A DNA stretch of 64,000 bases. Source: Octopus vulgaris (lineage: Eukaryota). Both the position numbers and the translations under genes were made by a program. The notes under the pieces are model-generated. The model did not search any database. It saw only the letters and a list, made by a program, of their open reading frames with translations, and was not told where the DNA came from. Within the stretch, counting starts at the first letter, position 1. Every line of letters starts with the position of its first letter. Of the stretch, positions 1 to 64,000 are shown in pieces. The stretch covers positions 20,212,001 to 20,276,000 of the forward strand of contig OX597837.1 of the NCBI GenBank assembly GCA_951406725.2. Reading direction: 5' to 3'.

Positions 1-318
<318 letters not shown>

Positions 319-319
<1 letters not shown>

Positions 320-1122
320 TGGGTCAGCACATAAATACTGCGGTTTTTTATACTTCTTTAATTTTTTCAAAATTAAATTAAAATTCGTTTTTACTCTAAA
401 ATGTAATCTCCTTCATTTTCTACAATGCTTTTCCATATATCTGGTAGATTTCGAAGACTGCGGAATAAATGATAATCAGATGTCCTGCGAATATGGTGGG
501 TGGGTGGGGCATCATTTCCCATTCAAACTGCTTCAGCCTTTGGAATGTCATCCTCACTGCATGTGAACGAACATGTGGATGGAAGAACACCTTTTGTCCT
601 GAAACCGAAGATGGTCGTGTTCTTCCTAGCGCTGACTTGAATGACTGTTTGTATTACCAATTCCAAGCTTCTCTGCTAGTTCCTCAACAGTTACGATGGG
701 ATTTTTTCCATCAAGTTTTGCAGGAGGTCCGCCGAAATCTACAAATCTTCCAGTACAAGGCTCGTCTTCTAGGCTGTAGTCTCGGCTCAGAATTTTTGGA
801 AGCACCGTTGACACTGGCTTACGTTTATTGTCCGATCCCCATATACTGCATTAATAGTCGTCGCACTTTCCGTTGCGTTGTTGCCTTTATTGAACTCATA
901 AAGCAAAATATGCCGAAAATGTTCTTTTGTGACTTCCGTTATAGTTTTGAAAAAATAACTGATAAAATCGAACTGCACTCTTCAAAACTTGCACTAAGAA
1001 TAAGGTCAAGGTAAAATTACTTCCTGCTTTTATAGCCAGTTGATGCAGATAGTTTATCCCATCCCCCTCCGACTTTTAGTCCATGCAATTGAAAAAACCG
1101 CATTATTTATGGCATGGCCCAA
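319..1122 (-). mobile_element. Internally deleted mariner-family DNA transposon
   Basis: Imperfect TIRs ttgggtcagcacataaatactgcggttttt / aaaaaaccgcattatttatggcatggcccaa in TA context. Minus-strand ORF pieces KEHFRHILLYEFNKGNNATES...VYGD and DYSLEDEPCTGR...VEELAEKL match the mariner transposase N-terminus. Confidence 0.85.
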
Positions 1123-1355
1123 TATATATTTTGGGTCATGCCATAAATATGTACGTATGTATTTTTTTCTGTTTTTAATTATTTAAATTCATCTTCTGAG
1201 AAGGATTTGCTTTCTAACAGATATAATCCTCCATCCTTGAAATGCAGACCCGTCTTTTTCTCCCCTGTCCTTCTAATTGTTGTTTCTCCTGTCCGCCTTT
1301 GTATCGTCTATCTGTCCGAATATTTTATTGTCTTCTATTGCGTTTTTGTTCCATT

Positions 1356-1426
<71 letters not shown>

Positions 1427-2119
1427 AATAATTGAAATTCAATTGAAATAAGTACTTAAACTGATATAATATTTTCATTGATCACTTAAATGCATTGATA
1501 CCTGGACAACCTTGTTACTTATTATATATATATATACTCACTCTCATAAACACACACACGCATATATCAAGGACTCTCCTGCCTTTAGGCGACATTTGAG
1601 GTTTCTTCAATTTCTTACTGAACAACCACACAGATGATTTGCTTTCAGTGATCAAATGTTTGTGCTCACGTAAGCTCCCTCCATCTAATCGATATTACCT
1701 GTACAGATGCGCGACAGGCCACAAGTCAGGTGACGAAATGATTGCAGAATAGCGTGAACTGAAGTGCCCTGTTCAAAGCAACATCCGGTCTGGAAATCGA
1801 AACCACTATCTCGCAATCGCGAAGGTCATGCCTCTTCAGACACGCGTGTGTGCACACATATATGTCTTTTTTCTTTTTTTTTTTTTTTCGTTTCTCTTTC
1901 GTTTCTAGTTTTTTCAACCTTCCACCTTTTGTATCTAGTTTCTCAGCCTTTTCATGTATTTTCTCTTATTTTATCGTCCTGGAGATTGCCTGAAGTTACC
2001 AGACGTTATAAAATGGTGTCTGAGTTGTTTTTATCGCATGAAACTCTTAGTAGCGCATAAAAATATATATCGCGTTTATTAAATAAATATTTATCTGTCA
2101 CCAGATGGAATTCTTTTTT

Positions 2120-2183
<64 letters not shown>

Positions 2184-2591
2184 GTATGTATGCATCTATG
2201 CATGTATGTATATATGTATGTATGTATACACACGCACAAACACACATACATTACTACATAGATTCATACAAAACAACACACGAACTCATATATATATATT
2301 GGAACACACACACATACATATGCCAATGTGTTTGAAAAGGCTAATCGAAAGCGCTCACACATTAGGAAAAAAACTTCTTGCCAAAAACGTTAGTAACATC
2401 CTGATAAAAGAATTTATAGCTTTTTTCAGAAAATTTTTTTTCTTAAAATCCCTTTTATACTTAAAAACTGTATTAAGTAATTTTTCAGAAAGACTTTCAA
2501 ATACACACACACACACACACACACACACATAAGACACTACTTTTTAAAAAAAGAAACCGATGATAGCCTTAATTCACAAATAAAATATTTA

Positions 2592-2700
<109 letters not shown>

Positions 2701-2708
2701 TTATATAC

Positions 2709-2908
2709 AGGGAGAATTCACAAAAAAAAAAACAGAAGACGAAGACAGGTGGTGTAGACAAAAAAACAGATGTATTAGTATAATGCGCGGGAAGTGAAAA
2801 AGTCTTTAACGTTTCGAGCCTACGCTCCTCCACAGAAAGAAACACAGAAAGAAACAAGGAGAGAAAATAAAGAATGTGCAGTGGCTAGCGATGTATCATG
2901 GCAAATCA
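2709..2908 (-). mobile_element. ~200-bp dispersed repeat with minimal hammerhead-like motif (Penelope pLTR-like), copy 1 of 5
   Basis: Homologous to 15986-16147, 31275-31470, 47358-47567 and 58597-58788. Minus strand reads UCUUU CUGUGGAG GAGC-GUAG-GCUC GAAA CG UU AAAGA. Confidence 0.65.
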
Positions 2909-2975
2909 TATATATATATATACATATATTCATGCATACATAGATACAAACAGATACACACACACACACACACAC

Positions 2976-3018
<43 letters not shown>

Positions 3019-3099
3019 ATATGTATTTACGTATGTGTTCTTTTCTGTTTTTAATTATTTAAATTCTAACAAAGATAAAATCCTCCATCCTTGGAATGT

Positions 3100-4250
3100 A
3101 AATAACAAAAACAATGTCAAATTTTAAATTTGAGAAAAGTCTTGCATATTTTTATTGTTCCACTTACAGATTGTATTTCTGATGTTCGAATCAATTGGTT
3201 GATTTCTTGTTGTGAAAATCCAAGCTTATCTAAAGTGACAGTTAGGCATTTACTTACACAGTCACGTGCACTAATTATTATTGGTATAAATACAAACTTG
3301 TAATTCGGACATAGAAGTTGGAGGTTTCGAAGCAGTTCTTCATTGTTATCTTCTTTCTCTTTGATTTCCAAAGAGATAATTGACCTCTGTGACGCTACAT
3401 GTCTTTTCTTGTTCGTCCCAAATAACAATATCCGACATATTATGCTTACACTTAACAGATATTATGATGGAATGTTTCTACGAGTATTCTTTGTGGTGAT
3501 ATTGGTGTACGTATTCAATAACAGTCGGTTTCTCTATACTTATTCCGGAGTCTTTTTTTTCCGGACGGAATTGTATTGGGTTGTCCGGAATGTTCATGCC
3601 GACTTATAGTAGCTTAGCTTTCGACTTATTTTAGATCATGGTTGAGTCCATAAAATAGGATTTGACTACACCTCCACAGTTTAATCTATCTTTTCGTGGA
3701 AGAAGATTTATGTTCCTATAATCTGTGTTAATTCTGTAACCCTTTAAAATGGAAGATAAGAAAGTTCATTTTCGGCACTTGATGCTTTGGGAACCAGACA
3801 AAAATTGCTGCAGCTCGGCTGGGATCAGTTACCTTCATATTCACCAGATATTGCTCCTTCGGATTTCCACTTATTCAGGTCTCTGCAGAATAGTCTTAAT
3901 GGTAAAAGTTTCAATTCCTTGGATGATGTAAAAAGATACCTTGATGAATTCTTTGCCATGAAACCACCTCAATTCTGGGAAGAGGGTATTTTCAAGTTAA
4001 AGGAAAGATGGAGACGCATTGTGAAACAAAATAGTTCATATTTGGTTGATTAAAAATGTAATGGCAAGTATTTATTGACATTTTTCTTTCCTTTAAAAAT
4101 CGGCACGAACTTTCCGGACAACCCAATGTATTGTTTTGGCAGCAATGTCGCGTAGCATAGCGAAGTAGTACCTTGATGACATTTTTGAGCAGCTTCAAAC
4201 CACACGCGTAATGCCTTCCACAGAAATATGACATAATCTACATTTTCAGT
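3100..4250 (-). mobile_element. 3' fragment of an RLE-type non-LTR retrotransposon (R4/Dong or NeSL-like), interrupted by a mariner
   Basis: 4130-4250 encodes a KCRLC...E...C zinc-knuckle remnant. 3117-3428 encodes a C-terminus KEKED..YKFVFIPIII...LDKLGF...IKICKTFLK typical of RLE LINEs. Confidence 0.65.
3576..4126 (+). mobile_element. Internally deleted mariner element
   Basis: TIRs ttgggttgtccggaatgttcatgccga / tcggcacgaactttccggacaacccaa. N-terminus MEDKKVHFRHLMLWE is joined to C-terminus YSPDIAPSDFHLFRSLQNSL...GIFKLKERW. Confidence 0.92.
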
Positions 4251-4869
4251 CTCTATGTATGTATGTATGTATGTATGTATGTATGTATGTATGTATACAC
4301 ACTAGTTTTAGCGAAATAAAATATTAATCATCCATGCTATCTAGAAAACATTGTTGTTGCTGTCCATCCTACCAGCGCATAGATGAAGAGTTTATCAGCG
4401 CAAGGCTGGAAATGATTTATAAATCTTAAGCCTTAACCTTTTCCGTTGATGAAGTATTTATCTCCATGTTTCTGTGAGATTAACTGGAAGGTGCAACGTC
4501 ACTACGCGGAGGCTCATTATGGACGCTTCAGACGCATTTCTCTATGTGACGAGATTTCGTTTTGGTTTTCCTCTCTTTTACTAATTATGTGTCCGAGAGT
4601 ATATGTATATACATATAACATATGTGTGTGTGTGTGTTTGTGCGCGTGTACGTGTATGTGTGTGTGCATGTACGTATGAATATATAGATAGATACAATCA
4701 AACATACATACGTACGTACCTACACATATACATTATGCATATATATATATACATGTATGTGTATATATATACAGATAGATAGATAGATAGATACATGCAA
4801 ACATACATACGTACATACACATATATGCAGATGCATACATATATATTACTTATACATACTAAATATATG

Positions 4870-4903
<34 letters not shown>

Positions 4904-5217
4904 AATATATATACATATATATGCATATATTTAGAGAGAGGGAGACTATGCATATACAAACGCGCGCGCACGAACACGCACAAACGCACACATACACATA
5001 TAGAAACATATATATGGCTGTGTGATAAGAAGCTTGCTTCCCAACCGCATAGTTTGGATTCAGTCCCACTGCGTGGCACCTTACGCATGTGCCTCCTTCT
5101 ATATATATATATATATATATATATACAACGAGCTTCTTTCAGTATCCGTCTACCAAATCCACTCACAAGGTTTTGGTCGGTCCGTGGCTATAGAAGGAGA
5201 CTTTTGCCTAAGGTGCC

Positions 5218-5387
5218 ACGCAGGAGTGACTGTGTGGTAAGTAGCTTGCTAACCAACCACATGGTTGTGGCTTCAGTCCCACTGCGTGGCATCTTGGGCA
5301 AGTGTCTTCTGCTATAGCCCCGGGCCGACCAATGCCTTGTGAGTGGATTTGGTAGACGGAAACTGAAAGAAGCCTGTCGTATATATG

Positions 5388-5420
<33 letters not shown>

Positions 5421-5632
5421 TTTGTGTGTCTGTGTTTGTCCCCCTAGCATTGCTTGACAACCGATGCTGGTGTGTTTATGTCCCCGTTACTTAGCGGTTC
5501 GGCAAAAAAGACCGATAGAATAAGTACTGGGCTTACAAAAGAATAAGTCCCGGGGTCGAGTTGCTCGACTAAAGGCGGTGCTCCAGCATGGCCGCAGTCA
5601 AATGACTGAAACAAGTAAAAGAGTAAAAGAGA
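5218..5632 (+). mobile_element. tRNA-derived SINE family A (CORE-like, internal microsatellite)
   Basis: A/B-box-like head (ctgtgtggtaag...ttcagtccc), CORE-like ttgggcaagtgtcttct, internal (TA/TG)n and a gtaaaaga tail. More than 10 copies in the window. Confidence 0.85.
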
Positions 5633-5654
5633 GAGAGAGAGAGTATTACTACAA

Positions 5655-5815
5655 ATATCGACTCCAGTGCACAATTGGTAATTATTTTTTCGACCTCGGA
5701 AAAATGAAGAGCAAAGTTGATCACGGCGAAATTTGAACTCAGAACGTCAAGACGAACGAATTACCGCTAAGCATTTTGTCCGGCATGATATCGTTCCTGC
5801 CATCTCGCTGCCTTG
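5655..5815 (-). mobile_element. tRNA-derived SINE family B (Nin/Deu-like domain), decayed
   Basis: Homologous to 51803-52034. Confidence 0.7.
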
Positions 5816-5877
5816 ACATCAATATAAATATTGTGAGGAACATCTGTCTCCTGTAAGACACCACTTCTTGACTACAT

Positions 5878-7026
5878 ACGAGGGGTTTTCATTAAAGATT
5901 TCCTCTGACCCACTTCCGGTTATTGCAGGAAACTGAACTTGTACATGTATAATCATACATGTCACTCCATGTTGAATGCAGATCAGTGATCAGGTTTTTA
6001 TACTTGAAAGGTCGTACACTAAAGGAGACTTTCGATGAGATGAAAGACGTTTATGGTGACAATGCACCATCATATGACGTAGTCAAGCACTGGCATCGCC
6101 AGTTCCAATATGGTTGGACGTCGGTGAAAACTGTTCCTATTTCTGGACGACCACATTGTGGAAGCCGCCATTCTAGAGGATCGCCGCATAACTATTCAGC
6201 AACAAGCCCAAGAATTGAAGATATGTGTAAGGTCCGTAGAAAAAAATCCTTCACGACCATTTGCACTTGCCCAAGTTGCCTGCATTATTGATTCCCTGAA
6301 TCTCCCCACCTTTTCAGAAGCAGGAACAAGTTAATTGCTCCCAGTCCCTTTTGGCAATGCGTCAAGAAAACAAGGACTTTTTCGGCAGACTTATCACACA
6401 GGAAGAAACATGGGTCCATCACTATAATCCTGAGACTAAAGTACAGTCGAAGCAAGGGAAGCATGATAACTCACCACCTCCAAAGAAGGCTCGTGTCCAA
6501 CCCTCAGCAGGCAAGATGATGCTCACAGTCTTTGGCGACCAGCGCGGAGTAGTGATGATGGATTTTCTGGCGAAGGGTAACACAATTAACAGTGAATATC
6601 ATGCTTCTCTGCTTCAGAAATTGCGGAACACCATCAAAGCAGAAAGGTGTGGCATGTTGTCCAGAGGAGTCCGCCTCCTCTTGTTCACAATGCGCATGTT
6701 ACCCAGATAAAAGCACACTAGGCTAAGAAATCCTTCATCATTCCCCCTTACTCTCCCGACCTCGCACCATCTGACTTTCTACCTCTCTTCCAACCATGAA
6801 GTCGTTTTTGAAGGGGAAACACTTTTTGGGTGATTTCTTATTTCCGAGGTAAAGCCTTGGCTCCAGACGCAACCTACTGTCTTCTACAGCTGAGGTCTTC
6901 ACAACTGCATAAAGCGATGAGAGAAGTGTTTCACCATTGGTGGTGGCTATGTAGAGAAGGACTAATAATTATGCCAAGTTTCGTTTATCCCAGACCTTGG
7001 AAATGGGTCAGGAAAAATCTTTAAGT
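5878..7026 (+). mobile_element. Decayed near-full-length mariner transposon (transposase pseudogene)
   Basis: Frameshifted pieces RSVIRFLYLKG...VYGDNAPSY...SGRP, ITQEETWVHHYNPETK...SAGKMMLTVF and PYSPDLAPSD (about 6747-6776). Ends aaagatttcctctgacccacttcc / ggaaatgggtcaggaaaaatcttt are complementary. Confidence 0.88.
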
Positions 7027-7149
7027 ACTAATATAATCTCTTCAACGCAAATGATGTTAAGATCAGCTATCGTTGCCTAGACAATATTACCATAGCCGAA
7101 AGCACATATCTGCGCAGCTTCCACCCCATGCATTCACCTACAATTTCCA

Positions 7150-7800
7150 AAATTGACTCATTTAACGTTGATGAGACTGTTTCTCCCAAGCTATGGTGTG
7201 TAGAGTTATACTCGTTTGTCCAGATGGTATCCAGAAGACCGTTGTGAGGCTTACTGCTAATTACTTCAAGGGACAGCATTGCTATAAACTGGATTCATTT
7301 AGATTTAGTGACCAGATAAACTCCGCCTTCTTGTTCTGTTATATCTGGAAGCTTTCAAATCAAGGATATAACTTCCCCTATCACATGCAAGATTATTTCT
7401 AGAGTCCTTTTATTGTTCCGTGAAGTATATCACTGCAGGCTCTGTCTGGTTGAGAAACTGCATATTTTGAAGTAACAAGAAGTCCGGGATGATTTCTAAT
7501 TATCGCCCTTGACAAGTATTTCTTACGTGTTAGTTTCAACCAATAATCAAATTCAGAAGACAAGTCAAAGAAAGTCGAAAATGAATCTGAACCGAGTTGT
7601 TTCTCTTAGATTCTAATAGCACTTTCCAATGAAATACGCCAGCAGCACACCACGACTTTTTGGACTGCTCAATGCGAAAAGAGTTTATCTACGACCACTA
7701 CAGACCCATCTTGCAACCAGAATGCAGCTTAAAATGTCACTTCTGTCTAGCATCTGGTCGATTCGATATGTGTATTTTATATCTACGAAACTTTGCGTAA
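7150..7800 (+). mobile_element. Possible highly decayed LINE RT fragment
   Basis: Scattered motifs in the expected order: PDGI (about 7221), IWK (about 7342), SNYRP (about 7495). No open frame. Confidence 0.3.
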
Positions 7801-8355
7801 TGGCTGTATAAATTACAGGCTGCACACACACACACACATATACACATATACACGCAGGCACAACATATAAATTATCTGTGTATATATACATATATATATA
7901 TATATATACATTTGTGTGTGTTTGTATGATTGTGTGTGTGCGTGTATACATACGTACATGTATACACACGCACTTGTTCCCGCAATAGCTGATGCAGCAA
8001 CTTCCTCAAGACTATAAATCTACGCAAAATAAAAACCGAAGAAATAAAATATGAAGCAAAAACACTCAACAAAATATAAACAAAGAATTATAAAAAAACA
8101 CATGCTTATCAGTATTATTGTTGCTGCCGTTGTTGGTGTTGTGGTTGTTGTTGTTGGTTGTTGTGGCCTGGTTTAGTATTTGTCCAATGAATGATAGGAT
8201 ATGTTGCTCGGAGGAAATTGAACTTTCCATATATGTTCACTGATCGTTCCGTATGGAAAGTCGACAGAGACAGAATTTCAGACCGCTTGAAAGTGCGTTG
8301 AACTGGGATCAGAGAAGGAAAGTGAATGAGACGGAGAAAGAATTAGAGAAAGAGG

Positions 8356-8445
<90 letters not shown>

Positions 8446-8622
8446 AAATAAAGTGAAAAATTGTGGACGGGAAAAACTGAGAGAGAGAGAATGAAGGTAG
8501 TCGCTCAAAAACAGACGTATGTTCTGAGGTGATCCAGCGGTGACCATCTCGTGTTTTTAGGGATATACATATATATATACATATATGTGTACGTGTGTGT
8601 GAGTGCGTGTTTGTGTGTGTGT

Positions 8623-8690
<68 letters not shown>

Positions 8691-8798
8691 GTATGTATGT
8701 ATGTATGTATGTATGTGTATATATATATATATGTATATATGCATATATATATATATACATATATAAATACATACATGCATACACACATACATACATAC

Positions 8799-8861
<63 letters not shown>

Positions 8862-9037
8862 TATATATATAGATATATATGTATATGTGTATATGTATGC
8901 ATTTATTACCTGATGTGACATAAGGATGTGATTTACGGCAGATTTGATTGGTTGAGAGAATAAGAAAAAGAGGGATCCAGTGATGGGCAGAAGGACAAAA
9001 AGTGGGGGATTAGAGAGAGAGAGTGGAAAGAGGAGAA

Positions 9038-9076
<39 letters not shown>

Positions 9077-9384
9077 CAGAGAAAGAGAAAGTGGTTCTGC
9101 CACATCTTATCTAAAAGTGACGTGTAACGGACTGTTTCGTGGTTTGGGTGTGGTTTTTTAATGTGTGTGTGTGTGAGTGCGTGTTTGTGATTGTGTGTGT
9201 GTGTGTTGTGTGTGCCTGTGTTTGAGTTTTAATCTGTGTGTGTGTGTGCATATATATATGTGTGTGTGTGTGTGTGCGTGTGTGCGTGTGTGTGTGTATC
9301 AACATTTATATATGTTGTATGTTGTTGTGGTTGTGATTATTGTTGTTATTATGGTTGTTGTTAATGTTCTCTTTTCTTGTTGAT

Positions 9385-9398
9385 AATGTTGTGGTTGA

Positions 9399-9432
<34 letters not shown>

Positions 9433-9725
9433 GGTGGTGGTGGTGGTGGTGGTGGTGGTGGTGATGGTGATGGTGGTGGTGGTGGTGGTGGTGGTTGTAG
9501 TGATGATGATGATGATGATGATGGTGATGGTGGTGGTGGTGATGGTGTGGTGGTGGTGGTGGTGGTGGTGGTTGTAGTGATGATGATGATGATGATGATG
9601 ATGTGTGTGGTGGTGGTGGTGGTGGTGGTGGTGGTGGTGGTTGTGGTGGTGGTGGTTGTAGTGATGATGATGATGATGATGATGAAGGTGATGGTTGTGG
9701 TGGTGGTGGTGGTGGTGATGGTGGC
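9385..9725. repeat. (GGT)n/(GAT)n trinucleotide tract
   Basis: Visible directly. Confidence 0.95.
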
Positions 9726-10122
9726 GACGGTGGCGGTTAAGGGCGCGTCAGCGGCGGTGGTGACGGTGGCAAACATGTCTGAAGTGTTTTGCTTGCAATG
9801 ACTAAAATCAAAGGAAATCTAAGGACTGGGTCGAATTGTTGAATAAATGAATTACTGGTACTTCATTAAAGGAAATTATTTACTTGATTTTGCTTTGCTT
9901 TTGTCTTATTTAGTCAAAGGGTTTCGTGTGTTTTTTGCCTTTATTTTTTGCAGCCATTTCTGATATGTGCTAATCAGTTTGAACATCCGTAGATTGATGT
10001 ATGCAGGAAACTTGCGGGCAGGAAGTCTAGCATATAAACTTGCAGTCTATATGCTATATGAATTGAATCGAGTGTTTGATGGGAAATCTTGTAGGAGCAA
10101 ATGTGGTGAGGACTGGTGTGTT

Positions 10123-10658
10123 GGCGGAATTCTGGTTTCGGCCCCCCTTATAAACCCTCATAATTTTTTTTTATTTTTAGAAAATTTGTGCGAATTTTTT
10201 TCTACGCACGGAAATTCAAACGATTATGAACAAATTTTTTTAATTTTTAAAATCCTTCCCCTTTCTCCTTAAATCTTAAAAGTTCCATTTTCTTTATCGA
10301 ATATGTTTTTTTTTAAACATAAGAGTTTAAAATACGGACAATCCGAATGTATTGCTTAAATCCCAGCAATGGACTACCCTTGGGTATATCATCATTGTGT
10401 TAAATGCGTTTGTGGGGAGAAAAATATTGAAGAGCATCAATACATGTAAGAGTAACAAAGAAACGAGTAAGGTATCAGGTGGTCGTGAGGTGTGCTTAAA
10501 AAAAACAGGTGAATCGCCCTTACACCACACGCAAAACATTTTTGCATAATCATATAAATTTTCATGTGTAAAACACAGATTCGCAAAAAATTTCTGAAAA
10601 TTCCGAAAACTAAAACAATTATGAAGGTTTATATGGGTGCTTAAACCAGAATTCCACC
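10123..10658. mobile_element. MITE with 24-bp TIRs and 8-bp TSD (Merlin-like)
   Basis: TIRs ggcggaattctggtttcggccccc / gggtgcttaaaccagaattccacc. Exact TSD ggtgtgtt at 10115-10122 and 10659-10666. GG-starting TIRs with an 8-bp TSD fit Merlin. Confidence 0.8.
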
Positions 10659-10689
10659 GGTGTGTTTTGACTGGGTTTGGCCAGAGGTA

Positions 10690-10850
10690 GTATTCTTCCT
10701 TCCTATCCCTTGACCATGTGGTCGTCAGGGCATTCGTTGATGACGTCGAAACCAGATTTCGCAACTTTTCTCGGCCTTCTGCTGCCCTGTGTGAATTGGT
10801 AAAATTGAGGTCTGTCCATTCTTTGACGTCAACCCGGGCGACGTCCGATT
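10690..10850 (-). mobile_element. RTE-clade LINE 3' end
   Basis: DVKEWTDL...RAAEGREKLRNLVST resembles the RTE ORF C-terminus and is followed by a short purine-rich tail. Confidence 0.6.
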
Positions 10851-11249
10851 CTGCATGGGTTCTGGTCTGCTTCGTCGTCATGAGTGTAACATAGGCAAGT
10901 TAGCTTGGCAGCATCAATTCCTCTCCGAGCTGTTAGCCACCACCTCAACCTGAGGCACGCCTTGATCCCAAACACTACGAAGTTGACGTGAGCCGGCCCC
11001 CTTCGTCCTAGTTGGTAACTCATTGGGAAATCTTACCCGGATGTATTCGCCAACAGATGCAGTGTTAACACCATACAATCACTTAGTTTAGCCCACCAAC
11101 TGAAGTGGGGGATGGGATGTGACACCAGGAGCCATCAAATGAGAGATTGGGAATTGAATCCCTATCGAGGTGCAACTGACAGACACCAAAAGTACTACCG
11201 CTACACTCCTGGAGTGTATAAACCTCTATGGAGGTATATATTTCATAAG

Positions 11250-11458
11250 TTTCAAATTTTGGCACAAGGCCAGCAAGTTCGGGGAAGGGGTCTAGTTGGT
11301 TACATCGACCCCAGTGCGCAACTGGTATTTATTTTATCGACCCCGAAAGGATGAAAAGCAAAGCCGACCTTGGCGGAATTTGAACTCAGAGCATAAAGAC
11401 AGACGGCATGCCGCAAAGCATTTTGCCCGACGTGCTAACGATTCTGCCAGCTCGCCAC
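11250..11458 (-). mobile_element. SINE family B
   Basis: Head ggcgagctggcagaatcgttagc...gagttcaaattcc plus the domain gcttttcatcctttcggggtcgataaaataaataccagt. Confidence 0.85.
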
Positions 11459-12013
11459 TTTCAAGTAGATATTTCGTAAAAGAGCTGATGTTGTAGTGCG
11501 CAGAATCAGCAGAAAGAAGAAACTGAATGTGCAGTGAGTTGGGATGAAAGGAAATAGCGAGTTCAGAGGACGTATTGGTGTTATACTCGTGAAAGAAATA
11601 CAGAAAGGGAACAGTTTGTCGAGTGAGCTGGGACGAAGGAAGTCTACACACACACATGCATGTATATATATAGAATAAAGGGTAAAATTAATTAATTAAT
11701 TTAAAATTAATAATTTTACCAAGTAGTTCAGTATGTTACAAGAACCATTATCGGTAAACTTAAACAAAACTTTTATGATTATGATTACGGTTCAGCAAAA
11801 ATTTGCTTCACCACACACCGAAATTTAGAAATTTAGAATATGTAAAATTCGAAGGTGAAACTTTGCTATTGAGAGAAACTGTGATTATGTTGAGAAGTAG
11901 GGTTGTGATCCACAGAGGACCAGCTTCATTTTGATGTATGATACATGTTCCTGTGTTGGTAATTATACCTGTCCTAAACAAAATGGCATTACTTTTTCAC
12001 TCACCCTCGTATA

Positions 12014-12238
12014 TTCTTTTACTTGTTTCAGTCATTTGACTGCGCCCATGATGGAGCACCGCCTCTAGTCGAACAAACCGACCCCAGGACTTATTATTTG
12101 TAAACTTAGTACTTATTCTATCGATCTTTTTTGCCGAACCGCTAATTTATGGGGACGTAAACACACCAACGTCGATTGTCAAGCGATGGTGGAGGACAAA
12201 CACAGACACAGACATATACATATATATAACTATAAATA

Positions 12239-12291
<53 letters not shown>

Positions 12292-12455
12292 GACGGGCTT
12301 CTTTCAGTTTCTGTCTACCAAATCCACTCACAAGTCTTTGGTCAGCCCGAGGCTATAGTAGAAGACACTTGCCCAAGGTGTCTCACACAGTGACACTGAA
12401 CCCGAAACCATGTGATTGGTTAGCAAACTACTTACCATACAGCCATTCCTGTGCA
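12014..12455 (-). mobile_element. SINE family A
   Basis: Full-length homology to 48388-48827. Confidence 0.85.
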
Positions 12456-12703
12456 TATATATATATAAAGGGGGAAAAGTAAACACCCCCTTCAGTCATG
12501 TATGACCATAGGATTGCACCGAGACAGCTCCCCTCCGAGGAAATTCAGCGTGATACAGAGTGTGACAAAGCTGACCCATTGAATTACAGGTACATCTCAT
12601 TTTTGCCAGCTGAGTGGACTGGAGCAAAGAGAAATAGAATATCTTGCTCAAGAACAAAACTCGCCGCCGGGAATCGAACTTACGCTCATACGAACATGCA
12701 CAC

Positions 12704-12753
<50 letters not shown>

Positions 12754-13509
12754 ACGCGCGCGCGCACGCACACATATGTATGTATATATGGTGATTGCTC
12801 CGTCTTCACGGATGACTGCAGTCTTCTTGTGCTTTCTCGTAGTCAATAGCCTCTCTTTTCGTCCATGACTTCTCAGATAACCATTCAGTCTCGTTGCAGA
12901 TTTGCATGTTTTGATCAAAGATGATAGAGGAAAGTCGTAACCTTCTCCGTACTTTTAATTCGTTAGATCTACACACATCACCACTCTTCTTTTACCATAG
13001 GACTTTCACCAGATGAGATGACGATTAAGGCCATCATTAAGAGACATCTGTGCCTCATGGGATTTTAGTAATAACCGTTTATACAACACGATACCTCTGA
13101 GTTTACAACACGAGTACCTCTGAGTTAAAGTGAGATGACCAGTTACCACGTAAATTTTCAGGTTTTACATCAGTGTCAACAGCATCTTGCAGTCCTTTAC
13201 TCCCATTAGTTTTACTGCATGTTCTGATACCGACAGGGTATTTCTGCGCCTTCGCATTCAGATGGGTTGTGGTCACATATGCTAACTAACCGATACTTGT
13301 GAGAGGTGCTACTACTCCAGGTCAGAGTAGACCCAAGAGCAATTCGAACTCCTCAAAACCCAGGAACTCCTAAAATAGATTCCAACTACGAAATGCAGTT
13401 TAAATCCATGCCCAGGGCATACATATATATTCACAACACTAACGTTGCTTTTAATTCATAATTGTATATAATATTACGTATGCCTAATCGTAGCATTGTA
13501 TCGTAACAA

Positions 13510-13740
13510 CGGTCTTCCCAAAGACCTAGTGCCCCTAGCAAGCTCTCCGTAGAGTATGTCCTTGAGGATTCTGCCATCATCCATACTGCTAACATCTCCA
13601 AGCCATCTCATATGTTTTTGTGTGAGGAGTGCAAACATGCTTGGTATTCCTGCTTGCTTGAGGACATCTTTGTTGGGGACATGATTTTGTCATTTGATGC
13701 CAAGGATTTTCCGGAGGCAGCGCGGGTGAAAGACGTTTGC
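13510..13740 (-). mobile_element. RTE-clade LINE ORF fragment
   Basis: Translates as FHPRCLRKILGIK*QNHVPNKDVLKQAGIPSMFALLTQKHMRWLGDVSSMDDGRILKDILYGEL, a hallmark RTE post-RT region. Confidence 0.85.
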
Positions 13741-13799
13741 AAAAGGGACATTCAGAGATCAGTAAAAATTTTTGTCTAACCTCTCTCTTATTCTCTCTC

Positions 13800-13830
<31 letters not shown>

Positions 13831-13836
13831 CTCTTT

Positions 13837-13900
<64 letters not shown>

Positions 13901-14280
13901 GTTGACTGTTTTCAACCATTACCATCACTAGTACCACGATCATCACCGCTACAACTGCCATGCACACATCATTCATACTTCTGACGCCTTTACCATCAAT
14001 ACCTTTGATTCCGCCGCCTTCCCCTCCACCACCATCACCACTGTCTTTCACATCGCTTATTATCAACATTGTCCCTGACTGCTTCAGCTACCACCACCAC
14101 CTCCACCACTACCATCACCACCGTCGCCTCCGCCTCTATCACAACTACAGCTCATACAATTACTATGACCTCATTACCGTCACAACTGTCATACCTTCTC
14201 TATGCCTACTATTACTCTCACCCCAACACGAGCTATAGTAGGAGTGCCAATGAATAGTAAGAGGTGGGGTCAAAGTGTGA

Positions 14281-14992
<712 letters not shown>

Positions 14993-15271
14993 CATATATT
15001 TAACTTAATGTTAATAAAAGCCGGGCTGAGTCGCGTTTCGTTGCTTAGCAAACGAAAATTGTTTCGTAAATAAACAAACGACGTATAATGTATACTGAGT
15101 GTACAACTGGACGAGGAACGGACATAGAAGGTCTCTAGGTGCGGCACTGAGTAATACAATCTGGTTGATAATTGATGAAGAATTAGGGACCTTCGGCGTC
15201 TGTCTCTCGTCCGGTTGTACACTCTGTATACGTTATACGTCGTTTGTTGATTTACAATACAATTTTTCATT

Positions 15272-15313
<42 letters not shown>

Positions 15314-15315
<2 letters not shown>

Positions 15316-15706
15316 TCTTTTACTCTTTTACTTGTTTCAGTCATTTGACTGCGGCCATGCTGGACCACCGCCTTTAATCGAGCAAATCCACCCCGGGACT
15401 TATTCTTTGTAAGCCCAGTACTTATTTTATCGGTCTCTTTTGCCGAACCGCTAAGTGACGGGGACATAAACACGCCAGCATCGGTTCTCAAGCGATGTTG
15501 GATGGGACAAACACAGACACACAAACATACACGCACATATATATATATACATATATACGACGGGCTTCTTTCAGTTTCCGTCTACCAAATCCACTCACAA
15601 AGCTTTGGTCGGCCCGAGGCTACAGTAGAGGGTACTTGCCCAAGGTGCCACGCAGTGGGACTGAACCCGGAACGATGTGGTTGGTAAACAAGCTACTTAC
15701 CACACG
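15314..15706 (-). mobile_element. SINE family A
   Basis: Homology to the other copies. Confidence 0.85.
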
Positions 15707-15712
15707 TCAGCT

Positions 15713-15918
15713 CCGTCTGGCACCTGTGCGGGTGGCACGTAAAAAGCACCCACTACACTCAAGGAGTGGTTGGCGTTAGGAAGGGCATCCAGCCGTAGAA
15801 ACACTGCCAGATCAGACTGGGCCTGATGCAGCCTTCTGGCTTCACAGACCCCAGTTGAACCGTCCAACCCATGCTAGCATGGAAAGCCGACGCTAAATGA
15901 TGATGATGAGGATGATGA
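15713..15918 (+). mobile_element. 3' part of an RTE-related SINE
   Basis: Motif ggcgttaggaagggcatccagccgta and a (TGA)n tail. Confidence 0.55.
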
Positions 15919-15985
15919 TATATTACTTTATTATCTCCCCTTTTCCCTACCTCTCCTATGTGACCCCTCTGTCCAGCATTCGCCA

Positions 15986-16143
15986 TGATGCATCGGTAGC
16001 CACTACACGTTCTTTACTTTCTCTCCTTGTTTCTTTCTGTGTTCCTTTCTGTGGAAGAGCGTAGGCTCGAAACGTTAAAGACTTTTTCACTTCCCGAGCG
16101 TTAAACTAATACAACTGTTCCGTCTTTTTTTTTTGTGAATTCT

Positions 16144-16147
<4 letters not shown>
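15986..16147 (+). mobile_element. Hammerhead-like pLTR-type repeat, copy 2
   Basis: cttt ctgtggaa gagc gtag gctc gaaa cg tt aaag. Confidence 0.65.
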
Positions 16148-16206
<59 letters not shown>

Positions 16207-16360
16207 TGTGTGTTTGTTAGAACATGTTTGGGCACAGTGATACTGATAGTATAGTGTTACGACTGAATATACATATGCTGGAGTGTAAAGTGTTAGAGGA
16301 GTACAGAGCGTCATACGAAATTAAACAGAGATGACAGGAAAACAGGAATTACCTGGTCTC

Positions 16361-18940
<2,580 letters not shown>

Positions 18941-19304
18941 GTGCGTGCGAAAGTAAAGAGTGTTATAATTAAAAGGCAGGTTAGGTCGTGTGTGTTTATG
19001 CGATATTTATGTAATAGATCCAGAGACGGATTTGCATCTACGCATTATTTCTATATTTCAAAAAGACGTATATATGCTCGCACACACGCACACACACACA
19101 CACACACACACTCACAGGCAAACACGCCGGCTGTTATTCGATGTATTCAGGTGAGTATAGAGTTGCACATTTGCTTATATAGCTCCGTACATATTTCTTG
19201 CTCATCACCTTCTCCTCTGCAGCAACATCAGACACACCCCAATAAGAAAGAAATACACTTAAGATGCCAGCAGCACCTGCAACTATCACGACGGCTATAT
19301 TATA

Positions 19305-19339
<35 letters not shown>

Positions 19340-19347
19340 CACCACCA

Positions 19348-19404
<57 letters not shown>

Positions 19405-19525
19405 CACCACTACTACTACTACAACTACTACTACTACTACTACCACCACCACCACCACCACCACTACTACTACTACTACCACCACCACCACCACTACTAC
19501 TACTATAACTACTACCACCACCACC

Positions 19526-19566
<41 letters not shown>

Positions 19567-19567
19567 C

Positions 19568-19635
<68 letters not shown>

Positions 19636-19675
19636 CACTACTACTACTACTATAACTACTACCACCACCACCACC

Positions 19676-19730
<55 letters not shown>

Positions 19731-19992
19731 TAAACTACTACCACCACCACCACCACCACCACCACTACTACTACTACTACTAGTAGTAGTAGTGCTAGTA
19801 GTGCTGCTACTGCTGCTGCCGCTACTATTGCTGCTACTGCTGCTGCTGCTACCACCACTACCACCACCATCACCACCACCACCATCACCACCACCACCAT
19901 CACCACCACCACCATCACCACCACTACTACTTTTACTACTACTACTACTACTAATAATAATAATTATAATAATAATTATAATAATAATAATA
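19305..19992. repeat. (CTA)n/(CCA)n/(TAA)n trinucleotide tract
   Basis: Visible directly. Confidence 0.95.
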
Positions 19993-20813
19993 ATCCTTTC
20001 TACTATAGGCATAAGGCCTGAAATTTGAGGTGGGGGGACTAGTCGATTACATCGACCCCAAAGTTTCGCTGGTACATAATTTATCAACTCCGAAAGGATG
20101 AAAGTCAAAGTCGAGCTTGGCAGAATTTGAACTTGGAACGTAGCGGCAGACGAAATACCAGTCAGCATTTCGCCCGGCGTGCTAACGATTCTGCCATCTT
20201 GCGGCCATGGTCTCAAATTTTGCCACAAGGGCAACGATTTTAGATGAGGTGATGAATCGATTACATCGACCCCAGTGTTTCACTGGTACTTAATTTATCG
20301 ACTTCGAAAGAATGAAAGGTAAAGTCGACCTCGGCAGAATTAGAACACAGAACGTAGTGGCAGACCAAATACTGCTGCGCATTTTGCGGCGTACTAACGA
20401 TTCTCGCAGCTCTCCTTTCTACTATAGGGACAAGGGTGGAGGGGTATAGTCAATTACATCAGCCCCAGTGTGTAACTGGTAATTGATTTATCAATCCCGA
20501 AAGGATGAAAGGCAAAGTCGACCTCGACGCAATTTGAACTCAGAACTTAGCGACGGGCGAATAATACCGCTGAGCAATGCTTACGATTTTGCTAGCTTGC
20601 CGCCTTAATAATCTTTTCTACTATAGGCACAAGGCATGAAATTTGAGGGGAGGGGGACTTAGTCAATTACATAAGCCAGAAAGGCAGGCAAAGTCAGCCC
20701 CGGTGGAATTTGAACTCAGACATTAAAGACAGACAAAATGCCGTTGAGCATTTCGCCCCGCGTGCTAACGATTCTGCCTTCTCGACGCCTTAATAATAAA
20801 TAATAACAGTAGC

Positions 20814-20864
<51 letters not shown>

Positions 20865-21030
20865 CCTTTCTACTATAAGGCACAGGACCCGAAATTTGGT
20901 GGAGGGAGCTAGTCGATTAGATCGTCATTTGAGCTCAACTGGTACTTATTTAATCGACCTCCGGAAGGGGGAAAAGATTAAAGTCAACGTCGTTGGGATT
21001 TGAACTCAGAACGTACAGACAGACAAAAAG
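19993..21030 (-). mobile_element. Cluster of five co-oriented SINE family B copies
   Basis: Recurrent ctttctactataggcacaagg...gattacatcgacccc...aaagtcgacctcggc...tttgaactcagaacg units starting near 19993, 20205, 20413, 20611 and 20865. Confidence 0.8.
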
Positions 21031-21191
21031 CTATATATTTTTAGTGATTGGGCGTCAATCACCCAATCAAAGGCTTGATCGATTTTTATCGATTTCCAAT
21101 TGATTCAAGGTAACGTTGACCTCACTGGGACTTGAAACTGAGCCGGATTGAATGCTACAAAATATATTTTCCGTCGCCGTCACGATTTGCC

Positions 21192-21222
<31 letters not shown>

Positions 21223-22136
21223 ATAGTAGTAGTAGAAGGAAGAGGAGGAGGGGGAGCTGTAGGAGCTGAGGAGTAGTAGCAGCAGCGGCAGCAGCAGCAG
21301 CAACCACCCTCTTTACACCCACCCCGCTACTGTCCATCTGCGTCCCGCTGCTATACAAGTTAGTTGAACAAAAGGTCGTTCACCTCTCATTTGTGTGTAT
21401 ATGTGTGTGTATATGCGTGTGTATATGTGTGTGTGTATGTGTGTGTATGTGTGTGTGTGTGTGTGTTCGTGTGTGTGTGCGATTCTCATGTTTCACGTCA
21501 GTTTCATACTCGTGTACCCCTATCTCACCCAGCCACCCGTCCCTGTCATCACTACACCACCCGCCACCCGTCACACACCCCACCCCAACACATGTCATCG
21601 CCACCCCAACAAACATTGCCCGCCACCATTATTCATCAGTGGAGCTGATGGAAAAACGGGTGGGTGGCTGGTAGTGGAGGTGGAGGTGGTAGTGGGCGAT
21701 GGTGGGGGGGTGCGGGGGGGGGGGGGGGCGATGGTAATGTTATAATTGCGAAGGGTCCTGGCAGGAAGGGTAGTTAATTGGTTACGGTGATGGTGGCGGC
21801 GGCTGTGGTGGTAGTGGTGGTGGTGGTGGTGGTGGTGATGGCGGCGGCGGTGGTGATGGTGGTATTGGTGTTAGTAGTAGTGTAGGTGGTGGTTGCATCA
21901 TATGCATTAGTGTAAGACTAATTGTTTGCAAAAGATATACATGTACGCATGTATGTATGGGTGTGAGTGCGGGTGCGTAAGTGTGTGTACGTGTATGTGT
22001 GCGTGCGTGTGTGTGTGTGTGTGTGTGCATCTGCGTGTATGTGTGTCTATCTGTGTATGCGTGTGTGTGTATCTGTACGGGTATGCGTGTACGTGTGTGT
22101 GTATGTACGTGTATGTGTGTGAGTGTGTGTGTGTGT

Positions 22137-22172
<36 letters not shown>

Positions 22173-22406
22173 ATTTGCGGATCAATTGAGGGTATAAGTT
22201 GACACGCGTACATTTCATGAAGCTCCACAAACAAACAAACTCAAAGACACACACACAAAACACACACACACACACACACACACATACACACACACACACA
22301 CACGTTTATGTGTCAACAAGAAATAATGCGCAGTTGTAAATTATTCTATGGATCTATATTTATAACGCATTAACACAATTGTACACACTTATAGGAGCTG
22401 ATAAAC

Positions 22407-22471
<65 letters not shown>

Positions 22472-22520
22472 TGTATGTATGCATGAATGTATATGTATGT
22501 AAATGTATATGTGTGTGTGT

Positions 22521-22559
<39 letters not shown>

Positions 22560-22564
22560 ATGTA

Positions 22565-22623
<59 letters not shown>

Positions 22624-22627
22624 CTTT

Positions 22628-22870
22628 TTTGTTTCAGTCATTAAACTGCAGCCATGCTGGAGCACCACCTTGAAGTATTGTTAGTCGGGTGTATCGATCC
22701 CAGTTTTTTTTTTACTTTTACGTATTTCCTCAGTCTCTTTCGCTGAACCACTATGTTACGGGGACGCAAACACACCAGCCCCGGTTGCCAAGCGGTGGTG
22801 ATGGGGACGAACACACACAGACACACAGACACGCACACAAACATACATACACACACACTCACACACATAC

Positions 22871-22908
<38 letters not shown>

Positions 22909-23140
22909 GGCGTCCATATATACGATGGGCTTCTTTCAGTTTCCGTCTACCAGACGGGAATTTGTAGATGGAAACTGAAAGAAGCCCGTCGTGTATATAT
23001 ATATATATACATGACTGTGTGTTTAAAAAGCTAGCGTTGTGACTTCGTTATTCCGGGCTTAGATCTGCTGCGTAGCACTTTGGGCAGGTGTATTCTGCTA
23101 CGTCACCAGGCCGACCAGTGCCTTGTAAATGACTTTGATA
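22628..23140. mobile_element. Rearranged SINE family A fragments with an inverted junction
   Basis: Minus-strand 3' half followed by the hairpin gatgggcttctttcagtttccgtctac...gtagatggaaactgaaagaagcccgtc at 22924-22990. Confidence 0.7.
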
Positions 23141-23555
23141 GTGTCATATCTGTGCGTATGTCTGTGTGTGCGTGTACATATCTTTTATTAGCTTCAGCCA
23201 TTAGCCTGCGGTCATGCTGAAGCACCACCTTGAATAATTCAGTAGGACTGAACCTAGGACCATGCGGTTGGGAAGTAAGTTTCTCATAACACAACCGAAT
23301 GATTTATCTGGTTCTCCTGTAGTTGTTTCGTCGAGATTCTTTTTGTGATCAGGTATTTATTATGCACAACATTCGCAAGAGTGCGTACTTGTTATGCAAC
23401 TCCCAACTCATCAGGCTACCAGATAAACAAGCCCGTAATGTCATGTCGACTAACCAACACATCATCCACAAGTGAAATTTCTAATCGGAATTACCAACAT
23501 CTAAGAAATACAAAGCCATTTGGGCTACAGAATGAAGTTGCAAGTATAATTTTAA

Positions 23556-23962
23556 AGCGACGAGCTGGCAGGATCGTTAGCATGCCAGGCGAAGTGCTTA
23601 GCGGTATTTCGTCAGCCGTTACGTTCTGAGTTCAAATTCCGCCGAGGTCGACTTTGCCTTTTATCCTTTCGAGGTCGATCAAATAAGTACCAATTACGCA
23701 CTGGGGTCGATGTAATCGACTTAATCCGTGTGTCTGTCCTTGTTTGTCCCCTCTATATTTAGCCCCTTTTGGGCAGTAAAGAAATCGGTATTTCGTCTGC
23801 TGTTACGTTCTGAGTTCGAATTCCGTCGAGATCGACTTTGCCTTTCGTCTTTTCGGGATCGATAAATTAAGTACCAGTTACGCACTGGGGTCGTTGTAGT
23901 CGACTTAATTCCTTTTGTCTGTCCTTCTTTGTCCCCTCTATGTTTGTGGGCAATAAAGAAAT
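23556..23962 (+). mobile_element. Tandem pair of SINE family B (full copy plus 5'-truncated copy)
   Basis: Repeat of ggtatttcgtc...gttacgttctgagttc...aagtacca.ttacgcactggggtcg...taaagaaat. Confidence 0.85.
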
Positions 23963-24283
23963 ATGAATGAATTTGCAAAATGAGGTCGTAAGTTAAAAGC
24001 ATGTCATTAAATTTAGCAGCCTCATTCGTCAAAGCTAGTAATGGTAGAACATGTTTTTATACCAGCGTACAGATGTCGCTGAGCCTGACTTTTGACCCTT
24101 TCAAAACATATCCAAAGAGCAGCCGCCGGCCCTATTCATAAATAAAACAAGAAAGAATTATCTGTGTTGTGCTGTTTTGAGGTTATCTACCGACATTAAG
24201 GATTAGCCTGGTAAATAAATTCCAACGTCATTTATTTACTCAGTTGATTAATCTTAATAAAGTTGCTCCGATTAATTAATTGC

Positions 24284-24329
<46 letters not shown>

Positions 24330-24536
24330 ATGTGCGCGCGTTTGTTCTTGTGTTTCATAACCAGTGTTGGTTTGTTTGCATCCCCGTAATTTAGCGGCAA
24401 AATGAGAATGGTAGAACAAGTACCAGACACCAGTATATGTTCTGGAGTCAAATCGTTGCACTAAAATCATTCGGGACAGTGACCCAGCATAGCTGTAGCT
24501 TAATGAATAAAAAAAATTAAAAGAAAAAGATAAAAG

Positions 24537-24602
<66 letters not shown>

Positions 24603-25461
24603 GATAAAAGTTATTCGATATATTTTGTTTTACTTAATTCCATCAGTAGGACTGCGACCACGCTGGAGCAAGGTTTTGAAGGGTTTAATCGAAAAGAAAT
24701 CAACCCCAGTAGAAATTTAGAAATTTAGAAATTTATTGTCTATGTTGCTGAACCAAGAGGTTACAGGATGTAAACAAACGAATACCGGTTGCCAAGCAGT
24801 GATGGGCAAGAAACACAAAAGTATACACATAGATATATATACATGTTCGACGGCATCTTTCATTTTCCGTTTACCAAATCATTTAATACGGCCCTGGTCA
24901 GCCCAGAGGTATAGTTGAAGACACATACTCAAGGCCCAAGGTGCTACGCAGTGAGAATGAACCCGAAACAAATTGGTTGCAAAGTGAGATTCTTATTCAC
25001 ACAGCCATACCTGTGTGTGTGTGTGTGAGTGTGTATGTGCATACATACACTCATATACACACGCAAACACACACAAACATAAAATGTATACACTAGCAAA
25101 GTCGGTAGGTATAAACGAATACTGAGATACGTAAAAGTTACATAAACATTTACGTATCTAGAATCACACAGCCAGTTTTTTAACACGCACACACACACAA
25201 ACACACTTTCATACACACACACATACATATGCACACAAGCATGCACAAGCACCAACATACATAAAGCTCCCCCACACACACACACACACATACACACACA
25301 CAGACTCACACCCCTGATCCGTATTATAAACTGTATTTTGAACCAGTTTTTAATTCGGTGAACTGATCACGTGGTCTTGAAATAGTTACAAAAAAAAATG
25401 TCATGTGTTTGACTCTGCGTTGATATGATTACATAACCATTAGCGAACAGAGAACTGCTGC

Positions 25462-25494
<33 letters not shown>

Positions 25495-25767
25495 CACTGC
25501 TACTATAGCTGACTGCAACACCACCACCACTAAGACCACCATTCCTACTGCTGCCAATGCGTTACTGCTGCTGCTGCTGCCGCTACCACTACTACTACTA
25601 CAACTACTACTACTATTAACACTACCACTACTGCTTCTGTTACTGTGACCCCCCACTACAACCACCACCACCACCACCACCACCACCACCACTACCACCA
25701 ATACTAGTATTACAACTATTACTATTACTACCATCACGATCGCTACTACTACTACTACTACTACTAT

Positions 25768-25872
<105 letters not shown>

Positions 25873-26182
25873 CATCGCCGCGTCATGTGCCAAATTGTGA
25901 AAACATTGACAAAAGCACTTTTGAAATGGTTTCAGTCTGAAATAAAAGAGTGGAACAGCTTTTAATAATTAGAGCGTCATTTCAATTTTCTTCTGATTTA
26001 ATTATAGCCGCGTGGTGACAAAGTTTACTTCGAAGTCACGTGGTTCCGACATTGACCAATGCTTTGTGAGCAGAACTTGCAAAAGCGAAAACAGTGCGGA
26101 GGCTTTTCATGTGTTCGTGTGTGTGTGTGTGTGTGGCTGTTCATGCGTGCTTGTGCGTGTATGTGTGTCTGTGTGTGGATGT

Positions 26183-26267
<85 letters not shown>

Positions 26268-26797
26268 CCAGCATGACCGCACTTTAAAGCTGAAACAAAT
26301 CCAAAAGTTATATATATGTGTGTGTATGTGTGTGCGTGTATATGTATGTGTATATATATATATATATATTCTTATTTAAAATAGACTCATGGGTGTGTAT
26401 TCTCTTTCCATGCGAAAACGGTTGCACGAATTGTTTCCATATTTGGGATGCATGAATAACTTGACCTACGGTCTTCAGTTTATATTTTCATTAAAAATAA
26501 ATAATATTGCTTTATATATATGATTAACTTCCTTTAGAAAGGTTTCTCAATGTCAGCTTCTGGCAATGACGTAGCAACAGCGAAATCTTCCGTTTTCGTT
26601 TGCAAAACTTCTCACTCTCTATTTTAATATTTTAATTTCAAGTTTTAATTCGCTATTTGCAAACAACTACGATAAATTACTGAAAGAAATAATTTACTAA
26701 GTTCACAAATTTAAATATTCGGTACAAGAATGTTTTTAACGAGCTTTTAGTTATACGGTTTTTTCATTTCATGTTTGTTTCATTCATTGTTTGCAAT

Positions 26798-26870
<73 letters not shown>

Positions 26871-27289
26871 ATATCTCTATCTCTATCACACACACTCCAG
26901 GTTTGATTTCGTTATTACACAAATATCACAGAATTTTGCAATTCAACATGAAGCATCCAAAAAATATGGCCGTTCTTTTGCTTGAACCAGCACACTTCTT
27001 TAATTTCCGTGAAAATGTTTTGTCTATTTACTTTGCGTGCGCTGTGTCCTGCTCTATGTACTTGTAGTCAATCACACATGCACACGTATGTTTTAGTATG
27101 TACGTTTGTATACATATATGTATGTATGTGTTTGTGTGTGTGTGTATGTGTGAGAGAGAGTGAGTGAAGGGTGTATTGTCATGTATACGTACATATATAA
27201 ATACATATGCATACATCTTTTTTGTATGTATGTGTGCGTGCGTGAGAGAGAGACAGAAAGAGAGAGAGAGAGAAAGAGAGCGATGTCTA

Positions 27290-29527
27290 ATAAAAATGAC
27301 GAAGTTGTGCGGTATGACGGAGGAAACTACATCAGACTTTTTGGTGCATCTTCAATGTTCTCATTCAAGAGAGGTACTCACTCATCATTCATCTGAGCGT
27401 CCATCAAAAGAATGACCACAGGGTTATTTTCACAAAGCAAGCAGCCTTACAACAAGCACTTTCTCCAAAAGAAACTACCCTTACTGCCTTTTTTCAAGTT
27501 GTGGCAAGTAGATGAAGATACAAGAAAACTCCTTTACCCAAAATTACCCAAGTATTACACATGGAGAAACAATAAATGGCACCAGAGGAAACGTGAGGGC
27601 TGACGTTCTTGCAAGAGTTAACAGTGTCCCCCCAAGCCAAGCAGAATGCTACAACTTACGACTCCTTTTGCATGAAGTACGTGGTCCCAAATCATTCCAA
27701 GATTCGAGGAGGGTAAATGGTCATGTGTGAGAAACTTATAGGAAAGCACGCTATCAACAAGATATTTTTAGAAAATGATGAGCATTGGGATCTTGCATTG
27801 ACTGAAGCATCGGTATCAGATTCTCCAAGGGAACTCCGTTACCATTTTGCAATTATACTGAACATGTGTCAACTTGGCAGTTCCCTACAGCTTTGGAGGA
27901 AACATCGTGAGGGCTAACCCAGATATCAATATTCAGTTCTCTGAAAGAATTCTTAATGAAGCACTGATTGAAACTGAAAATCAAGCTTTGGTCATGGGGA
28001 GACAAAAATTTGCCAGAGTCTGGCTCTGGAATGCCAAAAACAAACTAATTAGTGATTTAGAGACAGCAAGAGAGAGAAATTATGACATCACAGACTTGGC
28101 TGCATTTGTGAATGAACCTAAACTTCTTCCAGAACAACGCTGTGCATATTATTGTTATTATTATTTCGTCTGTCAGAGAGAAAAGTAGAAGAATTTTCTT
28201 TCTTGATGCTCCCGCTGACACAGGTAAAACATTTGTAACAACATTGTTTCTCTCCAAGGTGAGGCAGCAAAAAAGAATTGTAGCTGCTGTAGCATCGTCT
28301 AGCTTTGCTGCCATCATTCTCCCTGGAGGACAAACAGCTCATTCTACTTTTAAATCACCGCTAAACCTGGTCACAAATAACTGCCCACTTTGTAGCATAA
28401 ACAAAGGCTCAGGTTCAGCAGAAGTGTTGCGCCAATGCCATCTGACCATTTGGGATGAATGCACCATGTCACACAGACATAAGAGGCAACAATGAATCTA
28501 TGGAAGGATTTACATTAGTTTTATCAGGAGATTTCAGACAGACATTACTAGTCATTCCGAGACGAACAAAACCTGATGAAATAAAAACATGCATTAAATC
28601 TTCACACCTATGGAATAAAGTGCAGAAATTCTCCTTCAATACTAATGTGCGAGCTTTATTGCACGGGGACCAATGTGCAGAACAGTTTTCAACCTGGCTC
28701 CTCCAATTAGGAAATGGCTAAGAACTATTTGATGGGAATGGTGATAGTTTGGCTCATATTGCTATCGTTGTGAATTCCTCAGTTGAATTTAAGTAATAAT
28801 TATAATTCACATAAATGGTTTGTGAAAGGGCAATTCTTGCTCCAAAAAATTAAAGTGTAGCAAGGATTAACCATGAATTAATGAATAAGATTCCAACAGT
28901 CATTGAAGAGTACAAATCAATTTATTCAGTCCTTGAGGAAAATCAAGTTGTCCATTACCCAACAGAATTCCTCAATTCTCTTGAGCCACCTGGAACTCCT
29001 CCACATAAACTTTTTCTGAAGGTTGGAGTCATAATGATGCTTTTAAGAAATTTAGATCCTCCTAAATTATGCAATGGGACAAAGTTGGTTGTGAAGACAT
29101 TATCACCTAATGTGAAAGAAGCAACCATCATCACTGGATGTGCCTCTGGGGAAGAGGTTTTCATTCGAAGAATTCCAATTAAACCAACAGACATATCATT
29201 TGAGTTCAGACGAACAGAATTTCCAGTGCGACTTTGCTTTGCAATGTCTATTAATAAAGCTCAAGGTCAGACTTTGAAACCTACTGGTTTGCACTTAATT
29301 GAACCTTGTTTTTCTCATGGTCAACTTTATGTTAGTTGATAGTTCGCAAGACTTATTTGTCTATTGTCCAAACCAGGAAACAAAGAATGTTGTTTACCCA
29401 GAAGCTCTTATGAAATTCCCTTCAACATATGTGATAGAATTTATCCCTTTTCATAAAAGTGGTAAATTTTGTATTTTCCTTTTGTTTTTTGGTTTTTTTT
29501 TGTATCATCACCATCATCATCATCATC

Positions 29528-29595
<68 letters not shown>

Positions 29596-29621
29596 CGGCC
29601 GCAGCAGCAGGAGGAGGAGGT

Positions 29622-29673
<52 letters not shown>

Positions 29674-29867
29674 TAGTAATAGTAGTAGTAGTAGTAGTAG
29701 TATGTATTATGAATTCAGAATTGATTTCCCAGTTAAAGAATAAATTTAACGTTTTTGAAGAATAAATTGAATATCAAATAACAAATTTCTATACAACATA
29801 TTTTGCGTTTTTCTTCCAATATATAAGGAACAATTTCATTCGGGGCAACGCCGAGTACCTCTGTTAG
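27290..29867 (+). mobile_element. Helitron 3' half: decayed Rep C-terminus plus PIF1 helicase and 3' terminus
   Basis: Motifs LLYPKLPKYYTW, ECYNLRLLLHEVRGPKSF, FFLDAPADTGKTF, LPGGQTAHSTF, IWDECTM, GDFRQTL, LLRNLDPPKLCNGT and FAMSINKAQGQTL...HGQLYV. 3' GC-rich segment cggggcaacgccg followed by TTAG|T at 29864-29868. Confidence 0.93.
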
Positions 29868-29871
29868 TATT

Positions 29872-30070
29872 TTCATTTGTTTGTTTCAGACATCTGACTG
29901 CGGCCATGTCGGAGCACCGCCTTTAGTCGATCCAATCGATCCCAGCACTTATTCTTTGTAACCTAGTACTTATTCTATCGGTACCTTTTGCTGAACCGCT
30001 AAGTTACGGGGATGTAAACACACCAGCATCGGTTGTCAAGCGACGGTAGGAGAACAAACACACACGCACA
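29872..30070 (-). mobile_element. SINE family A 3' half
   Basis: Homology to the other copies. Confidence 0.8.
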
Positions 30071-30099
30071 TATAGCTACCCAGAGTTTCCAGACCAAAA

Positions 30100-30850
30100 T
30101 ATTGACTTTTAAGCAGATGAAGTTTGAACAGGAAACATAACAATAAACAAAAGTCAAAAGGATGTAAACAAGATATTAATGGTTTATGATGTGACTGGTA
30201 GCCTATTTCTAAATTCCGTCAAGATGTACTTCTTAAAATATGGACATAAAGAAAAAATCCCGTTCCTGAAATTTACGTAGTCGTTGAAGGCTCACAAGTT
30301 CTTTAAGAGATATACATTTTCAAGTGAACATATAAACTTCTTTTGAACCCGGTAATATAGTGTCTGGCTTTGGAGAGGATCCTCCCTTAGATGTCATAGT
30401 TGGTCCCTTCGTCTTTAAGTTTCTACATCAAAGCCGAAAGTGTAGTTGAAAGTCTCTTATCAAGGTGCGTAAAATTCGAAAGATGGTTGGTATATCTGGG
30501 TTTAAATTGGCCTTCCACGTCTCCGATATAACGTTTGATTTCTGTTTGACTGTTGCTGGTAATTATGGTTCATAAACAACTGAGAATATATCATACTTCT
30601 GCCAGAGAAGACATCCAGGGCTGCGTTGGATTGTCTGTTGCTTATTGATATATCTCTTAACATCAGGGGAGCAAGGTAAAGTAATTTTACGATATCTATG
30701 AGTTTATGGGAAGTAAATATCTACTAAGTACAAGGAACATCTACCTACATTTGTTCTAACATTAAGAGAGAAAAGTGGGAGTCTTCTCAGCTTGAAATAA
30801 ATTAATGTTTCGTTAGGAAACCCCGAGAAGCTTTACTTCTGTTTTATATT
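30100..30850 (-). mobile_element. Possible decayed Penelope-like RT fragment
   Basis: YLLP.K.H-like sequence (about 30700-30720) and GFDVE (about 30420-30436) occur in Penelope RT order, next to hammerhead-bearing repeats. No open frame. Confidence 0.4.
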
Positions 30851-30982
30851 ATAAGATTATATGTATGCATATATATATAAAGTTAATCCAAACATGAAAA
30901 CACAAAGAGAAAACACAACAACGCGAGGACGTGGAACAAATATAGAATTATTGGACGCTCAGGAAGGAAGGGAAGAAGGAGG

Positions 30983-31017
30983 GTTTAACGTTTCGAGCGG
31001 AGCTCTTCGTCAGAAAC
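30983..31017 (-). ncRNA. Minimal type I hammerhead ribozyme motif (Penelope type)
   Basis: GUUU CUGACGA A GAGC-UCC-GCUC GAAA CG UU AAAC, with stems I and II and a palindromic stem III. Confidence 0.65.
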
Positions 31018-31131
31018 ATAAGAAAAGGAAAGATCCAGAGAAGGGAAGACGGAGGAAACAAAATCGCCAACGGTACACACTCGGTCACATTTATATATAT
31101 ATATATTTATTTATTTATATATATATATATT

Positions 31132-31165
<34 letters not shown>

Positions 31166-31241
31166 TACATACGTGTATACAAGTCCTTTCTAGTCACAGA
31201 TAGAAAAACCAGTTTTAAAAACCGTACATACTACACACACT

Positions 31242-31274
<33 letters not shown>

Positions 31275-31276
<2 letters not shown>

Positions 31277-31470
31277 CGGGAAGGTTTACGAAAATAAACA
31301 AAGGACGAAGGCAGGAGGAGTACAAACAAACAAATGTATTAGTATGGCGCTCAGGAATAGAAATAGAACAAGTCTTTTACGTTTCGAGCCTACGCTCTTC
31401 GACAGAAAGATACACAGAAAAAAACAAGGAGAGAAAAAAATGCGTGTAGGAGCTAACGATCTTTCATGGC
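31275..31470 (-). mobile_element. Hammerhead-like pLTR-type repeat, copy 3
   Basis: 31373-31410 minus strand: UCUUU CUGUCGAA GAGC-GUAG-GCUC GAAA CG UA AAAGA. Confidence 0.65.
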
Positions 31471-31512
31471 GTCCTGACTTCGGACAGTGGTCAGACGCGA
31501 GACGGATATATA

Positions 31513-31930
31513 CAGTAATCCCTTGCCATATCGTGGTTCATCTGTCTCGCACTCGCGGATTTTTCTGGCTAATATATGTAAATTTATATCGCGGACTCCT
31601 CAGTAAAATGCCTGTTTCTGCGGCCGATAGGTATTTATATATTTTTTAAATTTTAATTATTTCTGTGATAAAATAAGCGGTCTCGCGCCTGAAAATTGAT
31701 AAATTAATAAATAAAAATAGAGTACAGTACTGTATAACACATTAATTAAAATATATTAAAAGAAAATACGTAAGATACCGTCGATGAGTAAACAAAGAAT
31801 TACACATACTGTATGGAAGATGAAACTCGGGAGGCGAACGTGTGTGTTGTTTTGCATTTATAATAAAATAAATAAATACAAATTATAAAATTAATAAAAA
31901 GAAATAACATCCGCGATAGTCGAGGGGTTA

Positions 31931-31933
<3 letters not shown>
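31513..31933. mobile_element. Tc1/pogo-type MITE
   Basis: TIRs cagtaatcccttgccatatcg / cgatagtcgaggggttactg with TA on both sides. Confidence 0.8.
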
Positions 31934-31979
<46 letters not shown>

Positions 31980-32713
31980 TATATATATAACGCACATTAA
32001 TGAAAACATACACTAACAGGGACCATAATTGTCCGAAGATGCCGATCGAGAATTTTTAATAGAGACGCATCAGTTTCGGCAGTTTCCGTTGCCTCATCAG
32101 TTAATACCGCTTGACTGTTCGGCTCTTTGCGGACTCGCTTCGCTATTAGTATTTACGTTTTCATCATCCAAATAATGTGATGATTTAGTGATTCGCTAAT
32201 GTGTATATATGAAATTAATATAAACAGCAGTTTCCTAACATCCTAGTCACATTTACTGACATTTGTAATCCTCTTTTTTGATGAAACATTGCAAACTGCT
32301 TTACTCTTTTACTCGTTTCAGCCATGTGGCTGTGGTCATACTGGAGCATATTAAGCTGTTTATATTAATTTCATATATATATACACATACATTTATCTTT
32401 CATTTTGTTTCGAGCTGATTCGAATACATGGTACTGATAAACCTCAATTATGGCGAAATATCGTATTTACCATTCTCGGTCATTCGGGGCAAATTCTTGT
32501 CTGCTCTGGGTCATTCAGGGTTCTTTAACACTCGGCATCGTGCGAGGAGTTTTCTTTGGACGCTATCCCGCAATAAATGAGCATATAAACAAAACACTAT
32601 ATATACACTATACACACACTATATATACACTATACAACGTCTGAATATTTTCGCAGATGGCTGGTATATAATTATACACTTGTTTCCATGTATTGTGTAT
32701 TGTGTGTAGAAAG

Positions 32714-32795
32714 CATCCTGATGACGAGAGTGTCAGTTTCGAATATATGAAATGTATCGTATTAATTAGCGCATCTCCGAAACGGTCCGTAGATG
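32714..32795 (+). ncRNA. Type I hammerhead motif with a long stem II insert (Penelope pLTR-like, partly decayed)
   Basis: CAUC CUGAUGA CGAGA...UCUCC GAAA CGGUCCG UA GAUG. Stem I is CAUC/GAUG and the cleavage triplet is GUA. Confidence 0.6.
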
Positions 32796-33361
32796 AAAAA
32801 TTTTCTAATTTCTGTATTTTTGTATTTTTTCTGTATTTTTCTGGAATTTTAATACGTCATTTTTAATATGTCCTTTTTATGTTTTATCATCCCAAATTTT
32901 AATTTACCAATGTTTTATAACTTTAAGCGTAAATTCACTGTGTTTTGTATGTAACACTGATTATTATATATTTATATATATTATATGATTTTTATCTATT
33001 TAGATATATTGTTATATTTATATATGTCGGATTTTATATCCGTTCTGTAGATATAAATGAATATATGCATGTATTTGATCTTTGTGTGTGGATCTTTGTA
33101 ATGTTCCTTTAGTTTCTGCTCACATTGCCTCCGCTTAAATTAAGAAGTGGAATATAGCTCATTTGGAGCACAACAAATCCAATCTGTATTATATTTTGAG
33201 TATTGTTATTACTAGCGATCTCAAGATATGAATGTGTATTTTGTATTTCATATATATTGATAAAAATGGTAGGACAACAAAGGAAAGAAAGAGACCTGGA
33301 TATTATGTAAATAGAGGAATTTATCTGTAAATGTAATATGTGACAATTATTCGGTAGCCAT

Positions 33362-33422
33362 GATAAAACTCGAAGTTTGGAATGCCGAGGTGGAAATCCA
33401 CGCCACCATCTCTTCAGTTATC
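33362..33422 (-). ncRNA. Decayed hammerhead remnant
   Basis: GAUAA CUGAAGA GAUG...CAUUC CAAA CUUCGAG UU UUAUC. G12 is mutated to C. Confidence 0.45.
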
Positions 33423-34318
33423 CGGCCATCGGGAAAATGCCTATTATATATATATATATATATATAAGGGGACTTGTTCATCCTCAAAATCTTCCTTCCA
33501 CGTCTGAGATTTCAGTTTCAAATCAACCTCCCCTTCAACCCTAACAAACAGCTAACTGTATTCAATTCGCGTCGAAACTAGCCAAATGGACAAAACCTGA
33601 AAAAGTTGCACAGAAAGTTTTGCCTGGTTGCATGTGCAACTACCCGTACTTTGTGTAGCGGAAACACGTATAGGCCGTAACAACCATACAAATAAGCTGT
33701 AACAAGTCTCCATATCCTGTATCGTTAAAATCATTGCTGATTTACCCTCTAGATAATATTACCATCCAGAGAAGTGAACACGAATTGCCCATCGGGGGAA
33801 TTTACAGCATGAGTGACAACTAATAGTAGTCATGAACGTTAAATACTAATTAATGCTGTTAGCCGTAACCTGGAACCATAACAACTCTTTCTCTCTCTTT
33901 CTCTCTCTCTCCCTCTCACACACATATATGTATTATTTATGTATGTATTATATATGCGTGTTTGAGTTTGCCTCCCACCACCACTTGACAACGGGTGTTG
34001 GTTTGTTTATGTCTCAGTAACTTAGCGCTTCACCAAATTACAGGAACACATAATAAGCACCAAGTTTAAAAGATAAGTATTGTAGTGGATTTTTTTTTTT
34101 GACTGATCGCTTCGAGGTTGTGTCCCAGCCTGGCCGCAGTCTAATGACTGAAACAATTAAAATTTGAATTAGCTCTAATATGCGCACGCGTGCACGCGCG
34201 CGTGTGTGTGTGTTTGTGTGATCGTGTGTGTTTGTGTTTATTTTTTGAGACTGTTTCAAAGTCTGCGGACTTATTGACCCTGATTCAGTTCTGGTTTCCA
34301 AAGAACAATTAAATGATT

Positions 34319-34527
34319 ACGTAAGGAGTATCAGCCATCTGAATGTGGCTAGCCACTGGGGGGGGGGGTGTTACTGATGCTTTTAGCCCTAGGCGATCAA
34401 CGTCACCAGAAGGACTTTAGACACTATCTCAGTGTCCTTGTGTTGTTTGCAAAGGGAGGTCATCCTCCCTCGAAGACACCGTGTACTACATACGGACTAT
34501 AGTTTCGAGGTCATTGCCTCTTGTCAA
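34319..34527 (-). repeat. 3' direct terminal repeat (209 bp)
   Basis: Matches 40219-40425 with about 4 substitutions and a 2-nt G-run indel. Confidence 0.97.
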
Positions 34528-34551
34528 CGCATGGCAAGCACCGGCCTTCGA
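34470..34551 (-). ncRNA. Complete type I hammerhead ribozyme with U3-A8 variant core
   Basis: UCGAAGGC CGGUGCU UGC CAUGCG | UUGACAA | GAGG-CAAUGA-CCUC | GAA | AC-UAUA-GU | C^ | CGUAUG U AGUAC ACGGU GUCUUCGA. Extended stem I of about 20 bp. Predicted cut between 34495 and 34494. Confidence 0.85.
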
Positions 34552-34908
34552 TGAAATTTTCTTTATTATGATCAATAGATCTAACATAGAATGGATACAT
34601 TACAGGACAAAACAATTACAAAAATGCTATGCGAGTTCGAATGAAATTTTAAAAATTACAAAATTAAAATTTTATGTCACTTGAACGAAAACTTGGCTTA
34701 CTTTGCCTTGAAACGAAACCTTGGCTTACTTTTGCCTTTATCACGAGAACTTTTAGTGCGTATGTTTTCTTTTCATTTCTTTTTTTTTTATTATTAATTC
34801 TTTATTTTAAACAGTTATGTACAGTGAAAGGTAATGGGAGGTACCAGTTTCAATTTTGAACCCGGCAGCCTATAAATCCCAGCAGCTGATTTTTCTTTTC
34901 CTCGATGA

Positions 34909-37900
34909 TTAAGCTGGGTTACTCTCACCCACCTTTCTCATCACATCCTTCCAACGTTCCATATACTCTTTCTGTGGCAGGCTCCTCTTCTCCAACCCCA
35001 TCTTGCTCTTCAGATGATATCCGAAGTATTTTAACAAACCGGGGCCAGAGATAAAGGACCCTTTCACCAGACCTTCCACTCTAGTTCTCCATACACACTC
35101 TTTCAATACTGCCACCGTACAGTAAAAACAAGCCTTACCTTCCTTTGAGAGTCCAGTTGGCGGTATCATCTTAATCATAGATCCAGCCGACAGCTGTACT
35201 CGTCCCAGATGCGACAACACGTGTTCCACGTAACTTATCAAGCCTGACAGCTCCCGACATTGTACAAAAGCGTGTTGAACGGTTTCATCGTCCAACCCAC
35301 ATCTTGGACACGTCGGTGGCACTGACATTCCGTGCCTGGATAACTTCTCGCGAACAGGTAATGCATTCCTATAGCACTGCCAGGTCAGGGATTTTTGGTA
35401 ATTATCCAAATACCCCGGCCTGAAAGTCTTCTTAAACAGGTTGGAGAGTTGATCCTCATCGAACCCCAGAGCCCTTCCTAGGACGTCGTCATTTTTTCCT
35501 CCTACCAGCCCTTTATAGAACACCGAGGTGGTATTCCCGCTGCCGGCCTTACCCATCTTGTGGATCAGCCAGAGTGCCTGTCGGCACTCCTTCTGCCATG
35601 AAGTCAGTTTACGTCCTTTAATGAGACCGGGTGTAAATCCCTCCATAGAGGCCGGTCGCGGGAAGAATTCCTCTGCCAGCGAACTCCACACCTTATCATC
35701 CTCCAGGTAACACCAGAGGTGTCTCAGCCTCAACGCATGCTTGCGCATCATTAGCCAAGGCATCCCCAGTCCACCCTTTAGCGGTTCCTGGCAACACACG
35801 GAGCGTCTCACAAGTGGCTTTCCTCCTTTCCACAAAAAGCGGAAAAGAAGTCGTTCCAACTTGTTTAACCACGAATCGGGGCAAGGCACGACGGTCAGGC
35901 GGTAGGTGACGACAGAGGCTATAAACATCTGTGCCACCTCCGCCCTCCCTTTCAAGGAAAGATGCCTTCCGGACCACTTCCGTACTATGGCATCCACCTT
36001 GCTCGTTACCTCGCTCCAATTCTTCTCCGTCTGGGAGTCTGGACCAAACCAGACTCCGAGCAATTTAACAGGACCATCCGTCCAGTGTCCAACAACACTG
36101 GACGGTATCTGCTTGTTCCTCCAGGTGCCGAGGCGCAAACCGATGGACTTGTCCCTGTTAACTTTTGCCCCTGCCACCGCTTCGTATCTATGGAGAGCAC
36201 CTACTACCCGAGGTAGCTGTGTTCCGTTGGACACGATGAGGGTGACGTCATCCGCATAGGCAGAAACAGACTTACCGCATCCGATTTCATTAGGGTTGCC
36301 TCCCAACTTCTCCAGCTTCCGCAGCAATGGCTCAAGAGCCAAAACATACAGGAGCGGGGACAAGGGGCACCCTTGACGAACTGAACGCTTGATCGAAAAC
36401 GGCTCCGTTAGGTAACCGTTTATCTGGACTGTGGACTTGATGCCGCTGTACATAGCTGAGATCCACCCGCAGAAGCCAGGGCCCAGCCCAGCCGCTTCGA
36501 GAACCGCCGCCAAGTACCGATGGTCCACCCTATCAAACGCTTTACTTTGGTCTAAATGGACCAATGCCCCTCCTTTGCCGTCTAATTTCCCGACCCTATC
36601 TATAGTGTAGCGGAGAAGGTGAAGATTATCCTGGATCGACCTGCCTGGGATTGCACATGTCTGTGCCTTCCCGACAAGTTTCTTCACGACAGCCGTCAAC
36701 CTTTTTGCTAACACCTTGGCCAAAATCTTAAACTCTACATTAAGTAGAGTTATGGGCCTGTAATTACTAATACTGTCCCCCTTGCTCGGGTCTTTCTGGA
36801 CCAGCGTCACAACTCCCCGACTCACAGAGCTGGGAATCCTCCCATTCTGTTGCCAGTTTGCATAGACGCTTGCCAGTATGTCCCCGAACAAGTCCGGCAT
36901 ACAACAATAAAATTCATAGGGTAGACCATCCAATCCCGGTGACTTTTCCCCGGCGCACTCGGCCATAACCCCTCTTACCTCTGCGGGAGAGATCGATCCT
37001 TCACAGCACTCCGCCTCACCTGCCGAGAGCCGAGGCCCACCAGCTAGGAAGTCCTTTAAGGTCTCCCCACGCTCGAGCGGGCTACCGCCCCCAAACAGCC
37101 GTGCGAAATGCTGGTGAAGGACCTTCTGCATCTCCTCCTGTCCATAGATCTTGCGGTCCTGCTCGTCAGTTAAGGACATAATACAGGACTTTTTGCCCTT
37201 CTGACTCTCCTCACGACGGGCCCATCCGGCAACGTTAATACCTTCTCGTTTTCCTGCACGTAACTTAGCTCTGACTCTACACCCCTCGTGCTTGGCGTTG
37301 AGGTGACGGTACAATACCGCTCTCGCTGCCAACACTCCGGATGCACAGCCAGATTCCATAGCCTCGTCTAAGTTCTTAACTAATTCGCCCTCTATTCTAG
37401 TCCTATCTAAACTTAGCTGCTTGCTAAATCTAATGGACTCCAAACGGATGGCTCTTTTGAGGGCGTGCCACCATCTATTATTAATGATGGTGCCACATAA
37501 TGCCCTCTGTACTAATTCCTTAATCCGGGTACGGAAAGCTTCACAGGTCAAAATAGACTTGTTCATCTTCCAGTACCCGGGACCTTGTCTATGGCATTTA
37601 TCTACATGTACCTCACACGTTACAAGTTTGTGATCCGTGTAAGGCACAACAGAGAATTGTGGACAGCTAACACTATTCCTATCTCGTTCCTTAACAAATA
37701 CTCTATCTATGTACGATCTGAGTGAGCCGTCGTTATTACTCCACGTCCACTGTGGAACGTTCGGCTCATCCAGTCGAAAACGGTCTACTAGATTAAAGCT
37801 CGCTAGTAGAGCCTTGAGGCCAGGATTCCCCTTCCTATCGCTCGAGCCTACACCATCCACCCGCGCATCGAGAATGGTGTTGAAATCCCCTACCAAGACT

Positions 37901-38298
37901 ACCGTTTTGGACGTCACTAGAAAGTGCTCCAGTTCCCGATAAAAACCGGTCTGCCCACGTCCGTTAGGAGCGTAGACAGCCACCAACCTGAAGGACTGCT
38001 TACTCACGTGCGTCACATCTAGGACAACCAGCCTACCTTCTGGGTCCAAAAAGACAGTACTTACCTGTAAGTCCAAGTTCTTCCTGAAAAGAACTGCCAC
38101 GCCTGCACCTCCCCCTCGGCTAGGAGAAATAAATTTCTCGTAACCATTGAGAAGTGGTGAGAACGCTTGCGGTCCCTTCATCTTGGACTCGGTAACAATA
38201 GCTACTTCGATTCTATGTGAAATGAGGTCGTCACGAAAACAAGCCTGTTTCCATTTCGATCCCATTCCACGCACATTTATACAACCTAACTTAATCAT
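34909..38298 (-). CDS. Tx1-clade ORF2: AP endonuclease, reverse transcriptase and C-terminal zinc finger (1129 aa, intact)
   Basis: APE motifs INVRG, AVYAP, GDFN, IDRVF, TDH. RT motifs SPGLDG, NYRPITLLN, DQSKAFDRV, VRQGCPLSP, YADD. C-terminal CPRC...ETVQHAFVQC. Confidence 0.97.
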   Translation of the reverse strand: MIKLGCINVRGMGSKWKQACFRDDLISHRIEVAIVTESKMKGPQAFSPLLNGYEKFISPSRGGGAGVAVLFRKNLDLQVSTVFLDPEGRLVVLDVTHVSKQSFRLVAVYAPNGRGQTGFYRELEHFLVTSKTVVLVGDFNTILDARVDGVGSSDRKGNPGLKALLASFNLVDRFRLDEPNVPQWTWSNNDGSLRSYIDRVFVKERDRNSVSCPQFSVVPYTDHKLVTCEVHVDKCHRQGPGYWKMNKSILTCEAFRTRIKELVQRALCGTIINNRWWHALKRAIRLESIRFSKQLSLDRTRIEGELVKNLDEAMESGCASGVLAARAVLYRHLNAKHEGCRVRAKLRAGKREGINVAGWARREESQKGKKSCIMSLTDEQDRKIYGQEEMQKVLHQHFARLFGGGSPLERGETLKDFLAGGPRLSAGEAECCEGSISPAEVRGVMAECAGEKSPGLDGLPYEFYCCMPDLFGDILASVYANWQQNGRIPSSVSRGVVTLVQKDPSKGDSISNYRPITLLNVEFKILAKVLAKRLTAVVKKLVGKAQTCAIPGRSIQDNLHLLRYTIDRVGKLDGKGGALVHLDQSKAFDRVDHRYLAAVLEAAGLGPGFCGWISAMYSGIKSTVQINGYLTEPFSIKRSVRQGCPLSPLLYVLALEPLLRKLEKLGGNPNEIGCGKSVSAYADDVTLIVSNGTQLPRVVGALHRYEAVAGAKVNRDKSIGLRLGTWRNKQIPSSVVGHWTDGPVKLLGVWFGPDSQTEKNWSEVTSKVDAIVRKWSGRHLSLKGRAEVAQMFIASVVTYRLTVVPCPDSWLNKLERLLFRFLWKGGKPLVRRSVCCQEPLKGGLGMPWLMMRKHALRLRHLWCYLEDDKVWSSLAEEFFPRPASMEGFTPGLIKGRKLTSWQKECRQALWLIHKMGKAGSGNTTSVFYKGLVGGKNDDVLGRALGFDEDQLSNLFKKTFRPGYLDNYQKSLTWQCYRNALPVREKLSRHGMSVPPTCPRCGLDDETVQHAFVQCRELSGLISYVEHVLSHLGRVQLSAGSMIKMIPPTGLSKEGKACFYCTVAVLKECVWRTRVEGLVKGSFISGPGLLKYFGYHLKSKMGLEKRSLPQKEYMERWKDVMRKVGESNPA

Positions 38299-38317
38299 CG
38301 AGAAAAAAGAAAATTAT

Positions 38318-39828
38318 TTACTCACGGTTGCGAGAGGGAGCCTGACAGATTCTTTCTGCCTGTCTCCCCCCACTCGCCGTTGCTGCTGGGTGTTTCACCG
38401 GCGTTGCCACCGGGCTCTGGGTTGGTGTGGCTGCCGGGCTAACGGGTAATTTCCCAGTTGTCACCTCCTGGGTGACATCCTTAATGAAGCCGGCTTTTAC
38501 GTGGCTTTGTAAGGTTTTGTCTTTCCATCCTTCTTCGCCGACCCTTCCATATCGCCACTCCGCTTCCTTCTCGGTCGCTTTGTAGCACCTGATCAGCGTA
38601 CTTGCTTTCACCCATGTTTCTACTCTCACGTTCTTTGTGGTGTATGCAATAATTTTTTCGTTGGGTTTAAACCCTTTTACAGTTGGGGGGTGGGGTTTGT
38701 TAAAGTGCTGGCCTATAAGTGTAGTACCGCCGGGGTGGGATTGGAGAATATTTTTAATTTGTTCGTCTGCGTTGTTTTTTTTTTTTTGATACGGGTGGGG
38801 AGTCAGGGGTGATGGATTTTTTCCTTTTGTTGGACACGTTCGTAAATTCCATGTCTTCTTGTTTATTTGTTTTTGTTGCATTATTTTCCTCATCCTTTCC
38901 TTTCTCATTTTGCATTTCGTTCTTGTCTTCCTCCTTTTTGGAGTTCGACCTGTTTATTTTTTCCTCCTTGTTTTCGCCAGCCGTTACTTTTTTCTCCACT
39001 TTGCTGCTTTCTGCGTTCTTCACAGCGTTTTGTGGGGGCGTTGCCCGCATTATTTTTTTTTGTGCAAACAGAGCGAACGTGGCCCTTTTGCCCGCACTTA
39101 AAACATCTGGGCCTGCGTCCTTCCACCGAAACTCGTATGGAGTGCCCCTCCCCCACGAAGACTCTGTCTGGTAGGCTTTCCAACGTCGCATTTTCCGCCT
39201 GGATTATCATCTCCAGCTGCTGGCCTCTCCAGTGTTTTGCAATTTTTCTCTTCATACTTAAAATTGTCAATTTTGATTCAACATCAAAAATGACCGCTGT
39301 TGCCGCCCACATCACGTCGTAGCCCGTTGGTATATCTTCTAGGGTCACTTTTGCGGTTCTGCATCCTAAATATAAGGGTAGCAGTATTATACTCTCGTTT
39401 TTCAACGTTTGTGTCGAAATTTGCCTTGCTACTTCCGCCGTTTCAAAATGCGCCTCCACTGTAGCGCTTCTTGCACCTCGGTTGACATGACTAACTTTAC
39501 TCCATATTGGAGCCATACACTTTTCGACCATTTCGTTTTTCACGTCGGTCATTCGTTTTTCCTTGATATTGTACACCCTGTAGGTGACCATTTTTTCCTT
39601 TATTGCTTGTATAGTTTCGGGGGGCGGTACCAATCGTGTTTCTTCACCACTTTTTTGCACCAGCGATCTAAACTTGAATAATCTTTCCATTGATACCTCC
39701 ATTTCTTCGACTTCGCCACCTACGGCGTCTGAAAAACTGGGTTTTGTCTGTGTTTCCTTTTGTTTAACAGTTGTTATACTTTCTCCCATCTCGGGAAAGT
39801 CTTTTTTTGAACTTAAGTCTAATTCCAT
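38318..39828 (-). CDS. ORF1 nucleic-acid-binding protein (~502 aa if two single-A frameshifts in A-runs are removed)
   Basis: Zinc knuckle CFKCGQKGHVRSVC. Three overlapping ORF pieces join at A9 (39053-39061) and A13 (38775-38787). The stop lies 19 nt before the ORF2 ATG. Confidence 0.85.
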
Positions 39829-40218
39829 ATTAGACAACACAAACTTGTCACAAATGACAAGAGAATTTTTTTTTTCCAAAAATAACCTATACAGGTTAAG
39901 AGTTCACACAAAACAGCACACAGAAATTTTCTACCCCGAAGGGCGAAAATTACTGGGTCAAAAACAGTTCAACAATGATATTACTTGTAACACGACAGAG
40001 TAGACAAACGGAAACGAACTCACACAACGATTTGCAGCAACAGAAAAATATTGGTATACACCGAGGAAAAATTCAAAAAACACCGGTTTTCGATGAAGGA
40101 GTTCCCTTTACAAACAATATATAATGTTTTTCACAGTAACCACCGTCACTGATGTAGAAAAACTGTCTGAAAACAATAATAAATCTCTGAACGAGATATA
40201 AACAGTAACCGCTCGACA

Positions 40219-40425
40219 ACGTAAGGGGTATCAGCCATCTGAATGTGGCTAGCCACTGGTGGGGGGTGTTACTGATGCTTTTAGCCCCAGGCGATCAACG
40301 TCACCAGAAGGACTTTAGACACTATCTCAGTGTCCTTGTGTTGTTTGCAAAGGGAGGTCATCCTCCCTCGAAGACACCGGGTACTACATACGGACTATAG
40401 TTTCGAGGTCATTGCCTCTTGTCAA
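40219..40425 (-). repeat. 5' direct terminal repeat (207 bp) starting exactly at U3 of the hammerhead core
   Basis: Same core, stems II and III and GUC site (predicted cut 40393/40392), but the 5' strand of stem I is absent. Confidence 0.95.
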
Positions 40426-40699
40426 AGTACATAATTTCTGCTCGGAAGGGACACCAGTTATTCGCCGGGTCAAAAGCCCCAGTTGCTACTGCTATTGGTT
40501 ATACATTTTTCAGAAATGACACGAGCAATGTCCCTGCTTAAGAACACAATACACTCCATTGTGCAGGAATCGAACCCATAGTCCATTGTCTCGATTCCAA
40601 CACCTTAACCACTACACTATATATACCAACAATAATTTATATTTTCCTCTTATTGTTTTATATTTTTTATTCCTTTCTTCGTTGTTATCCTCTTGGTTT

Positions 40700-40772
40700 C
40701 CTTCTTCTTCTTCTTCTTCTTCTTCTTCTTCTTCTTCTTCTTCTTCTTTCCCTCCTTCTCCTTCTTCTTCTC

Positions 40773-40804
<32 letters not shown>

Positions 40805-41565
40805 CCTTCCTCTCCTTCTCTCTTCTTCTTCTTCTTCTTCTTCTTCTTCCTCTCCTTCTTCTTTCTCTCCTTCCCCTTTTTCTTCTTCTTCTTCTTCTTC
40901 TTCTTCTTCTTCTCCTCCTTCTTCTTCTTCTTCTTCTTCTTCCTCTCCTTCTTTCTCTCCTTCCCCTTCTTCTTCTTCTTCTTCTTCTTCTTCTTCTTCT
41001 TCTTCTCCTTCTTCTTCTCCTTCTTCTTCTTCTTCTTCTTCTTCTTCTTCTTCTTCTTCTTCTTCTTCTTCTTCTTCTTCTTCTTCTACTTCCTCTCCTA
41101 CTCCTACTTCTCCTCCTCCTCCTCGTCCTCGTCCTCCTCCTTCTTCTTCTTCTCCTTCTCCTTCTCCTTCTACCTCTTCTTCTTTTTCTTCTTTGTTTTC
41201 TTCTTCTTCTTCTCTCACATCCTTCTTTCTCTTTTACATTTCATTCTTGCTTTCTATATTTTCTTCTTTCTCTGTCATTCACCTCCTTATTCTTCATTTT
41301 CTATTTGTTTTTCATCCAATGTCTTCTCTCTTTTTTCTTTTTTTTCTTTTTCTTGTCTCTTTCTTTCACTCCCCCATATTTTTCTTCTTCTTTTTCCTGT
41401 TATACTTCATTCTTCTTCTTCTTCTTCTTCTTCTTCTTCTTCTTCTTCTTCTTCTTCTTCTTCTTCTTCTTTTTCTTCTTCTTCTTCTCCTTCTTTTTCT
41501 TCTTCTTCTTTTTCTTCTTCTTCTTCTTCTTCATTATCATCATCATCACCTTCATCTAAATCATT

Positions 41566-41616
<51 letters not shown>

Positions 41617-41650
41617 GTCATCATCATCATCGTCATCATCATCATCATCA
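40700..41650. repeat. (CTT)n/(CAT)n polypyrimidine-rich tract
   Basis: Visible directly. Confidence 0.95.
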
Positions 41651-42387
41651 ATATTATCGTCAGCTTCATTGTCGCCATCTATCTTCTCTCTACATATCTC
41701 TCACCTTCTTTATTCCCGCTCCGCTCAACGTTCCACGCCGCCACTCCCATCACCCCATTCCCATCGCTACCACCACCATGCTTTTCTCACCACTACCGCT
41801 ACCTCCACTAACCACCCTCTAAACCCCACCCCACTCACTACCACCCAATTCAATCCTGAAGAAGTTATTATTAACTTGGAAGATTAAAGAGAGACTCCAT
41901 TTTCCCCCGGAACTCTCCACATTCTACAATGGAACGTTTTATCCCCAGGATGACTTTTGCACTGGCAAAGTGTTGAAGACAAAACTGATCATTTCGCCAT
42001 CTCCATTTCGTTTACCATAATGATATTAGCGGCAGAAAGATGCTTTATAGATAGATGTATCGCCGCCACCATCTGCGCATGCGTGCTGCCGTGTCTTCAA
42101 TGATTGGTAGTACTTAACATCAATTTTTCATCAATTTCCGTTGTTATTCAGCCTCAAGACAGACCTGGTCGAGTAGACCTATGATCAAAGGCCTTGCAAC
42201 TTTGGCCGTTTCACCTTATACTTTGGCATAGTTTACCTACGACTGACTACATTATCTTAATATGTCAATGTTATTTGAGAACGGTTTTTCAGATGTGATG
42301 CAAGAGGAATTTATTTCGCTGCTGTTTCTAGCAATTCGCTTAGCCATGATGATGATCGACTTTCAATCCTCAGTCGGAATTGCTTCT

Positions 42388-42445
<58 letters not shown>

Positions 42446-42569
42446 GAGCGTGTGTGTGTGCGTGCGTGTTTGTGCGTGTGTGAGTGTGTGAGCGTATGTG
42501 TGTATGTTTCTGTGTGTGTGAGTGTTTAGATATTTTTCGTCTTATATATCTAGAAAATTAACAATAGGC

Positions 42570-42970
42570 TTACCAACTACATGGTTCTGAGTTCCGTCCC
42601 ACTACGCGTCACCTTGGGCAAGTATCTTCTAGTATAGCCTCGGGCCGAGCAAAGCCTTGTGAGTGGATTTAGTAGACGGAAACTGAAAGAAGCCCATCGT
42701 GTATATGTATATGTATATGTATGTATATGTTTGTGTGTCTTTTTTTGTCTCCAACATCGCTTGACAACCGATGCTGGTGTTTACGTCCCCATGTGGTTGG
42801 TAAGCAAGCTACTTACCACACTCAGCTGTTCGACAAAAGAGACCGATAGAATAAGTAGTAGGCTTCCAAAGAATAAGTCCTGGAGTCGATTTGCTCGACT
42901 AAAGTCGGTGCTCCAGCATGGCCGCAGTCAAATGACTGAAACAAGTAAAAGAGTAAAAGAGTAAAGAGTA
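42570..42970 (+). mobile_element. SINE family A
   Basis: Homology to the other copies. Confidence 0.85.
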
Positions 42971-42989
42971 ATCATAATAGCAGTTATAC

Positions 42990-43190
42990 AAGGCGTTGAG
43001 CTGGCAAAATTATTAGCACGCCGGACAAAATGCATAGCTGTATTTCGTCCGTTTGCGCGCTCTGGGTTCAAATTCTACTGAGGTCGACTCTGCCTTTCAT
43101 CCTTTCGGGGTTGATAAAATAAGTATCAGTTGAGCTCTGTGGTCGATGTAATCAGACAAAACTGCTGGCTTTGTGTTAAAATTTGAACCT
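42990..43190 (+). mobile_element. SINE family B
   Basis: Homology to the other copies. Confidence 0.8.
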
Positions 43191-44028
43191 AATATTACCA
43201 ATTATAGTTATTTTATTTATTGTATTTGAAATATATCATTAAAGAGACGAGACATAACCCGGCCAACGTCTCTATATATACCTAATTCTAAACGAAAAAA
43301 TATTTTTGAAGCCTCTGGTCTGTCATAACTGCCCGTCTCCACATTAACAAAGCTTATCGCCATAGCACGTGACCCAAAATTAATCACTGTGTAATAGGGA
43401 ATAATGACTTTTGAGTACTTATAATTGCATTAATACCAGTAGCCTTAATACCAGAGATCGCTAAAGCTTTTAGAAGAAAAAATGTCTAAGCGAATGACAC
43501 TCCCACAAATCTATCAAACTAAGTTTATAAGTTTGTTTCTGTTCTTTCTATAAAACTACTTAATTAGCGATACGTTGTTATTCTAGCTTAGAAGTAATCA
43601 GAGATTTGTAATATTTTTCAATTAATGTAACCTCAAAAATCTCATTTTTTTTATTTGTTATTTATTTATTTATTTCACTTTCTGCAGGTTCAGTTACGCT
43701 GTATAAGGGATTAACTGAAATGTTATCCTTGCTCGTTCAAGTTTTCACAGGCTTGACATTCAACCAAACATTCACATCTATCATATATCTCCAACTTTGA
43801 TGCTATTGCGTGGGTTCCTATAACGATAGAGATGTATGTGTAAGAATTTGAATTTTAAATATTACTATTACATTGCAGCAAAGAAGTACATTGTAGGTAG
43901 TAACATCACTTTCATATAGATTTTTTTACTTTTGCCTGCAGTTATGAGTTGCATTTTCTTAATGATTTCTGCTTGTTTTTGGAAGGTCTTGAAACATATA
44001 TATGTGAATACATACATACATACATACA

Positions 44029-44061
<33 letters not shown>

Positions 44062-44613
44062 GGTGGCTGCCCCCTCGTCATCGAGTATGGCCATTGCACG
44101 AAGCTTAATCAATGTTGTTATCGTGCAGTGCCTGTGCAAGAAGATTTTTTTAAAGTGAAGAAAGGCTGTTCACTGAGTCAATCCCACTCACTAAACAACA
44201 GCAGCCGTAATCCGAAAAGAAGAACAAGTCAACATCATCGGTAACCACTGAGCCGCAGGTTTTATATCGGAGTTATCCCAGTTACCTGAGTTACCTTCTC
44301 CTAGAAGGATGCCTTAACAAAGGCTAGGAGTCCTTCACTCCCAATGGTTTAACCGCGCGATCGGGTATTCAGTCCGATTATTTCTATGTCCCCGCGCATG
44401 ATACAGCCTTAAGACATTTATTGGATGGCCGTTGACTCTCAAGAGTTCCTCCGCCCTTTAACGGGTTTTGTTTTTCATCCCGCAGGGTGTCCAATAAACA
44501 CCCTCCTCACCAAGCAAGCTTGGTGGGGTTGCCGGTTTAGTCGCCGACGACCCGACCATGCAACAGGTTGTACTGGGTAACATGTTACCAGTAGCACTCG
44601 AAAGTGACCTGAC
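44062..44613 (-). mobile_element. Non-coding structured insertion in (CATA)n, probably an RTE-derived non-autonomous element
   Basis: Flanked on both sides by (CATA)n. Motif ctagcctttgttaaggcatccttctaggagaaggtaactc resembles RTE 5' UTRs. Several hairpins. Confidence 0.5.
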
Positions 44614-44700
44614 ATAAACATACATACATACATACATACATACATACATACATACATACATACATACATACATACATACATACATACAAACATACATACA

Positions 44701-44732
<32 letters not shown>

Positions 44733-45253
44733 AACATACATACATACATACATACATACATACATACATACATACATACATACATACATACATACATACA
44801 TACATACATACATACATACGGGGATATGTAACACATTACCTAAATACCAATCTTGAGAAATTAGGCTTCTCAAATCCAGAAAGAGAAGACTACAGAACCA
44901 ATCCATTACTGGAACTGTGAAAATTTGTAAAACTTCCCAGAAGTTTATCATTTAGATATATATGAGCATGTCTAGAAATGTAACTATATGCATGAGAATG
45001 CATACAAAACATACCAAACATAAATATAAAACATATAAATCTGAACATATCATATACGTACATACTTACAAACAAAAATACCCTGTTGTTGATGTTGAAA
45101 TACCAATGAACGAGCCTTGGATCTAGGTTAGAAACCGGTTCTTTCTCCACTGACAAGAAATCTTGAAATAAAATTGAAATAGTGACATACATATATACAT
45201 GCATACATATGTATATATAAAAACCTTTACTCTTTTTGATTTCCAATGTGCTT

Positions 45254-45287
<34 letters not shown>

Positions 45288-45430
45288 ATACATATATATA
45301 TATATATACATATATATACATTCCACTAAGAAAGGAATGTTCTCAAGAAATTTTAGCAAACACCAGAACGTAAGCGAGTAAGACAAATGAAAAGATACAA
45401 AATACACACACACACAAAAACACACACACA

Positions 45431-45534
<104 letters not shown>

Positions 45535-46751
45535 TGTTACGGAACGGAATCACCCGTCGTCGCCCGTCCCGAACGGCTCACACAAGTTCCGCCACGGAAC
45601 CCAAAGAGGCGGAGAGAGGAGATACAGATAGAACAACAACCACAGCAGCACAGCACAGATGCACAACCCGAGATACAACCCAAAGAGAGGCAAGGCAACA
45701 GAGACACTGGCTTATATTCAAACAACAGTTTATACGACAATTACAATTGTCACAACATCAAATACATTTAAAGGAAACATGCACGTGACTACTCAATACA
45801 TAATACAACAGCATTTAACGAGTACAACTCAAAGCATAATACAACAGCATGTAACAATATAACAGTCCGGAGACACAACAAGTCATATACAGTATTTCAA
45901 AGGTACACGTCCGAAGACACAGTTCTTTTCCCAAATCACATCAACAGATAACGTTCACAGTTCTTTATAATCTTTTTCTGAACATCACAATGTTCTTTAT
46001 CGACTACATCGACAGAGTCCTTCTTTTTTTTCTCTTTCTTTTCTTTTACAGTCTCTTTACCTCGTGACACATATCAATGCACAAAACACATACCTTAATT
46101 CCCAACTGAATCGCCAGTGTCCCATTCCTCTCAATACTGCTAATTCCCCTCTGTGCCGCCAAGCTTTCTCGCACCCAACTTGCTCCTAAGAATTCCAACG
46201 CTTGCTCCTTGAATCCAAGGTTCCATCCACTCGCTCTGACCTCCAGAGTCCGTCTCTCTTCTTCGACGACCAACCACCTACTCCAAGATCCGTCTGTGTT
46301 CCTCGACGACCGCTCAACGACTGCCCAGAACCTCACTTCCTTGTCCTGACTTCCACTCCCTCATCTCCCTCTGTTCTACCACCTATAGTCTTTCTATTTG
46401 CTATCTGATTCCTTACTCTATCTATATCGCCTGCTGTCTCTTAGCCTCTCTATCAGTCCCTTAGTCTTATACTCTATCTCTCTCATGACAGCTCTACCAA
46501 ACTCTCTGCCTGTCCTTCTCTCCTACTGTCAATACCCTCTCCATCTGCTCTTAGATTCCCTTAATCTGTCCTCCTCTTCACTTCTTCAAGGGGTGCCCAG
46601 AGCGACCCCTAATTCACCCGCACAAGGTCACAGGTCATTCCAAAACCCATTAGTCTTCCATTAAACAAAAGACTGTCACTTTTCTACTAGACATGCCGGA
46701 ACCATAATTCCAATGTGGGTCACCGGGAAATGCACCAGCTAAACCGTAACA
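45535..46751. mobile_element. Probable solo LTR (1217 bp)
   Basis: Termini TGTTACGG...CCGTAACA, flanked by atat on both sides within (TA)n. Non-coding. Confidence 0.75.
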
Positions 46752-47357
46752 ATATATATATATATATATATATCCCTCCTTCCCTCTTCCCCTTCCCTCT
46801 GCTCCCTCACTCCCCTTCTCTCTCCCCCTCTCCCTCTTTCCTCCTTCCTCCTCCCCTCCTCCTCCCCTTCCTCCTCCCCTCCTCTCTCTCCCCCCCTCTC
46901 CCCTCCTCTCATCCCCCTCCCCTCCCCCTCCCCCTCTTCTCCTCTCTCCACACTACACCACACGACTTTACACATCACATCATATATGATGTGCCATACT
47001 AATACATACACCAACTAATACATACTAATACGTACTAATACATACTAATACATACTAATACATACACCAACCCTATACATACACACGTCCAGACCTCTCA
47101 TACGCACTTATACTCTCTCATACACACACACACACACACTTATACATACTAATACGTACTAATACATACTAATACATACACCAACCCTATACATACACAC
47201 GTCCAGACCTCTCATACGCACTAATACTCTCTCATACACACACACACACCCTCATGTTGGAGCTGGTCATTCAACCCTATTATCAACCCTATTATCTCCC
47301 CTTATTTCGCTCTCGCGTCTCATGTTTGATCTTTGACCTCTGGCCGAAATCAGATCG

Positions 47358-47566
47358 CCATGTTGATTCGTTAGTTACTGCACGCATTTTTTTTCTCTCC
47401 TTCTTTCTGTGTTTTTTTTCTCTCTGTGTATCTTTCTGTTGAAGAGCGTAGGCTCGAAACGTTAAAGACTTGTTTTATTTATATTTCCTGAGCGCCATAC
47501 TAATACAATTGTTTGTTTGTTTCCCACCTGCCTTCGTCTTTTGTCTATTTTCATAAAGCTTCCCGT

Positions 47567-47567
<1 letters not shown>
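47358..47567 (+). mobile_element. Hammerhead-like pLTR-type repeat, copy 4
   Basis: tcttt ctgttgaa gagc gtag gctc gaaa cg tt aaaga. Confidence 0.65.
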
Positions 47568-47597
<30 letters not shown>

Positions 47598-47983
47598 CCC
47601 ACCCGATGAACCGCCCACTACATACTGAAAAATATTCAACTACATAATGATAATTATAAAGAATGTCCTTCTAAATTGGTAAATGACTACAGAGTCAGCA
47701 ACTTGAAGCCGGTGTGTGGTACAGAAACAAATGTTGTGATCTACTCTTAAAGCCTGGTATCCTCCATTCTCATGTTATATTATGTTTCCATTAGTTTCAT
47801 GTAAAGAGGCGTTCCATATGTGTATCTAACCTATGGAATATACCCTACAGTACGGTATATTCCATATATATATATCCACTTAAACGCAAGTTACGAGTTT
47901 TTTACCCGAATTATATATGTACGTATATATATGAAAAAACAAGTCAGGACAGAAAATGCTAAAATGATTTTATAAAGAACATT

Positions 47984-48023
47984 TTAGTACCGGTTTCAGT
48001 CATTTTGAGACCTTTTCAACTGC
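47984..48023 (-). ncRNA. Minimal hammerhead remnant, also with a U3-A8 core
   Basis: AG UUGAAAA GGUC-UCAAAAU-GACU GAAA CCGG UA CU. Stem I is weak. Confidence 0.45.
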
Positions 48024-48164
48024 AACAATTAAATAATTAAATTTTAAAAAATGAAAAGGAAAGTTTTTTTAAAAGAATATTTGTATAGTGTTCAAATATA
48101 AGTGGCATTTTCCTTGTTTCTGCCTTTCTCTGTCTCTCTTGTTTACTCTTGTAGGTTCGAGGTC

Positions 48165-48265
<101 letters not shown>

Positions 48266-48340
48266 TATATGGATACAGGACATAAAAAAGTTTTTTTATA
48301 TTATTATATGATCGAACGCCACACATCCTTTTCCAAGTAA

Positions 48341-48387
<47 letters not shown>

Positions 48388-48389
<2 letters not shown>

Positions 48390-48598
48390 CTCTCTTTTTA
48401 CTCTTTTACTTGTTTCAGTCATTTGACTGCGGCCATGCTGGAGCACCGCCTTTAGTCAAGCAAATCGACCCCGGGACTTATTCTTTGTAAGTCCAGTACT
48501 TATTCTATCGGTCTCTTTTGCCGAACCGCTAAGTGACGGGGACGTAAACACACCAGCATCGGTTGTCAAGCAATGATAGGGGGACAAACACAGACACA

Positions 48599-48658
<60 letters not shown>

Positions 48659-48827
48659 CATATATACGACAGGCTTCTTTCAGTTTCCGTCTACCAAATC
48701 CACTTACAAGGCATTGGTCGGCCCGGGGCTATAGCAGAAGACACTTGGCCAAGATGCCACGCAGTGGGACTGAACCTGGAACCATGTGGTTGGTTAGCAA
48801 GCTACTTACCACACAGCCACTCCTGCG
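48388..48827 (-). mobile_element. SINE family A, well-conserved full-length copy
   Basis: Head gcaggagtggctgtgtggtaag...ggttcagtccc, CORE-like segment and tail. Confidence 0.9.
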
Positions 48828-49199
48828 ACACGAGACGACAATGATAGAAAATACTTGTCCGAGTTGTCACACAATGAGTTCGATCCCAGCTCCCCGTAAC
48901 AGCGAAGCGAAGTATTTAACCAGTAGCCATAATTAAGAATTTCGCTTCAGAATCACAAGATTCCGGGTTCAATCCCATCACCTGGTACATTGGGCAAATA
49001 TCTTTTAACCAATCTCAGTCGTCATATTTAGTTCACAAGACCTTGTTTCGATTCGAAGATAAGACGAATGCACTTGTGTGAAAGCGCGTAGCTTAGTGCT
49101 TGCGGGTGTTCGGCTCACAATCGCAGAGGCGTGAGGTCGATTCCCGGTGGCGCGTTGTGCTTACTGAGCAAGACACTTTATTTCTCGATGCTCCAGTCC
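48826..49199 (+). repeat. 374-bp inverted duplication of 52216-52589
   Basis: Colinear reverse-complement match with only scattered substitutions, spanning several decayed SINE pieces. Confidence 0.92.
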
Positions 49200-49331
49200 T
49201 GTACCTGTACATATATATATATATATGTATATATAGATATATATATATGTATATATACATATATATATATACATATACATATACATATATATATATACAT
49301 ATATATATATATACATATATATATGTATATA

Positions 49332-49384
<53 letters not shown>

Positions 49385-49971
49385 GTATATGTATATATAC
49401 ATACATATGTGTGTATATATATATGGGTATGGTTGTGTGCGGGTGTGCGAGTGTGTGCGAGTATGCTAGTGTATGCGTGTGCATGTGCGCGCACACGGGT
49501 GTGTGTATGTAGTGTGCATTTACGTGTGTGCGTATGTGTGTTCGCGCAGGTTTGTGTGTGGTGAGTGGTAGGGTGTGAGCGTGGTGTTTTGATAGAATGT
49601 GAGTGTGTGTGCACGCATGGGTGAGTGTGGTGTGCGGTAAGGCGTAAGGGATGGAATGACAAGGGTGTGTGTACGTTTATGTTGTAATTAGTGCATATGT
49701 GCTTGTGGGGTGTGCGTATAGACATATGTGTATGTGTGAGTGTATGTATATGTATATGTGCGTAGGCGTGTGTGGCGGTCCTCTATGTGAGTGTGTGTAT
49801 GTGCGCATATATATGTGGGTGTGGGTGTGGCTGTGCAAGTGTAAGAGTGTTATGGAGGTATATGTGTGTGTGTATATATATCAGTGTGAGTGCGTGCGTA
49901 TGAAGGTGTGTGTATGAGTGTATGTATGTGTAAAGAAATTACTAAAAATACAAATTAAAAAGCAAACGCAG

Positions 49972-50340
49972 GAGAAAAGAACACTCAGAGAGCGCAAACC
50001 TCCGCCAAAACAACACCAACGTCCTCCCAACGATTAGCCGGAGATAGTTTTTAAACTGAGAATATCTGAAATAAACTCGACTGTTCTCACAAACGAGAAT
50101 ACTAAAATGAACCCGACCGATCTCAAAAATTAAGTTTAAAAAACTCTGAAAAGTAATCCAGAATCCTTATCCAGAACCGGATCGATTCCAAAATCTAATC
50201 AGTTCGTGCTAGTCACGAGGCCAACATCCCCGAAAGTTTCATCCGTATCTATTCAACGGTTCTTGAGATATCTTGTCCACCGTCCAACAAACAAACACGA
50301 CTGAAAACAATACCGCCGCCTTCGCTAAGGCGGAGGTGGC
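49972..50340. mobile_element. Non-autonomous Helentron/DINE-like element
   Basis: Subterminal inverted repeat acctccgcc / ggcggaggt, terminal hairpin gccttcgctaaggc and a short acaa repeat. Confidence 0.55.
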
Positions 50341-50691
50341 AAAGGAATATAAGGAATAAAATATAATACAAAATAAATATTTAAAAAAAAAATTAAATTA
50401 AAAATAATAAAAAAAGGTAAAAGATTAATGTTTATGAAGTCGAAAAACTCTTCTTAGACAGTTACTCAGACTTTCACGGTATCGTTGGTCAGAAAGTTGT
50501 GACCAGAACTGTATGATTATACAACTGTCCAACGAACGGTAGCTTGAAACTGTGGAACTGTTTGTGAAGACTTTTTTCGGCTTTAATAAAACCTTAGGGA
50601 TTCGAGTATTATTTTTTTCACCTTGTTTTTGCATTTATGCGCTTACCTTGTATGTGTGTGTGTGTATGCGTGTATACATACACACACACAC

Positions 50692-50741
<50 letters not shown>

Positions 50742-51103
50742 AAAAAAATATATACAAACTGGGACAAGAACGTGAAACACCTAGAAGACGACACAAGAAC
50801 CACAGGACGGGACATTCGAAGCCCTCAATCATCAGTCAAGAACCGGATCATCTTCGCAATTTCGGCTGATTAATCTTGAGATTGCTCCGACCTGGGCAGC
50901 CCCCAAGGGAAATCTAAGCCAAGCGCATTAGATCCCTTGGAAGAAAGCTTCGAATGTATACAACACAAGGACGGAAAACGAACGATGTACACGAATAAAA
51001 ATACAGAAATACGTGAAAACAATAAGGAAAGCACGAATAAGAATACAAAAACGTAAAAACAATAAAGGTAAGGATAAAAAACAAAACCAGGACGTAGGAC
51101 AAG

Positions 51104-51159
<56 letters not shown>

Positions 51160-51195
51160 GCATATATATATTATAGATGAATATGCATAGAAATA

Positions 51196-51246
<51 letters not shown>

Positions 51247-51764
51247 GAGCATAATTAAGGGTAAATAGTATGGTTCCATTGAGACCGTGTGTGCATTACG
51301 TGGTGGAGAGAGAAAGGGAAAATGAGTGAGGGAAGCGGGGAGAAAAGGAGAGATAGGAAGAGACAAAGAAATTAGGAGAGAGAGAGAGAGAGAAAGAGAG
51401 AGGCGGGTGAAGGAGTGGGGAAATCCTGATGCAGATGGCGTGAGTTTCATTTCTTTCCGCTTCCGAGATGAAACCAGATCCAGAGCTTCATTAATCTGTC
51501 ACACAGGATTTACACCTGATAAATGACGACACTAAATCAGAGTTGCAGAGTCTCGTAGAATCTCTTGTGTTCCTTACACATTGTCATCGAATATTCTTTG
51601 GTCAACAATTATGTGTCTCAAGTTCTCTCTGTTTCTGTGCCTCCGTCTGTGAGCAGTTAAGAATGACGACAACGTACGGTTGAAATGTTTGAAATTCGCT
51701 TCATAATCAACAGTTGCGGCAGCTTTTGGATCCCACTGCATCATAGAAATGCCTTCTAACTGAT

Positions 51765-52335
51765 ACTCCGTCAGTTACGACGACGAGGTTTCTAGTTGAT
51801 CCTATTTCTTTATTACCCACAAGGGGCTAAACACAGAGAGAACAAACAAGGACAGACATAGGTATTAAGTCGATTACATCGACCCCAGTGCGTAACTGGT
51901 ACTTAATTTATCGACCCCGAAAGGATGAAAGGCAAAGTCGACCTCGGCGGAATTTGAACTCACAACGTAACGCAGACGAAATACCGCTAAGCATTTCGCC
52001 CGGCGCGCTAACGTTTCTGCCAGCTCGCCGCCTTGAGGTTTCTAGTTGATCCGATAAACGGAACAGCTTGCTCGTGAAATTACCATGCAAGTGACTGAGC
52101 GCTCCACAGACACGAGTATCCTTAACGTAGTTCTCAGGGAGATTCAGCGTGACACAGAATGTGACAAGCCTGGCCCTTTGAAATACAGAGTACTACTCAT
52201 TTTTGCCAGCTGAGTGGACTGGAGCATCGAGAAATAAAGTGTCTTGCTCAGTAAGCACAACGCGCCACCGGTAATCGACCTCACGACTCTACGATTGTGA
52301 GCCGAACACCCACAAGCACTATGCTACGCGCCTTC
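51765..52335 (-). mobile_element. tRNA-derived SINE family C, interrupted by a family B copy
   Basis: Head ggcgcgtagcatagtg...gaggtcgattacc and core gagcaagacacttt...ccactcagctggcaaaaatgagt. Homologous to 54130-54815. Confidence 0.8.
51803..52034 (-). mobile_element. SINE family B, full-length copy with 18-bp TSD
   Basis: TSD gaggtttctagttgatcc at 51785-51802 and 52035-52052. Confidence 0.92.
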
Positions 52336-53016
52336 ACACAAGTGCATTCGTCTTATCTTCGAATCGAAACAAGGTCTTGTGAACTAAATATGACGACTGA
52401 GATTGGTTAAAAGATATTTGCCCAATGTACCAGGCGATGGGATTGAACCCGGAATCTTGTGATTCTGAAGCGAAATTCTTAATTATGGCTACTGGTTAAA
52501 TACTTCGCTTCGCAGTTACGAGGAGCTGGGATCGATCACATTGTGTGACAACTCGGACTAGTATTTTCTATTATTGTCGTCTCGTGTCGACTCAACGCTT
52601 TCGAGTGACGGAAGCAGCATGACCGAATGGTGAAGAGGTTCAGTTCGCAATTACTAGGACCTGGGTTCAACTCCACTGACTAATACCTTAAGTCTCGTGC
52701 TCATTCCACCCTTGTGAGTGAAACTGGGCCAATGGACGACCTTGTGTGGCAATATGTACGATAGTCTGTAACTGAAACGGATTTCGTCTTTCCGTCCAGA
52801 GGTCGCCACTCATTTACAAACCACAACCCTAATACATTACAGACTTCATATTTATTTACACGTAAAATTCACACTTTGTCTTCCACGCATACATTCTACG
52901 TTTCTCTGCAATATGATTCTATATATACCCCGTTTCTAATATATACCCCGTTTTTACAAATATCTTTCCAGATGAGCTACTTATTATCATCATATAGATC
53001 GGTCATAGTTTGTTTA

Positions 53017-53419
53017 TACTCTCTTTTACTTGTTTCAGTCATTTGACTGCCGCCATGCTGGAGCACCGCCTTTAATCGAGCAACTCGACCCCGGGACTTA
53101 TTCTTTTGTAAGCCCAGTACTTATTCTATCGGTCTCTTTTGCCTAACCGCTAAGTAACGGGGACATAAACACACCAGCATCGGTTGTCAAGCAATGCTAG
53201 GGGGACAAACACAGACACACAAACACACACATGCATATATATATATATACATATATACGACGGGCTTCTTTCAGTTTCCGTCTACCAAATCCACTCAGAA
53301 GGCTTTGGTCGACCCGAGGCTTTAGTAGAAGACACTTGCCCAAGGTGCCACGCAGTGGGAGTGAACCCGGAACCATGTGGTTGGTAAACAAGCTACTTAC
53401 CACACAGCCACTCCTGCAC
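53017..53419 (-). mobile_element. SINE family A
   Basis: Full-length homology. Confidence 0.9.
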
Positions 53420-54129
53420 CTTACTTTTATCTTACTTTTTTCTTTTACTTCTTTCAGCTATTGAACTGCAACCGTACTGCCCACTTCCCCACCTTAATGA
53501 ATTTAATCGAACAAACCGCCCCCAGTATTTGTTTTTAAGTTGGTATTTATTATATCGGTCTCTTTTTGCTGAACTGCTAATTTTACGGGAACATCAGGCT
53601 TAATGCTTAGCTGCATTTCGTCCATCTTTTCATTCTGGATTCGAATTGCCTCTTGGCGTCGATAAAATAAGTATCGGTTGAGTACTGGGGGGTATGTAAT
53701 CGACTTACCCCCTACACTGAAACTGCTAACCTTGTGCCCAAATTGAAAACCTATATATGTATAGATAGATCGATATTTGTTTATGGGTACGTAAATAAAC
53801 CAACACCAGTTGTCAACAACCGATGATAGGAGACCTGTATATGTATAAGTGTATATATGTATATATGTGTGTGTGTAAGTGTGTGTGTGTGTGTGTGTGT
53901 ACGACGGGTTTCTTTCTGTCTCCGTTTACTAAATTTTTTCACAAGGCTTTTGTTGACCCGAAGCTATAGTTGAAGACAGTTGCGCAAGGTGCTGTGCGGT
54001 GCTGTGGGACTGAACCCAAGACCATATGGTTGGGAAGCAAACTTCTTACCACGCAGCCATATTGTGGCCTATAAAGAAATTGAAAATAATTCATAAAGCC
54101 CTGCGGGCGTTAATTAAGATATAAGTGGT

Positions 54130-54815
54130 ACTCCGTCGCTTACGACGACGAAGGTTCCAGCTGATCCCATCAACGGAACAGCCTCCTTGTGAAATTAACG
54201 TGCAAGTGGCTGAGCGCTCCACAGACACGCGTATCCTTAACGTAGTTCTCAGGCTAGCTCTTTGAATTACAGGTACAACTCATCTTTGACAGCTAAATGG
54301 ACTGGGAAGCACTCCGTCGGTAACGACGATGAGGGTTCCGGTTGATCCGATCAACGGAACAGCCTGCTCGTGAAATTAACGTGCAAGTGGCTGAGCACTC
54401 CACAGACACGTGTACCCTTAACGCAGTTCTCGGGGAGAATTCAGCGTGACACAGAGAATGACAAGGCCGGCCCTTTGAAATACAGGTACAACAGAAACAG
54501 GAAGTAAGAGTGAGAGAAAGTTGTGGTGAAAGAGTACAGCAGGGATCACCACCATCCCCTGCCGGAGCCTCGTGGAGGTTTAGGTGTTTTCGCTCAATAA
54601 ACACTCACAACGCCCGGTCTGGGAATCGAAACCGCAATCCTACGACCGCGAGTCCGCTGCCCTAACCACTGGGCCATTGCGCCTCCACGCTAAATGGACT
54701 GGAGCAACGTAAAATAAAGCATCTTACTCAAGCACACAAGGCACCGCGGGGAATTGAACTCGCGACTTTGCGATCGTGAGCCGAATACCCCTAACCACAA
54801 AACCACGCACCTTCA
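54130..54815 (-). mobile_element. SINE family C, interrupted
   Basis: Homology to 51765-52335. Confidence 0.8.
54306..54688 (-). mobile_element. tRNA-derived SINE family D (family C 3' tail, different core) with 14-bp TSD
   Basis: TSD gctaaatggactgg at 54292-54305 and 54689-54702. Head tggcccagtggttagggc...ggtttcgattccc. Confidence 0.88.
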
Positions 54816-55160
54816 CATGATTCAAATATATAAAGAAACGATCTGCATTCGACAGGCAATGAAATATACTTTACAGTTCTGCTCTTAAGGACTGGCTTGA
54901 TGTCATAACGCAGATTTGTTTTATCTTTTAATTTTATTCATTTTAGTCGGGGTTTAAAGCATTTGATTTCATTAAGTAGAAGAGCAGGCGTAACTAAGTG
55001 TATAGATGGTTCCTTCCCGACCGCATGGTTTCAAGTTGTCCCACTGCGTGGCACCACGAGCGTGTGACTTCAGCTGGTTCCAGGTAATTTGACTCCTGGT
55101 AATTTCACTCAAGATATTTTGACTCCGGCAATTTGACTGCCAGCCCAAAACGTTGAAATT

Positions 55161-55482
<322 letters not shown>

Positions 55483-55659
55483 TTTCAGAGTAATTTCGTC
55501 AACTGAAAGTATCCTTTCAGTCATCCATTCGGGTGTTTTATTTAAAGTGTTTACAGGTTTACCCGTTATCCATCCCAGCCTCATTCGTTACTGTTGTGAA
55601 AGGATTCCGACCACCCCTATATGATTAAAAGTGGACCGTCACATTTGCTATAAAATAAA

Positions 55660-56190
55660 GAACTGTCGAGTTATGGGGAGTTGATTGGTAAGCAGTTCAC
55701 TGAAGATTGCCCCGCGGCCCTCTTTTGGCCGGGAGGGGAAGGCAATTTTTATTTATCTAGTGGCTGTAGCGAAAGAGGTAGTATGGTGGACCCGTTTGAA
55801 AGGGCTAAAGACAGGCACTTTCTTCATCAACTTTTTCAAGTTTCACTTGAAAAGGAAGTTGAGGGTGAAGAGGGAAGTGCTGCCTTGTAGCAAGTTTGTT
55901 GAAAGGTGGGTGAACATTGAAAGAATGGCCAGTGTGAAAGGACCAATTCTGAGCGTGCACCTGTAAACAAAAGAAGGACCCTTGCCCTGTTGTTCAGGCA
56001 CCCGTGACTTTTGTGGTTTTTTCACGAGGTCCTTAATGCGCCTCCTCTATTAGGAATTTTAAATTGTTTAATTTTAATTATTATATTGTTTACACGTAAA
56101 ACCCATTCTATCGTCTTTTTTTTTGTCTTTTATGTTGTTCTATGTCACTTTATGTAATTTTATGTAAGCCCTTGTGGCCAATAAACGAAT
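55660..56190 (+). mobile_element. 5'-truncated Tx1-clade LINE (related family)
   Basis: REGKAIFIYLVAVAKEVVWWTRLKGL...FHLKRKLRVKR...FVERW aligns with the main ORF2 C-terminus KEGKACFYCTVAVLKECVWRTRVEGL...YHLKSK...YMERW. Ends in AATAAA (56180-56185) plus (ATT)n. Confidence 0.85.
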
Positions 56191-56219
56191 TAATTATTAT
56201 TATTATTATTATTATTATT

Positions 56220-56979
56220 CAGTAGTTTTTATTTTTATAGCGTGCTTTCACTTCACTACCGAGCGCAGCTCTGTGCGCCTTGGGTATGTGCTGTGATTTG
56301 TTGTGATGCTCTGATGGTTATTGTATGGAAAGTGTTCTGCGTAGGATGTGTGCAGTGCCTAGTAGTGCAATTTTCTGTATGTTATATGTGTTTGTAAGTC
56401 CTGGTGTTTTTGTTATGTATTTGTCTGAATATTTTTTTATCATGCCTAATGCACCTACTATGATAGGAATTGTTTCTGTTTTCAGGTTCCACATTCTAGT
56501 TACCTCTATTTCCAGGTCTTTGTATTTTGAGAGTTTCTCCATTTCTTTTAGAGAAACGTTGTCATCTGCCGGTATTGATACATCAATTAGAAAGCATTTT
56601 TTTCTTCATGATCTCTGACAACTATATCTGGTCTGTTGGCCTTAATTTCTCTATCTGTGTGTATCGGCATATCCCAGAGTATGGTTGCTTTCTCGTTTTC
56701 TGTGACCTTTTCTGGTGTGTGCCTATACCATCTTTTTTCTGTTGTTATTCCATAATGTTGGCATAGCTTCCAATGTATGTAGGTTCCAACTCTGTCATGT
56801 CTGTGAATATATTCCTTCTTAGCCAGGACTGGGCAGCTAGAGATAATATGATTTATTGTTTCTTGTCCATCTCCACATATTCTGCAGTTACTTGTAATAT
56901 TTCTTTTCATTACATGTTTTTGGTAATTTCTGGTGGGGAGGCTTTGGTCTTGTGCTGCAATTAAAAATCCTTCCGTTTC

Positions 56980-56980
<1 letters not shown>
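56220..56980 (-). mobile_element. R4/Dong-clade LINE 3' fragment in (TAA)n
   Basis: CRICGDGQETINHIISSC...RHD, ILWD...NRPDIV, KLSKYKDL...IPIIVGALG, i.e. CCHC plus a PD-D/ExK RLE domain. (TTA)n on both sides. Confidence 0.9.
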
Positions 56981-57061
<81 letters not shown>

Positions 57062-57124
57062 GTTATCGTTATCGTTATTATTATTAGTAGTCGTATTAAT
57101 AATAATAATAATTATAATAATTAA

Positions 57125-57530
57125 GTGACAGATATGATTGAATGTCTGTCACTTTGAGGTTTCCTGGTATCTGAGCTAGGTAGGAATGCTCAGTTTTTGG
57201 TAGGTCTTGACAGATACATTTATGTCGATTGGGACAGTCATATCAATGAGGAGGCATGCTTTTTGCCTGAAGTCTTTCAATATAATGTCTGGCCTATTCG
57301 CATCTATCTTTCTGTCAGTTTGAATGGTGAAGTTCCAGAGGAGTGAGATGTGGTCATTTTCAAGCACTGGAGGTGGTTTGTGTTCCCACCAGTTTTTTTC
57401 ATGGGGCAAATCCAGGTTTTTGAAAATTACCCAGTGAATATATTGTGCAGCTCTATCATGCCTGTTGAGATACTCTGTAGGCGCTAGAAGACTGCACTTG
57501 GAGACAACATGAACAATGGTTCCATTTTGT
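57125..57530 (-). mobile_element. Second R4/Dong-clade fragment
   Basis: WWEHKPPPVLEND...LLWNFTIQTDRKIDANRPDIIL...LIDMTVP. Confidence 0.85.
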
Positions 57531-57534
57531 TATC

Positions 57535-57596
<62 letters not shown>

Positions 57597-57605
57597 TCAA
57601 TTATT

Positions 57606-57945
57606 GAAGAGGCGGATCAGAGTGAAGAGGGAGGTGCACACTTGTAGTAAATTTAAGAATTTGCTAGAAGGGTGGATGAAAGTGGCAACCATGGTGCGCT
57701 TCTGAGTGGAGTAAAAGAGAGAGGAAACACTTACTTCAGTGGTCAGAGAAACCGTGATTTTCTATGGGGTCTGCACGCTTTTCCCTTGGAATTCTCCCTT
57801 TATTATTGGGGAATTGTAATTGTTTAACTTTAGTGTTCAATTTTGTTATTGTTTTATGTTTACGCGGTAAACCCTTCCGTCTAAAACCTTTGTATTTGCG
57901 TCCCTGTGTGTTCTCTGAGGCCCACGTGGCCAATAAAGGAAACAT
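57606..57945 (+). mobile_element. Short Tx1-clade 3' end
   Basis: KRRIRVKREV..CSKF..EGW. The 3' end gtggccaataaa plus att repeats is shared with 56174-56185. Confidence 0.7.
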
Positions 57946-58020
57946 TATTATTCATTTATATGTGTTTGAAATAAATATTTACTTCTACATATTCATTCAT
58001 GCATGTGTGTGTGTGTGTGT

Positions 58021-58074
<54 letters not shown>

Positions 58075-58243
58075 ATGTGTATCTGAATTTCTATGTTCAT
58101 ATATTCACACGTGTGCGTGTTCGTAGAAAGATATTTATGTAATTGCATCTCTGTTCGCATAATACCTACTTTTATTCAGGCGCTTAATACATACCAACGT
58201 TCATAAGTGCAAACTGATAATTATATAATAACCATGAACGTCA

Positions 58244-58277
<34 letters not shown>

Positions 58278-58596
58278 GTGTACGTGTGGTGGGGGTATCA
58301 ATTTGTGTAGAATTATGAATGTGTGTATGTGTACGCATTTTTCATTGCATTTTATCTCCTCTCAGGATCTTCTGTTTAACCAGCAAATTATTTGAATAAT
58401 ATGCATTTTCACGTGATCCTCCTATTTATATTTTTATTCGAATATTCTGAAGTAGAGACTAGCTCATTACCTATAAAGCTGTATCGTGTGAAATCACTTT
58501 CGTAAGTGCTATACACGAAGCTCTCAGCTCTTCAGTTACTGTTGTAATGTAACTTACCACCGATTAAAAGATATTTACACGCACATTTATACATGC

Positions 58597-58788
58597 ATTC
58601 ACAAAAAAAAAAAAAAAAAGACAAAAACAGGTGGTGTAGACAACAAACAGATGTACTAGTATAACGCTCGGGAAGTGAAAAAGTCTTTAACGTTTCGAGC
58701 CTACGCTCTTCTACAGAAAGGAAAACAGAAACAAACAAGGAGAGAAAATAAAGGATGTGTTGTGGCTAGCGATCTATCATGGCAAATC
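58597..58788 (-). mobile_element. Hammerhead-like pLTR-type repeat, copy 5
   Basis: Minus strand CUUU CUGUAGAA GAGC-GUAG-GCUC GAAA CG UU AAAG. Confidence 0.65.
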
Positions 58789-59210
58789 ATATATATATAT
58801 ATAATAGATAACACACACATATATATATATATAAACAACCATCTATCCACCCATACGTACATACACGCATACATACATAGAAACACTCATTTATATACGC
58901 ATGCATGCATCCTTCTATCCATTATACATACATATATACATACATGCGTACATGCATGCATACATACATATATACATATATACATACATACATACATACA
59001 TACATACATACATACATACATACATACATAAATATATACATACATATATACATATATACATACATACATACATACATACATACATACATACATACATACA
59101 TACATACATACATACGACCTTTCTAAGGCTTGCGAGGTTTCTTCATACGAGGAATTTTCCTTCCACCCGTCCAGAAGGTATATTGCATCAACAGCAGCAG
59201 CAGCAGCAAC

Positions 59211-59264
<54 letters not shown>

Positions 59265-59265
59265 T

Positions 59266-59310
<45 letters not shown>

Positions 59311-59935
59311 AGTGTTGTGGTCGCGGCAGCCGTGGTGATGGTAGTGGTGGTGGCGGTAGTGATGATGGTGACGATGGTGGTTGTGATGATGTTGTTGCTA
59401 ACGGTGATGGTGGTGGTGGTGGTGGTGGTGGTGGTGGTCATTGTGATGGTTCTGGTGGTGAGGGTTGACATAGTGGCTTGTGGCGGTGATGGTGGCAGTG
59501 GTTTGCAACAGCAAACAGTATGAGATAGAAGGCATTGGCTTAGAAATGACCAAAAGCGGCATAAATGGGAACTAATGAACCCCAGCTTTTTATTTTCCGA
59601 TTCTCTCTCTTTTTTTTTCCTTTCTTTTTCTCCTTCTTTTCTTGACTGAAGAAGAAAAATGAAAGAAATTTAAGAAAAATAAAATGGAGGAAGAACAAAT
59701 GTAAAAGAAACGCAAAGAAAACGAAAGAGGGAAAACATTAACATTTGCTGATTTTACCATTTTGAAGGAGCAATGCCAAAAAAGCTGTACAATACGAAGA
59801 GATTGTGATTGTGGATATGTGTAGATATGCGTGTAAGTGGGGGGTGAGGTGTGTGTGTGTGCGTGTGTGTGCGTGTGTGTGCTCATGCAAGTGTACATAT
59901 ACGCGTATTTACGTGTGAATGCGTATGCATATATG

Positions 59936-59966
<31 letters not shown>

Positions 59967-60035
59967 ATGTATATATGTATACATATATATATATGCGCTT
60001 TTATGCGGGTATATGTGCGTGTGTATACATGTACG

Positions 60036-60098
<63 letters not shown>

Positions 60099-60199
60099 CA
60101 ATGTATGTGTATCTACATATGTGTGTGCGTATATATATGCGCTTTTATGTTTGTGTATATGCGTGTTTATATTTGCATGTATGTATGTATTTGTATATG

Positions 60200-60295
<96 letters not shown>

Positions 60296-60687
60296 TGTGT
60301 GCGTGTTTGTGTGCGCGTGGTTGCGTATGCATGTGCACATATGTATATATATATGCCTTCATGGATGCATGTGCGTCTATGTGTGCGTGAGTGTGTGTAT
60401 ATATATATATATATGCGAATATGTGTGGGTGTGCGTGTATAAGCGTATGCATGCATGTGTGTTTGTGTGGCTGCGTATGTGCACGACCATCTTAACAATT
60501 GGAAACAATGTGGCACAGAGTAAAGAAAAACTGGGGATAATACTTGAAAAACACTGACGTAAATGTAAATACTGCCTCTTACATGTACACACATAAAACA
60601 CATACATATACATACGCATATATGTACACAAAGAATTTACATGCATGTATACATATGTATAGACATATCATATACATATATATGCAT

Positions 60688-60779
<92 letters not shown>

Positions 60780-61299
60780 GTATATATAATGAAAAGCGTC
60801 TCTAGTATTTAATATATTGATCAAGCTGAGCTCTTTTCTTCTGTGTTGATGTCCTTGCGAGATGGGGTTGCGGCGTAGGGAATAACATTGTTTTGTTCAA
60901 AACCACCCATACCGACACCATCATCATCACCATCATCATCAGAACTAGCACCAACAACACCACCGCCAACCGCTGCCATCATTGTAATTTTCATTAACTC
61001 GATTACCACAATCATCAGTCAGTATCTGGCCCCTTCCATTCACCGAATGCTGTGTCACTGGAATGATGGTCAGGTGGAGGCATGGATGGATGGATGGATG
61101 GATGGATGGATGGATGGATGGATGGATGGATGGATGGATGTATTGGTGCAAGATTTGTTGAAACAATGTATGTGTATTCCCCTTCCGGGGCTTTCCTTAC
61201 CTGCAGTTACTTTACTCGCAAGATCAAAAGGGAAGACAAAATGTTTGGATCGCAAAAGAATTCTCTCATCATCATTATCAACATCGTCATCATTGTCAG

Positions 61300-62388
61300 C
61301 ATCGTCGTCGTCGCAATCGCTGTCATCGTCGTCGTCGTCGTCGTCATCATCATCACCATCTTCATCATCACCATCATCATCATCACCATCATCATCATCC
61401 CATCTTCATCATCACCATCTTCATCATCACCATCATCATCGTCGTCCTCGTCATCATCATCACCATCTTCATCATCACCATCTTCATCATCACCATCTTC
61501 ATCATCACCATCATCATCGTCGTCGTCATCATCATCACCATCTTCATCATCCCATCTTCATCATCACCATCATCATCGTCGTCCTCGTCATCATCATTAC
61601 CATCTTCATCATCACTATCTTCACCATCATCATCGTCGTCGTCGTCATCATCATCACCATCTTCATCATCCCATCTTCATCATCCCATCTTCATCATCAC
61701 CATCTTCATCATCACCATCTTCATCATCACCATCTTCATCATCCCATCTTCATCATCACCATCTTCATCATCACCATCATCATCGTCGTCCTCGTTATCA
61801 TCATCACCATCTTCATCATCCCATCTTCATCATCACCATCATCGTCGTCGTCGTCGTCGTCATCATCACCATCTTCATCATCCCATCTTCATCATCACCA
61901 TCATCATCGTCGTCCTCGTCATCATCATCACCATCTTCATCATCACTATCTTCATCATCACCATCATCATCGTCGTCGTCGTCATCATCATCACCATCTT
62001 CATCATCCCATCTTCATCATCCCATCTTCATCATCACCATCTTCATCATCACCATCTTCATCATCACCATCTTCATCATCACCATCATCATCGTCGTCCG
62101 CGTCATCATCATCACCATCTTCATCATCACCACCATCATCATCACCATCATCATCACCATCTTCATCATCACCATCTTCATCATCACCATCATCATCGTC
62201 GTCGTCGTCATCATCATCACCATCTTCATCATCCCATCTTCATCATCCCATCTTCATCATCACCATCTTCATCATCACCATCTTCATCATCCCATCTTCA
62301 TCATCACCATCTTCATCATCACCATCTACATCATCACCATCTTCATCATCACCATCATCATCGTCGTCCTCGTCATCATCATCATCAT
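61300..62388. repeat. (CAT)n-derived higher-order minisatellite
   Basis: Recurring 15-mer caccatcttcatcat and longer cgtcgtcctcgt-containing blocks. Confidence 0.9.
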
Positions 62389-62711
62389 TGAAACTGAGGA
62401 TTTGTGTAGCTCCGTCGTTCGGTGTGCTTCATTTAAATCCATACAAATAATAATATAAAAAGATGGATTTTATCAAACGTATTCCTTCTTAACCTTTCGT
62501 ATGTTTGCTTAGTGGCATTATGTCCATCATTTCATTCTGAGTCCCAGGTCTGCCGAGGTCGACTTTGCCTGACACGCTTTCCGAGTCAATAAAAAACGCC
62601 AGGAAGCAATGGGGTTGAAATTATTGACTAGCACCCTCCCACTGGATATAATTGATTAGCCTTGTGCCTACAGATGAAAGGATTATTATTATTATTATTA
62701 TTATTATTATT

Positions 62712-62875
62712 GAGTGAGAGAGCAGTTCATGCCATCAAAGTGACACTGGGGTAAAATATACGAAGCTCAATATACCCATCATGACTACCCGTCTGATAAA
62801 GGTACACCAGGCACATGCATCACAACCACATGTGCGCGACATGGTGATCTCATATCAAGATAAACAGCACATGAC

Positions 62876-62948
<73 letters not shown>

Positions 62949-63114
62949 GAGAGAGAGAGAGCAGTGCATGCCATCAAAGTGACACTGGGGTAAAATATAC
63001 GAAGCCCAATATACCCATCATGACTACCCGTCTGATAAAGGTACACCAGGCACATGCATCACAACCACATGTGCGCGACATGGTGATCTCATATCAAGAT
63101 AAACAGCACATGAC
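62712..63114. repeat. Two near-identical ~165-bp units (62712-62875 and 62949-63114) embedded in (TTA)n
   Basis: Direct repeat visible. Each unit is flanked by (TTA)n. Confidence 0.9.
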
Positions 63115-63676
<562 letters not shown>

Positions 63677-63800
63677 AGAATCGTTAGCATGCAGGGCAAA
63701 ATGCTTTGCGGTACTTTACCCATCTTTACGTTCTGGGTTCAAATTCTCCCGAGGTCGACTTTGTCTTTTATCCTTTCGGGGTCGGTAAAATAAGTACCAG
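63677..63800 (+). mobile_element. SINE family B fragment
   Basis: agaatcgttagcatg...gggttcaaattc...gaggtcgactttg...aagtaccag. Confidence 0.75.
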
Positions 63801-64000
63801 GTGTAGTTTATGTAATTGTGTGCCTTACTTTCAAAACTGAGACGCGAAATATTGGTTCTTTTGGTGCATCAGGCATCTTCTTGATGGTGAGAGCTACGCT
63901 ACATGTGTCGACACAATACGAATTACATGCTGAAGTACATCGGAGCAAACGCTGTCCCTTGGCTTGTTTTCAAACCTATATTACGAATAACAATGCTTAT

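Follow-up and report, generated by a model that had tools for sequence, protein, structure and literature searches.

A stretch of 64,000 nucleotides of the Octopus vulgaris genome (hereafter the window) contains, on its minus strand, a full-length Tx1-like LINE and, directly beyond the AATAAA of that LINE, a hammerhead ribozyme motif with U3-A8 in place of C3-G8 in its core. The locus raises the question of which element the ribozyme belongs to and how the two came to lie end to end. A sequence-only reading had proposed that the ribozyme module replaces the ordinary tail of the LINE. Judged from the other copies of both elements in the genome, the hammerhead is instead part of a tandem retrozyme of ~357 nt, here called R1, and the adjoining LINE uses R1 as its insertion target.

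The type I hammerhead occupies 34533-34489 of the minus strand and lies within an extended stem I hairpin at 34470..34551 (R1 positions 2-83). Its parts are stem I CAUGCG/CGUAUG (34533-34528/34494-34489), the catalytic core UUGACAA with U3 and A8 (34527-34521), stem II GAGG/CCUC (34520-34517/34510-34507), GAAA (34506-34503) and the palindromic stem III ACUAUAGU (34503-34496), followed by a predicted cleavage site after GUC at 34495/34494 (R1 position 58/59). The sequence-only reading had placed every one of these parts correctly, and it was also right about the hammerhead type, the U3-A8 core and the position directly beyond AATAAA (34567-34562). Three stems, the core, GAAA, an NUH site and an open stem I thus make the motif a hammerhead by its parts.

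The 85-nt region folds at a z score of -2.5, with 3 of 200 shuffles as good, and its minimum-energy fold retains stem I and mispairs the core, so that the case for the active fold rests on covariation. We therefore aligned 23 family members, hand-picked to span the subfamilies from 65 distinct sequences plus a few rows from other loci. Across them 94.6% of the cells paired (32-51% in controls with the structure slid along the alignment) and 10 of the 29 pairs were altered on both sides, covariation across copies being one of the checks suggested with the sequence-only reading; the covariation score was reached by none of 500 shuffles, a count that is not a probability as the rows are related by descent. 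The hammerhead motif is, on this comparative evidence, real and beyond chance. A search with the Rfam hammerhead models, the other check that had been suggested, gave no match at the gathering score, nor at E values up to 10; these models may lack coverage of the U3-A8 core variant. Stem III has kept its self-complementarity through several sequence changes in the R1 family, which suggests that the R1 hammerhead would cleave as a dimer, the form for which a self-complementary stem III is expected according to the text of PMC7229834.

A second copy of the hammerhead module, overlooked by the sequence-only reading, lies upstream of the LINE at 40425-40219 (minus strand) and is followed by a spacer of ~120 nt. 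Module and spacer together make up the 357-nt R1 unit, whose length varies between 355 and 357 nt. The window thus holds R1 on both sides of the LINE: downstream, positions 1-234 of the unit (34319..34552, minus strand), with its 3' end in the more frequent of two hot spots for such ends, and upstream a 5'-truncated unit (40098..40425, minus strand) matching the downstream copy at 203 of 207 aligned bases. In this upstream unit the hammerhead begins only at the core, so that stem I is missing its 5' strand; the GUC lies at 40395-40393.

R1 is mostly found without any LINE, and 117 exact empty target sites are present genome-wide. To describe its anatomy we took 60 loci from 100 listed sites and added 7 from earlier, giving 67 loci, a sample biased toward copies holding the target site, in which 108 arms passed an 88% identity filter. 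Their 3' ends were concentrated at positions 231-235 (51 arms) and 272-284 (41 arms), mostly in (TA)n or AT-rich DNA, while the 5' ends were spread and the arms reached up to 3.5 units; 36 of the 67 loci showed a head-to-head arrangement. The 5' ends of the 108 arms did not pile up at the cleavage site (none at position 59 and three within 2 nt) or at the start (one at +1). The target site occurred once in 67 free arms, not at all in 34 and more than once in 7. Because so few free arms have more than one site, counting the R1 units that follow the LINE was abandoned as a test of joint movement. R1 has the marks of a retrozyme, namely tandem non-coding units within the range of ~150-450 bp, each with a type I hammerhead, and dispersed insertions of the Penelope type with 5' truncation, inverted arms and AT-rich targets. 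Partial tandems, inverted 5'-truncated arms and a bias to microsatellites are described as features of Penelope-type insertion in PMC8557442. By these features R1 fits the animal non-LTR retrozymes (bioRxiv 10.64898/2026.07.22.740005). At the 3' side of one Penelope-type fragment beside a LINE copy we found no R1 match. In some U2 arrays the spacers contain a short stretch derived from R1, part of it inverted (L073:2080-2200; also L015, L082, L084, L085 and L086); this stretch is carried within the U2 array unit and may be either an old insertion that is carried passively or a regulatory element put to new use.

The LINE (family a) spans 5525 bp at 34556..40080 on the minus strand and is very recent. 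Its ORF2 is open over 1129 aa from the ATG (34909..38298, minus strand) and encodes an AP endonuclease, a reverse transcriptase and a zf-RVT domain; PF03372, PF00078 and PF13966 scored over the cut-off and PF00098 just under it. The ORF1 region (38318..39828, minus strand) is divided between two frames, one of 307 aa that weakly matches a CCHC zinc knuckle and one of 196 aa. Several near-identical copies have two frames like the window copy, and a copy elsewhere (L147, 2119-7660) has a single frame of 503 aa; the break is either an assembly error in A-runs or real. The ORF1/ORF2 domain set and the target specificity with target-site duplication are those of the Tx1 clade. A search for protein homologues returned almost no named relatives and no named Tx1 reference, and with the assignment made from domains and target specificity we call the LINE Tx1-like rather than Tx1. 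Its AATAAA (34562..34567) lies 6 nt before the LINE end, with no poly(A) tail after it. A target-site duplication of 17 bp, extending from -3 to +14 around the predicted transcription start (40094, minus strand), flanks the element at 34539..34555 (3' copy) and 40081..40097 (5' copy), and the two copies are identical at 15 of 17 positions.

Two fragments elsewhere in the window had been cited as relatives ending in (ATT)n. The one near 56185 does end in AATAAA and (ATT)n, and it is a distant relative (36% over 91 aa); the one near 57937 has just a short ATT run, and it gave no protein match. A further non-LTR element is represented at 56200-57111 (minus strand) by its 3' part, which has a match to zf-RVT, a restriction-like nuclease motif recognized by eye and an (AAT)n end; the (ATT)n assigned to the 56185 fragment is common to this element. 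We found no tRNA genes in the 64-kb window. Long open frames at 16297-18972 and 40700-41900 are apparently low-complexity repeats, not genes, the sequence being GAA-rich at 40700-41500 and showing strong composition skews.

To establish the relationship between the LINE and R1, we located the 3' ends of family a with a 19-mer found in the LINE only. The 29 matches comprised 22 3' ends flanked by R1, five at U2 +1, one off-target copy and one lone 19-mer without an element; among those flanked by R1, 19 were joined to it directly (L027 included) and 3 via a nested element. The window LINE shows no difference in 5517 positions from the copy at L111 and two in 5516 from that at L112, and yet the R1 flanks are 8.4% and 9.3% apart, respectively; at L115 the LINE is 0.5% from the window copy and the host R1 subfamily 29% away. 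Near-identical LINEs in R1 copies 8-9% apart mean that the insertions were independent. On both sides of the LINE the target duplication follows the sequence variant of the respective host; one is present even at a 5'-truncated copy (L023), and two other LINE families are nested at the same R1 site. The off-target copy (L021) has a 16-bp duplication and ends at TTCATCGC. Among the copies at U2, L147 differs from the window LINE at 27 of 5522 positions. The 3' flank of these copies starts at -3 and covers all of U2 (model positions 1-192), so that an intact U2 coding sequence follows the LINE, cut off from its promoter. We did not see family a in R2, a second retrozyme described below, or among 20 of the 42 U1 loci. 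Taken together, the flanks identify R1 as an insertion target of the LINE. The proposal that the module replaces the LINE tail does not hold in the light of these data, as the module is a separate retrozyme serving as target and the same LINE ends equally precisely before U2 genes. The related suggestion of read-through into the ribozyme fares better: none of the LINE 3' ends checked carries a poly(A) tail, which makes read-through plausible, although the module that would be reached is not owned by the LINE.

Several loci have unusual structures. At L111 and L112 (G000:C4:124124755-124137262) a full LINE is present in both arms of one head-to-head R1 locus; the two LINEs differ at 1 of 5513 positions and the R1 arms by 2.7%, perhaps through a local hot spot or a short hop. 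At L123:1605-1662 the R1 flank stops exactly at GUC and is joined to the 5' region of another element, possibly the trace of a single event in which self-cleaved RNA was used as template. L128 and L132 are 5'-truncated and have no R1 upstream, the DNA upstream of L128 being other repeats, and at L136 (1033-2247 and 5473-5555) a 5'-truncated LINE is joined to a Penelope-type GIY-YIG frame and an inverted R1 arm, with no target duplication. Read-through RNA may at times be copied. An element of ~1.6 kb that ends in an AATAAA of its own and gives no match to ORF2 is nested at the same R1 site at L125, L132-L133 and L138 and is possibly a non-autonomous partner of the LINEs. Finally, an older family-a copy (L134:2064-7588) lies between other LINE ends at a different duplicated site, possibly a third type of target.

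In this genome, TCAGT is found at -56 to -60 in all 19 distinct upstream regions of U1 and in 22 of 24 of U2, drawn from 20 of the 42 listed U1 genes and 30 of the 48 listed U2 genes; in U5, which was held out of training, two of three genes have it, at -56 and -57. The motif, which was derived from this genome and which we take to be the PSE, lies in U1, U2 and U5 alike within the ~55-65 nt upstream of the start that are expected for a snRNA-type promoter. In R1, 19 of the 22 regions without a LINE have the same TCAGT, at -55 to -59 relative to the ATCG at which the LINE inserts; the other 3 are truncated copies. In the window, the predicted start is preceded at a distance of 59 nt by the PSE-like element (40139..40156, minus strand), with ATCAGTG at 40153-40147; this 7-mer occurs 12 times over the two strands of the window, a background of ~0.0006 per 6-nt slot.

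We built a matrix from 14 U1 and U2 sites alone and recorded the distance from its best plus-strand match to the end of the target duplication. This distance was 72 nt for U2 and 74 nt for U1, 71-73 nt in five of the six R1 regions (the remaining one having a shorter spacer) and, in R2, 73 nt in all 4 regions scored of the 5 given. The R2 motif is degenerate, scoring 9-12 against 14-19 for the training sites, and with position ignored the best score was reached by 2-22 of 300 shuffles for R2 and by 0-31 of 300 for R1. With the motif taken as the PSE, the R1 insertion site is the counterpart of U2 +1. The motif would then act as a promoter in R1, and two observations bear on this. The U2-inserted copies carry, after the U2 duplication, a 14-nt leader matching an R1 subfamily from ATCG onward, which implies that some LINE RNA once started at, or within a base of, the R1 ATCG; a single ancestral event may be enough to explain it. 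Moreover, the upstream R1 hammerhead of the window lacks the 5' strand of stem I, making the PSE-like motif the likelier source of the LINE 5' end.

A sister LINE family, d, ~85% identical in ORF2 and found through a copy with a U1-type leader, extends the pattern. Among its best 25 3' ends, 17 lie in R2, 3 run across the R2 duplication into a further d copy, 1 lies at U1 +1 and 4 lie elsewhere, and none was seen in R1 or at U2 +1. Of 20 stretches examined for 5' ends, 12 showed R2 with the duplication, 1 was truncated and 7 gave no match. R2 has a unit spacing of 362 nt, and a single prediction of its hammerhead fold gave a z score of -3.5. It has no significant similarity to R1, the best match being 11 bp. 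The duplications at U1 and R2 have 5-6 of 17 bases in common and those at U2 and R1 7-11 of 17, around ATCG, and the endonuclease of the U1-leader copy is 94-95% identical to those of the R2-inserted copies. The sites of the 4 stray d copies are TATAC-like or TA repeats and look similar to the 5' end of U1, which indicates some recognition of sequence. We also noted long head-to-tail LINE arrays with ~5.3 kb spacing and many open ORF2 frames (G000:C2:73046273-73068721, C9:59205622-59248569 and C5:29180402-29207501) and further LINE families of 61-80% identity, among them those at 77% and 61% endonuclease identity.

The explanation that we favor, and consider probable on comparison of these copies, is one of nesting: a Tx1-like LINE targets the snRNA-type start within a promoter-bearing retrozyme, R1, just as it targets U2 +1. 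It builds on the observed nesting, independent targeted insertion, -3 to +14 duplication and shared motif and spacing. R1 is a non-autonomous tandem retrozyme; its anatomy is that described above, and its spread into (TA)n and AT-rich DNA would be the work of a Penelope-type mobilizer. Each unit carries the snRNA-type element 59 nt before the ATCG start, where it would promote transcription, and with a circular or multimeric RNA as template R1 could carry along a promoter lying upstream of its own start. Young LINEs insert at the R1 start, and likewise at U2 +1, duplicating -3 to +14. The host start remains before the LINE, which could then be transcribed from the borrowed promoter, in the window from 40094, with a 14-nt host leader, as the leaders at new sites suggest. 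The LINE transcript would pass AATAAA into the downstream R1, where the hammerhead would cut it 61 nt beyond the LINE end. Targeting itself may proceed in two steps, with recruitment to snRNA-type initiation sites followed by a choice of site through a short sequence or through pairing of the read-through RNA with the nicked target. Such a combination of position and sequence has, in our judgment, about an even chance of being correct.

The same nesting could also arise if the LINE found its site by DNA sequence alone, through endonuclease preference and RNA-primer pairing, the shared promoter distance merely reflecting that retrozymes begin like snRNA genes. We regard this as a serious possibility, somewhat short of an even chance. 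In its favor, the U2 and R1 duplications agree at 7-11 of 17 bases, an off-target family-a copy (L021) ends at TTCATCGC, every family is faithful to its own targets and the stray d copies lie at look-alikes of the U1 5' end; Tx1 targeting has, moreover, been ascribed mainly to the endonuclease in the text of PMC4494074. Against this, U1 and R2 agree at just 5-6 of 17 bases and nevertheless share the distance to the PSE motif and are served by endonucleases 94-95% identical, a comparison that favors positional targeting, and all four recurrent target types found are PSE-linked starts. Taken to its limit, the LINE lineage would be steered by position, via the machinery of snRNA initiation, to the +1 of whichever gene is driven by a PSE, with the retrozymes as mobile, expendable expression cassettes that provide a promoter and a self-cleaved 3' end and with switching among U1, U2 and two dissimilar retrozymes; we put this forward tentatively, as roughly a one-in-three prospect.

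The core of the R1 hammerhead allows a further alternative to be weighed. The sequence-only reading had taken C3U plus G8A to be compensatory. Positions 3 and 8 do always pair (U-G in 12, U-A in 6 and C-G in 5 of the 23 rows, unpaired in none), but the commonest R1 core is U3-G8 and not C3-G8. Genome-wide, the main U3-G8 form has 231 exact matches and the U3-A8 form of the window 13; the latter is thus a minority in R1, one CpG-type change away from U3-G8. The U3-G8 wobble of the commonest core may cut slowly. The U3-A8 core could accordingly have arisen through neutral CpG decay from a U3-G8 ribozyme that was weak or dead, the change from UUGACGA to UUGACAA being a CpG-type transition and the variant the rarer of the two. 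We find this unlikely, since the variant has been amplified together with linked changes (the first stem II pair going from G-U to G-C), U3-A8 is found again in several subfamilies of R1 and in all 17 of the 17 flanks in R2, and a C3-A8 core is absent among the 65 distinct R1 sequences. Natural U3-A8 covariation and a natural U3-G8 core have both been published (PMC3088659 and PMC7151607, respectively), so the core by itself is not new and the ribozyme is a known hammerhead type carrying a known core variant.

Hardly credible, finally, is the original view that the module is the 3' end of the LINE or that LINE and flanking module move as a composite with terminal repeats: it would suit the 22 of 29 3' ends running into R1 with poly(A) seen in none, the stop at GUC in L123, the truncated L128 and L132 without upstream R1, the GIY-YIG frame and inverted arm at L136 and the LINEs on both arms at L111 and L112, but it conflicts with identical LINEs in R1 copies 8-9% apart, with 0.5% LINE against 29% R1 divergence at L115, with the target duplications, U2 insertions, nested families and more than 100 LINE-free R1 sites, with the other repeats upstream of L128 and with the 1/5513 LINE against 2.7% flank differences of L111 and L112, which fit two late insertions.

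Under the nesting explanation, PSE-driven gene starts, including those of another mobile element, constitute a new target class for site-specific LINEs, and the targeting of snRNA-type start sites in U1, U2 and two retrozymes is a new variant of target-specific retrotransposition. The two retrozyme families with the snRNA motif of the genome at snRNA spacing offer an explanation, open to test, of the transcription of animal retrozymes, and the R1 family by itself provides hammerhead cores with C3-G8, U3-G8 and U3-A8 as a natural series.

The closest known relatives of R1 are the animal non-LTR retrozymes (PMC7229834; bioRxiv 10.64898/2026.07.22.740005), which have type I hammerheads with a weak helix III, are non-coding and are linked to Penelope-like elements, the tandem units of mussels measuring 350-390 bp against 355-362 here. 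R1 and R2, known here from DNA alone, differ in their PSE-like motif, in their U3-G8 or U3-A8 cores and in being recurrent LINE targets; a review states that retrozymes seem to be without promoters (PMC7761336). Newt satellite 2 is likewise a hammerhead tandem repeat and is reportedly transcribed from a snRNA-type promoter, according to a statement and a cited title in PMC2220036; the animal and the sequence are different, and we found no report of a LINE at its start.

For the LINE, Keno and Utopia are comparable in inserting into U2 snRNA genes, sometimes in tandem, and Keno, as described in PMC4640811 and PMC4494074, is also a Tx1-clade element with an AP endonuclease. Their site is given as U2 nucleotide 38/39 with a 3' flank from 39 (PMC4640811), whereas here the flank starts at -3, which rules out identity with Keno, and most copies here lie in retrozymes. 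Tx1L in Tx1D and the crocodilian Tx1-Mar in Mariner-N4 are, in the text of PMC4494074, Tx1-clade LINEs targeting mobile elements, with tandem nesting across the duplication and possible transcription from the flanking target, but the targets named there are DNA or LTR transposons. The same text lists transposons, microsatellites, satellites, U2, U5 and 5S among Tx1 targets, so a precedent among the satellites is possible. Dada DNA transposons are described as inserting inside U1 and U6 (PMC8869645). In the titles, abstract openings and passages covered, largely from openly available papers, we found no LINE targeting a retrozyme or a snRNA +1; a precedent may exist in Repbase, in closed journals, in figure 3 of PMC4494074 or in supplementary material.

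Penelope-like elements with pseudo-LTR hammerheads, as portrayed in PMC8557442, resemble free R1 in their partial tandems, inverted 5'-truncated arms and microsatellite bias, and the window locus superficially resembles an element flanked by pLTRs. The coding part here is, however, an AP-endonuclease LINE and the flanking repeats are its pre-existing target; a pLTR-flanked composite as the rule is ruled out by near-identical LINEs in divergent R1 flanks. Ty3, Ty1 and Dictyostelium TRE provide the precedent for position, as they integrate position-specifically at the starts of multicopy small-RNA genes via host transcription factors, and the genes that they use are Pol III genes. The sites described here are in contrast Pol II snRNA-type starts, at which tethering is hypothetical; if targeting proves positional, it would be the Pol II counterpart of tRNA-gene targeting, with young copies with open ORF2 at hand for its study.

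Follow-up and report, generated by a model that had tools for sequence, protein, structure and literature searches.

The window, a 64,000-nt stretch of Octopus vulgaris DNA, carries on its reverse strand an L1/Tx1-type non-LTR retrotransposon of about 5.5 kb (34556..40080), whose ends were fixed via its target-site duplication (5′ copy 40081..40097, 3′ copy 34539..34555, reverse strand, 15 of 17 positions identical). BLAST comparison with other copies places the limits near 40084 and 34549. ORF1 (38318..39828, reverse strand) has a zinc knuckle and is split by two small indels into pieces of 307 aa and 196 aa in the window copy; in copy L031 it is a single 503-aa frame. The zf-CCHC domain was found in all five ORF1 pieces, above cut-off in two of the five, with the window ORF1 just below. 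A spacer of 19 nt separates the ORF1 stop, which ends at 38318, from the ORF2 ATG at 38298. ORF2 (34909..38298, reverse strand), 1129 aa long and open in the window copy, encodes an AP endonuclease, a reverse transcriptase (RT) and a zf-RVT domain; Pfam Exo_endo_phos, RVT_1 and zf-RVT all score above cut-off, and human L1 ORF2p is the best PDB match (E 1e-62). Another open frame, of 2,499 aa, is an ORF2 that reads on into a microsatellite. The 3′ UTR (34556..34908, reverse strand) includes AATAAA and a short A-rich end. Target-site duplication, AATAAA 3′ end and absence of LTRs are thus all present as retrotransposon traits. No tRNA was found in a search of the window, and an Rfam covariance-model search of 33500-41000 at E up to 1 gave no matches.

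Seven families (A-G) of this one genome, with 56-81% ORF2 identity between them, form a single clade with support 100 in a quick tree that holds no named Tx1 references. Tx1, Keno, Kibi and Koshi are like this clade in having two ORFs, AP endonuclease plus RT, and target-site duplications, and Tx1-clade elements likewise prefer repeated targets (PMC4494074, in excerpt). Under the criterion given in that excerpt, target preference means that over 20% of flanks are of one type (PMC4494074). The window element is flanked on both sides by the same host repeat (40219..40425 on the 5′ side, 34319..34527 on the 3′ side, neither assigned a strand), and among the 51 group-A copies whose 3′ end is readable, 23 have this repeat as their 3′ flank, a share above 20%. 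Target-site duplications of 17-20 nt were found in L063, L070 and L147. Flanks are (ATT)n in family B and (TATC)n in C and E, as judged on few copies only. Each of the near-identical copies L031, L032 and L039 adjoins a U2 snRNA gene at the gene's 5′ end, the Rfam U2 match directly after the element spanning model positions 1-192; most group-A copies sit outside U2 genes. Identity with Keno was rejected, as the 3′ flank of Keno/Utopia begins at U2 nucleotide 39 (PMC4640811, in excerpt) and the U2-linked copies abut nucleotide 1. By its domains, ORF layout and flanks, the window element is a target-preferring L1/Tx1-type LINE.

Pairing of the ORF2 start and stop regions in the window copy

The two ends of ORF2 are complementary. 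The 5′ arm (38283..38316, reverse strand) consists of the pyrimidine-rich ORF1-ORF2 spacer, the ORF2 AUG and the first five codons, and the 3′ arm (34887..34920, reverse strand) of the last ORF2 codons, the stop codon and the purine-rich start of the 3′ UTR. An earlier note, made from the sequence alone, described these arms as an inverted repeat with a perfect 13-bp core, most of the 19-nt spacer and the AUG lying within the 5′ arm 3.4 kb from its partner; all of this was confirmed, with 28 Watson-Crick pairs, 3 G-U pairs and 3 mismatches over 34 nt of sense RNA, and the arms are the top inverted repeat in a repeat search. When the 5,536-nt element was put through 575 dinucleotide shuffles, the highest inverted match over 34 nt was 26, and none reached 28. 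The proposed duplex likewise stood out from shuffled controls: a 95-nt start window and a 90-nt stop window pair at -54.0 kcal/mol (z -3.7, 0 of 300 shuffles). The minimum free energy fold of a 3,900-nt RNA, from the end of ORF1 to the 3′ end, contains the helix from -15 to +15 around the AUG.

The same note took the G-U pairs as a sign of selection at the RNA level. For the window copy this argument is void: read on the antisense strand, the arms likewise give 28 Watson-Crick and 3 G-U pairs. Among 11 representatives, G-U counts favoured the sense strand in six and the antisense strand in four, with one tie. The sense duplex is the more stable in 10 of the 11, by a margin of less than 2 kcal/mol in four.

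Start-stop pairing and the GTRAGT consensus in seven families

Retention of the complementarity in diverged members, which the note had set as the check on its idea, was found in all seven families, with altered arm sequences. Every family pairs the ORF1-ORF2 spacer and AUG with the ORF2 stop and proximal 3′ UTR. The start-stop duplex has z values of -2.1 to -5.6 in families A, B and C and of -3.6 to -9.6 in the seven copies from families D-G, where 0 of 100 shuffles each and at most one of about 170 other windows equalled it. Arm sequences vary by family, and a representative's own 5′ and 3′ arms pair best in both row and column in 8 of 8 cases. Inside group A a copy's own arms are sometimes outdone: the L063 5′ arm prefers the L073 3′ arm (-54.0 vs -48.4 with its own), and 9 of 340 other L063 windows score as well as its own pair.

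Of 67 group-A loci, 11 lacked a pair, leaving 56 copies with 41 distinct arm pairs; all three AUG bases are paired in every one of the 41. Position +3 is A-U in 23, G-C in 16 and G-U in 2, position +9 is U-G in 25 and C-G in 16, and at each of positions -1, +4 and +11 roughly half of the pairs have a mismatch. Compensatory changes also occur among closer subfamilies, even inside coding sequence. The L061 subfamily has changed its stop codon to UGG and retains pairing through two U-G pairs, in the sense strand only; the chimera L080 has lost the outer helix. The AUG is predicted to pair with the 3′ arm with a probability of 0.55-1.00 in 10 of 10 representatives, and in 11 of 11 its pairing partner is found between -10 and +12 nt relative to the ORF2 stop. 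In the expected register, unbroken pairing across the AUG extends over 5-21 bp, several families having a short or bulged helix there. Since every one of the seven families has kept the pairing while its arm sequences changed, sequence comparison gives good support to a long-range RNA helix that spans the ORF2 AUG and is under selection.

The earlier note omitted an invariant 5′-splice-site (U1) consensus that lies just upstream of the helix. It is GTGAGT at the ORF1 end of the window copy (38320..38325, reverse strand) and GTRAGT in all seven families, 7-74 nt upstream of the ORF2 AUG and independent of ORF1 frame. All 22 representatives have it at the 5′ arm or immediately ahead of it (in the form AAG/GTAAGT, the slash marking the splice junction, in D, F and G), and it is present in 61 of 65 group-A ORF2 starts; the background in 37,455 nt of ORF2 is 20 sites, or about 4% for a stretch of 80 nt. 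The predicted probability that this donor pairs with the 3′ arm varies from 0.01 to 1.00 among 10 representatives.

Possible roles of the helix

We hold with moderate confidence that the helix, by burying the ORF2 start against the ORF2 stop, acts as a brake on ORF2 translation. The paired AUG is the constant feature, and a brake is therefore favoured over recycling or cis-preference, the other roles suggested in the earlier note. The ORF1 stop lies 7-66 nt upstream of the ORF2 AUG in families A, B, C, E and F, and ORF1 overlaps the AUG in some D copies. Ribosomes finishing ORF1 would halt near the AUG and reinitiate only when the helix is open, and a ribosome arriving at the ORF2 stop would open it briefly. 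A complete RNA would then yield much ORF1p and little ORF2p. Since transcription reaches the 3′ arm almost last, an RNA would need the whole of ORF2 to carry the brake. LINEs are argued to need many ORF1p and perhaps one ORF2p (PMC3894237, in excerpt), and termination-reinitiation is reviewed for L1 and SART1 (PMC5972666, in excerpt).

The brake does not by itself account for the splice-site consensus. A doubtful alternative is that ORF2 is a facultative 3.4-kb intron, with the helix bringing the donor at the ORF1 end near a 3′ UTR acceptor to give an ORF1-only mRNA. The consensus in 22 of 22 representatives, well above background and placed independently of the ORF1 stop frame, agrees with this, as does the short GAG mRNA (shGAG) of EVD among plant Ty1/Copia elements (PMC5580714, in excerpt). 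Families B, C and E share a pyrimidine tract with GTAG/G 83-99 nt past the stop, and B and E a branch-like TTGAC. However, a conserved branch point and 3′ splice site fail as a clade-wide feature beyond this shared candidate: under the same rule no acceptor occurs anywhere in the 3′ UTR of 6 of 14 representatives, three more have one only at the far 3′ end, and no conserved acceptor stands out within ORF2. The window 3′ UTR has a weak acceptor-like TAG/G at 34870, which some subfamilies lack. The donor is fully covered by the helix in C and E, and splicing would therefore be hindered. Retroposed copies at the predicted B and C spliced junctions numbered 0, against 132 family-C copies with an intact donor; deviating copies numbered 0 in B and 5 in C, none spliced (three point or indel mutants, two unrelated), and no spliced copy was found among 30 window-subfamily loci located by their ORF1 end. 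This test is a weak one, because RNA without ORF2 need not be retroposed. Contigs of four runs compared with the window element and of four runs compared with family C (RNA origin guessed in all), which lose rare forms, gave no donor joint among the 15 of 43 joints listed for the window element and among the two joints for family C. A short intron fusing ORF1 and ORF2, judged by eye, was rejected as a general rule: it would keep the frame in C and in the window copy but lose it in B and most of group A, and its length in A would be just 36-40 nt or so.

It is unlikely that the helix instead activates ORF2, with the ORF2 stop held by the AUG for ribosome recycling or with ribosomes leaving ORF1 positioned by it, so that ORF2p would come only from RNAs with a complete ORF2 and 3′ UTR. 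The start-versus-stop geometry, which holds to within some 12 nt in all 11 representatives compared, is tighter than a simple brake requires, but the AUG and the nucleotides upstream are predicted to be paired, and pairing of a start-codon region normally impedes initiation. SART1 ORF2 coupling does require a downstream structure (PMC5972666, in excerpt); little ORF2p is nevertheless thought sufficient for LINEs (PMC3894237, in excerpt). A nuclear completion sensor is quite improbable: donor-bound U1 would suppress early 3′-end formation until the 3′ arm displaced it and licensed processing, export or RNP assembly, translation control being secondary. The 3′ arm is predicted to pair the donor at 0.82-1.00 in C, E, F and subfamily L070, but hardly in the window copy, L063 and family G (0.01-0.07), and A[AT]TAAA signals in ORF2 number only 0-3 per family. 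The idea draws on an anti-termination role of U1 described for EVD (PMC5580714, in excerpt). It also draws on the three near-identical copies that abut U2 snRNA genes, whose promoters normally yield short transcripts. Chance, or neutral DNA-level inverted duplication from one ancestor, is very improbable and largely refuted by covariation. The helix partly joins pyrimidine-rich to purine-rich low-complexity sequence, and several families have an antisense duplex of almost equal stability; against this, no shuffle of the 575 matches it, the arms diverge by family yet remain matched, and compensatory changes reach into coding sequence.

If GTRAGT is a U1 site, it would more likely protect transcription through ORF2 than remove ORF2. 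Somewhat speculatively, ORF2 may lie in a regulated RNA loop, closed by the start-stop helix and opened by the U1 site, that decides whether the element yields an ORF1-only mRNA, by splicing or termination, or a full-length RNA on which ORF2 may be translated in a single round. This would be a retrovirus-like structural-versus-enzyme switch of a kind not known from non-LTR elements.

Comparison with other systems

The Min Jou pairing of MS2, over the replicase start, and flavivirus cyclisation are cases in which distant strands gate polymerase translation. As in the window clade, distant strands pair over or beside a start codon; unlike them, the clade is predicted to pair it with the stop region of the ORF that it opens, the RNA comes from a retrotransposon transcribed in the nucleus, and the arms turn over between families. 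Mammalian L1 and SART1 share with the clade a bicistronic RNA with the ORF2 start just past ORF1, and in SART1 RNA structure is implicated in that start, as here (PMC5972666, in excerpt). The structure there is local and needed for initiation, whereas the clade's partner strand is 3.4 kb off, at its own ORF2 stop, and covers the AUG. EVD and Ty1/Copia elements also have a conserved U1 site ending the structural gene, which in EVD serves splicing or blocks early termination (PMC5580714, in excerpt). EVD, as described there, is however an LTR element whose short intron has been demonstrated, while in the window clade no acceptor is shared throughout and the searches gave no spliced product. In the literature searched, we found no earlier report of this arrangement, and for Tx1 elements neither a start-stop helix nor a U1 site.

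The clade as a whole has a small RNA element, with covariation, that links both ends of ORF2 beside an invariant U1 site. It bears on two traits of LINEs, the abundance of ORF1p against the scarcity of ORF2p and the preference for their own full-length RNA. Its seven natural versions are ready matched and mismatched arm pairs, and the idea is therefore directly testable in a bicistronic reporter; a screen of spacer against stop region is applicable to any LINE library. A first metagenome scan found nothing. The helix comparison then took in 19 metagenome elements that are distant (24-30% identity) and whose start codons were guessed, with P0002 and P0011 (36-40% relatives) outside it. None of the 19 has GTRAGT within 110 nt, and the helix did not score in 17. 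It scored in two, L205 (z -6.1) and L207 (z -3.8), where the strongest part of the predicted duplex lies upstream of the guessed start codon.

The element and its insertion sites

The minus strand of the window carries a 5.5-kb non-LTR retrotransposon, whose ORF2 (34909-38298, minus strand; 1129 aa) encodes AP endonuclease, RT and zf-RVT domains and has human L1 ORF2p as the best PDB match of its protein. ORF1, with its zinc knuckle, is disrupted in this copy by two small indels. AATAAA is present at the 3' end, and the flanking duplication (17 nt, 15 identical) lies within a host repeat. The same repeat is the 3' flank in 23 of the 51 copies of the element's own family (group A) with a readable 3' end. 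It is about 360 nt long and abundant, occurs in tandem and inverted arrangements (window 40219-40425 and 34319-34555; loci L033 and L034), and its empty target site is visible in contigs. Tandem arrays of the element are also frequent.

Group-A copies L031, L032 and L039 (about 6594-6792), along with L037, are 98-99% identical to the window element and lie at the 5' end of a U2 snRNA gene. The first U2 nucleotides are duplicated at the U2-linked copies, and a complete U2 directly follows the three 99%-identical copies L031, L032 and L039 (Rfam match). This position differs from the U2 site of Keno and Utopia; identity with Keno was ruled out for the window element, since the 3' U2 flank of Keno begins at nucleotide 39 (PMC4640811). 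What characterizes the Tx1 clade is its preference for particular targets (PMC4494074), and the octopus LINE paper treats an RTE element, with no mention of "Tx1" in the available part of its text (PMC9115989). The element itself is a further member of an already known kind. A TATA-like box lies 25-30 nt 5' of the insertion point in the flanks of copies L072, L088 and L147, which together with the U2 cases gives a hint of insertion at transcription start sites by some families. Among related families of the same genome (loci L126-L132; L120-L125 and L145-L146), the examined family B copies have an (ATT)n microsatellite at their ends and families C and E have (TATC)n; many of these copies keep ORF2 open and stand in tandem arrays with 5.3-6 kb units.

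Complementarity of the ORF2 start and stop regions

The ORF1-ORF2 spacer with the ORF2 AUG (5' arm, 38283-38316) and the ORF2 stop with the start of the 3' UTR (3' arm, 34887-34920) form the inverted repeat described in the earlier note, with 28 Watson-Crick, 3 G-U and 3 mismatched positions of 34 and a perfect core of 13 bp. It is the longest inverted repeat within window 33000-42000. When the 5,536-nt element was dinucleotide-shuffled 575 times, no shuffle reached 28 (best 34-nt inverted match, 26), and the duplex of start and stop windows, at -54.0 kcal/mol (z -3.7), was equaled in 0 of 300 shuffles; a chance origin is very improbable. Helix formation is predicted by modeling, and the start-stop helix appears when the downstream RNA (3,900 nt) is folded to its MFE structure. 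The G-U pairs had been taken as a sign of RNA-level selection, an argument that fails in the window copy because the antisense strand likewise has three.

The group-A sample comprised 67 loci (79-100% identity), with both arms recovered from 56 copies as 41 distinct pairs and 11 loci lacking a pair. All three AUG bases are paired in 41/41, in one fixed register. Position +3 is A-U in 23 pairs, G-C in 16 and G-U in 2, at position +9 there are 25 U-G and 16 C-G pairs, and about half have mismatches at -1, +4 and +11. The L061 subfamily has exchanged its stop for UGG and retains pairing via two U-G pairs, which only the sense strand allows. Counting against conserved pairing, a copy's own arm pair within group A is sometimes not the strongest (L063). 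Copy L080 is a natural recombinant, joining the ORF2 start of the L070 subfamily to the ORF2 end of the window's subfamily, and its outer helix is lost.

Distant protein queries recovered families B, C, E and D, F, G from the genome; a quick tree places them with group A in a single clade of three branches (identities 56-81%). The earlier note asked whether the complementarity persists in diverged members, and it does: spacer and AUG pair with the stop region in all seven families, with changed arm sequences. Duplex z was -5.1 in B, -5.6 in C and -3.6 to -9.6 in seven D-G copies (0/100 shuffles each). In an 8 x 8 arm swap every 5' arm was best served by its own 3' arm, in both directions, the arm sequences differing. 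At the sequence level, arm complementarity and covariation are established. The partner of the AUG lies -10 to +12 nt from the stop in 11/11, and co-folding with local competitors included gave AUG-3' arm pairing probabilities of 0.55-1.00 in 10/10. The sense duplex was stabler than the antisense in 10/11, by a margin of <2 kcal/mol in four. A strong spacer-stop helix was found in 2 of 19 distant metagenome-contig elements (24-30% identity, starts guessed) and was absent in 17; the feature is therefore clade-wide and elsewhere at most scattered. Those two, the distant L1-like elements L205 and L207 (25-27% identity, another tree branch), carry a helix of 20-28 bp that joins sequence upstream of ORF2 to the ORF2 stop, perhaps by convergence.

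At window 34865-34908 (plus strand), an antisense TATAAA stands about 30 nt before an ATG made by the 3' arm, an arrangement lost in the L071-L073 subfamilies.

A splice-site consensus before ORF2

The 5'-splice-site consensus GTRAGT occurs 7-74 nt upstream of the ORF2 AUG in 22/22 representatives of the seven families and at 61/65 group-A ORF2 starts, a count leaving out 29 further anchor matches that were antisense of the 3' arm. The background is 20 sites per 37,455 nt of ORF2, and the motif is absent from all 19 distant elements. The motif does not simply follow from where ORF1 terminates: the ORF1 stop is located at donor+1 for F and most of A and at +5 for B, C, E and the window copy, and ORF1 of copy L143 reads through the donor. 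Families D, F and G have the donor as AAG|GTAAGT. The exon-side match is poor in A, B and C, and many other GT sites there equal it on the 11-nt consensus. In EVD, an Arabidopsis Ty1/Copia LTR element, a U1 site acts both for splicing and against early termination (PMC5580714), and a putative U1 site is the preferred interpretation of the donor.

Candidate roles of the helix and other window features

We give about even odds to the start-stop helix being a translational brake on ORF2, a reading favored because the constant property is the paired AUG opposite the stop. ORF2 of L1 and SART1 is translated through termination-reinitiation (PMC5972666), and LINEs have been argued to require little ORF2p (PMC3894237). 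The functional steps, all of which we infer, would be that the helix is present only after ORF2 is fully transcribed and that the AUG buried in it makes reinitiation at ORF2 rare. The converse, that the helix activates ORF2 or recycles ribosomes (of these, the earlier note had proposed recycling), appears doubtful.

The conserved donor could instead make ORF2 a facultative intron, which we consider unlikely, if slightly less so than activation or recycling: a matching acceptor is common to B, C and E only, the 3' UTR has none in 6/14 representatives, and no spliced retrocopies were found versus 132 intact family-C donors. A nuclear completion sensor is the least probable of these functional alternatives; the donor is predicted to be covered by the 3' arm in C, E, F and L070 and uncovered in the window copy, L063 and G. 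Facultative intron and sensor could each coexist with the brake. In the open-access literature searched, we found no description of start-stop pairing in a LINE, nor of the variant of LINE expression control that a covarying clasp with a putative U1 site would constitute.

Elsewhere in the window, a tRNA-like sequence at 40556-40630 (minus strand) looks by eye like a SINE head and received no call from ARAGORN or Rfam. An ORF of 152 aa at 28881-29339 (plus strand) resembles, by eye, what we take to be a PIF1/Helitron helicase fragment.
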